The notes beneath the pieces were generated by a model. The model saw only the letters and a program-made list of their open reading frames with translations. It had not been told where the DNA came from and did not search any database. The position numbers and the translations under genes were made by a program. Shown in pieces: positions 1 through 32,000 of a stretch of 32,000 nucleotides of DNA (position 1 is the stretch's first letter; each line of letters begins with the position of its first letter). Origin of the DNA: Candidatus Iainarchaeum sp. (GTDB lineage: Archaea; Iainarchaeota; Iainarchaeia; Iainarchaeales; JAZDEL01); assembly GCA_043808785.1 (NCBI GenBank), contig JAZDEL010000002.1, positions 30,001 to 62,000 of the forward strand, in the 5' to 3' direction.

Positions 1-437
1 AGGAGGCGCACCAGTTCGCGCCCGAAAAAGTGCGGCACGAGGGGGCGATTTCAAAAAGCATAATCCGCACAATCGCGAGGGAGGGGAGAAAATTCGGCGC
101 CGCCCTTTGCTTGGTTTCCCAGAGGCCCGTGCATTTGGACACAACAGTTCTTAGCCAGTGCAACACCCACCTCATACTTCGCGTAACAAACCCTTACGAT
201 TTGGACCACATAGGGAAAAGTTCCGAGGGCATAGACAGGGCAAGCCAGGATATGATTACCTCGCTGCGCGTGGGGGAAGCGTTGCTTGTAGGGGAAGCGG
301 TTAACAACCCGATATTCTTCCGCGTGCGCAAGCGCAGGTCCGCGCCCTCGAAGCACGAGGTTCCTTTGGAGGAAACGGCAAGGCTTTACGAGGAGAACAG
401 GGAGCAGGCGAAAGAAGAGGCGGAAGAATTTTTGTGA
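1..437 (+). CDS. HerA/DUF87-type ATPase (FtsK-HerA superfamily), C-terminal fragment; the 5' end lies outside the window
   Basis: The frame is open from base 3 (EAHQFAPEK...). The C-terminal core reads REGRKFGAALCLVSQRPVHLDTTVLSQCNTHLILRVTNP, followed by GEALLVGEAV, which is typical of the archaeal HerA/DUF87 C-terminus. Confidence 0.7.
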   Translation, partial: EAHQFAPEKVRHEGAISKSIIRTIAREGRKFGAALCLVSQRPVHLDTTVLSQCNTHLILRVTNPYDLDHIGKSSEGIDRASQDMITSLRVGEALLVGEAVNNPIFFRVRKRRSAPSKHEVPLEETARLYEENREQAKEEAEEFL

Positions 438-482
438 GTGCGATGGCGCGCAGGCGCACGGATTAGTCAGGCTAACGCAACT

Positions 483-698
483 TCAACAGAGGTTACCATC
501 TTCCGGCCCCTCCTGTTCCCGAACTCCAAACGCTCGGCAGGGGGTCAGGCATTCTATGTGCAGTTCTATGGCTTCCTTCAAGTTAGCTATGGCTTCCTCC
601 ACGGTATCGCCCTGCGAAGCGATATCCAAATTAGGAGACCAAGCGGAAAAAGAGCCGCCCTCAGGAATTATCACTGCCAAAAAATCAAACGTATTCAT
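483..698 (-). CDS. hicB: HicB-like / UPF0150 family antitoxin-like protein (71 aa)
   Basis: FLAVIIPEGGSFSAWSPNLDIASQGDTVEEAIANLKEAIELHIE matches the HicB N-terminal (RNase H-like fold) signature. It sits 12 nt downstream of the SemiSWEET gene. Confidence 0.65.
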   Translation of the reverse strand: MNTFDFLAVIIPEGGSFSAWSPNLDIASQGDTVEEAIANLKEAIELHIECLTPCRAFGVREQEGPEDGNLC

Positions 699-710
699 GT
701 AACCGCCGCC

Positions 711-986
711 CTAATTATATTTAACCTTCATCCAAACCAGCGCGGTAACTATTGTAATTGATGCCGTGTTCGTGGCAATCACCGGCATGTTTTCAATCAT
801 TATTCCGTAGGCGAGCCAGAGCACGCTTCCCGCGAGGATTATAAGCAGGGTCCAGAGTGAGAGGTCCTTTGCGCTTTTAGTTGTCCATGTCCTGAACAAC
901 TGCGGCAGCCATGCCGCGACAATCAACAGCCCCGCGAAAAACCCTACCACTTCCGCGAACCCCGCAACATCCGCAAGCACGTTCAA
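711..986 (-). CDS. SemiSWEET / PQ-loop (MtN3-like) 3-TM transporter subunit (91 aa)
   Basis: Three hydrophobic helices. The PQ motif (AAWLPQLFRTWTTKSAKDLS) lies after TM1. Length is typical of prokaryotic SemiSWEETs. Confidence 0.75.
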   Translation of the reverse strand: MNVLADVAGFAEVVGFFAGLLIVAAWLPQLFRTWTTKSAKDLSLWTLLIILAGSVLWLAYGIMIENMPVIATNTASITIVTALVWMKVKYN

Positions 987-993
987 CGCACCT

Positions 994-1890
994 TCAGCAT
1001 TTCTGCATTATGCAATCCTTATATTGGCTGATGTAAGCCTGATAAAGGTATCTGACAAAAGGCCTCTCCTTTTTCTTTGCGTCCACTTCCCGAAGGGTGA
1101 GGTAATACAGCATTTTTTCGGAATTGTAGATGTTTAGAAGGGGATAATTGTTCTTCATCAGTATGTAATTCATGAGCAGCCTCGAAACCCTCCCGTTTCC
1201 GTCCATGAACGGGTGTATGCGTGCAATGCGCAGGTGCACGAGCGCTGCAAGCTCGAAAGTGTGCAGCATGCCCTCCGCCTGCCCGAACCACGAGAACAGC
1301 CTTGCAAGTTCAGCAGGCACTTCCTCCGGCTTAGGGGGCAGGTAATTGCCGACTATATTCTGCCTTTCCCTTATTTTTCCCGCCTCGGGGTGCACGCCCT
1401 TCATTTCAAGAGCATGCAGCTTCAGCAGCAGTTCTTTGCCAAATTCACCCTTATAATCGAAAAGGAAGTCTATGCACGCCTTCATGTTCTTTACTTCCCT
1501 GATGCTGCGCTTCGCGTATTTTGTTTTCGGCTTTTTCCCGTCGATTATGTTCCCCGTGTCCTCATAACTTACAGGGCAGCCCTCAATCGCGTTCGTGTCA
1601 TAAATGAACCCTATAAGCCTTTCCTTCCCGCTTTTCCACATCCCCTTCCCTATTTTGTGCCTTTTCAGGTAGCCCTCCCTAAGCAGTTCTATTACTTTCA
1701 CCTGTTTCGGCGTCATCAGCCTTTTCACCGGCTGCGCAAGTTCGAGCCCCTTTTCCGCAGTTCCCAGGTTGGAGAGGTCCTTCCCCACGTATTTGCTTAT
1801 CTTTTTCCACTTGCCCTTCGAAACGCGGATATTCCTGGAAAGGTAGAAGTATTCCTTTCCCGCGACCTTCTTCCGTTCTATATATGCCAT
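994..1890 (-). CDS. fic: Fic/DOC family protein (probable AMPylase) with an N-terminal inhibitory-helix motif (class II Fic)
   Basis: Canonical Fic motif HPFMDGNGRVSR. A TNAIEG stretch upstream fits the (S/T)xxxE(G/N) auto-inhibition motif. I prefer the ATG at 1890 (MAYIERKK) because a TTTTAAA box lies about 27 nt upstream; the ORF track start at 1938 would place that box and the repeats inside the CDS. Confidence 0.85.
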   Translation of the reverse strand: MAYIERKKVAGKEYFYLSRNIRVSKGKWKKISKYVGKDLSNLGTAEKGLELAQPVKRLMTPKQVKVIELLREGYLKRHKIGKGMWKSGKERLIGFIYDTNAIEGCPVSYEDTGNIIDGKKPKTKYAKRSIREVKNMKACIDFLFDYKGEFGKELLLKLHALEMKGVHPEAGKIRERQNIVGNYLPPKPEEVPAELARLFSWFGQAEGMLHTFELAALVHLRIARIHPFMDGNGRVSRLLMNYILMKNNYPLLNIYNSEKMLYYLTLREVDAKKKERPFVRYLYQAYISQYKDCIMQKC

Positions 1891-1897
1891 GGTATAA

Positions 1898-2058
1898 TTA
1901 GGGCGCACAAAGTTTAAAAGCCTATTTAGGGCGCACAATTTTCATTTTTTGAAACGTGCGCCCTAAATCACATGCCTGCGTAGGGTTCCTTCTGGCGGCA
2001 AATTAGGGCGTTCGTGTTTCGCACAGGAAATCATTCTTCGGCGTTTCGCACCGGAAAT
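1898..2058. promoter_or_regulatory. Divergent promoter region carrying two operator-like repeat families
   Basis: TTAGGGCGCAC occurs at 1898-1908 and 1926-1936. Its exact reverse complement GTGCGCCCTAA is at 1956-1966, and a partial TTAGGGCG copy is at 2003-2010. GTTTCGCACNGGAAAT occurs at 2016-2031 and 2043-2058 (15/16 identical). TATA-like boxes: TTTTAAA on the minus strand between the first two repeats, and GATAAATA at about 2074-2083 for the plus-strand gene. Confidence 0.6.
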
Positions 2059-2106
2059 GCACTCTCCCCCGAAAACGGATAAATAGCCCCGAAACAATGT
2101 TCGTTC

Positions 2107-3609
2107 ATGCCCAATACTCCCGATACGCACTACCTTACAGGCGCGCATTACCTCCCTGAACGGAAGGAGGTTGCCGCCGAGTTCCGCAGCCCCGCGGGCG
2201 GCAGGGTAATTGAGCGCTTCAAATTTTTCCCTTCTTTTTACTTGGGCACCGGCGGCATTGAACCCAGCCTTCTTGAAGAGGTTCTTTCCCTTTACGACGG
2301 CAGGCGCTTCATGTGCAGGGGCATTGCCCCCGGCAGGCTGCAGGTTACGGCTTCCGCCTATGCCGACCTGCGGAAAATCGCAAATTTGCTTTCCTCTTCC
2401 CTTATGCTTAACCTTTCCGTTCCGGAACCGGAAAGGCAGTTCCTGCTGCAAAATGGCTGGAGCTATTTCGACGCCTTTGAAAAGGCGCAGGAAAAGTTCA
2501 GGAAAATTCCTCCCCCCTCTCTCCCGGCAGTACAGCCCGATTTCCTTGCGCTGCCCCTGCAGGAGGCGCTGCGTGAACTCATGCTCTCCGATGCGCAGGG
2601 AGCGGAACTGCTGGCAAAGCGCATCGCGCTCTCAAACATCCTGTGTACTCGCCCCCAAAACCTTCCCAACGGAACCTCCGCAATGCTGGACCTTATGCTT
2701 GAAAACTTATTCTTTTCCTGCGCACTGCCCGCACCTACGGGCAGTGCGTTCCCCCGCAATCGCACTGAAAATTGCGCATGCGCGGAAAAGGAAAACCCCA
2801 TACCTCACGAGAACCGGCCTGCAGAGCCCTATTTTCACTGCGCTCTGCCTCTGCCTGATGCGGAATTCCTCCTCAATCTGGGGCAGGAGACAATGAATTG
2901 CGGATGCTGCAGGCCAGAAACACTTTCCGCGGAAAACATTTCCCCCACGGCGCTTGTGAATGTGCTGTTCAATTCCGACGGAATATTCTTCGAATCCGCA
3001 TACACGCGCTGGGCGGAGGAATTCCATAATTCAAACCCGGAAAGGGAGCGCAGGGAGCGCTGGAGAATGGAATGGTCTTTGCCGTCAATTCCCGCAGGCC
3101 CTTTCTTCAGGGGGCAGGCTGCAATGGTTCCGTTCGCCGACCTGCAAATGCTCACGGAGAAGGGCTGTGTTTCGGTGCTTCCCCACGGTCACGAACTTTC
3201 ATGGTTCTGCACGAAGCACGAATCCGCAATATCGCGGCAGATAAGGGAGTCGAACGAAAGGGTTTCCCTGCTCGGTGCAATGGTTGCTGAGCGCGAGAAA
3301 ACGCACCTCAAAAGCCACAAAATACTTTTCGCATCCGCGCTCGGGCAGGATGCCGAGCACCTTTATCTTTCTAACCTGAACTCATCCCTTTCAGAACTCA
3401 TAAGCCTCATGCCCGCACACCTTGCAAACCCGAATTCAAGGTTCTATTCGAGGCAATTGGCGGATGCAATCTCCTGCATACGGCAGGGCATGGTAAGGAA
3501 TGCAAGGGTTATCGGTTCGGAGCAAGCCCCCGTGCTTTCCCCCGCAGGAAAGGGCGCGGGAATAATGCTGCTCCTGACGAGGCAGTTCTCGCTTTCCGCG
3601 CGAGGTTAG
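2107..3609 (+). CDS. Hypothetical 500-aa protein; possible truncated, catalytically degenerate family B DNA polymerase homolog
   Basis: Long ORF with no competing frame. By-eye alignment to Thermococcus-type PolB gives these correspondences. FFPSFY (aa 40-45) matches [20 protein letters not shown] matches DIPFAKRYLIDKGL. FDAF (121-124) sits at the Exo I FDIE position. [22 protein letters not shown] matches [31 protein letters not shown] (251-258) sits at motif A (DxxSLYPS). CRPETL matches [15 protein letters not shown] (405-413) sits at motif B (KxxxNSxYG). VIGSEQA (468-474) sits at motif C (YSDTDG). No thumb domain is present. Confidence 0.35.
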   Translation: [500 protein letters not shown]

Positions 3610-3635
3610 GTGCCGAAATGTCGCATATCGCAGGG

Positions 3636-3674
3636 TTTTTAAATATAATTATATATAATTATTTTGGTATTTTT
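3636..3674 (+). promoter_or_regulatory. AT-rich TATA-like promoter block upstream of vapB
   Basis: TTTTTAAATATAATTATATATAATTATTTTGGTATTTTT lies immediately 5' of the ATG at 3675. It is the most AT-rich stretch in this part of the window. Confidence 0.45.
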
Positions 3675-3932
3675 ATGGACGTGCAGGTAGTAGTGAGGAA
3701 GTGGGGCAACTCGCTCGGCGTAACCCTGCCGAAGCAGGTTGTGGAAACCCAGGGTATCAGGGAAAACGAGCGGCTGTCCATAGAGGTTAACCGGAAGAGG
3801 CCTGTGCGCATAAAGGATTTTTTCGGGCTTGCGCGCGGCTGGAAGATTGACGCGCAGAAGATGAAAGATGCGGCAAGGAGGGCTGACCTTGAAAGGGACA
3901 GAAAACTTTCTGGACTCCTACGCGCTCATTGA
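3675..3932 (+). CDS. vapB: AbrB/MazE/SpoVT-family antitoxin (VapB-like)
   Basis: MDVQVVVRKWGNSLGVTLPKQVVETQGIRENERLSIEV is the swapped-hairpin AbrB/SpoVT signature (WGNSLGVxLPK). I prefer the internal ATG at 3675 over the track start at 3618, which would encode an AT-rich hydrophobic leader. Confidence 0.8.
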   Translation: MDVQVVVRKWGNSLGVTLPKQVVETQGIRENERLSIEVNRKRPVRIKDFFGLARGWKIDAQKMKDAARRADLERDRKLSGLLRAH

Positions 3933-4260
3933 GATACTGCGCGGCAACCCGCGTTATGCGGCGATTGCCGAGTATACTGCCGTTTCAACCGTGGCAAATT
4001 TGGTCGAGGTGGCATACTGCCTGCTTTACGAGTTCCCGAAAGAGAAGGTCTCCGAAATGGTAAATTCGCTCGGAATCAAGGTTCTTGATGTGCGTGCGGA
4101 CCATGTTATGCAGGTGGCTGAATTCAGGAAGGAGCACTCGAAAAAAGGGTTTTCATATATCGACTGCATCGGCTATGTTCTGGCGAAAGAGAGCCGCCTG
4201 CCGTTCGTGACAGGCGACAGGCAGTTCGAGGGCATGCCGAATGTGGAATTCATAAAATGA
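3868..4260 (+). CDS. vapC: PIN-domain ribonuclease toxin (VapC-like)
   Basis: FLDSYALIEIL supplies the first acidic residue, the VEVAY region the second, and VTGDRQF the C-terminal one. It overlaps the vapB 3' end. The start could be the ATG at 3868 or the in-frame TTG at 3889. Confidence 0.8.
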   Translation: MRQGGLTLKGTENFLDSYALIEILRGNPRYAAIAEYTAVSTVANLVEVAYCLLYEFPKEKVSEMVNSLGIKVLDVRADHVMQVAEFRKEHSKKGFSYIDCIGYVLAKESRLPFVTGDRQFEGMPNVEFIK

Positions 4261-4384
4261 ATGCCCCGCAGGCACGGCGTAACCAAAACCAGCCGTTTTT
4301 CGAACTTTCCCCCAAACCGCGGGGCAATCCTTTATAATCCTTTCCAGAGCAGAGAATAGTATAATCCCCCCATTAGGTGCATTT

Positions 4385-4600
4385 ATGGACAAGCTCACAC
4401 GCTTCGAGAAAACCCGCCTTATAAGCGCCCGCGCGCTCCAGCTTTCTCTGGGCGCGCCCTTGCTTGTTGATGCGGGAAAGGAAGGCAAGGACCTTTCCAT
4501 GAACGAGCTTGCAAAACTCGAGCTTGAGAAAAAGGTAATTCCGCTTGCCGTATTGCGCGAATTCCCGGACGGAAGAATAGTGCGCGTAGAGGTGGCATGA
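4385..4600 (+). CDS. rpoK: DNA-directed RNA polymerase subunit Rpo6 (RpoK/omega-like)
   Basis: TRFEKTRLISARALQLSLGAP is the conserved Rpo6/RPB6 core. Its stop overlaps the next gene's start (ATGA). Confidence 0.9.
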   Translation: MDKLTRFEKTRLISARALQLSLGAPLLVDAGKEGKDLSMNELAKLELEKKVIPLAVLREFPDGRIVRVEVA

Positions 4601-4794
4601 TGGGCAAGGCAGTGCCCCGCGGAATAAAGACAAAGGCGGAACAGCTTGTTTCAAGGTTCCCTGAGCAGTTCTCCGAGGACTACGAAAAAAACAAGGCATT
4701 CATCGATTCCCTCGCTTTGGGTTTCCTGAAATCCACGCGCAACCTGATTGCCGGTTATGCCGTGAACGTTGTAAAGAAAAAGAAGAAGCGCTAG
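4597..4794 (+). CDS. rps17e: 30S ribosomal protein eS17 (S17e)
   Basis: The IKTKAEQLVSRFPEQFSEDYEKNK...TRNLIAGYAV pattern matches archaeal S17e. The C-terminal tail is poly-Lys. Confidence 0.85.
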   Translation: MMGKAVPRGIKTKAEQLVSRFPEQFSEDYEKNKAFIDSLALGFLKSTRNLIAGYAVNVVKKKKKR

Positions 4795-4876
4795 GGCAAT
4801 GGGTAAGCACTAATTTTTCCCGCAGAGTTTTTTACCTCAGCTTGCGCTTTCAGCGGCAACCGCACTTTGCTTTGCC

Positions 4877-6928
4877 TCAGCCAACTGCTTCAACAACAAC
4901 CGCAGTGGCGCCGTCCCCTGCCTTGTCCCTCTCGAGCCTGTAGAGGTTTGAGGAAGCCGCGTTCTCCATCTCCCTGTCGTGCGTTATTATGAAAACCTGC
5001 TCCACCATCTGCGGCATGTGCCCCTTCATCATTTCCCCGAGCATCTTCACCGCGTTCACGTCAAGGTTATGTGTCGGCTCGTCAAGAATCATCCACGAAA
5101 GGTTCCTCGCAAGTATGAGTGAAACGGCAACCCTTATTGTGAGCGCCACTGCACTCCTTTCCCCTCCGCTGAGAATTCCCTCAGCCCTTATCCATTTCCC
5201 CGAGCGTTCCCTTACGACTATTTCATAACTATCCCCCGAAACCTCGAGTTTTGCCCCTGTGTAATCGCCATAAGGGTAAACCCTTGCCCAGACATCATCC
5301 ATTGCGGAATTCACGGCATCAATTAGCACAGCCCTCAGTTCCGCCTGCGCAGCCATGAGCGCGTTCGTGAACACGGCGAGCTTCGAAGCCGAGCCCCTGA
5401 TAATTGCTGCCTCCTCCTCCATTTCCCCGAGACGCCTTATCATTCCCTCAACTCTTTCCATGCCTCTTTTGGTTTCCTCTATAAGTTCCGCCCTCTGCTT
5501 CAGTTCCTGCCCCATCGCCCTTATTGCGGAGGAAGCCTGCGTAACCTCACGCTTTGCCTTTTCGAATTCCCGTTCATCGAAAGCAAGCGCCTTTATCTTT
5601 GCCGCGGTTTCCTTTTCATCAGCACGCACCTTTGCAAGTTCCTTTTTCTGCGCATCGAGTTTGCCAAGTTGCTCCAACGCAGACTCAAGCCTTGCGTGCC
5701 TTTCCCAGAGTGCATGCAGTTCTTTTTCCGCCTCTTCCCTCCCCCTCTCGTTATTTGCATCCTTTGCTCTTGATGCTTTCAGTTCAGCCTCAAGCGCACC
5801 CTTCTCCTTCCCAAGCGCCCTCAGTGCATCCGCGTTCTCACGGAGCAGTTCCTCCTTCGCCCCTTCCTCAAGCGCGCTCCTGCAAACAGGGCATTTTGCC
5901 TTAACCTCCCTCAGCCTTTCAGTCGCTTCCTTCAGTTCCTTAACCTTGCCCTCGTTCGCCCAGATTTTCCCCGAAAGCGTGCGCACTTCCTCGTTGCATT
6001 TCTTTCTTTCCGCCTCCAGTTCTTTTACCCCTGCCTCAAGCGCCTTTGCCTGCGCCCTGTTTTCCTTAACCTCTTTCTCAAGCGCATCCCCGCTTTCGTG
6101 CTTCGAAGTGGCGTGCACCATTTTTTCAAGCGCCTCTGCCCTGCCCCCTGAAGCGATTAATTCCGCATTCAGCGCGCGGAATTCCCTTTCCGCCTTTTCC
6201 ATTTTTTTAAGTGCAACTTCCTTCCCCCGCAATTCCGCCTCCAGCGCCCTGTGCCTTGCCTCGGCATCCTTCCTTTCCCTCTCCCTCTCCTCAAGCCTTT
6301 TTTTCAGCCCCTTGTAATCAGCGCCCTCGATCTCCCGCTTCTGCGCGTTAAGCCACCTGTCCCTTTCCTCCGCCGCTTTCTTAAGCCTGTTCCCCACAAG
6401 CACCGAATTCGCCCTCGCCTTCTCATACCTGTCAAGCTGGAGCAGTTCGTCCATCTTCTCCTTCCTCTGTGCGGGCGTAAGCCTCAGGAAATAATCCATA
6501 TTGTTCTGCTCGGAATAAATCGCCCTGCTGAAAAGCTCGAAATCAACCTCCAGCACTTCCTCTATGCGCTTTGTGACATCAGTCATCTTCGGGCCTGCAA
6601 TAAGGCGTGCGCCCTCATATGCCTTTCCGTGGTTCTGCCCGCGCCTGTTTATCGTGCGCTCGACCTTGTATTCTTTCCCCGCATAATCGAACTCAAGCAC
6701 AACCCTTGCATGCTCCTGCTCGGCAGGCTTGTTCATTATCACCTCATCCAAAGAAACTTTCCTGTTGTTCAGCGCTGGAAACGTGCCGTAGAGCGCAAAG
6801 CAGACAGCATCCATAACAGCGCTCTTCCCGCTGCCCATCACGCCGACAATTACGTTAGTGCCCCTGCCGAATTCGAACTCGGAGCGGGAATGGCTTTTCC
6901 AGTTTTCGAGTACCAGATGCCTGATCAT
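4877..6928 (-). CDS. rad50: Rad50-type SMC-like ATPase (short, 683 aa) with a zinc hook
   Basis: Walker A GVMGSGKS, Q-loop YSEQNN, central CPVCRSAL hook inside an E/K/A-rich coiled coil, signature LSGGERSAVAL, Walker B MILDEPTHNLD, H-loop IITHD. Confidence 0.9.
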   Translation of the reverse strand: MIRHLVLENWKSHSRSEFEFGRGTNVIVGVMGSGKSAVMDAVCFALYGTFPALNNRKVSLDEVIMNKPAEQEHARVVLEFDYAGKEYKVERTINRRGQNHGKAYEGARLIAGPKMTDVTKRIEEVLEVDFELFSRAIYSEQNNMDYFLRLTPAQRKEKMDELLQLDRYEKARANSVLVGNRLKKAAEERDRWLNAQKREIEGADYKGLKKRLEERERERKDAEARHRALEAELRGKEVALKKMEKAEREFRALNAELIASGGRAEALEKMVHATSKHESGDALEKEVKENRAQAKALEAGVKELEAERKKCNEEVRTLSGKIWANEGKVKELKEATERLREVKAKCPVCRSALEEGAKEELLRENADALRALGKEKGALEAELKASRAKDANNERGREEAEKELHALWERHARLESALEQLGKLDAQKKELAKVRADEKETAAKIKALAFDEREFEKAKREVTQASSAIRAMGQELKQRAELIEETKRGMERVEGMIRRLGEMEEEAAIIRGSASKLAVFTNALMAAQAELRAVLIDAVNSAMDDVWARVYPYGDYTGAKLEVSGDSYEIVVRERSGKWIRAEGILSGGERSAVALTIRVAVSLILARNLSWMILDEPTHNLDVNAVKMLGEMMKGHMPQMVEQVFIITHDREMENAASSNLYRLERDKAGDGATAVVVEAVG

Positions 6929-6997
6929 GCTTAGCCCGATAAATTATGGCTTGAAACAGTTAAAACAGTATTGGGTTAGTGGACTTTCCGCTTGGCA

Positions 6998-7264
6998 TCA
7001 GAGCAGAGTCATCTCCACAAGTTCCGCCTCTTCAGCGCCCCTGACTTTGCCGAGTTCCTTTGTCAGCGCCTCTATTGCCGCGTCATCCTTCTCGGGCACT
7101 GTGAAACCCGCCTTGACAAGCTCGACCCCGAAGCCGATGGGCTCCTTCTTCGCGTCCTGGAATTTGCCGTTTTTCACATTTTTGAGTTCGGCAATAATAT
7201 CATCCGCGCCCCCGATTTCCCCGGGCTTAATCCTGTAAATAACAAGGGTTTTTCCCATATCCAA
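6998..7264 (-). CDS. ef1b: Translation elongation factor aEF-1beta
   Basis: 88 aa. The pattern VIYRIKPGE...EPIGFGVELVKAGFTVPEKDD...VEMTLL is typical of aEF-1beta. The conserved Zn-ribbon partner gene lies upstream. Confidence 0.85.
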   Translation of the reverse strand: MDMGKTLVIYRIKPGEIGGADDIIAELKNVKNGKFQDAKKEPIGFGVELVKAGFTVPEKDDAAIEALTKELGKVRGAEEAELVEMTLL

Positions 7265-7320
7265 AACCGCCTAAAAACAACCCGAAAAACCAAAACCAAA
7301 AACAACCAAAAAAACAAACC

Positions 7321-7345
7321 CCGCGCGTTATTCGCGCGGTTTTTT
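7321..7345 (-). terminator. GC hairpin flanked by A- and T-tracts (intrinsic-terminator-like, symmetric)
   Basis: CCGCGCG (7321-7327), TTATT loop, CGCGCGG (7333-7339), followed by TTTTTT on the plus strand. On the minus strand the hairpin is followed by GGTTTGTTTTTTT. It lies between the Zn-ribbon gene and ef1b. Confidence 0.35.
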
Positions 7346-7408
7346 GTTTAGTGGCGCTGCCCGCAACCACGAACCGCGTGCGCGTGTTTTTTTGTTTGTG
7401 CTTCCCCC

Positions 7409-7621
7409 TTAAGGCCCCTTAAACCCGCAATCCCCGCAGGCATATTCCTTGCTTGTCTGCCTGCAGTGCCCGCACCTTATTATTTTCTTCTTCATGCAGC
7501 CGGGGCACTTGAACTCGACGTATTTGTCCGTTACTTCCTTATTGCATGTGCTGCAAACCTTCAAAAGCCCACCTTCCTTCGGCGTGTTGAACAAATAAAT
7601 ATCCTTCAATGGTTCACGCAT
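7409..7621 (-). CDS. Zn-ribbon protein of the COG2888/DUF1610 type (translation-associated, usually linked to aEF-1beta)
   Basis: Four CxxC pairs (CSTC, CPGC, CGHC, CGDC) and a CGFKGP C-terminus. It sits next to ef1b. Confidence 0.8.
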   Translation of the reverse strand: MREPLKDIYLFNTPKEGGLLKVCSTCNKEVTDKYVEFKCPGCMKKKIIRCGHCRQTSKEYACGDCGFKGP

Positions 7622-7685
7622 TCAAGCCGCCGTTTAAGTGAATTATTAAATACTTCCGTGCGGATTGGTTTATAAGGGTTTACGC

Positions 7686-8771
7686 ATGCCTGCGCAGGGA
7701 AACAACACAATCGTGATTTTGGCGGCAATACTGCTGGCTGCGGCGCTTGCCCTTGTTGCTTTGCACCTCCTCCCCAAGCCCGTTATCTCGCCTGTTTCCG
7801 CCTGCACCTTCGACCAGGACAAGTGCATGGGCGCCGCGCCCGATTACTGCTATGCGGGCAAGATTGTAAAGAACTGCATTATGTGCGGCTGCCCTCAGGG
7901 GCAGGCGTGCAACTCCGACGGCACCTGCAGGAAGCTTCTGCTTGCGCAGGAACTTCCCGAAATAAAGGACATGAACCTGAAGAGGGTTATTGTAAGGCAG
8001 GACATCCCCGACCTCGAGGGCTTGGAGGAAAAGCTCGGCGTGCTTAACCCCGTGCTCCCGCCGAAAACCGAATCCCCTTACCAGGTTTATGTAACCCCTT
8101 TTGACCCCGCGGTTATGGAAATTGCGAAGCGCATCAACGGCTCAAAGGCGGCTTACTCGGAAGCGCTTACATGGCTGTGGGTTTCGGAGGAAACGCTCAA
8201 TGGCGAGAGCGAGAAGTGGCTAATGCCCCGCGAGTTCCTGCTCAATACCCCAACATACCCCGCAAACCCTGTTCCGGGCAGGGTTGCGAGCGACTGCGAG
8301 GAGCACGCCAACACCCTTGTCTCGCTGCTGCGCGCTGAGGGCATTTCGGCAGACCACGTTCGCGTTGCCCTCGGAAAGGTAAATTTCCAGGGCAGCATAG
8401 GCGGGCACGCGTGGGTTGAAATCTACGAGAACGGGCAGTGGTTCGCTTTGGAACCTTCAAGTGGCGATTATTGGGATGACGAAGGAGCGGCACTGCACAA
8501 AAGCAATGGCTTATCCTACGATTACTTCCGCACGCACTTTTACCCTTTCAGGGAAATATGGTTCTATTACAACGACACATATTTCTACGATTTGAAGAAA
8601 AGCAAGGGCAACACCCCCTCCTGGTGGACGCCCGATATTCCGAGGCTTGTTTCCACTTCGGGAATGCCGCCGATTGTGCGAAACGACGGCACTTCGGTAC
8701 CCGCATCCGGCGCGGGTTCGGGAATGCCCCCTGTGCAGGGAAGCGAAATGCCGCCCGTTGAAGCGGCATAG
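7686..8771 (+). CDS. Membrane-anchored transglutaminase-like cysteine protease-fold protein with an N-terminal Cys-rich module
   Basis: N-terminal TM helix (IVILAAILLAAALALVALHLL) and a Cys-rich segment (CTFDQDKC...CIMCGC...C). The transglutaminase core triad context is DCEEHANTLVSLLRAEGI, then GGHAWVEIY, then ALEPSSG. The track start at 7665 is also possible. Confidence 0.7.
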   Translation: MPAQGNNTIVILAAILLAAALALVALHLLPKPVISPVSACTFDQDKCMGAAPDYCYAGKIVKNCIMCGCPQGQACNSDGTCRKLLLAQELPEIKDMNLKRVIVRQDIPDLEGLEEKLGVLNPVLPPKTESPYQVYVTPFDPAVMEIAKRINGSKAAYSEALTWLWVSEETLNGESEKWLMPREFLLNTPTYPANPVPGRVASDCEEHANTLVSLLRAEGISADHVRVALGKVNFQGSIGGHAWVEIYENGQWFALEPSSGDYWDDEGAALHKSNGLSYDYFRTHFYPFREIWFYYNDTYFYDLKKSKGNTPSWWTPDIPRLVSTSGMPPIVRNDGTSVPASGAGSGMPPVQGSEMPPVEAA

Positions 8772-8816
8772 CCCCGCGGGCAATCCGCAAATTGCCGCGC
8801 AGGCGCCAAACCAAAC

Positions 8817-8825
8817 TAATTTATT
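8817..8825 (+). promoter_or_regulatory. TATA-like box for the tRNA gene
   Basis: TAATTTATT lies 26-34 nt upstream of the tRNA 5' end at 8851. Confidence 0.4.
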
Positions 8826-8850
8826 CCCCCGCGGGCATATTATCATCACA

Positions 8851-8952
8851 GGGCCCATAGGCTAACGGATAGACCTCCCGGCTTCGGTTTCGGTTCAAGC
8901 CGTGAACGGAAGGAGGAACCGGGAAATGGGGGTTCGATTCCCTCTGGGCCCG
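8851..8952 (+). tRNA. tRNA-Arg (anticodon UCG) with a 30-nt intron at the canonical 37/38 position; no encoded CCA
   Basis: Acceptor stem GGGCCCA pairs with TGGGCCC, followed by discriminator G. The T arm is GGGGG-TTCGATT-CCCTC. The anticodon stem CCCGG pairs with CCGGG, and the loop is CTTCGG|A. The intron (8888-8917) folds into a BHB: 5' bulge GG|U, central helix CUUC/GGAG, 3' bulge GA|A. Confidence 0.75.
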
Positions 8953-8970
8953 TTTCAGCCTTTTCGGAGT

Positions 8971-9053
8971 GCGGGGTTGTGCGCAACCCCGCTTCCAAAA
9001 GCCTGGGGAAAACTTTAGCCCGCAAAAAGAAGGATTTTCGCTTCGCGAAAATC
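8971..9053. other. Two perfect 9-bp hairpins in the convergent spacer between the tRNA and cca
   Basis: GCGGGGTTG-TGCG-CAACCCCGC at 8971-8992, and GATTTTCGC-TTC-GCGAAAATC at 9033-9053. Confidence 0.5.
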
Positions 9054-9069
9054 ACGCTGTGCAACTCGC

Positions 9070-10461
9070 TCAAAATTCGAAATCTTCCTTCCCCTTCAAA
9101 TATTCGGTAAAATATTCCGCGAACCCCCTGTTCTTTTTGTAGAGCGCAAGCAGTTCCCTTTCCCCCAGCACCTTCGCGCCCTTGTTCAATGCGCGCTTCA
9201 TCTGCTCCCTCTCGACGCGCTTTTCCTTTTTCAGCACATCGCGCAGGAGTGCGTGCATATCGGGATGTTTCCTCCCGACTTCGATTACCCACCTACCCTC
9301 CTCAATCCTCGGCCCCGCGATTAATTTCGGGTGCGCGCGCAGGAACGCCTCCCCGTGCTTCGCATCCGTTACCTCGGGGCCGATGCGCTTCATTGTTTTC
9401 TGGAGGGTTAGGGCTTCCACTTCAAACAGCGCAACCATCGCATTCTTCTCGTCAGTCCACTCCGATGCGCGGTTAACGACAAACCCCTCCGCGCGCAGGG
9501 TGTTCGCAACCTTTTTCGCAAACCTCCTCAATTGCCCCCACATTATGTCGGCAACAACGCCTTTGGGGTAAGGAACCAAAACAGCGGCGAGTTCCTTTTT
9601 TTGCAGCATTTTTTTTACGGTTGCAGAGGGCCAAGGCTTAACCTTCGGAGGGAAAAAGAACGCTTCGGACGGCTTCTTCAAAAACGCGCGCGCAGCAGCA
9701 ACAAACCTTGCATACTGCGTAGGGGAAAGCGCTGCTGCGACATTCCTGTTTTTGTCCGTGGGGTCGACAACAACCAGATGCGAGCCGAACTTATCCAGCG
9801 CAGCCTTTTCAGCGCCTTTGTAATGCCCCTCCAAATCGACAACCTCGCCGCTGCGCCAGTTTGCAGCGGCGTTTATTGTTTCCGCGAAACTGCCGTATTT
9901 CACAATGAGCAGTTCAGCAACGTAACCAGGAAACGAGGAGCATTTAGTGTCGGCACCGTAACACCCTACCCCCTTCAAAAACTGCCTCAGCAATCTCACT
10001 TCCCCTTTTTGCTTATCCCCCAGTTTGCGCAAAAGATATTCCGTGTGCAGCGGGCTCCTGTCCACGGCACTTTTCATCTCGCCCGCGTGCCCCACCTTGT
10101 AACTCGGCACAATCTCTACCTCAAACCCCCCAATAACCCCGCGTATGTAGGGGTGCTGCGTATAAGCCTTCTCCCACTCGTGCCCGCGGAAAATTTTCTT
10201 CCCTATCGCGAGCCCCTCCCTCTCGAATTCTTCGCGCGGCACATCCGCGGGAAAGAGCACGAAAATATCGATATCCCTGTCCCCCTTCAAATGCGTGCCG
10301 CGCGCAATGCTTCCCGCAAGCACGACATCGACATGCTTACCCGAAATCGCCTTTATCCTCGCCTTCAATTCCCCGAAAAGCCGCATCTCCTCCGCAATCT
10401 CCGCCTTTGAAGGGGTTACTTTGCCCAGAACCCGCGCAAGCAACGCGCTTGTTTTTTTCAT
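9070..10461 (-). CDS. cca: CCA-adding tRNA nucleotidyltransferase, archaeal class I
   Basis: GSIARGTHLKGDRDIDIFVLFP is the catalytic motif of archaeal CCA enzymes, and the length is about 460 aa. The ATG at 10461 (MKKTSALL) or at 10503 could be the start. Confidence 0.9.
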   Translation of the reverse strand: MKKTSALLARVLGKVTPSKAEIAEEMRLFGELKARIKAISGKHVDVVLAGSIARGTHLKGDRDIDIFVLFPADVPREEFEREGLAIGKKIFRGHEWEKAYTQHPYIRGVIGGFEVEIVPSYKVGHAGEMKSAVDRSPLHTEYLLRKLGDKQKGEVRLLRQFLKGVGCYGADTKCSSFPGYVAELLIVKYGSFAETINAAANWRSGEVVDLEGHYKGAEKAALDKFGSHLVVVDPTDKNRNVAAALSPTQYARFVAAARAFLKKPSEAFFFPPKVKPWPSATVKKMLQKKELAAVLVPYPKGVVADIMWGQLRRFAKKVANTLRAEGFVVNRASEWTDEKNAMVALFEVEALTLQKTMKRIGPEVTDAKHGEAFLRAHPKLIAGPRIEEGRWVIEVGRKHPDMHALLRDVLKKEKRVEREQMKRALNKGAKVLGERELLALYKKNRGFAEYFTEYLKGKEDFEF

Positions 10462-10593
10462 GCCGCCCTGAGCCTTTGCAGGCAACCCGCCGTTTTTTTG
10501 CATGCCAACCTACCTGAACCCTTTTACCTTTAATCTTATATACATCTTTACTATAAATACTTAATTCGCAAACAGCCTTTGCGGGGTTTTGGC

Positions 10594-12192
10594 ATGATTG
10601 AGGGCGTAAAGGAGGTCAGGGGAGGGGTGGCGGACAAGTACGATGCGGTAACCATCTATGAAGGCTTCCCCGGCTATTTCTACGATGTTTCCGAGCCGCA
10701 TTTCACCGAGGCGGAGGCAAAGGCATACGAACTCCTGCGCGAACTTATAATGGGCAAAACCACGGTTGCGGAACTGCGCTCGCGCGCGGGGAAAATCCTG
10801 CCCGCACAGTTCATTGACGCATTCAACGACAAAATAGTGAAACTTGTAACGATTTCGGATTCGCTTGAAAGATTGCTCCCGCCTGCGGAGTTCGAATCCC
10901 TGAAAATCGAACTCACGGCGCTCTTCAAAAAGTTCATGCCCTCCTCAAAAAACCACGCAGCGCTTGTCGCGAAAATCCTCGACGACACGGTTGGATACGG
11001 GCCGCTTGCGCCGCTTGTCCGCGACCCCGAACTTGAGGAAATAATGCTTAACGGCTACAAGCGCCCGGTGTTCGTTTACCACAAGCGCTACGGCACCTGC
11101 AAGACAAACGTAACCATCGCCGACAACCACATGCTCGATTTGCTCGTGCGCAGGATTGCCTCCACAGTGGGGAGAAAAATAGACGCGGAGCGCCCGCTCC
11201 TCGACGCGCGCCTTCTCGGCGGCAGCAGGGCGAACGCAACAGACCCCCTTGTCACGCCCTTCGGCCCGACGCTCACAATAAGGAAATTCACGCGCGTGCC
11301 CCTTTCCGTTGTCGACATGGTCGAGAACAACACCCTCACAAGCGAGGTTGCGGCATTCCTCTGGACAATGGTCGAGGGCATGAACATCGAGCCCATGAAC
11401 ATCATTGTAAGCGGCGGTGCGGGGAGCGGAAAGACAACGACCCTTGACGTGCTTGCAACATTCGTCCCCTACAAGGACCGCATAATAACCATAGAGGACA
11501 CCCTTGAACTTGATTTGGGCAGCAGGGAGAACTGGATCCAGATGGAATCGAGGCCGAAAACAACCGATGCCGCGGGCGTGACAATGGACGATTTGCTTAA
11601 AAATTCCCTGAGGATGCGCCCCGACAGGGTCGTGCTCGGGGAAGTGCGCGGGCCGGAAGCGCAGACACTGTTCGTTGCAATGGACATAGGCCACAGGGGA
11701 TGCATGGGCACCTTGCACTCGAACACCGCAAAGGAAATGCTCATACGCCTGACAACCGAGCCCATGGCTGTTCCCGAATCCATGCTCCCCCTGCTCGACA
11801 TCATACTTATGCAGTCGCGCATGTACATCCGCGGCAAGGGCATACTCCGCAGGGTTACGCAGGTTGCGGAGGTCACATCCATGGAGCGCAAGCCCCTGCT
11901 CGCGAACATTTACGATTACGACCGCACGGAAGACAAAATAAAGCGCACAAACATACCCAGCCACATTCTCGAGCGCCTCGCCGACGCCACGGTAAAAACG
12001 AAAAAAGAGGTAATGCGCGAAATCAGCGTGAGGAAAAAAATAATCGAGTGGATGATTAAGAACAGCATCCGCTCCAACCCCGATGTCGAGACAATAATCC
12101 AGCACTATTACCACAACCCCGAGACAATCCTCGAGATGGTTGCGAAGGATATGGGCAAGGGTTACGATGAACTGGAGAGGGGCGGAAAATAG
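10594..12192 (+). CDS. Type II/IV secretion-family ATPase (archaeal PilB/ArlI(FlaI)-like pilus or archaellum assembly ATPase)
   Basis: Walker A SGGAGSGKTT, IITIEDTLEL, Walker B/Asp-box region RPDRVVLGEVRGPEA, His-box GCMGTLHSN. I prefer the ATG at 10594 over the TTG at 10579. TATA-like ACTATAAATAC lies upstream. Confidence 0.85.
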   Translation: MIEGVKEVRGGVADKYDAVTIYEGFPGYFYDVSEPHFTEAEAKAYELLRELIMGKTTVAELRSRAGKILPAQFIDAFNDKIVKLVTISDSLERLLPPAEFESLKIELTALFKKFMPSSKNHAALVAKILDDTVGYGPLAPLVRDPELEEIMLNGYKRPVFVYHKRYGTCKTNVTIADNHMLDLLVRRIASTVGRKIDAERPLLDARLLGGSRANATDPLVTPFGPTLTIRKFTRVPLSVVDMVENNTLTSEVAAFLWTMVEGMNIEPMNIIVSGGAGSGKTTTLDVLATFVPYKDRIITIEDTLELDLGSRENWIQMESRPKTTDAAGVTMDDLLKNSLRMRPDRVVLGEVRGPEAQTLFVAMDIGHRGCMGTLHSNTAKEMLIRLTTEPMAVPESMLPLLDIILMQSRMYIRGKGILRRVTQVAEVTSMERKPLLANIYDYDRTEDKIKRTNIPSHILERLADATVKTKKEVMREISVRKKIIEWMIKNSIRSNPDVETIIQHYYHNPETILEMVAKDMGKGYDELERGGK

Positions 12193-12225
12193 CGCCCGCG
12201 GTTCTGGGCAATCCGCAGGCACGCC

Positions 12226-12771
12226 TCAGAGCGGGGCGGAAAATAACAGTTTGTACTCGGGCCCCTGCGGTTTGAGTATGGATTCCATCAGGTCGGCGCT
12301 TTTCACCTCAAACCGCGCGCAGTAGTTTTCCTTTTCAAGCGCCGAAGCAATTTTCCCGAACTCCGCAGCGGAAAGGCTTTTGTTCCTCGCAAGCGTAACG
12401 TGCGGGTGGAAGCGCGCATCCTTTATTCCAAGAGCCAAGCCGAGTTTTTCCGCCACGCTGCAAATCTCAATATCCCCTTCTTTTGCCCCCAGCCACAAAA
12501 CCCTGCCTCCGAATTCGCCTGCCCCCGAAAGCGAAACCGCGAACCCCCTTGTTTTTGTTTGCGCATTTGCCCCATTCAGCGCGAGCATCTTTTCCCGAAT
12601 GCGCGGGATTTCCTCGTCGGGAACATAGCCGATGAACTGCAGCGTTATATGCAGGTTTTCCTCCGCCACAACCTTGCACCCTTCCTTCGGAATTTTTGAG
12701 GATAGTTTTTCGTAAATTTCCTTTTTGATTTCTTCGGGAATGTTAATCGCAACAAAAATTCTCCTGCTCAC
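12226..12771 (-). CDS. thpR: 2H phosphoesterase: RNA 2',3'-cyclic phosphodiesterase / 2'-5' RNA ligase (LigT/ThpR)
   Basis: Two HxTx motifs (HITLQF and HPHVTLAR). The GTG start at 12771 overlaps the upstream TGA stop (GTGA), implying translational coupling. Confidence 0.85.
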   Translation of the reverse strand: MSRRIFVAINIPEEIKKEIYEKLSSKIPKEGCKVVAEENLHITLQFIGYVPDEEIPRIREKMLALNGANAQTKTRGFAVSLSGAGEFGGRVLWLGAKEGDIEICSVAEKLGLALGIKDARFHPHVTLARNKSLSAAEFGKIASALEKENYCARFEVKSADLMESILKPQGPEYKLLFSAPL

Positions 12772-13370
12772 GCAAGTTCCTCCCTGCACGCCTTTTCGAA
12801 CCGCTTAAGCCTTTCGTAATTGCGCGCGAGTTTCCTGTTTGCCTCGCGCACGAGGTAATCAACATAGCCGCGCCCGACAAGTATTTTCTTCCCCTTCTTG
12901 AGGGGCAGGCTCATCCCGTCCGTGCCCTGAAGTTCGGTTATGAACTTTCCCGGCTTTGAAACAATAATCCCCCCGCGCTTCACCCCCGCCTTTTTCATCG
13001 CCCCCAGGATTTTCCCACTGTGCTCCAGATTCGCGCAGCCGAGGTGCACTATGAACGGCTCCTGCCTGAGCCACACCTCGCCCTTTGTTTTCTCCCGCAG
13101 TGCCCCCCACACCTCGGCGCTTTTCGCGGCCCTGTGCCAGCGCCTGTGGAAATACGCCTCCAGCTTGTTCTCGCCCTTCGGCAGGCCGAGGAGCAGTATC
13201 CTGCCCGCGCACCCGCTCGAGGTAAAGAAATTTTCCGTGCCTGCAATGAATTTGCAGAGCGGGCGCATGCGTGCGTCGATAACCTTTTCATCAATCGCCT
13301 TTTGCAGGGTTGCGGCATGCCTCTCCTTTACCATCCTGAAACGCCCATCTCCCTTAGCCATGTGCGCCAT
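12768..13370 (-). CDS. taw3: tRNA wyosine-derivative methyltransferase Taw3 (TYW3 family)
   Basis: FFTSSGCAGRILLL corresponds to the TYW3 SSCSGRI core. The protein is 200 aa. Confidence 0.75.
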   Translation of the reverse strand: MAHMAKGDGRFRMVKERHAATLQKAIDEKVIDARMRPLCKFIAGTENFFTSSGCAGRILLLGLPKGENKLEAYFHRRWHRAAKSAEVWGALREKTKGEVWLRQEPFIVHLGCANLEHSGKILGAMKKAGVKRGGIIVSKPGKFITELQGTDGMSLPLKKGKKILVGRGYVDYLVREANRKLARNYERLKRFEKACREELA

Positions 13371-13380
13371 CTCCCAAAAA

Positions 13381-14082
13381 TCAAAATCCTATCCATTCCA
13401 CTTTCGGTTTCTTCCCTTCCTCAAGTTCAACCATCACGGCATTCCCGTCCTTCAACGCGCCAGTATTTATGCACAGCGTTTCCCCGAGCATCTCGCTGCC
13501 CTTTGCCTCGTGCACGTGGCCGCACACGAAGAGCAGGGGCGTGAATTTTTCAATCGCGCCCCTTATTGCCCTCATGCCGAGATCGTGCCCTGCCGCAGTC
13601 CTCGAAAGCGAGGTTCCGAAGGGAGGGGAGTGCGCAACAAGAACCGTCCGCTTTCCCTCGCAGCCCTCCAGCATTTTCGCAAGGTATTTCTCCGCCTCAA
13701 GTTCCCCGGTGTTCACGCGGTAATAGGTGTTCACGGGCTTCGCGCCCCCGAGCCCGGCAAAAACAAAACCCCCAACCTCCACAGTTTCTTTGTGCAGGTT
13801 AACTCCCCCTTCATTCAGCAAACCAATAACCTCCCTGCTGTCCATATTCCCCGGCACCGCAAGCACGCGCGCAAACGAAAGCGCGTCAAGTATCTCTGCG
13901 GCAACCTTTGCCGAACCCTCCTTTGTGAAATCCCCTGCAACAACAACCAAATCGACATTTCCCGCCTTAATGCCGACATTGCCTTTGCCAGCCGCGCGGT
14001 TATGGTTATGTAGAAGTTTATCCCTGAGCCTTTCCGCTGCGGCAATATCCGAATGCGCATCCGCAACAAACACAACCTTCAT
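13381..14082 (-). CDS. Calcineurin-like metallophosphoesterase
   Basis: Motifs appear in the expected order: VADAHSD, VVAGDFT, GNMD, AHSPP, GHVHE. Confidence 0.85.
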   Translation of the reverse strand: MKVVFVADAHSDIAAAERLRDKLLHNHNRAAGKGNVGIKAGNVDLVVVAGDFTKEGSAKVAAEILDALSFARVLAVPGNMDSREVIGLLNEGGVNLHKETVEVGGFVFAGLGGAKPVNTYYRVNTGELEAEKYLAKMLEGCEGKRTVLVAHSPPFGTSLSRTAAGHDLGMRAIRGAIEKFTPLLFVCGHVHEAKGSEMLGETLCINTGALKDGNAVMVELEEGKKPKVEWIGF

Positions 14083-14187
14083 CCCGCAATCCCGCCCCTA
14101 ATTTAAAATCCCGTCCCCCTCATGCCATAACCCCGCGCGAGCATGCCTTTTTAACTTTTATCGAGGAATACATTATCTGTGGGATTG

Positions 14188-14979
14188 ATGTTAAAAGGAT
14201 TTCTTGCGGGGACCTTCCTGCTTATGCTGCTTTGTGCCGTTTCCGCGGACATATACATGGTAAGCCCCGTGGATTCCGTGGTTGTGCGGGATGCAGTCCT
14301 TGAACTCGGCTCGGCCGAGCCGGGGCAAAACGTGGAAATCCTGCTTTCCTCCAAATCCGGCTACGAAACCCCGTGGAGCACCGCATCCATAACCGATGTT
14401 CCCGCGGGCTGGGATGCAAAGGGCTCTGTCGGAGGGGGGAAAACCCTCGGCGTGAACGTCGGAATACCCGAGACCGCGGCACAGAACGCCTATAACCTCA
14501 CAATCGAGCTCTCAAACCCCGAGGCAAAGCTTCCCGCAGAGCGCTTCAGCGCAAGGCTCTATGTGCAGAAAGGCCTGCTCAGGGCATCCGTTGTCCAGCA
14601 GCCGTCGCAGCTGCTTGTCGGCGAGCCGATTCCCTACCATATCACGATAAACAACGACTCCATAGCCAGGCACAGGGTCCTGCTGAATTCCACCCTTTCG
14701 GAGCAGTGGTTTCGGAGCGGGGAATACCTGCTCGAGCCCAAGCAGGCTGTCGAGAAGACCGTTTATGTGACGCCGCGCGTTTACGGCAGGGTTTCGTATT
14801 CCATTGCTCTCACGTCCCTTGTCAACGGCAGCGGCATAGCGAAGACGGACTCTAAGCTCGACATCATGCCGACCCTGAAAAGCAAATATTCCGCGGCACT
14901 GTACGGCTTCCCGTTCTTCACCGCAACGCTCCTCCCTTACTATGCAGTCAACTCCGCAATAAGCTACTTCTTCCCTTAA
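14188..14979 (+). CDS. Secreted or cell-surface hypothetical protein (signal peptide plus C-terminal hydrophobic segment)
   Basis: N-terminal FLAGTFLLMLLCAVSADIY signal-like sequence, a beta-rich body with N-x-S/T sites, and a hydrophobic C-terminus. The GTG at 14179 is also possible. Confidence 0.55.
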   Translation: MLKGFLAGTFLLMLLCAVSADIYMVSPVDSVVVRDAVLELGSAEPGQNVEILLSSKSGYETPWSTASITDVPAGWDAKGSVGGGKTLGVNVGIPETAAQNAYNLTIELSNPEAKLPAERFSARLYVQKGLLRASVVQQPSQLLVGEPIPYHITINNDSIARHRVLLNSTLSEQWFRSGEYLLEPKQAVEKTVYVTPRVYGRVSYSIALTSLVNGSGIAKTDSKLDIMPTLKSKYSAALYGFPFFTATLLPYYAVNSAISYFFP

Positions 14980-14991
14980 GCGGGTTTTCCG

Positions 14992-16722
14992 ATGGGCAGC
15001 GAAAGTTTCTGCCGCGAAGCTGTTTCAGCGGTTCCCTGCGGGGCTGCAGGTTCGGCTAACGCCGCAAAAAAGCCGGCTGTTTCCGCGGATGCCGCGGAAA
15101 AGTTCTGCCGCGAAATTCTTTCCGCAATTTCCCGCGGCAGGGTAAGCGGCAAGGCGGAACTCAACAGCCTGAAACTCGAGATTGCAAAAAAATTCCGCCT
15201 GCCCTCCCTGCCCACGGATCCCGACATACTCATGCACGCAAAAAAACCCTCCCCGCGCCTGCGCGCACTTCTCTCAATAAAGCCCGTGCGCTCGCTTTCG
15301 GGGGTTGCGGTTGTCGCGGTTATGGTAAAGCCGCACAAGTGCCCCGGCAGTTGCATTTACTGCCCCTCGGGCATAGGCAGGGAGATGCCGAAAAGTTACA
15401 CAGGCAGGGAACCCGCCGCGCTCCGCGCGCTCGAATTTAATTTCGACCCTTTCCTTCAGGCGCGGAACCGCATCGAACAGCTTGAACTCACGGGGCACAG
15501 CACGGGGAAAATAGAGCTGATTGTAATGGGCGGCACATTCCTCTCCACTCCGAAAGCATACCAGGATTCCTTTGTTAAGGGCGCCCTGGATGCAATCGCG
15601 GGGGGTAAGCAAAAGAGCAGCACCCTTACCCAGGCAAAAAAAACCGCCGAACGCTCGGTTCGCAGGGTTGTCGGCATAACCTATGAAACCCGCCCCGATT
15701 TTTGTTCCAAGCATGAAATTAACCGCGTCCTCTCCCTCGGCGGAACGCGCGTCGAATTGGGGGTGCAGATGCCCGATGACGCAATTTATGGGAAAATAAA
15801 AAGGGGGCACACAGTGAAAGATGTCGTGCTCGCAACCTCGCGCCTCAAGGATTCCGCACTGAAGGTTTGCTGCCACATCATGCCTGGTTTGCCCGGCTCA
15901 ACACCTGAAAACGACCTCTCGCGCTTCAAGGAATTGTTCTCGAACCCGGATTTCAGGCCCGACATGCTGAAATTTTACCCGTGCCTTGTGATGGAGGGCA
16001 CGGAATTGCACAAAGAGTGGAGGGCAGGCAACTACGAGCCGCTTGAAACGCAGGAAGCAGCGGAACTTGTCGCGGAAATGAAAAGTTTCATCCCGCCTTA
16101 TTGCAGGGTTATGAGAATCCAGCGCGACATCCCGAGCAACCTTGTTTCAGCGGGCGTTAAAAAAAGCAACCTGCGCCAGCTCGCAGCGGAAGCCGCAAAA
16201 CGGAAGGGCGTGAAATGCAGGTGCATCCGCTGCAGGGAAGCGGGCCTTACTTCATACCTGCGCGGCAAGAATGCGGGCACGGAAACCGCAGGCACCGAAC
16301 GCGGCGCAGGCAGCGCCGCAGCCGCCAGGGGCGCAAAAATCTCGCACCTCGAATACGAGGCAAGCAGGGGCACGGAAATTTTCATTTCCGCGGATGATGA
16401 AAAGCGCGATTTGCTCTTCGGCTTCTGCCGCCTGCGCATTCCTGTCGCGCCATTCCGCCCCGAAATAACCGCACGCACCGCACTCGTGCGCGAGTTAAGG
16501 GTTTATGGGGAGGCACTGCCGCTTGGCATCAGGAAGGCGGGCGCTTTCCAGCATGCAGGGCTCGGCAAAAAACTCCTTGCCGATGCGGAGGAAACCGCGC
16601 GCTCGCAGTTCGGAATGAATAAGATGCTCATCCTCTCAGGCTTAGGGGTGCGCCCCTACTACCGGGGTTTGGGATACCGCGCAAAGGGCGTTTACATGGG
16701 GAAGGCGCTGCGGCAGAATTAA
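14992..16722 (+). CDS. elp3: Elp3-type tRNA U34 modification enzyme (radical SAM plus GNAT acetyltransferase domains)
   Basis: Radical SAM cluster CPGSCIYCP, RVELGVQ, CRCIRCRE and a C-terminal GNAT region (QHAGLGKKLL). It carries a Gly/Ala-rich insert and an N-terminal extension. Confidence 0.9.
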   Translation: MGSESFCREAVSAVPCGAAGSANAAKKPAVSADAAEKFCREILSAISRGRVSGKAELNSLKLEIAKKFRLPSLPTDPDILMHAKKPSPRLRALLSIKPVRSLSGVAVVAVMVKPHKCPGSCIYCPSGIGREMPKSYTGREPAALRALEFNFDPFLQARNRIEQLELTGHSTGKIELIVMGGTFLSTPKAYQDSFVKGALDAIAGGKQKSSTLTQAKKTAERSVRRVVGITYETRPDFCSKHEINRVLSLGGTRVELGVQMPDDAIYGKIKRGHTVKDVVLATSRLKDSALKVCCHIMPGLPGSTPENDLSRFKELFSNPDFRPDMLKFYPCLVMEGTELHKEWRAGNYEPLETQEAAELVAEMKSFIPPYCRVMRIQRDIPSNLVSAGVKKSNLRQLAAEAAKRKGVKCRCIRCREAGLTSYLRGKNAGTETAGTERGAGSAAAARGAKISHLEYEASRGTEIFISADDEKRDLLFGFCRLRIPVAPFRPEITARTALVRELRVYGEALPLGIRKAGAFQHAGLGKKLLADAEETARSQFGMNKMLILSGLGVRPYYRGLGYRAKGVYMGKALRQN

Positions 16723-16752
16723 ATACCCCCTGCCGCCATATGCGTAGGTATT

Positions 16753-17175
16753 ATGCCAAAAAAACCAAAGCCAAGGGAGCGCAAGATACTTCCAAGGCTC
16801 TTGCACGGGGCAAATGTGGCGAAGATGGCAATGGCGGAAAATCAGTCGCTCATTAGGGAATTTGAAAAGGCGGGAGTCCCGCCTGAAAAGAGGAACCTCA
16901 CCTGGAAAGTAAAAGGCTTGACCACTGAACAGGCTTATGGCAAAACTTACAACCTGTTTGTGAGCAACAAACAAATAAGGGGCGCAAAATTGGTGGCAAA
17001 GCTCAAAACCCCAAGAGGCCGGGTGCATTATTACGAGGATACGCGCCTGAAGCACGGCACTATAGATGGCAGGAAAACAAAAAGAACCGCTAATTATCCC
17101 GGATTCGTAACCGAAGGGGAATGCCGTTTTAGTATAGTTCCTAAAGCGGGTAAAAACCCGCCAAAAAAGCGCTGA
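16753..17175 (+). CDS. Hypothetical basic protein (140 aa)
   Basis: Lys/Arg-rich at both ends (MPKKPKPRERK ... GKNPPKKR). I prefer this frame over the antisense 16642..17184 ORF, which overlaps elp3 and is rich in Cys, Phe, Trp and His. Confidence 0.5.
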   Translation: MPKKPKPRERKILPRLLHGANVAKMAMAENQSLIREFEKAGVPPEKRNLTWKVKGLTTEQAYGKTYNLFVSNKQIRGAKLVAKLKTPRGRVHYYEDTRLKHGTIDGRKTKRTANYPGFVTEGECRFSIVPKAGKNPPKKR

Positions 17176-17218
17176 GCAAACCATTATATTATTGGTCGCG
17201 CTATTTCTGTTGGTTCAT

Positions 17219-17524
17219 ATGCCGGCCGCACAGCAGGAACTTGTCGACTTCCTTTCCCAGCACCCCGAGTGCCATTTGATAAACCGGAGCGCGGTGCACA
17301 TGCGCATCCTCGATGCAATAGAGCACGAAGCCAGGTCATTCAACGACCTCTGCTCATATTTCCACACCATAGACAGCCCTGACCTTCTCGAAATACTGTC
17401 CTCCCTTGAAAAAACAGGCCTTATTGAGTGCTTCGACACGGACGGCAAGCACGTATATTGCGCAACAGCCAAGGCAAAGGAATTCATGCAAAAATTCAGG
17501 GCAGCAAAGAAAAGCACTGTTTAA
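17219..17524 (+). CDS. Small winged-helix (wHTH) DNA-binding protein, probable transcription regulator
   Basis: The helix-turn-helix-wing pattern is RILDAIEHEARSFNDLCSYF..DSPDLLEILSSLEKTGLIECFDTDGKHVY. The TATA-like CCATTATATTATT lies about 27-36 nt upstream of the ATG at 17219. Confidence 0.55.
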   Translation: MPAAQQELVDFLSQHPECHLINRSAVHMRILDAIEHEARSFNDLCSYFHTIDSPDLLEILSSLEKTGLIECFDTDGKHVYCATAKAKEFMQKFRAAKKSTV

Positions 17525-17550
17525 CCCCCTGTTTTATTGCAAACCCGCCC

Positions 17551-17583
17551 TTTTAAATATATTAAATATCATATAATATAAAG
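17551..17583 (+). promoter_or_regulatory. 33-nt nearly pure A/T block with an internal inverted repeat; promoter or operator for the 17614 gene
   Basis: TTTTAAATATATTAAATATCATATAATATAAAG. The arms ATATTA and TAATAT are separated by 9 nt. The block lies 31-63 nt upstream of the ATG at 17614. Confidence 0.45.
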
Positions 17584-17613
17584 GGGAAATACGGGTTAAG
17601 GGGTTGGTTGGAA

Positions 17614-18153
17614 ATGGCAAAGGCTAAAGCCGCGCAGGTGGAAGCAAAAGCGGACAATGCCGCTGCTCCGCCCAAATCAGCGCCTGCACAGGGAACCGTT
17701 AAACGCGGCGCTAATTGGCAGCGCTATTCGGCGGAGCCGAATGCGCCCATTTTGCCGAAAGGCAAAATAGGGCAGCCAATTGCGCCCGTTTTGGCTTCGC
17801 CAAAACGCGGAGGTGCGCTTATCGCAGTTTTAGGTGTCGGGAAAGGCAGCTGGGGGCACGTTGCGCGCCTTATTGCCGAATCCGAGTGGGGCAGGATTGT
17901 GCTGCTTTCAAACGAGTGGGGCCAGGAAAAGTTCAAGCCCCCCAAGGAATGCGAGTGGATAATGGTAAACAACCGCGCTGGGTTCGAGGTAATCAAGGAC
18001 GAAATCAAGAACAACCTGCCCGAGGGCAAACTTTCGGTTTCGCTTATTTCAGGCAGCGGCAAGGAGCACATGGCTTTGCTCGCGGCTTTGAAGGAAGCGG
18101 GCAGGGACTACGAACTCATTGTCCTAACGGGCGACGGAACCAAATCATACTGA
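17614..18153 (+). CDS. Hypothetical protein: disordered Ala/Pro/Lys-rich N-terminus plus a Rossmann-like domain of about 115 aa (CARF/SLOG-like)
   Basis: Alternating beta/alpha pattern. ALIAVLGVGKGSWG is strand 1 plus a Gly-rich loop. VSLISGSGKEHMALLAAL is strand 4 plus a loop resembling CARF xTGGxK or SLOG GGxGTxxE loops. The resemblance is by eye only. Confidence 0.4.
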   Translation: MAKAKAAQVEAKADNAAAPPKSAPAQGTVKRGANWQRYSAEPNAPILPKGKIGQPIAPVLASPKRGGALIAVLGVGKGSWGHVARLIAESEWGRIVLLSNEWGQEKFKPPKECEWIMVNNRAGFEVIKDEIKNNLPEGKLSVSLISGSGKEHMALLAALKEAGRDYELIVLTGDGTKSY

Positions 18154-18234
18154 ACCCCCGCGCGCTAATGCACAAACCCAAACCCGCGGTTATGTGAATT
18201 TGCCGCTGATGCGGAAACCCAAGGAGGCGTTTAG

Positions 18235-18600
18235 GTGGACTTGCTTGTTATTTTGCTTGCAGCCATTGTTGTGCTCCTTGCGGTTGCGCTCTACTTCCTC
18301 TTCATGCATTCGCGCAGGCTTTCCTCCGAGATTGAGGACCTTGGTTTCAGAAAAGCGAGCCAGTCCGTGAAATACGGAAAATTAACGGAGCAGTTCATCC
18401 CTTTCACGGAACAATTCCCGTTCTCGCGCGAGAACTTCAGGTTCATAGGCATGCCCATTGACGGCATAGCATTCGAGGATGATAAGATTTACATCTGCGA
18501 GTTCAAAGCCGCTGGCGGAACGCTCACCTCAAAGCAGAAAAACATAAAGCGCCTTGTGGACGAGGGAAAGGTTGAATGGTTTGAGTTCAGGCTTGGGTAA
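18235..18600 (+). CDS. Membrane-anchored PD-(D/E)xK endonuclease related to archaeal Holliday junction resolvase (Endonuc_Holl-like)
   Basis: N-terminal TM helix LLVILLAAIVVLLAVALYFLF. The core is GKLTEQFIPFTEQFPFSRENFRFIGMPIDGIAFEDDKIYICEFKAAGGTLTSKQKNIKRLVDEGKV, with D...ExK residues at PID and CEFK. AAGGAGG lies 7 nt upstream of the GTG start. Confidence 0.65.
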   Translation: MDLLVILLAAIVVLLAVALYFLFMHSRRLSSEIEDLGFRKASQSVKYGKLTEQFIPFTEQFPFSRENFRFIGMPIDGIAFEDDKIYICEFKAAGGTLTSKQKNIKRLVDEGKVEWFEFRLG

Positions 18601-19080
18601 TCAAAGCTTTATGCAAAAGTGCCTCTCGAGCGCCTTATTCAAATCATCAGAGGGCTTAATTTCATGCGAAAACCAATTTTCATTCAGGAACTTGCGCAGC
18701 CCTGACCTGTCCAGCCTGTTAAGCCTTTCAACAATATCCCTAAGTTCAGCGAAATATGCTGCTTTTTTGTAGTCCATCTTTGCAGGGTTCGGGTTTAATG
18801 CAGTAGGGGCTTTATTGTGCAAGTACTCGTTGGGTTTAAGCATTTCAATTACCTTTTCTTCTCGGGCATTTTGCGCTATTCTCCTGAACTCTTCCTTTAA
18901 CGTTTCAGGGCCCATCCTTAATCTGTTCAATTTTGTAAAGAATCTTATCTTCGGGATAAGTATGTTTTCTTCGGGTGTGCGGCCTATTTGCACATATTTC
19001 CTTTGTTTGGGCTGGCGGTTCTTGGCATTTGCAGTTGTCTGCCGCTTAAACGGCTTTTTATTCTTTCTAAAAATGCCCAT
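18601..19080 (-). CDS. Hypothetical protein (159 aa) with a basic N-terminus; immediately downstream of pelota
   Basis: The ATG at 19080 is 4 nt after the pelota stop at 19085, on the same strand. I recognise no motif. Confidence 0.5.
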   Translation of the reverse strand: MGIFRKNKKPFKRQTTANAKNRQPKQRKYVQIGRTPEENILIPKIRFFTKLNRLRMGPETLKEEFRRIAQNAREEKVIEMLKPNEYLHNKAPTALNPNPAKMDYKKAAYFAELRDIVERLNRLDRSGLRKFLNENWFSHEIKPSDDLNKALERHFCIKL

Positions 19081-19084
19081 AGGC

Positions 19085-20131
19085 TCACCCCATCCTATAT
19101 CTCAGCAGCGCAGCAATCCCGCCCAACCCTTCCAGTTGCTTCCCCGCGTCGTGCCTTGATGAGATTATGTGCACCCTTCCGCGGCTCCTCTCCGCTGACT
19201 CCATTATCCTCTCAATATTATCCCTGTCCGCCAATAAAAGCCTTTCCGCAACAAGCAGGGTTTCAACAGCCCCGGCTTCGACAGCGCGCCGCACTTCCGC
19301 AACACCGTAAGCGACAAGCCCGCTGTTCCTCCCTATCTCCGCATAAACGCTTTCGACAAGTTTCATTTCCGCGGCAACCTGCAGTTCCTCCGCAACCCTG
19401 TCGAGTTTGCCGCTTTTCACAAGCTCGTTTATTCCGGTCACGCCCACGGAATTCGTGGATTCAAAGAACGCCTGCATTTTGATTTTTTTGTCGCGGATGT
19501 ATTTCTGCAGGTTCATTTTCACAAAACCGGGCCCCGCGAAAACAACCTTGTCCGCCCCATGTTCATGGACTTTCGCAAGCACCTCCTCAAAATAGCGGTT
19601 CACATTTCCCTTCTCCTGCGTAGCGTACTGCTTCCCCTCCTTGCCAGCGAAAATCTTTCCCTTGTGCTCAATCCCCGCATCCTTCAGGAGCGCGAAATCC
19701 GCTGCCTCGTCATCCAGCACCACGGCAAGCATCTTCCCCCGCTCCGCAGCGCGCTTCGCCTGCTCCAGCCTATCTGCCTGCCAGTTCTTCAGCGATTCCT
19801 TTTTCACCTTTATTTTATATCCCGCCTCAATCCCCAAAGCGTGGTAAGATTTCAGTTCCACATATTCCTCGGGCTTCCCCGCGGTTATTATCCCGTTCAC
19901 GCGCAACTGCCCCGAGGCTTCATGCAGCGCAACTTCCTCCGCGCTTATCTCGACAAAAATATCCTTCCTGAACGCCTTCTCCCCCTCGCTCTTGGGCTTT
20001 ATCTTCCTCTCGCTCTTTCCGCTGACCAAATCCCCTTTCTCAATCAGCCTCTCAAGGTGCCACAAATCGTCGAGGCTCTCGGGAACCACTTCGAACGAAT
20101 TGTTCCTCCTGTCGATTTTTATTATTTTCAT
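19085..20131 (-). CDS. pelA: aPelota (Dom34 homolog), ribosome rescue factor
   Basis: MKIIKIDRRNNSFEVVPESLDDLWHLERLIEKGDLV is the typical Pelota N-terminus, and the C-terminal half is eRF1-like. GGTGGGAG lies just upstream of the ATG at 20131. Confidence 0.9.
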   Translation of the reverse strand: MKIIKIDRRNNSFEVVPESLDDLWHLERLIEKGDLVSGKSERKIKPKSEGEKAFRKDIFVEISAEEVALHEASGQLRVNGIITAGKPEEYVELKSYHALGIEAGYKIKVKKESLKNWQADRLEQAKRAAERGKMLAVVLDDEAADFALLKDAGIEHKGKIFAGKEGKQYATQEKGNVNRYFEEVLAKVHEHGADKVVFAGPGFVKMNLQKYIRDKKIKMQAFFESTNSVGVTGINELVKSGKLDRVAEELQVAAEMKLVESVYAEIGRNSGLVAYGVAEVRRAVEAGAVETLLVAERLLLADRDNIERIMESAERSRGRVHIISSRHDAGKQLEGLGGIAALLRYRMG

Positions 20132-20232
20132 GCTCCCACCGCGCTTCGAAACAAACATCAAACCAAACGTGCGCCCGACATGAACCTACACGAACCCGCC
20201 GTGTTTTTTGTTTTTTTAGCTCCCCCGCACAC

Positions 20233-22083
20233 TCACTCGTAATAATACTTCCCCGCCTTCTTCTGCTCCTCGTCCTTTTGCGAACCCTTCTTGTTCATCC
20301 TCGGCCTCTTGCTCTTGGGGTCGCGCCTAAGCGAAATTTGAAGCATCGCAAGCAGTTTGTTCATCCCTTCCTCCATTCCGTAAGGCCCCATCGCCATCCC
20401 GTGCTTTGCAGGCTCCCCCTCAAATACCATCAGCCTGTCCGAGAGGTAATCCATGAAAAGCAAATCATGGTCGACAACAAGCGCCGAAATCCCGCGCACG
20501 TCAACAACCGAGCGAATTGCTTTTGCAGCAGCAAGCCTCTGCTCCACATCAAGGTGTGCGGAAGGCTCGTCCATAACAATCAAATCGCTTTCCTTTGCAA
20601 GCGCCAGCCCGATTGCAACTCTTTGTTTCTCCCCGCCCGAAAGCGTCGAGAACTTTTTGTCCATCAAAACATCGATCTCCAGCGGGCGGATGATGTTGTT
20701 CTTGACGCCCGCCTCATCAATGCTCTTCACCACGGAAAGGAACATCTCCATCACTGTTTTGTCCCCGTTCCCGCCCTTCCGTTCCCCCTCTACTCCACTC
20801 CATTCCCCTGCCTGTATATACTGCGGCTTGTACGCAACTTTCAATTTCAGCCCAACTTTCCCGCTGTCAGGCTCGCTTTCACCAGCAATCATCTTCACGA
20901 ACGTGCTTTTCCCTATCGCGTTAGGGCCAAGTATGCCGATGACCTCATTCCTGTTTATCCCGTTCGCCTCCGCCGTGAAATTGAAATTTTTGAACTTCTT
21001 CCTCAGCGCAGGCCACTCAGCAAGCCTGCCCTTTGTTTTCGCCTCCCTTGCAGCGCGGACGCTGAACTCAATCTCGTACTGCCTGAACCTGTAATTCTCC
21101 CCCCTGCTGTAGCCCTCAAGGTATGTGTTTATGCCCTCGCGCGTTCCCTTTGGCTGTGAAACAATCCCGAAAACCGCGGGTTTCCCGTACATCAGGTTCA
21201 CATAATCGCTCAGGTAATCAAGCAGTATCAAATCGTGCTCAACAACAATTACCGCAGCCCCCTCTTCCGCAAGCGCGCGTATGAATTCCGCAACCCTCAT
21301 CCTCTCCCTTATGTCAAGGTATGAGGATGGCTCATCAAAGAAATAAAACCCCGCATCCTTCAATGCAGCTGCGGCAACGGCAACCTTCTGCAGTTCCCCG
21401 CCCGAAAGCTTTCCGAGTTCGTTGTCAAGAACCCCGTCCAGCCCGAGAACCTTGACCACACCGTCCATTTTTTTCCTTTCATCGACCCTTTTCAGCAGTT
21501 CCCTTACCTTCCCCTTCGCGATTTTGGGAAGCGCGTCAACATTCTGCGGCTTCACGGAAATTTTGATTTTTTTGGCATTCAGCCTTTCAAAAAAATCGTG
21601 CATCTCCTTCCCGCGGAAAAATTCGATGACCTTTGCCCAGTCCGTGCCCTTCCCCGCCTTTGCCCCATCACCCGCTTTCGCGTCAAGTTCGCCAAGGTTA
21701 GGCACCATCTCGCCGGAAAGTATCTTCAGCGCAGTGCTCTTCCCTATTCCGTTCCTCCCCACAATCCCGACAACAGCCCCTTCCCTCGGCAAGGGAATTC
21801 CGTGCAGCCTGAAAAGGTTCTGCCCGTACTGGTGCATCGGCTTTCCCGGGTCTATTGAAAGGTTCACAATTGAAATCGCGGCAAAAGGGCACTTCCTCTC
21901 GCAGATTTGGCAGCCTATGCACAGCTCTTCGGATATTATAGGCTTTCCCGTGCCCTCGTGCGTAATGCACTCCTTGCCTGTGCGGTTCACGGGGCACACC
22001 TGCTCGCAGAGCCAGTTCCCGCACTTCTTCTGCTGGCACGAGTCGTACCCTATTACCGCAACCCTTCTCCTGATGTCCTTCAT
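20233..22083 (-). CDS. abcE1: ABCE1 (RNase L inhibitor/Rli1) ribosome recycling ATPase
   Basis: N-terminal double 4Fe-4S ferredoxin motifs (CQQKKCGNWLCEQVCP and CIGCQICERKCP). Two ABC cassettes (GRNGIGKST with LSGGELQ, and GPNAIGKST with LSGGEKQ). I prefer the ATG at 22083 over the TTG at 22095. Confidence 0.92.
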   Translation of the reverse strand: MKDIRRRVAVIGYDSCQQKKCGNWLCEQVCPVNRTGKECITHEGTGKPIISEELCIGCQICERKCPFAAISIVNLSIDPGKPMHQYGQNLFRLHGIPLPREGAVVGIVGRNGIGKSTALKILSGEMVPNLGELDAKAGDGAKAGKGTDWAKVIEFFRGKEMHDFFERLNAKKIKISVKPQNVDALPKIAKGKVRELLKRVDERKKMDGVVKVLGLDGVLDNELGKLSGGELQKVAVAAAALKDAGFYFFDEPSSYLDIRERMRVAEFIRALAEEGAAVIVVEHDLILLDYLSDYVNLMYGKPAVFGIVSQPKGTREGINTYLEGYSRGENYRFRQYEIEFSVRAAREAKTKGRLAEWPALRKKFKNFNFTAEANGINRNEVIGILGPNAIGKSTFVKMIAGESEPDSGKVGLKLKVAYKPQYIQAGEWSGVEGERKGGNGDKTVMEMFLSVVKSIDEAGVKNNIIRPLEIDVLMDKKFSTLSGGEKQRVAIGLALAKESDLIVMDEPSAHLDVEQRLAAAKAIRSVVDVRGISALVVDHDLLFMDYLSDRLMVFEGEPAKHGMAMGPYGMEEGMNKLLAMLQISLRRDPKSKRPRMNKKGSQKDEEQKKAGKYYYE

Positions 22084-22099
22084 GCTAAAACACAACCCT

Positions 22100-22114
22100 A
22101 AATTTGAATATAAA
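22100..22114. promoter_or_regulatory. Single AT-rich element shared by the divergent abcE1 and asnB-like genes
   Basis: AAATTTGAATATAAA is the only AT-rich box in the 53-nt spacer. It lies about 17-32 nt from the ATG at 22083 (minus strand) and about 22-37 nt from the ATG at 22137 (plus strand). Confidence 0.4.
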
Positions 22115-22136
22115 CCCTTCCGAACCGTGGTTTTTC

Positions 22137-22904
22137 ATGGTTTGCGATATACGTGCCCTGCGTTCCGCCTTTGATGCCGCAATAGGGGAACAAACAAAAA
22201 ACACCCCGCACGCAGCGGTTCTTTTCAGCGGAGGGTTGGATAGTTCCCTCGTTGCAAAAGCGGTTTCCCTGCGCGTGGAAAAAACAGAACTTTTCTCTGT
22301 CGGAACCGAAGGCGCGCAGGATTTGGATTTTGTGGAGGAAGTGGCTGATGAAATGGGGCTGAAACTGCACGTTCGCACTGTGCGCACTTCCGAAATTCCC
22401 GCTTACGTAAAAAAAACAAAAAAAGTTCTCGGTTCCGAACTCGCGAAAAGCAAATTGCAGTTGCAGATTGCCGTGCCCGAATTCATCGCGCTCGAGCAGG
22501 TTAAGAAGCACGGGTTTCCCGTGTTTTTCTCGGGGCAGGGCGGGGATGAATTGTTCTGCGGATATTCCTCGTTTAAGCGCGTGCTTAAGGAAGGGGGGTA
22601 CAAGGCGGTTGATGCCGAAATAGCCAGCCTCCTTGAAATAATGCCTTCCCACAACCTTGCGCGGGAGGAGGCACTTGCTTCCCATTTCTCCCTCGAACAC
22701 AGGATGCCCCTGACGCACCCCGCGTTCGTCAAAGCCGCGCTCAAAATTCCCGCGCGCGAGAAAATCACTTCCCCGGAGGACAAACTGCGCAAGCATTCCC
22801 TGCGCGCGCTCGCGCGCGAATTAGGCGTGCCCGAAATTGCATGTGCCCGCCGGAAAAAAGCGATACAATACGGGAGCGGGGTTGCGAAGGTTTTGCGAAA
22901 GTAA
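22137..22904 (+). CDS. Asparagine synthetase C-terminal-domain-like PP-loop ATP pyrophosphatase (no glutaminase domain)
   Basis: PP-loop AVLFSGGLDSS, SGQGGDELFCGY and a C-terminal KKAIQYGSGV. The TTG at 22104 is possible, but the ATG at 22137 is preferred. Confidence 0.7.
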   Translation: MVCDIRALRSAFDAAIGEQTKNTPHAAVLFSGGLDSSLVAKAVSLRVEKTELFSVGTEGAQDLDFVEEVADEMGLKLHVRTVRTSEIPAYVKKTKKVLGSELAKSKLQLQIAVPEFIALEQVKKHGFPVFFSGQGGDELFCGYSSFKRVLKEGGYKAVDAEIASLLEIMPSHNLAREEALASHFSLEHRMPLTHPAFVKAALKIPAREKITSPEDKLRKHSLRALARELGVPEIACARRKKAIQYGSGVAKVLRK

Positions 22905-22907
22905 TAG

Positions 22908-23885
22908 TTATATGGGTGCAACTGGGCACCTGCGGGTAAATGTGCCTGATTTTTCCCCGCCTTTCTCGCATTTGATTGTTGCAGTTGCCTCTATTTCCGT
23001 TTCTCCGTTGCAGTTGCAGTACATTTTTGCCCGGCCATCCGTGAATGGGCGCGGGGTGCAGTCTGCAGTTGCAGGCTCCCACGACCAAACCAGCGCATCG
23101 TGTGGGTACTTGCCCCAATCCGCCCCGACATAGTCTGCCTTGAAACTTATGTCGTAGCCGGATTGCTCCCACTCACTAACTGTAACGCTGCAATCCCCAG
23201 GTTGCGCAGTTCCGCAATCAATCGGGCACTCTGCAACAGTTACTTTCCTTATCCAGCTCCCCTTCCCCGTGCCCGTCTGCATATCATAATCCGCTATTTC
23301 GCACCTGTATGCCGTGCCTGTGCAGGCACCCGAGGCCTCAACATAATGCTGGAACCTGACAGGGTCGGTTTTTCCCGCGGCATTGCGGTTGTAAGTGACG
23401 GAATTACCGTTGCCAAAACTCTTCATCAGCCAGAAGTTTGCGTTAATTTTTATCGCATCCCCCGGCCCTTCCCTCGGGTGGTCGAATCCGCCTATTTCGA
23501 TCCCGCCGCCCTCCATGTCGGAATTAGATTTAATTTTCCCGAAAATGTCCCTTAATTTTGTTTCCACTTCCTGTTCAAACTGCACAGTATTGCCGCCGTC
23601 GGAAATGTTGTTTTCGCATGCCTCCTTAAGGCTGCTTAACGTTTTAGTTCCGCCATCGCAGACGCCATCGAACCGCTCACTTATCCTGCCTGTAATCGCG
23701 CCACCCGTGGCCTCATCCAGTACAATCCTCGCGTTCTCCCACGCCATCTTTACCTCGCGCACGCTCCTTGCGGTTATTTCCGCTCCGTTCTCCAGCGTGG
23801 GCTTGCGCATGTAGAGGAAAGTTCCGCCTATCGCGGCAATAACTATTATCGCAACCAGCGCAGTGTAAATCCCGCGGCTATTCAT
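22908..23885 (-). CDS. Large type IV pilin-like protein (class III signal peptide) with a Cys-rich extracellular domain
   Basis: Real start is MNSRG|IYTALVAIIVIAAIGG at 23885. The mature part is about 300 aa with more than 12 Cys. It overlaps the upstream pilin gene by 8 nt. Confidence 0.65.
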   Translation of the reverse strand: MNSRGIYTALVAIIVIAAIGGTFLYMRKPTLENGAEITARSVREVKMAWENARIVLDEATGGAITGRISERFDGVCDGGTKTLSSLKEACENNISDGGNTVQFEQEVETKLRDIFGKIKSNSDMEGGGIEIGGFDHPREGPGDAIKINANFWLMKSFGNGNSVTYNRNAAGKTDPVRFQHYVEASGACTGTAYRCEIADYDMQTGTGKGSWIRKVTVAECPIDCGTAQPGDCSVTVSEWEQSGYDISFKADYVGADWGKYPHDALVWSWEPATADCTPRPFTDGRAKMYCNCNGETEIEATATIKCEKGGEKSGTFTRRCPVAPI

Positions 23886-24174
23886 AATCAAAATCCCTCC
23901 TGCACACTGGTTTTGATTCGAGCCCGCCGGACCTGTATATGAAATAATTGTAGCAGCTTTCAAACTTCGCATTTGCAAATAACTGGTCCGGCTGCGCAAC
24001 CCCGTACGCCCCGAGCATCGCATCGTCGCTCGCAAGCTTCTCATGCATCTGCAGCGCATGGCTCTCCGCGCCGACAACACTGTAATACGCCATGAACGCC
24101 GCGGCAAGCGCGGCAACAAGCACTATCGCCATAAGCGCGTCGATTGTGAACATGAAGCCTTTGCTGTGCGGCAT
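23878..24174 (-). CDS. Type IV pilin-like protein (class III signal peptide), 98 aa
   Basis: MPHSKG|FMFTIDALMAIVLVAALAAA has a prepilin-peptidase-type site followed by a hydrophobic helix. Confidence 0.65.
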   Translation of the reverse strand: MPHSKGFMFTIDALMAIVLVAALAAAFMAYYSVVGAESHALQMHEKLASDDAMLGAYGVAQPDQLFANAKFESCYNYFIYRSGGLESKPVCRRDFDYE

Positions 24175-24176
24175 AA

Positions 24177-24755
24177 TTATTCATTCCTCCACACCGTGAT
24201 AGTCACATAATAAGCATCATGCAATGACGTGTCCATAAACTTGCTTTTATCAAGCCTCTTGATTGTTGTGAGGTTTGCCCAGCTCACAGCAACATTCGGG
24301 ACAATAACCCGCCTTTTTGCGGAATATGTGTCGGCATCGGGGGGGATGCTTTCCTTGCAGTCGGTATTAATTTGGCCGCGCACCGTTGCAGTGTTTTCCG
24401 GAATGAATTCAACCTTGCACCCGTACCTGTTGCGCCCCACGCTCAGCCCCATGACTGTTTTTATCTCCATATCCCTTCCTGCAGGGGGAGGCATTATGCA
24501 GTTTGGGGGGTAGCTTATCCTATTCCATAGGCTCCCTGTGTAATAACCGAGTTCGCAAACCAGAGCGGGGCTTGTAACAAGCGTCTCTGCCGCGCCGTCC
24601 CCGACTGTTTTCAGTTCTTCCCTTATCTCCTGTTCGTGCAGGTTGTATTGGTTAAGTTCCATAAAGTTAAGCACCAGCCCGAACGCGAGTATCACGAGTA
24701 TCATCGAGATAACGAAATCCAGGGTGAATATCTGCCCTTTTGTGCATCGCATCAC
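24177..24755 (-). CDS. Type IV pilin-like protein (class III signal peptide), 192 aa
   Basis: MMRCTKGQ|IFTLDFVISMILVILAFGLV. The start overlaps the upstream stop (ATGA). Confidence 0.7.
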   Translation of the reverse strand: MMRCTKGQIFTLDFVISMILVILAFGLVLNFMELNQYNLHEQEIREELKTVGDGAAETLVTSPALVCELGYYTGSLWNRISYPPNCIMPPPAGRDMEIKTVMGLSVGRNRYGCKVEFIPENTATVRGQINTDCKESIPPDADTYSAKRRVIVPNVAVSWANLTTIKRLDKSKFMDTSLHDAYYVTITVWRNE

Positions 24756-25312
24756 GGTCTTACCCCTCCCTCACGAATCTCGAATATATCCCCGCCGTTT
24801 TTGCAGTCCAGCTCTTTTTCAGCATTAAAGAATTCCTTCAGCACGTTTATCGGAACCGTTGTCTCCACTCTTATTATTTTGGGGTTGCTTGCCCCCTTCT
24901 CCTTTAGGGTTGTGTCTACAACTATTGCGTCATATTCGGTAAGCGACTCAACCCCGCCGACAAGCGTAGGCTTAGGCGCCCCCATACTGACAGTGCACGA
25001 CTCAACATCCCAGTTTCCTCCCTCCAGTTTCGGCACCTTGTAACTGATAAGGAACGGGACATTAGGGGGGTTATACAGGATGCTCGGCCCGCCGCCCAGG
25101 ACTGTCTCTGGCTCGATGCTTGTGGTGCTCAGCATAACCGCGCTCTGCAGCACCCTCTCAATCCCCAAAGCAATGCTCTTCTGCTGCGCCCTTACCCCCA
25201 TTATTTCCTGCGATTCCTTTATGTCATTTGTCAGGGTTATGAAGAGCTGTATCGTGACAAGCAGCACGATGATTGCAATCATCGCGTCAAAACTCAGTTG
25301 CCCTTTGCGCAT
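24752..25312 (-). CDS. Type IV pilin-like protein (class III signal peptide), 186 aa; first gene of the pilin operon
   Basis: MRKGQ|LSFDAMIAIIVLLVTIQLF. On the minus strand, CTTTATATATAC (25333-25344) lies 21-32 nt upstream of the ATG at 25312. Confidence 0.7.
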   Translation of the reverse strand: MRKGQLSFDAMIAIIVLLVTIQLFITLTNDIKESQEIMGVRAQQKSIALGIERVLQSAVMLSTTSIEPETVLGGGPSILYNPPNVPFLISYKVPKLEGGNWDVESCTVSMGAPKPTLVGGVESLTEYDAIVVDTTLKEKGASNPKIIRVETTVPINVLKEFFNAEKELDCKNGGDIFEIREGGVRP

Positions 25313-25358
25313 GACTATCAATAACACTTATTGTATATATAAAGATTATTAGTGCGGC

Positions 25359-26603
25359 TCAGCCCCTGATTTTCCCGCCGAGCAGTTGCATTATTTTCGG
25401 CATCAGTTCCATTCCTGAAATGTGCCCCAATTCGCCGTTCGCGCACGCGCGTTCGGAGAATTCGGGCGTGCCGCCATGTTCAATTCCCGCACCGTGGAAA
25501 AGCACAGGCACAGGGTCCGAGGAATGGTCCTTGAGCAGGCAGGGGGTTGAGTGGTCCGCAGTAACAACAACCAGCGTGCCCTTCAGCCCAAGCAAACCCG
25601 CAATCGCCCTATCCGCCTTCTCAATATATTCCTTCTTCCCCTCGCAATTCCCGTCCTCGCCCATCAAATCGGCGCCCTTAAAGTGCACAAAAACAAAATC
25701 ACGGTTCCGCAGCGCTTTTTTTGCGGCGCCGATTTTCGCTTCAAGGTTGCTGCCTGTTTTTCCCGTCGCGCCCTTCACATGCAAAATATCCATCCCCAGC
25801 ACTTTCGCAATCCCCTTGTACAGCCCCCCGCCCGCAATGCAGCACGCTTTCAAACCGTAGCGCTTCCTGAAGGAAGGCAGTTCCTGAGCAACACTTGCGC
25901 CGCGCACAAGAAGGTAATTCGCGGGCGGCAAACCCTGCTTAACCCGTTTTTTGTTGAGTAGGTGTGCTGAAAGTTTCCTGTGCGCCAATTCCAGAAACTC
26001 GTTCAGCACCTCCGCTGTGAACCTTGCCTCCTTACTCCCGTCCAATGCCCTCGCCCCGTGCACTTCCACCCCTGCCTTATGCGGGTCAGCGTCACTTACC
26101 CTGTAACTCAGCCCCTTCCCCCGCATAACCAATCCCGCGCGGTGCCCCACGCTGGCTTTGAGAATGAACTTAACCCCGCGCACCTTCATGCCGTTCAGCG
26201 CGCGCACAAAAGGGGAAACACTATCTATGCGCCCCGCGCGCCTGTCGGCAATTTTGTTGTTTTCATCAACAGTCCCGAAATTCGCGCGAAGTGCCACGTC
26301 CCCCTTCCGCATTTTCATGCCTATCCCCGCGCACTCGAAAACCCCGCGCCCGGTGTAATATTTATCCAGCGCGTAGCCGAAAATGCTCAAATGGGAAACA
26401 TCGCTCGCGGGATAAATGCCGGAAACGCTGAGCATTGTCCCCGTTGCCCCCGAACGCGCAAGCGCGTCAAGGTTCGGCGTTCTCGCAGCCTCAAGCGGCG
26501 TTTTCCCGAAGAACGCGGGAACAGGCCTGTCCCCCAGACCGTCCATTATGAGTAGGACAACTTTCCCGTTTCCCTTTGCCAAAGAACCACAACCTTGCGC
26601 CAA
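25359..26603 (-). CDS. apgM: Cofactor-independent phosphoglycerate mutase, archaeal type (ApgM)
   Basis: VVLLIMDGLGDRP, VTADHSTPC and the overall ApgM layout. No ATG is available; TTG starts at 26603 or 26582 lie inside a 21-nt tandem duplication. Confidence 0.85.
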   Translation of the reverse strand: MAQGCGSLAKGNGKVVLLIMDGLGDRPVPAFFGKTPLEAARTPNLDALARSGATGTMLSVSGIYPASDVSHLSIFGYALDKYYTGRGVFECAGIGMKMRKGDVALRANFGTVDENNKIADRRAGRIDSVSPFVRALNGMKVRGVKFILKASVGHRAGLVMRGKGLSYRVSDADPHKAGVEVHGARALDGSKEARFTAEVLNEFLELAHRKLSAHLLNKKRVKQGLPPANYLLVRGASVAQELPSFRKRYGLKACCIAGGGLYKGIAKVLGMDILHVKGATGKTGSNLEAKIGAAKKALRNRDFVFVHFKGADLMGEDGNCEGKKEYIEKADRAIAGLLGLKGTLVVVTADHSTPCLLKDHSSDPVPVLFHGAGIEHGGTPEFSERACANGELGHISGMELMPKIMQLLGGKIRG

Positions 26604-26661
26604 AGAACCACAAACCGCGAATAACTATCGGGTTATGTTGTTTTTATTCCTTCCCCCCCGC

Positions 26662-27036
26662 TTATGTTGTTTTTATTTCTGCCTCTTCTCCCAGCGCATT
26701 GAACGCGCGGAAATCCTTTGCGCCGAAAGGATAGAAAATTATCAGATGTATCTCCCCGCTCCTTGCGAAGCCCCTCACATCCGCTCCGGAAGGGGTGCCG
26801 CTTCTCGAAGGATGGGAATGCACGCTGCCCATAACCTTGCTGTCAATCGGCGCAAGGTGCGGCCAGTACAGCGCGTGCCTCTTCCCGTAAACCGCGGGCG
26901 TAATTATGAATTCATCTATAACCTTCTTTTCCCTGTCCCCGCCAAGCAGGGCAAAGAACTCGTTAGGGTAGGTGTTGCGTGAAGCCTCGAGCAGTGATTC
27001 GAGGACGTGCTTTTTGATTTTGTACACACAAATCAT
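26662..27036 (-). CDS. JAB1/MPN/Mov34 (JAMM) metalloprotease, stand-alone (SAMP/ubiquitin-like deconjugase type)
   Basis: JAMM motif HSHPSRSGTPSGAD (HxHx7Sx2D) with the upstream Glu in YPNEFFALLGG. The protein is 124 aa. Confidence 0.85.
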   Translation of the reverse strand: MICVYKIKKHVLESLLEASRNTYPNEFFALLGGDREKKVIDEFIITPAVYGKRHALYWPHLAPIDSKVMGSVHSHPSRSGTPSGADVRGFARSGEIHLIIFYPFGAKDFRAFNALGEEAEIKTT

Positions 27037-27079
27037 GCCGCCAAAATGCTAATAAACATGGTTGAGTATTTCTAATCCG

Positions 27080-28558
27080 ATGCAGGCATTTAAATTCCTC
27101 CCGAGCGCGAAATCCATCGCCCTTCTCTGGATTGCGGCACTTTCCCTGGTTCTCCTGCTGATGCTCCTTAATTCGTCGGTTATGCTAACAAACTTCCCGA
27201 AGGGGGATTATTCCGTCCACGTTGCAAAACTCCATTTCCTGAAAGAGTACGGCTTCCATGGCATCGTTCCAAACTGGTATGATGGCTTCATACTCTTCCA
27301 GCACTACCCGCCTGCGTTCAGCTTTTTCGCCCTGCCGCTTTACCTCGCAACAGGGAACATTTTGCACGCGTTTTATTTTGCGATAATTTTGGTTTATGTG
27401 CTGGGCGCCATATTTTTCTATATTTTGGGCAGGGTGCTGAAAATCTCCTGGCGCAGGAGCGCCCTCCTATATCTCTTATTTTATGCAAACCCCGTTTCCC
27501 TCATTATGTTTTATAATGTCGGCAGGGTCACAGAACTTTTCGCCTGGACATTGTTCGTCCCGTTCCTCGCACTTCTCCTGCACTTTAAGGACAATAAAAT
27601 AAACAAATGGTTTTTCCTGTTCGTGCCAATGCTCGCCCTTCTTTTGCTGGCCCATCCGGCGGTTTTTCTCCTTTCCATGTTTTTGGTTGCGGGGCTATCC
27701 CTGTGTAAGCCCCTGCGCGAGAAGTTAATTATCGCGGTTTCAGTTTTGGCGGCCGCAACCCTGACAGCATTCTGGTGGATTCCGGCCCTGTCAACAAAGG
27801 TAACGCTCTGGCAGCGCATGTACGAGGTAATAGTTGCAGGCATAGGTTTCAGCCCGCAGTTTATCCTGCTTGACAGGGTGCTTTTTTTCTCGTTGTCAAT
27901 ACTGTTCTTGCCGGCATTCTATTGCTTCTCTGCAAAAAGGGGCAAAGATATGCGGTTCTACCTCCCGACCGCTATTTTGGCTTTGCTGTGCATAAGCACA
28001 ATAATCGCATACGTGCCAATGTACAATAATCCGTACCCCCTTACTTATGAATTCTTTTTTTTGCTCATTTCCTCGGTAATTCTTTCAACCGTCCCCTCCG
28101 CTTTGTTCGGGAAGGCTGCAGTGCGCTTATGGCTGCTGGCAATGCTTTTTTTGGTTGTGCCCGTGCTGATTCAGATGGCGGCAGTCCCTCCGCCGCACTT
28201 TGACAATTCCCCCGAAGTAGCACTCCTGTCTTCGGTAAACGGGCGTTTCTGTGCGGCGTTGCCGTATTTTTACGGCAGCTGGCTGCTCTATGCGTATGCC
28301 GCTGTGGACTACAACCTTTCGACCCCATTCGGCTGGTTTCCGCAGGAGGAGCCGAAAGAGGTTGCGGAATTGGAGTACAAAATATTCAATTCCGTAAGAA
28401 ATTCCGACTGCGCAGGCCTGCTTGATGCAATGCAAAAGGTTAACGCGTCCGACATAATCGCGACAGGCGCCGATTGCAACACCCTCTCTTCCTGCGGCCT
28501 GGCGGAAGTAAAAACAACCGGCAATGCCTGCCTTTTCAGAACCCCAAAAACAGCCTGA
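27080..28558 (+). CDS. Polytopic membrane protein, GT-C-like / PTPS-related putative glycosyltransferase
   Basis: More than 10 predicted TM helices. N-terminal HVAKLHFLKEYGFHGIVPNWYDGFILFQHYPP resembles the membrane PTPS-related family. A soluble Cys-containing C-terminal domain follows. The TTG at 27062 is possible. Confidence 0.5.
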   Translation: MQAFKFLPSAKSIALLWIAALSLVLLLMLLNSSVMLTNFPKGDYSVHVAKLHFLKEYGFHGIVPNWYDGFILFQHYPPAFSFFALPLYLATGNILHAFYFAIILVYVLGAIFFYILGRVLKISWRRSALLYLLFYANPVSLIMFYNVGRVTELFAWTLFVPFLALLLHFKDNKINKWFFLFVPMLALLLLAHPAVFLLSMFLVAGLSLCKPLREKLIIAVSVLAAATLTAFWWIPALSTKVTLWQRMYEVIVAGIGFSPQFILLDRVLFFSLSILFLPAFYCFSAKRGKDMRFYLPTAILALLCISTIIAYVPMYNNPYPLTYEFFFLLISSVILSTVPSALFGKAAVRLWLLAMLFLVVPVLIQMAAVPPPHFDNSPEVALLSSVNGRFCAALPYFYGSWLLYAYAAVDYNLSTPFGWFPQEEPKEVAELEYKIFNSVRNSDCAGLLDAMQKVNASDIIATGADCNTLSSCGLAEVKTTGNACLFRTPKTA

Positions 28559-29240
28559 TAACGGTTTTCACATACGCGGGAACCTGCCCCACACCGAGCT
28601 TTGATTTTCCGCTGCCCCTTTGCCTGAACGCAATCGGCACTTCCGCAACTTTCGCCCCGCTTTTTATCGCCCTGTAAAGCAGTTCGAGTTCCGCGGCATA
28701 TCCCGCGCTTTTTATTTTTTCAAGCCCCATCGCGCGCAGCGTTCCCTTTCCGTATGCCCTATACCCCGAGGTCACATCGTGCGCCCCTATCCCCAGCAGA
28801 ACGCGCGAAAGCATGTTTGCCCCCCTGCTTGCAAGCAGCCTCCCCGCAGGCCAGTTTTCTATTCTCCCTCCCGAGACATAGCGCGAGCCTATCACAATGC
28901 CGTAGCCCTCCCCGCTTTTTGCCAGAAGTTGCGAAATCCCCTTCGGGTCGTGCGAAAGGTCCGCATCCATGGTTATTACAACATCCCCGCGCGCTGCGGC
29001 AAACCCCGCCTTCAGCGCTTCCCCGATTCCCTCCTTTTTCTCCCTTGCAACAAGCCTCACGTTCCCGTATTTTTTCCCGATTTTTTCCACAATTGCGCCC
29101 GTGCCGTCAGGGGAATAGTCGTCCACAACAACAACCTCCCCGCTTATCTTTTTCGCCGAGAACTCAGCCAATATCCCGCGCACAAGCGTTTCTATATTTC
29201 CCGCTTCATTATATGTCGGGATTACAACCGAAACTTCCAT
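28536..29240 (-). CDS. GT2 family glycosyltransferase, dolichyl-phosphate mannose/glucose synthase-like
   Basis: VVIPTYNEAGNI, VVVDDYSPDGT and DADLSHDP motifs. The 3' end overlaps the convergent membrane-protein gene by 23 nt. Confidence 0.85.
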   Translation of the reverse strand: MEVSVVIPTYNEAGNIETLVRGILAEFSAKKISGEVVVVDDYSPDGTGAIVEKIGKKYGNVRLVAREKKEGIGEALKAGFAAARGDVVITMDADLSHDPKGISQLLAKSGEGYGIVIGSRYVSGGRIENWPAGRLLASRGANMLSRVLLGIGAHDVTSGYRAYGKGTLRAMGLEKIKSAGYAAELELLYRAIKSGAKVAEVPIAFRQRGSGKSKLGVGQVPAYVKTVIRLFLGF

Positions 29241-29274
29241 GCTAAGATAATGCCCTTACCGATTATATTCCTTT

Positions 29275-30480
29275 TCAAAGCCCGAGGTAAAATGCCAGCG
29301 TCGGCGCCATAAGGAACGCCATCCCTGTCGTGCGTTTTATCCCGCTTGAAAGCGTCACAAGCCCTATGCCTGTGCTTGCCGAGAGTAGGAGCAGCCCTGT
29401 TCCGCCCCCGAGGAGTGCAACAAGAAGCACAAGGAATGCAAGCACGCCAAGGTTCATTGCCCTGTAGGGAATTTTCCCGAGGCGCGCAAGGAAAAATTTC
29501 GCGCAGATTTCGGTTGCAAAAACCGCAACCCCCGCGGAAAAGAGCACTGTTGCGATTATGAAAAGCAAATCCCTCTGTGTCAGGGTTATTATCTGCTCAA
29601 CCGCAACAGCAGTGCCTGTGCGCGCCTTTCCCGTGAGGTAAAGCACGAAAAACCCGAAGATTGCGTTCGCGGTGCTTACGCCCCCGATAATGACAAGGTA
29701 CTGCACGGATGTTATTTTCCCTATAATTTTCCTGAGGATAAATGCTGCCTGGTCGGGCCCGATGCTGGGCAAAAGTGAAACAATCGCCCCCGCAACGAGG
29801 CTCAGGGCGCCCCCTGAAAGCACCTCCCTCTTCGGATACTCGCACGCCCCGAGTTCCTGCTCCCCTACCTCCTCCCTCTGGTTGATTGAATATATCAGCC
29901 CGCTCGTTCCGAAAAAACCAGTCACAAGCGGAAAAATCGCGTTCATCCCGAACCCGCCGCGCAGTGCCGCAAGCCCAAGTGCGGAGGATAGGGCAATAAC
30001 AATTGCCGCCCATTTTTTCTGTTCGGTGCCCCTCTCATCAAGAACCATCAGTGCAATAACGCAGATTATTATCGCAGGCACAAGCGCGTAAATTATTGAA
30101 ATGAATTTCACAACAAACATGGCAAAGAGAGGAAGCATCACAACAGAGGCGATTGCGGCAAAAAGCCCTCCGAGCACGGTAAGCCGTATTGCGTAAAGCC
30201 CCATTCCCTTCAAAAGGAACCTGTGCCCCGGCAGAATTGAAATGAAACAATCTTCGCTCGGCGCACCTAGCGCAATGCTCGGCACGAAAGAAACAAAAGA
30301 ATTCACAACGCTCATCGAAACAACCATGAGCACCACCGGCAACCCTCCTCCCGCCGCAAAAGAAACCGCAAGCAGGGCGAGCGTGTTTGTGTGAACGCCG
30401 GGGATTGCACCCGCAAAAGCCCCGAGCAGGCAGCCGAGGAGTACGCAAAAAATTATTTCGGCAATCAAAAAAACCACCAA
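29275..30480 (-). CDS. TctA-family (DUF112) polytopic membrane transporter
   Basis: About 11 TM helices. The N-terminal GAIPGVHTNTLA motif and Gly/Ala-rich helices are typical of archaeal TctA/DUF112 proteins. Confidence 0.6.
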   Translation of the reverse strand: MVVFLIAEIIFCVLLGCLLGAFAGAIPGVHTNTLALLAVSFAAGGGLPVVLMVVSMSVVNSFVSFVPSIALGAPSEDCFISILPGHRFLLKGMGLYAIRLTVLGGLFAAIASVVMLPLFAMFVVKFISIIYALVPAIIICVIALMVLDERGTEQKKWAAIVIALSSALGLAALRGGFGMNAIFPLVTGFFGTSGLIYSINQREEVGEQELGACEYPKREVLSGGALSLVAGAIVSLLPSIGPDQAAFILRKIIGKITSVQYLVIIGGVSTANAIFGFFVLYLTGKARTGTAVAVEQIITLTQRDLLFIIATVLFSAGVAVFATEICAKFFLARLGKIPYRAMNLGVLAFLVLLVALLGGGTGLLLLSASTGIGLVTLSSGIKRTTGMAFLMAPTLAFYLGL

Positions 30481-30499
30481 AAGCCAAACCGCGGTTGGT

Positions 30500-30868
30500 T
30501 TAGTTTACAGTTTTAACTTCGCTTACCTCTACCTCAATCGCGCCGTTGTATTTTTTCACAATGCCAGTGATTTCAACATTGCGCCCTTTTGCGAGAATTG
30601 CCTGCTCCCTTTCATCCGGGTTCATCACGACAGCGGCAACCCCCTGCCCCGCGCCTATCTGCAGCATCAGCACACCCTTCGACATCCTTGCCCATTTCAC
30701 AATGCCTGTTGTTGAAACCTCCTTGCCCAGCATGTTTTCATCTATCTGCCATGCTTCTACCTTTTCCACGCCCGCTGTTTCCCCGAGAATAAGTATTGCC
30801 GCAAGCCCCGCAAAGGAGGCAACAAGCGCGATTTTCCTTATCGCAAAATCATCAAGCAACAGTTCCAT
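30500..30868 (-). CDS. Membrane-anchored OB-fold (tRNA_anti-like) protein
   Basis: N-terminal TM helix IALVASFAGLAAILIL. The OB pattern is VSTTGIVKW...GVLMLQIGAGQGVAAVVMNP...GRNVEITGIVKKYNGAIEVEV. Confidence 0.6.
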   Translation of the reverse strand: MELLLDDFAIRKIALVASFAGLAAILILGETAGVEKVEAWQIDENMLGKEVSTTGIVKWARMSKGVLMLQIGAGQGVAAVVMNPDEREQAILAKGRNVEITGIVKKYNGAIEVEVSEVKTVN

Positions 30869-30902
30869 GCATAATTATGCGCACGAAACCGTTATTAATT
30901 AG

Positions 30903-30918
30903 TTCGTCAATTGACGAA
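30903..30918. promoter_or_regulatory. Perfect 16-bp palindrome upstream of the OB-fold gene (operator candidate)
   Basis: TTCGTCAATTGACGAA sits within a longer imperfect palindrome, AATTAGTTCGTCAATTGACGAATAATT. Its centre is 42 nt upstream of the ATG at 30868, next to an AT-rich TAATTAATAAC box on the minus strand. Confidence 0.55.
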
Positions 30919-30980
30919 TAATTAGGGAAACCGCAAACCCCCTAAAAAACCCGTTATTTCCGCGCGAATTTGGTTTTTGT

Positions 30981-31553
30981 TCACCCAAGAACCCTGTATT
31001 TCCTTGAAAACGGGATTTTTTTCAGTTTTACTTCCGCGCCCTTTGCGTATTTCCTCTCCGCGTGCACAATGTGCCTGCCGGCATTTGTGAAAGAGAGCAG
31101 GTCATACCGCGTTTCAACAACAGCAAGTTCGCCGTCGCTTAACAGCACCTTTGCAGGCACATATTTCCTGCCGAAAACCATGCGGAAGCATACCACGAAC
31201 ACAAGCAGGAGCGCGAGCAGCAGGGCGAATTGGTAATATCCCGCTTCCCCCTCCCCGAAAATGCCCTGCATTATCCAAGCAGCCTGCACAAACACAAGCA
31301 TGCCGAGGAAGAATATCGCGTACTGCGTGAACTCCTTTGCAAATTCATCCCTGACCTGCGCAAACACAATGTAGAGGTAAAGCGCGCTTAACAGCACTTC
31401 CCCCGCAGGCACCAGCCATCCGAATTCCGAAAAGCGCGCGAAAAGCAGGAGCACCATCAGCACAAGCAGCGCCTGCAGCTGGATTATTATGAACGAGCGC
31501 CAGCTGAAGCCCTCGAAATTTTCCTGAAGAAATTCGCGCAGCAAGGGAATCAC
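30981..31553 (-). CDS. Hypothetical membrane protein (about 4 TM helices plus a small C-terminal beta-rich domain)
   Basis: Hydrophobic helices, then GRKYVPAKVLLSDGELAVVETRYDLL. The GTG at 31553 overlaps the upstream pilin-like stop (GTGA). The track start at 31586 would overlap that gene by 37 nt. Confidence 0.5.
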   Translation of the reverse strand: MIPLLREFLQENFEGFSWRSFIIIQLQALLVLMVLLLFARFSEFGWLVPAGEVLLSALYLYIVFAQVRDEFAKEFTQYAIFFLGMLVFVQAAWIMQGIFGEGEAGYYQFALLLALLLVFVVCFRMVFGRKYVPAKVLLSDGELAVVETRYDLLSFTNAGRHIVHAERKYAKGAEVKLKKIPFSRKYRVLG

Positions 31554-31972
31554 GGCCCTGTTATCGGGGCAACTTGGATTGTGCATAGGTATTTTCCCAG
31601 GACATCCTTCTCGCCGTCAAAATTTATGCTCACCGCATTTTTGAATACAGTGGCATCCATGATGTCTTTGCACACATCGTCAAGCGTTGTGTTGTCTTTC
31701 AAGTATGCCACCTCATCCTTGCCGAACTTCGGGTCGCCGTAAATCTGCATGCTGAGCGATTTGCCAGCCTCCCCGACCTGGTAATCAATCCTCTTTATCG
31801 CGTGCTGCTTATCCAACGTTCCGAGTTCGGCAATGGTTGCCGCCTTCAGTTTTGCAACCGCGTAAGTAGTGTCGTGCACCTGAAAGTACTGCCCCGCAGC
31901 CAGGAACGTTAGCAGAAATATAAGCACAACAAGGATTGCAACCTCGAAACTCAGCTGGCCCCTTTGGTTCAT
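31550..31972 (-). CDS. Type IV pilin-like protein (class III signal peptide), 140 aa
   Basis: MNQRGQ|LSFEVAILVVLIFLLTFLAAG has the same KGQ/RGQ plus hydrophobic-helix architecture as the 22908-25312 cluster. Confidence 0.65.
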   Translation of the reverse strand: MNQRGQLSFEVAILVVLIFLLTFLAAGQYFQVHDTTYAVAKLKAATIAELGTLDKQHAIKRIDYQVGEAGKSLSMQIYGDPKFGKDEVAYLKDNTTLDDVCKDIMDATVFKNAVSINFDGEKDVLGKYLCTIQVAPITGP

Positions 31973-32000
31973 AAGGACCACATATTACCCTACTGTTATC

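Follow-up and report, generated by a model that had tools for sequence, protein, structure and literature searches.

A stripped-down, apparently inactive family B DNA polymerase homologue conserved beside herA in Iainarchaeota

A gene of Candidatus Iainarchaeum sp., here termed X, is supported as encoding a conserved, stripped-down homologue of the family B DNA polymerases (PolBs). It lies in a stretch of 32,000 nucleotides (assembly GCA_043808785.1, contig JAZDEL010000002.1, positions 30,001 to 62,000), the whole of which is referred to below as the window. Since the proofreading domain, the thumb and the catalytic residues have all been lost, the product is probably a non-enzymatic accessory factor of DNA repair or replication. 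The scales tip, if not heavily, towards an inactive mini-PolB that serves throughout the Iainarchaeota as a structural subunit, with NurA-HerA (and Rad50) as its likely partner.

The reading frame is exactly where a first-pass annotation, made from the sequence alone, had placed it:

2107..3609, plus strand: gene X, inactivated mini-PolB homologue of 500 aa, with its stop codon at 3607-3609 (reading frame, family, AlphaFold2, Foldseek, dN/dS)

Purifying selection on the gene is strong, with a dN/dS of 0.105 against an 89%-identical relative and a pN/pS below 0.21 in each quarter of its length. Its family comprises 176 clusters (at 50% identity) of proteins of ~500 aa, the intact length being maintained over all of them, and in genome records it is almost exclusive to the Iainarchaeota (DPANN archaea). 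A five-sequence alignment served to collect 44 related loci, in every one of which X is single-copy; column counts and structure prediction used a family alignment of 82 sequences, a homologue search with which returned the same five proteins only. The family is unannotated and invisible to the Pfam, NCBIfam, PADLOC and PHROGs profile libraries: Pfam has no family for the X protein even at E<=10, no model of the other three matches it, and neither the single protein nor the five-sequence profile found a match in Pfam, NCBIfam or the PDB sequences. The two polymerase profiles against which the first-pass annotation had advised a comparison, PF00136 and PF03104, gave no match to X, nor do they figure in the 25 Pfam families hit most often, out of 35 met by the 82 members at E<=1. 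Nothing specific was found in the literature on a PolB-like family of Iainarchaeota or Diapherotrites, and the family was not found in supplements to, or in the EpsilonN-like-clade and clustering sections of, the 2020 survey of PolB diversity (PMC7544198).

How, then, is X to be recognized as a PolB? The sequence-level links are marginal (E ~1e-3), and so the homology rests mainly on predicted structure. AlphaFold2, run without templates on the 82 sequences, gave a confident model (pLDDT 88.5, pTM 0.88); an earlier run on five sequences had given a poor one (pLDDT 57), in which the N-terminal domain was already confident and from which Foldseek matched only PolB N-terminal domains, those of Pol epsilon, Sso PolB1 and vaccinia E9. 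With the 82-sequence model the top 50 Foldseek matches in the PDB are all PolBs, 96 matches have E<=1e-3, the alignments span 640-810 columns, and TMq is 0.37-0.47, highest for Pol epsilon chains (0.43-0.47, as against 0.37-0.40 for KOD/Tgo). In BFVD the named top matches are all viral PolBs. As to sequence, the family HMM picks out P. calidifontis PolB among the PDB sequences (E=2.3e-3), motifs A, B and C being colinear, hhalign pairs X residues 172-291 with KOD 330-444 at E=1.3e-3, and tblastn of KOD reaches the motif A region of another member of the family (L033) at E=0.002. With a Thermococcales-only PolB profile (relatives at least 74% identical to KOD) hhalign did not extend beyond residues 172-291. 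The structure prediction that had been recommended as a check, along with the family HMM, upholds the original proposal of a truncated, catalytically dead PolB homologue, and the N-terminal domain, palm and fingers that make up PolB architecture are all found with AlphaFold2 and Foldseek. From the N-terminus to the C-terminus, the parts shared with PolB are as follows:

2107..2514, plus strand: PolB-type N-terminal domain, aa 1-136 (pLDDT at least 94; Foldseek)
2515..2721, plus strand: short linker and three helices, aa 137-205 (hhalign; AlphaFold2 secondary structure)
2824..2856, plus strand: degenerate motif A, aa 240-250 (aligned to LDFSSMYPNIMM of 5mdn and LDFRSLYPSII of KOD)
2875..2910, plus strand: N257-L-G-x-E-T, equivalent of the PolB N-x-S-P-D-T, then C265-x-C267-C268 (alignments)
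3226..3423, plus strand: fingers, two long antiparallel helices, aa 374-413 and 416-439 (AlphaFold2; 5mdn and KOD alignments)
3451..3606, plus strand: second palm segment, aa 449-500 (alignments; column counts)

The N-terminal domain carries a family signature, PERQFLL..W.YFD.F, at aa 108-124, of which F112 is invariant and R110, Q111, L113 and W118 are at least 90% conserved. The linker and its three helices are the sole remnant opposite KOD residues ~141-370, some 35 residues of X (137-171) lying opposite KOD 141-329; the exonuclease core has lost about 155 aa, equivalents of Exo I and Exo II are absent, and X has no 3'-5' exonuclease domain. At the other end, where AlphaFold2 confidence is low (aa 475-500), X terminates ~15-30 residues past the position of motif C; alignment to PolB reveals neither a KxY motif nor a thumb, and an [LI]P...P.[IV] tail present in 76/82 relatives is missing from X. 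The loss of exonuclease core and thumb that had been proposed is thus borne out after the correction of registers to which we now turn.

Registers were judged by hhalign and family-HMM alignments to KOD and 5mdn. The motif A region, of low AlphaFold2 confidence, reads EPYFHCALP in X, with Y242 at the position of the Asp, the family consensus being E-[LIF]-D-F-S-x-x-W-x-x-L. Motif B falls at about aa 428-438, where X is without the K, the N and the YG; the aligned positions are S/E/L/L/S/S/L/P/x, and none of these hallmarks is conserved family-wide. The motif C hairpin falls at about aa 474-487, a stretch without acidic residues in X, and the positions aligned to DTD (approximately G481-K-G483 in X) hold D or E in at most 12/82 members. 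X accordingly has no motif A with a catalytic Asp, no KxxxNSxYG and no DTD, and, at the level of aligned sequence, the columns show motifs B and C to be without catalytic residues across the family. Every catalytic motif had been called degenerate at the outset, and column counts on the corrected registers agree, though several of the pairings first offered do not survive, three of the eight being in register and five out of it. FFPSFY does pair with FEPYFY, and a further X segment with FAKRYLIDKGL, hhalign giving the same register for both at a poor P-value (0.17) with the Foldseek N-terminal matches backing the assignment; ...ALPAP pairs with ...ELAPN inside the hhalign match to KOD described above. 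Out of register are CRPETL as VSPDTL (the latter pairs with N257-LGQETM), DAEFLLNL as motif A, KILFASALG as motif B (which pairs with about S428-H438) and SEQ as DTD, and FDAF, offered as Exo I, is placed by hhalign, with low confidence, in the strand that precedes the deleted exonuclease core.

X carries a segment of its own after the post-motif-A hairpin and before the fingers:

2911..3207, plus strand: family-specific insertion of ~100 aa, aa 269-367 (alignments; AlphaFold2)
3208..3210, plus strand: invariant C368, fourth cysteine of a putative metal site (82/82)

C265, C267, C268 and C368 are invariant (82/82 members). The last directly precedes the first finger helix and aligns with KOD C442 and Pol2 C763; C268 is aligned to KOD C428. 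Within the insertion R316, G331 and P332 are invariant and H307, D345 and W366 nearly so, H307 and D345 being conserved in at least 96%. A Cys-rich insert between motifs A and B had been discerned in the first pass; it is indeed there, reaching from C265/C267/C268 to C368, but its length is ~100 aa and not ~70. The four cysteines may bind a structural metal, be it Zn or an Fe-S cluster.

The genomic position of X is fixed. Throughout the Iainarchaeota the order is nurA-(HAD)-herA-X-rpoK-rps17e, convergent with rad50, and in the window the following members of this unit were placed:

30..437, plus strand: 3' end of herA (tblastn synteny; Pfam DUF87/HerA in relatives)
4385..4794, plus strand: rpoK (Rpb6) and rps17e, conserved downstream neighbours (synteny)
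4877..6928, minus strand: rad50, 683 aa, with zinc hook, convergent to X, no adjacent mre11

By tblastn synteny, herA is upstream of X in 41/44 loci, the remaining three ending at a contig edge, and wherever the contig reaches far enough the order herA-X-rpoK-rps17e followed by convergent rad50 is kept in all 44. The genes nurA-(HAD)-herA-X are co-directional; herA directly adjoins X in relatives without insertions, and two of the herA-X gaps are 61 bp (L037) and 95 bp (L015). On the downstream side the genes co-directional with X, rpoK and rps17e, are not those of repair. Synteny extends over more than 15 kb across the phylum and takes in unrelated genes of housekeeping type, such as those of a CCA enzyme and a T2SSE ATPase, so that the adjacency to herA may be frozen gene order and not a sign of shared function. 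Neither Mre11 nor a canonical PolB was found by tblastn in the window or the 44 loci. A nearby 233-aa metallophosphoesterase was rejected as Mre11, being YfcE-like; that X replaces Mre11 was also considered and remains unsupported speculation.

What might such a protein do? Deprived of its catalytic residues, it would be unable to polymerise DNA, and it may instead be a DNA-binding or scaffolding subunit, the cleft formed by N-terminal domain, palm and fingers together with the surface of the insertion presumably providing the contacts. The most likely partner would be the co-encoded DNA-end-processing machinery, NurA-HerA (and Rad50). Such a role would have its parallel in other inactivated PolB modules, the C-terminal half of Pol epsilon among them, that have a structural place in DNA-handling complexes.

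A different partner, though unlikely, comes into view from the insertion: the inactive scaffold could dock by means of it on GINS, MCM or a replicative polymerase, as does the C-terminal half of Pol epsilon, the essential part of that enzyme, which binds CMG (PMC7544198). The part of the insertion concerned is this:

3091..3183, plus strand: segment resembling the GINS B-domain core, aa 329-359 (P-x-GPF-x7-VP[LF]-x-D-A-x-x-L)

Two Pfam models of the GINS B-domain recur below threshold, PSF2_N in 7/82 members and Gins51_C in 2/82, and the single GINS-type match that was mapped (in member P0007) covers residues 314-350, inside the insertion. With hhalign the insertion profile meets PSF2 at P=4.9e-4 over 31 columns with the same GPF-x7-VPL-x-x-A-x-x-L spacing. 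Two members give weak Pfam matches to DUF1744, the C-terminal half of Pol epsilon, and it is Pol epsilon that has the highest TMq. Against this, all of the GINS matches, of ~31-37 residues, are below the Pfam thresholds (the best scores 17.3 bits, the gathering cut-off being 27), such that the segment is, as a sequence, one of resemblance to the GINS B-domain and not of membership. Against the PDB the insertion-only profile recovers neither GINS nor Pol epsilon chains, its one match, to a glutaminase at E=0.41, being due to chance, and no replication gene adjoins X in any locus examined. Rather less probable is a bolder combination, in which X would be a stand-alone archaeal counterpart of features hitherto regarded as peculiar to eukaryotic Pol epsilon, a CysX-like Fe-S (or Zn) site at the foot of a palm insertion in the place of the P-domain, and would, as a non-catalytic scaffold with a GINS-B-like docking module in that insertion, couple resection by NurA-HerA/Rad50 to the replisome; the evidence supports parallels with Pol epsilon in position and topology only, and neither homology of the insertions nor an interaction.

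A structural role, whether with NurA-HerA or at the replisome, is not the only conceivable one. At least in the members with a motif A Asp, the protein could be a cryptic nucleotidyl-transferase whose active site is rearranged, or the equivalents of E240, D242, H307, R316 and D345 could provide some different activity; in favour of an enzyme are the Asp at the motif A position in 63/82 members (77%; N in 12/82, Y in 2/82) and the preceding Glu in 56/82, the conservation of R316, H307 and D345, and the precedent of primer-independent PolBs that function with a single Asp in motif C (PMC7544198). It is nevertheless very unlikely that X is still an enzyme, for the family has no conserved motif C acid, motif B lysine, KxY or thumb, and both X and a close relative have Tyr in place of the motif A Asp. 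That they do so under strong purifying selection implies that the selected function of X does not need this Asp. Its retention in 77% of members is unexplained by a purely structural role.

More fundamentally, X might be no PolB homologue at all, the model being a prediction artefact or a convergent fold and the sequence matches those of chance. The emptiness of Pfam and NCBIfam, sequence E-values that are all only ~1e-3, Foldseek RMSDs of 15-20 A and TM-scores below 0.5 could be marshalled for such a position, yet it is highly improbable: the same motifs line up in one and the same order by three independent methods of sequence comparison, and a confident model made without templates has as its best PDB and named top BFVD matches nothing other than PolBs. 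Low TM-scores and high RMSDs are in any case to be expected of a protein that lacks a 155-aa domain as well as a 200-aa thumb and whose remaining domains hinge.

In the window the conserved unit is interrupted on either side of X, and the intervening features are these:

994..1938, minus strand: Fic-domain gene (SoFic-like), lineage-specific insertion between herA and X (synteny)
1896..2058, no strand assigned: Fic-X intergenic repeats, TTAGGGCGCAC and two copies of GTTTCGCAC[AC]GGAAAT
2078..2086, plus strand: GATAAATAG, archaeal TATA-like box (from sequence; conserved in L006; function inferred)
3618..4260, plus strand: vapB (MazE/AbrB type) and vapC (PIN), lineage-specific insertion between X and rpoK (synteny)

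The TATA-like box is 21-29 nt upstream of the ATG of X, a spacing that suggests a leaderless or short-leader mRNA. The repeats to which the first-pass annotation had drawn attention are real, TTAGGGCGCAC occurring between Fic and X as two direct copies, one inverted and one degenerate, and they are conserved in the nearest relative, L006, where the spacers have diverged. Because the Fic gene is missing from most relatives, the repeats are probably part of the Fic insertion or local operators. Fic and VapBC flank X in the window as had been described, but as incidental insertions outside the conserved unit that most relatives lack: Fic adjoins X in only three of the 44 loci (L006, L007, L032), and L006 has just a vapB remnant, the vapB-vapC pair being absent from the other loci. 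The flanks would be the one reason to regard X as a passenger of a defence or mobile island, or else as a decaying pseudogene, and this is scarcely credible given that Fic and VapBC come and go beside an X whose neighbours are constant, that PADLOC and PHROGs are empty, on which ground an origin in defence systems or phages is dismissed, and that selection and length are as stated above.

The preferred reading, of an inactive mini-PolB in the company of NurA-HerA, is of more than parochial concern. Inactivated PolB modules, that of the Pol epsilon C-terminal half for instance, are central to ideas on the origin of the eukaryotic replicative polymerases, and the X family represents a far more radical reduction of PolB that is yet conserved under purifying selection across an archaeal phylum. 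Its invariant four-cysteine site and conserved insertion sit exactly where Pol epsilon has its CysX/P-domain. Should X prove to be a partner of NurA-HerA or of the replisome, it would be a new and experimentally tractable case of a polymerase fold put to new use as a structural subunit, and an unannotated gene of every Iainarchaeota genome would have a function.

Inactivated PolB modules with structural roles have precedents (PMC7544198, PMC2669801). The B2 group of archaeal PolBs (Rogozin et al. 2008, cited in PMC7544198) has, like X, a substituted active site and a role presumed to be structural and non-catalytic. Unlike X, however, B2 proteins have complete exonuclease and polymerase domains and a thumb and are detected by the Pfam PolB models; X, without this full-length architecture, is ~250-300 aa shorter, lacks exonuclease core and thumb, has the Cys4 site and the 100-aa insertion, and matches nothing in Pfam. 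PolEpsilonC (DUF1744) is likewise a catalytically dead PolB module of structural role (PMC7544198, PMC2669801), but it is much larger, has an inactivated exonuclease-like domain and CysA/CysB zinc modules, and is fused to an active polymerase, whereas X is a stand-alone protein without CysA/CysB. X also differs from protein-primed and casposon PolBs, its motifs being inactive, its chromosomal synteny fixed and a PHROGs match wanting. With the GINS B-domain, the resemblance of aa 329-359 extends from the shared pattern to the strand-strand-helix-strand order (Psf2), but it is short and below the curated thresholds, and X has no GINS A-domain.

It is the catalytic domain of Pol epsilon (Pol2), an active and full-length polymerase unlike X, that is the best Foldseek match (E=7.6e-7, TMq up to 0.47). 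The two have a topology in common – cysteines after N-x-x-P-D-[ST], an insertion of ~85-100 aa, a cysteine before the first finger helix – and X has the Pol epsilon-type arrangement of four cysteines flanking the insertion between motif A and fingers, C265/C267/C268...C368 being colinear with C665/C668/C677...C763 of yeast Pol2. The hhalign alignment of X to Pol2 640-889 is colinear but not significant alone (E=0.11), and the motif C Glu described in PMC7544198 as common to the N-terminal half of Pol epsilon, B10 and G3 is absent from the X family. The insertion profile has no sequence similarity to the P-domain of Pol epsilon and finds no Pol epsilon chain in the PDB; homology to the P-domain is not claimed. 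With KOD and Tgo, finally, X is colinear in its N-terminal landmarks, the S-x-x-G-x-x-x-E-x-x-L helix, the strand of motif A, the turn at N-x-S-P-D-T, the hairpin of the fingers and the helix of the palm, the 100-aa insertion replacing a hairpin of 13 residues in KOD. In PolBs of the Thermococcus type a pair of cysteines (C428/C442) occupies the same two positions as in X, and so the site may be ancestral, with the insertions of X and of Pol epsilon acquired independently.

The ORF of 500 codons that starts with ATG and occupies window positions 2107-3609 on the plus strand (hereafter X) lies exactly where the first-pass annotation placed it. It is a real gene, since relatives were found and comparison with the nearest of them, locus L006 at 89% identity, gives a dN/dS of 0.105 and pN/pS below 0.21 in every gene quarter. 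The protein has no match even at E<=10 among Pfam, NCBIfam and PDB sequences. A word-indexed search retrieved four relatives, L006 and three at 31-34% identity (length coverage 91-100%), and an exhaustive HMMER search with a five-sequence profile gave 176 clusters (counted at 50% identity) at E<=1e-3, the matches listed being mostly of 460-530 aa and the others fragment-like.

A pattern scan in which each species was represented by one genome found 38 loci, 22 of them from Candidatus Iainarchaeum or ainarchaeum and the others archaeal apart from one contig; outside Iainarchaeum-type and plain archaeal records there are only this contig and a 'Micrarchaeota' MAG. The contig (L007, JAFCBY010000044.1) was binned as 'Candidatus Falkowbacteria', of the bacterial CPR, carries the archaeal herA-X-rpoK-rps17e-rad50 block and is probably mis-binned Iainarchaeota. 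As far as contigs reach, all 44 loci compared have herA, X, rpoK and rps17e in this order, with convergent rad50, EF-1beta and the gene for a small zinc-finger protein next in line. The position of X after nurA-herA is fixed, these genes running in one direction and tightly packed (herA-X gaps of 61 bp in locus L037 and 95 bp in L015); in several relatives a HAD-family hydrolase gene separates nurA from herA (L037 3726-4391; L001 7123-7854). Because the syntenic stretch exceeds 15 kb and takes in unrelated housekeeping genes, the adjacency of herA and X by itself speaks only moderately for a functional link. Around X the window has:

483-698, minus strand: HicB-like antitoxin ORF, below threshold, in the inserted block between herA and X
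711-986, minus strand: PQ-loop/MtN3 half-transporter, same block
994-1938, minus strand: SoFic-like Fic gene, same block
1896-2058, Fic-X intergenic region: TTAGGGCGCAC in two direct, one perfect inverted and one degenerate copy
1896-2058, same region: a second repeat, GTTTCGCAC[AC]GGAAAT, twice
21-29 nt 5' of the X ATG, plus strand: TATA-like box GATAAATAG
3618-4260: VapB (MazE/AbrB-type) and VapC (PIN) pair, between X and rpoK
4877-6928, minus strand: rad50, 683 aa, with zinc hook

The flanking Fic gene and VapBC pair are lineage-specific insertions. The block at 483-1938 (minus strand) is missing from most related loci, Fic adjoins X in just three others, and VapBC is met elsewhere only as the vapB remnant of L006. 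Both repeat sets are kept in L006 while the spacers have diverged, and they look like operator sites that might serve the Fic module. nurA-herA is encoded apart from rad50, on the opposite strand. Neither beside rad50 nor anywhere else in the window or the 44 loci is there an Mre11 gene; a 233-aa metallophosphoesterase (13381-14082), considered for that part, was rejected as YfcE-like. The small zinc-finger protein (7409-7621, minus strand; 70 aa, four CxxC pairs) is HVO_2753-like and sits beside EF-1beta throughout the phylum. At 7665-8771 (plus strand) lies a gene, absent at the equivalent position in L001, for a 368-aa protein whose transglutaminase-like core is accompanied by a signal or transmembrane segment and an N-terminal region rich in Cys. 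A 121-aa ORF at 18235-18600 (plus strand) matches PF10107, an endonuclease related to archaeal Holliday junction resolvase, at E=2.7e-14.

The fold of X is PolB-derived. The AlphaFold2 model built from five family sequences was poor (pLDDT 57), and in it only the confident N-terminal part found PolB matches, to the N-terminal domains of Sulfolobus PolB1, vaccinia E9 and Pol epsilon (the last at E=5e-5); the model from an 82-sequence alignment reached pLDDT 88.5 and pTM 0.88, with 395 residues at pLDDT of at least 90. Foldseek searches of the PDB with this model returned 96 matches at E<=1e-3 (best E=7.6e-7), the best 50 all being family B polymerases, with alignments covering 640-810 columns; the catalytic domains of Pol epsilon give a query TM-score of 0.43-0.47, and enzymes of the KOD/Tgo type one of 0.37-0.40. 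In a viral structure library the named top matches were likewise all PolB. At the sequence level three results agree with the predicted structure. The 82-sequence profile finds Pyrobaculum calidifontis PolB (5mdn) at E=2.3e-3, with the family's E-[LI]-DFS-x-x-W-x-x-L...N-L-G-F-E-T opposite LDFSSMYPNIMMKYNLSPDT of motif A and positions 403-487 opposite the motif B helix and motif C hairpin; hhalign pairs X residues 172-291 with KOD 330-444 (E=1.3e-3); and tblastn with KOD matches the motif A region of the member at L033 (E=0.002). Reading the 82-sequence model, source also of the secondary structure, against PolB alignments gives these domains:

1-136: PolB N-terminal domain, with family signature PERQFLL..W.YFD.F
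137-205: short linker and three helices, the sole remnant where KOD has ~141-370
206-296: first palm segment, with motif A strand and N-x-G-x-E-T turn
269-367: family-specific insertion
374-439: fingers, two long antiparallel helices
449-500: second palm segment, stopping soon past the motif C position, without KxY motif or thumb

X has thus lost some 155 aa of exonuclease core, along with its thumb and catalytic residues, and the earlier reading of a truncated, catalytically dead PolB is supported by both model and alignments. Three of the eight motif correspondences then proposed are in register (FFPSFY, a second N-terminal one and ...ALPAP); the other five (VSPDTL, Exo I and motifs A, B and C) were misplaced by ~10-30 residues, and once they are re-registered every catalytic motif is still degenerate. 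The motif A Asp position holds D in 63 of the 82 members, N in 12 and Y in two, of which X is one; K, N and YG of motif B are not conserved; and D or E occupies the DTD-aligned positions in at most 12 of 82. The whole family is therefore without a polymerase active site, and X is among its most degenerate members. X also lacks the C-terminal [LI]P...P.[IV] tail present in 76 of 82 relatives, possibly a consequence of the VapBC insertion.

The family also has conserved features of its own. Invariant across the 82 sequences are P42, F112, C265, C267, C268, R316, G331, P332 and C368, with H307, D345, W366, N257 and N277 at least 96% conserved. The four Cys, a C-x-C-C straight after the N-x-G-x-E-T turn and a lone Cys just ahead of the first finger helix, flank the insertion of 100 aa; the KOD pair C428/C442 aligns with C268 and C368. 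CysX (C665, C668, C677, C763) and the P-domain of yeast Pol2 (Pol epsilon) have the same topological position, and a 2020 survey of PolB diversity describes both as confined to Pol epsilon orthologues (PMC7544198). The colinear X-Pol2 alignment is not significant (E=0.11), and no sequence similarity to the P-domain could be detected with the insertion profile, so that the likeness is a positional parallel only. One stretch of the insertion, residues 329-359 (P-x-GPF-x7-VP[LF]-x-D-A-x-x-L), recalls the GINS B-domain core: below-threshold Pfam matches comprise PSF2_N in 7 of 82 members and Gins51_C in 2 (the only one mapped, in a single member, spans residues 314-350), and hhalign of the insertion profile with human and Xenopus PSF2 gives P=4.9e-4 over 31 columns. 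This sequence resemblance is a lead, not GINS membership.

An archaeal-type DNA polymerase is kept in all DPANN phyla according to one comparison (PMC8407392), which suggests that X would be an additional protein rather than the replicase; neither the window nor any of the 44 loci contains a canonical PolB. We consider it somewhat probable that X is a non-catalytic DNA-binding or scaffolding subunit whose four Cys would hold a structural metal (Zn or Fe-S), its likeliest partners being NurA-HerA and Rad50; this would be analogous to the structural role of dead PolB modules elsewhere (PMC7544198, PMC2669801). The main rival, in which the same scaffold would use its GINS-B-like insertion to dock on the replisome, is a less likely prospect. 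Cryptic enzymatic activity is improbable, given that X has lost the motif A Asp and selection has nonetheless been kept, and a spurious PolB assignment, set beside the structural and sequence matches, very improbable indeed. Least credible is an origin as mobile element or pseudogene, which synteny and dN/dS contradict.

As a non-catalytic subunit X would join the inactivated PolB homologues already known, of which the archaeal B2 group is one and the C-terminal half of Pol epsilon another. The family was found neither in the EpsilonN-like-clade and clustering sections of the 2020 survey, nor by a term search of its main text and supplements, nor in the other literature searched. It differs from both known cases in that whole domains are gone and not just active-site residues, in bearing a Cys4 site and a conserved insertion, in a range confined to Iainarchaeota, and in being missed by the PolB profiles.

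Follow-up and report, generated by a model that had tools for sequence, protein, structure and literature searches.

The window analysed here is a stretch of 32,000 nt from a Candidatus Diapherotrites (Iainarchaeota, DPANN) genome, and NCBI has Diapherotrites MAG proteins that share 100% identity with the products of two of its genes, p3 and p4. Between elp3 on one side and pelota on the other lie the four plus-strand open reading frames p1 to p4 (Table 1), all of which, like the two flanking genes, had been recognised in an earlier note on this DNA; p5, which precedes pelota, had gone unmentioned. The 81-nt spacer between p3 and p4 and the ribosome-binding site of p4 are also present as described there. 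The annotated start of p2 is the ATG at 17219, and the TTG at 17192 is also possible. Where p3 begins is less certain: a length of 115 aa, as in most homologues, corresponds to the TTG at 17791, and most of them begin 5 residues ahead of strand 1. Extensions similar in composition to that of the window p3, and of varying length, are confined to its closest relatives (P0002, P0004 and L007), so that this lineage-specific segment may or may not be translated.

Table 1. Features of the p1–p5 region, with positions counted from the first letter of the window.
Feature	Position	Strand	Remarks
p1 ORF	16753-17175	+	ORFan, atypical GC3
p2 ORF	17192/17219-17524	+	winged-helix protein, 101 aa
A/T block TTTTAAATATATTAAATATCATATAATATAAA	17551-17582	+	19 A/T, one C, 12 A/T
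p3 ORF	17608/17614-18153	+	predicted CARF-fold domain at C-terminal end
p3 N-terminal extension	17614-17790	+	Ala/Lys/Pro-rich, low-complexity, 60 aa
p3 core	17791-18153	+	predicted stand-alone minimal CARF-fold domain, ~115 aa
p3 motif 1, L14-GxGKG[ST]WG-H23	17830-17859	+	after strand 1
p3 motif 2, S87-GSGKE-H93	18049-18069	+	after strand 4
p4 ribosome-binding site, GGAGG	18223-18227	+	7 nt upstream of GTG start 18235
p4 ORF	18235-18600	+	PF10107/COG4741 PD-(D/E)xK nuclease with membrane anchor
p4 N-terminal transmembrane anchor, residues 3-24	18241-18306	+	predicted from hydropathy and charges
p4 nuclease core	18352-18600	+	PD-(D/E)xK, PF10107 Endonuc_Holl/COG4741
p4 predicted catalytic residues	E52 18388-18390; D76 18460-18462; E89 18499-18501; K91 18505-18507	+	from alignments
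p5 ORF	18601-19080	-	between p4 and pelota

The outermost of these genes, p1 and p5, are species-specific ORFans outside the conserved unit, p1 having no homologue in 89 related loci nor in 5.8 billion protein clusters. They are also the only ones with atypical GC3 (0.52 and 0.49, respectively), whereas the values of p2, p3 and p4 (0.62–0.66) equal those of elp3, pelota and rli, and the codon composition of p3 and p4 is native. The block as a whole has a GC content of 0.506 against a window mean of 0.531, which is the 11th percentile among windows of the same size; the region had been taken to be AT-richer than its flanks, but the difference is marginal and there is no AT-rich island. In the lineage of the window, the p3–p4 pair has variable ORFans and a TnpB gene at its sides.

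Single-sequence Pfam matches of p2 (HTH_45, MarR_2) remained sub-threshold, while the profile of its 25 family members (A5) matched winged-helix regulators in the PDB, namely DsvD (5.7e-4), YodB (9e-4) and Rv0081 (1.2e-3), which bears out the assignment of p2 as a small winged-helix (HxlR/ArsR/MarR-like) protein made in the earlier note. Of 49 Iainarchaeota loci, 32 have the gene ahead of p3 (31 of them with both genes on one strand) and the other 17 lack it; its mean column identity is just 36%. It is an optional first gene of the cassette. Its description as a dedicated regulator goes beyond what is seen, namely adjacency, and the promoter-like block upstream of p3 is present with or without p2. 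That block, originally reported as 33 nt of pure A/T, is interrupted by one C; it is the second-longest A/T stretch of the window and lies about 30 nt upstream of the ATG of p3 at 17614. TA-palindromic A/T blocks occur at the equivalent place in most Iainarchaeota loci, and a 30-nt pure A/T block with a nearly identical start (TTTTTAAATATA) is found at 3636–3665, 10 nt upstream of an unrelated MazE/PIN pair. The block upstream of p3 is probably the BRE/TATA-type archaeal promoter of p3 and p4.

The product of p4 matches the Pfam family PF10107 (Endonuc_Holl) with E=2.7e-14 and 53.7 bits (cutoff 23.8) over profile positions 73–158 of 159, and PF10107 is present in all 79 homologues; the identification of the last gene as an N-terminal transmembrane helix joined to an Endonuc_Holl-type nuclease was thus correct. 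The predicted active site, about which the same note had left a check to be made, is intact: E52, E89 and K91 are invariant in alignments A2 and A3, and D76 is invariant in A3 and replaced by Asn in one of the 29 sequences of A2. D76 belongs to the motif P-[IV]-D-G, and E89 and K91 to E-F-K. Of the six elements of the core, the AF2 model of p4 (pLDDT 86) shows four (helix, three strands, helix), with no fourth strand assigned by DSSP, and its best Foldseek match, a VRR_NUC domain, is weak (E=0.31). The 19-residue window of the anchor has a mean Kyte-Doolittle hydropathy of 3.2, and residues 3–40 form one long helix in the model. In all 45 p4 orthologues no Lys or Arg precedes this helix, where Asp or Glu is usually found, and about three Lys/Arg occur among the 15 residues following it. 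By the positive-inside rule, this charge pattern, which is the opposite of that of a signal peptide or a type II anchor, predicts an N-out/C-in orientation, with the nuclease domain held at the cytoplasmic face of the membrane by a single anchor. PF10107 nucleases also occur without p3, in Thermoplasmata and on viral contigs; the viral contigs with PF10107 relatives number nine.

The AF2 model of p3 (pLDDT 92.4) has the topology β1-α-β2-α-β3-α-β4-α-β5-β6, in which the predicted strands span residues 9–13, 35–40, 55–58, 81–84, 107–113 and, after a tight turn, 116–119, with helices between them. The CARF core has been defined as a Rossmann-like fold of six strands in which strands 5 and 6 form a β-hairpin (PMC4012209), and both features are seen in the predicted structure. 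Comparison of the model with the PDB by Foldseek demonstrated that ranks 1–23 are all occupied by CARF proteins (Csa3, Crn1/Sso2081, Can2, Csm6 and Cam1; E 6e-5 to 2e-3, TMq 0.45–0.69), the best match being Csa3 (2wte, 6e-5) and the highest TM-scores those of Can2 structures (0.64–0.69). The first non-CARF match, biliverdin reductase B, has rank 24, from which NAD(P)- and ATP-binding Rossmann proteins also appear.

The Gly-rich loops quoted in the earlier note are indeed positioned after strands 1 and 4 in the model. In the definition of CARF domains a motif with a conserved basic residue directly follows strand 4 (PMC4012209), and S87xxxK91 of p3 is placed likewise; S87 and K91 are invariant across 29 Iainarchaeota sequences, and S87, G88, G90 and H93 are at least 90% conserved among 109 diverse family members. 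Only the [ST]xxx[RK] half of the CARF signature [DN]x[ST]xxx[RK] is present, the D/N position being taken by Leu, Ile, Val, Met, Ala or Ser. A polar Ser/Thr is expected in CARF domains at the end of strand 1; in p3 this strand ends with V13, and the loop L-G-x-G-K-G-[ST]20-W-G-H puts the Ser/Thr seven residues further on, at the start of helix 1. A classical GxGxxG dinucleotide motif is another possible reading of this loop, and an acidic residue follows strand 2 in Iainarchaeota, with Gln or Arg there in several Woesearchaeota-type members. CARF domains are characterised as homodimers whose nucleotide-ligand pocket binds cyclic oligoadenylate or something related, and an indirect hint of this in p3 is that its invariant polar residues cluster at the C-terminal edge of the sheet in the model.

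The window p3 itself matched no model in Pfam or PADLOC, CARF models included. Among the 109 family members, PADLOC gave weak matches to CARF_m11 in seven (best E=1.8e-5), to CARF1 in seven and to Csa3 in five, together with matches to Csx1/Csm6 (8.4e-5) and CARF4-PDDEXK (CARF4-CARF_PDDEXK, best 2.7e-4), and Pfam yielded, all below the cutoff, Csa3_N in six, HFX_2341_N in three and Cas_APE2256 in two. CARF models are the families most often matched by these members in both collections, and at the sequence level the membership of the p3 family rests on transitive, mostly sub-threshold matches. A CARF-like nature of p3, in line with the ligand-sensor-like domain proposed in the earlier note, is supported by the modelled fold and, through relatives, by sequence. 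At 50% identity the family falls into 247 clusters, most of which by far are stand-alone and none of which is a fused CARF-nuclease form, and several hundred GTDB species genomes carry it. Its members are stand-alone CARF-fold proteins of 115 aa that occur across DPANN archaea, with Csa3 as the nearest known relative; the family is unnamed, lacks a model in Pfam and NCBIfam, and its proteins are annotated just as “hypothetical protein”.

The gene order in 49 Iainarchaeota loci is metallophosphoesterase - p266 - elp3 - (p2) - p3 - p4 - (PurF) - pelota - ABCE1, with optional genes in brackets. The genes p3 and p4 lie on the same strand in 45 of the 49 and at most 300 nt apart in 43 of these 45, many less than 20 nt, with spacers of 1–200 nt in relatives. 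Theirs is the most stable junction of the region: the neighbouring ones take insertions, and 18 of 44 loci have more than 1 kb inserted between p4 and pelota. The four-gene cassette of the earlier note is not supported: its p3–p4 part is syntenic in relatives, p1 lacks homologues, and p2 occurs in only some two thirds of relatives; the conserved unit is a two-gene p3–p4 operon, preceded by p2 in about two thirds of Iainarchaeota. The neighbours of the pair are elp3, TYW3, LigT, pelota, ABCE1 and PurF, the last being the usual occupant of the variable slot after p4, which as a rule holds no defence genes. Median identity to the window is 64% for p3 and 56.5% for p4 (the loci having been chosen by similarity to p3, which inflates its figure and not that of p4), as compared with 50% for ABCE1, 51% for Elp3 and 47% for Pelota. 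The pair clearly belongs to the vertically inherited core of the phylum; its place between elp3 and pelota is fixed, and purifying selection acts on it more strongly than on ABCE1, Elp3 and Pelota. In Woesearchaeota p3 is found without p4 and is followed in 15 of 31 loci by an Orc1/Cdc6-type AAA+ gene. The conservation of p3 is retained without p4 there and in three or four Iainarchaeota loci; neither gene strictly requires the other. A functional link between the two possibly exists; it is suggested by a conserved operon-like adjacency within a single phylum in which synteny extends over the entire region.

Of the readings considered, the one preferred here, which is given an even chance of being right, is that p3 is a vertically inherited, CRISPR-independent ligand sensor of the Csa3/HFX_2341 kind, and p4 a membrane-tethered nuclease that is expressed together with it and possibly gated by it. 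In this mechanism p3 would bind a phosphate-bearing, nucleotide-type ligand of the cell's own making, produced with no CRISPR cyclase, on a crest to which three elements contribute: the GxGKG[ST]WGH loop behind strand 1, N60 and R62 behind strand 3, and the SGxGKEH loop behind strand 4. Ligand-bound p3 would act as a signal sensor in the manner of Csa3 and HFX_2341, p2 perhaps providing DNA binding in trans; alternatively or additionally, p3 may directly gate p4, in which case the pair would be a split, membrane-anchored analogue of the fused Can2/Card1. The process served would most likely be DNA housekeeping (replication, repair or DNA handling at the membrane); p3 of Woesearchaeota adjoins orc1/cdc6 instead of the nuclease gene. 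A broader and more tentative version, considered rather unlikely, would make the whole p3 family a housekeeping CARF receptor of DPANN archaea for an endogenous nucleotide second messenger, vertically inherited and independent of CRISPR, the output being DNA transactions (through a membrane-tethered Hjc-like nuclease in Iainarchaeota and the Orc1/Cdc6 neighbourhood in Woesearchaeota). On this version CARF signalling would belong to the core pathways of such minimal-genome archaea, possibly near an ancestral role of the fold that predates CRISPR, and the virus-borne homologue lacking the Lys could be a decoy.

It might also be that p3 and p4 function independently and owe their proximity to inherited gene order, p3 being a small nucleotide- or cofactor-binding Rossmann protein or enzyme with an essential role of its own, for example linked to replication initiation, and p4 an unrelated membrane nuclease. 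Each family is widespread without the other, the entire region from elp3 to ABCE1 is syntenic in the phylum, p4 of the window has its own ribosome-binding site behind the spacer, and p3 has the orc1/cdc6 neighbour in Woesearchaeota; the stability of the p3–p4 junction, however, exceeds that of any other in the region, and CARF fused to restriction-endonuclease-fold nucleases is an established architecture (PMC4012209). Similarly, the GxGxxG-like loop, the acidic residue after strand 2 and the classical Rossmann proteins among the Foldseek matches would suit such an enzyme, but CARF outweighs classical Rossmann in both fold and sequence signals, and the acidic residue is not maintained in the Woesearchaeota-type members mentioned above. 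This explanation is regarded as possible and on the whole improbable.

Defence genes are usually patchy and fast-evolving. The earlier note had proposed a defence or abortive-infection module; in such a module the CARF protein would sense an infection-induced cyclic oligonucleotide and activate the nuclease under control of the winged-helix protein. Such a role would agree with the CARF fold of p3, with the matches of its family to CARF models including CARF-PDDEXK effectors, with the intact site of p4 and with the logic of fused Can2/Card1 and membrane-bound Cam1, both structural matches of p3. Furthermore, PF10107 relatives are borne by the nine viral contigs, a distant p3-like protein without the motif Lys, possibly a viral decoy, lies on a terminase/portal contig, and the pair has variable ORFans and TnpB beside it in this lineage. 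Against this, the locus is fixed amid housekeeping genes in 49 genomes, its variable slot holding mostly PurF; the neighbours, which the note had suggested inspecting for defence genes, are housekeeping; identity is higher than that of ABCE1, Elp3 and Pelota; composition is native; p3 is kept beside orc1/cdc6 with no nuclease neighbour in Woesearchaeota; and no p3 relative occurs among 2.9 million IMG/VR contigs. A genomic association with CRISPR-Cas or a cyclic-oligonucleotide synthase is typical, though not obligatory, for CARF proteins. No cas or cyclase domain is present in the window, in agreement with the note, as scanned in ORFs of at least 150 aa; none is present in the called genes of loci L001–L006 and L089 either, and PADLOC gave no match for p1, p3, p4 and p5 and only noise for p2. 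Sensor-plus-nuclease logic is by itself insufficient for calling a defence system, and this one is judged distinctly unlikely; the pair behaves like a core housekeeping unit, not like a mobile anti-virus module.

The genomes of DPANN archaea are reduced, and many of these organisms are believed to rely on salvage. That p4 is a secreted or outward-facing nuclease scavenging external or host DNA for nucleotides, with p3 irrelevant, would fit the label “predicted secreted endonuclease” given to COG4741/PF10107 in a PD-(D/E)xK census (PMC3424549) and the frequent presence of PurF (purine synthesis) as the next gene, but is very improbable in view of the charge pattern of all 45 orthologues, which predicts a cytoplasmic nuclease domain.

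To return to the preferred reading, that of a CRISPR-independent sensor with a tethered nuclease, p3 is among the most conserved proteins of its neighbourhood in Iainarchaeota and reaches Woesearchaeota. Nearly all that is known of CARF domains concerns their role as sensors in CRISPR type III and related defence signalling. Should p3 sense a ligand, DPANN archaea would possess a core pathway of nucleotide signalling that has gone unrecognised. The fixed pairing with a nuclease predicted to be tethered facing inwards offers a concrete, testable output and would provide the first functional handle on the uncharacterised COG4741.

Since the PF10107/COG4741 family is uncharacterised, membership of p4 gives no mechanism; p4 shares with it the N-terminal hydrophobic helix and the E...D...ExK site, and what sets the Iainarchaeota branch apart is that it is regularly paired with a CARF gene; it is predicted to be cytoplasmic, not secreted. 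Cam1, a structural match of p3, likewise ties CARF signalling to the membrane, but Cam1 carries its transmembrane helix within the CARF protein itself and acts by depolarising the membrane, whereas here the anchor is on the nuclease. The Crn1 ring nucleases (Sso2081, Sso1393 and Sis0455) resemble p3 in being small and essentially CARF-only, and rank high among its structural matches, a conserved Ser/Gly loop following strand 1 and a Lys following strand 4 being present; they differ in their size (~180 aa), an extra C-terminal domain and a link to CRISPR, and p3 adds the invariant His23 and His93. In Can2/Card1, which are cA4-activated ancillary effectors of type III CRISPR, CARF is fused to a PD-(D/E)xK nuclease. 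The same two folds, a CARF sensor and a restriction-endonuclease-fold nuclease, are predicted here, although as separate genes, with p4 coming from another family (PF10107) and being membrane-anchored, and at a fixed core locus with no nearby type III CRISPR or cyclase instead of an accessory one. In Csa3 and HFX_2341 CARF is fused to a C-terminal winged helix, whereas p3 ends right after strand 6, and the winged helix of p2 is separate, optional, poorly conserved and in reversed order, coming first; p3 also has a hydrophobic residue at the D/N position of the signature, and the window sequence lies below every curated-model threshold. Nevertheless, Csa3 is the best structural match of p3, the N-terminal models of Csa3 and HFX_2341 are among the top families for its relatives, and 32 of 49 genomes have a winged-helix gene directly upstream. 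The Csa3-like regulator HFX_2341 is vertically inherited, occurs in haloarchaea that lack CRISPR and has no known cyclase (PMC11434293); p3, which is likewise vertically inherited, strongly conserved and untied to CRISPR or a known cyclase, would be a second example of Csa3-like proteins acting outside CRISPR.

The interval between elp3 and pelota holds five ORFs (p1-p5), not four. The sequence does contain the four plus-strand ORFs, a spacer of 81 nt, the GGAGG site and all of the peptide motifs quoted in the earlier note, and that note proved largely right as an observation, with good domain calls; the four-gene cassette and the defence module that it proposed are not supported. The products of p3 and p4 are 100% identical to proteins of an NCBI MAG labelled as a Candidatus Diapherotrites archaeon, which places the window in a DPANN archaeon of the phylum Iainarchaeota (GTDB).

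Features of the elp3-pelota interval and of other parts of the window
Feature	Position	Strand	Product
Fic/DOC-domain protein	994-1938	-	
ORF adjoining the Fic/DOC gene	2107-3609	+	500 aa
MazE/AbrB-type antitoxin gene	3675-3932		
PIN-domain gene	3868-4260		
tRNA	8851-8952	+	
Small metallophosphoesterase	13381-14082		
p266	14179-14979	+	266 aa
elp3	14992-16722	+	
p1	16753-17175	+	140 aa
p2	17219-17524	+	101 aa
A/T block	17551-17582		
p3	17614-18153	+	179 aa
p4	18235-18600	+	121 aa
p5	18601-19080	-	159 aa
pelota	19085-20161	-	

p3 is conserved only in its last ~115 aa, and most of its homologues are 115 aa long, matching a TTG start at 17791. The N-terminal extension (17614-17790) is basic, of low complexity and rich in Ala, Lys and Pro; it differs in length among the three closest relatives, is absent elsewhere, and may serve to bind nucleic acids or else reflect a gene call that begins too far upstream. 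The family had no sequence match in Pfam, NCBIfam, PHROG or PDB, and two of its profiles (A1 and A6) reached only chance-level matches among solved structures (a de novo TIM barrel and LAGLIDADG enzymes). The AF2 model (pLDDT 92.4) contains a Rossmann-like sheet with a hairpin of strands 5 and 6, which matches the textbook description of CARF domains (PMC4012209). In a Foldseek search of the PDB the best 23 matches of the model were all CARF proteins, headed by Csa3 (E=6e-5) and followed by Crn1/Sso2081, Can2, Csm6 and Cam1, with TMq values up to 0.69; Rossmann proteins of the classical kind that bind NAD(P) or ATP ranked below them. The invariant residues follow strand 1 (G15/G17/W21/G22/H23/R26), strand 3 (N60/R62) and strand 4 (S87-G-x-G-K91-E-H93), and in the model the polar ones sit on the predicted ligand-binding edge of the sheet; S87, G88, G90 and H93 are at least 90% conserved across 109 diverse family members. 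The window protein itself was matched by no CARF model. When these 109 members were scanned singly, CARF models were the most frequent family matches: in PADLOC these were CARF_m11 (seven members, best 1.8e-5), CARF1, Csa3, Csx1/Csm6 (8.4e-5) and CARF4-CARF_PDDEXK (2.7e-4), and in Pfam Csa3_N (six), HFX_2341_N (three) and Cas_APE2256 (two). The fold, the place of the motif and the transitive signals from sequence all point the same way, and on these grounds p3 is filed as a putative new, minimal family of the CARF superfamily, albeit with a hydrophobic residue at the D/N signature position. An exhaustive profile search gave 247 clusters at 50% identity, nearly all of them stand-alone proteins of 115-120 aa. 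Two apparent domain fusions, P0200 (with Cdc6) and P0244 (with a ribbon-helix-helix domain), each contain a partial domain and are likely artefacts of gene calling or assembly.

p4 matches Pfam PF10107 (Endonuc_Holl, E=2.7e-14), a family, also known as COG4741, to which no function has been assigned (PMC3424549). Residues E52, D76 (in P-[IV]-D-G), E89 and K91 (in E-F-K) are conserved among 29 Iainarchaeota orthologues and 33 database homologues. The AF2 model (pLDDT 86) opens with one long helix at the N terminus; a second helix, three strands and a last helix come after it, and DSSP found no fourth core strand. The p4 profile gave only chance-level matches to solved structures, and the best Foldseek match of the model was a weak one to VRR_NUC (E=0.31), probably owing to the dominance of the long anchor helix; the predicted nuclease function is assigned from the Pfam match and the motif. 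All 45 of the 45 orthologues lack a basic residue before the hydrophobic helix and carry about three Lys/Arg after it, so that the positive-inside rule would place the nuclease domain on the cytoplasmic side, contradicting the "secreted" label of the family. Taken together, sequence and models identify the pair as a predicted CARF-fold protein and a predicted membrane-anchored PD-(D/E)xK nuclease with an intact site.

Genes are arranged as metallophosphoesterase - p266 - elp3 - [p2] - p3 - p4 - [variable] - pelota - ABCE1 in the 49 loci from Iainarchaeota. p266 lies directly 5' of elp3 in 36 of the 49 (23-53% identity); its product has a hydrophobic segment at the N terminus and no match in Pfam. 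p3 and p4 are same-strand neighbours in 45/49 loci, with aligned regions at most 300 nt apart in 43 of these 45 and many gene gaps below 20 nt. The junction between p4 and pelota is opened by more than 1 kb in 18/44 loci; five of the ten inserts scanned encode an amidophosphoribosyltransferase, as likewise in loci L003 and L004, and the other five are without a Pfam match, the PurF-type ones not being defence genes. Median identity to the window protein is 64% for p3, 56.5% for p4, 51% for Elp3, 50% for ABCE1 and 47% for Pelota, the choice of loci by p3 similarity favouring the figure for p3 and not that for p4. It is clear that p3 and p4 form a tight, phylum-wide, operon-like unit of native composition and very high conservation.

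The flanking ORFs do not belong to this unit. p1 and p5 are basic ORFans on either side of the conserved p2-p3-p4 block, and their membership of the proposed cassette is excluded by the absence of homologues in 89 related loci and by an atypical GC3 (0.52 and 0.49, respectively, vs ~0.65 in neighbours); p2, p3 and p4 have values of 0.62-0.66, like elp3, pelota and the ABCE1 gene rli. p1 matched only itself among 5.8 billion clusters, and each of the two forms a one-member cluster in a 15-billion-protein collection, p5 by exact-sequence look-up only. They are species-specific fillers, which either were inserted recently at variable junctions or are not genuine genes. The closest relative, L089 (p3 92% identical), has a different ORFan at the p5 position; directly upstream of its p3 a TnpB/Cas12f1-like TNB-domain gene (L089:1-1017, minus strand) occupies the position that elp3, p1 and p2 have in the window, and the contig ends there. 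p2 precedes p3 in 32/49 loci and is weakly conserved (column identity 36%), and its family profile matches winged-helix regulators in the PDB (E 6e-4 to 1e-3). A relationship of p2 to c5, a cluster of wHTH-like proteins upstream of some Woesearchaeota p3 genes, found no support in hhalign and was dropped.

The A/T block upstream of p3, which had been described as pure A/T, exists and contains one C, and the supposedly AT-richer gene block has a GC content of 0.506, only the 11th percentile among windows of the same size. Most of the Iainarchaeota loci, those lacking p2 included, have TA-rich palindromic blocks 15-35 nt 5' of p3, and a second block of the window, likewise beginning with TTTTAAATATA, lies ahead of a MazE/PIN pair that is unrelated. 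Since similar blocks thus occur without p2 and before an unrelated toxin-antitoxin pair, a promoter was preferred to a dedicated p2 operator; the block upstream of p3-p4 would most simply be read as a strong BRE/TATA promoter and not a special operator. The second block (at 3636) is 30 nt of pure A/T (TTTTTAAATATAATTATATATAATTATTTT) and lies 10 nt upstream of the antitoxin gene, which the PIN-domain gene follows and overlaps; together (3636-4260) they make up a toxin-antitoxin pair that resembles VapBC and has a promoter of the leaderless type.

Outside Iainarchaeota, p3 was found in 31 Woesearchaeota/Nanoarchaeia loci (L056-L086; 40-50% identical to window p3), none with a p4-like gene within 6 kb of it. 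In 15/31 it is followed, often after less than 50 nt, by a same-strand Orc1/Cdc6-type AAA+ gene (for example L057:5938-8413), and in 10/31 there comes next a small metallophosphoesterase orthologous to that of the window, the sole p3 neighbour common to both phyla. Conversely, PF10107 nucleases occur without p3 on a Thermoplasmata contig, a phage-like contig and nine IMG/VR contigs. Independence of the two neighbours p3 and p4 is a serious rival to the reading as a functional pair, to be set beside their close same-strand linkage in most Iainarchaeota loci. The nine IMG/VR contigs (L090-L098) are large viral contigs whose PF10107-type membrane nucleases are 27-40% identical to p4, so that the COG4741 family is also virus-borne; p3 has no relatives in IMG/VR. 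A distant 233-aa p3 homologue, P0265 (L100:4001-4702, on the 63-kb Logan contig SRR26786818_3241), retains GRGSWGH and has SGSGIDH instead of SGSGKEH, the motif Lys being absent. Its gene adjoins those of a large terminase, a Mu-type portal and an RNase H/PolB-exo protein, by which P0265 is apparently virus-borne; it may act as a decoy or represent a host factor taken over by the virus.

A defence or abortive-infection module is unlikely, as this reading failed every contextual test proposed in the earlier note: the context of p3-p4 is housekeeping, with no cas gene or nucleotide cyclase in the window and no PADLOC signal. The remaining window genes are mostly of this kind (Rad50, CCA-adding enzyme, FlaI-type ATPase, LigT, TYW3, the small metallophosphoesterase, ABCE1, phosphoglycerate mutase and a tRNA), the exceptions being a Fic protein and the MazE/PIN pair. 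The 102-nt tRNA, detected by Rfam (46 bits) and missed by ARAGORN, is probably an intron-containing archaeal tRNA. The Fic/DOC-domain protein (E=1.2e-21) adjoins a 500-aa ORF with no Pfam match.

If the two work as a pair, p3 would sense an endogenous nucleotide-type ligand, and its output might either be relayed by the optional wHTH partner, much as in Csa3, or reach the nuclease at the inner membrane face without an intermediary. On this evidence p3 represents a putative core family of stand-alone CARF proteins that is independent of CRISPR, and its partner is a membrane nuclease of COG4741. The closest precedent for this reading of p3 is HFX_2341, and Sulfolobus Csa3a is, to go by titles in a reference list, reportedly likewise tied to DNA-repair genes. 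HFX_2341 is a Csa3-like regulator for which no cyclase is known and which is vertically inherited in haloarchaea, including CRISPR-less species (PMC11434293).
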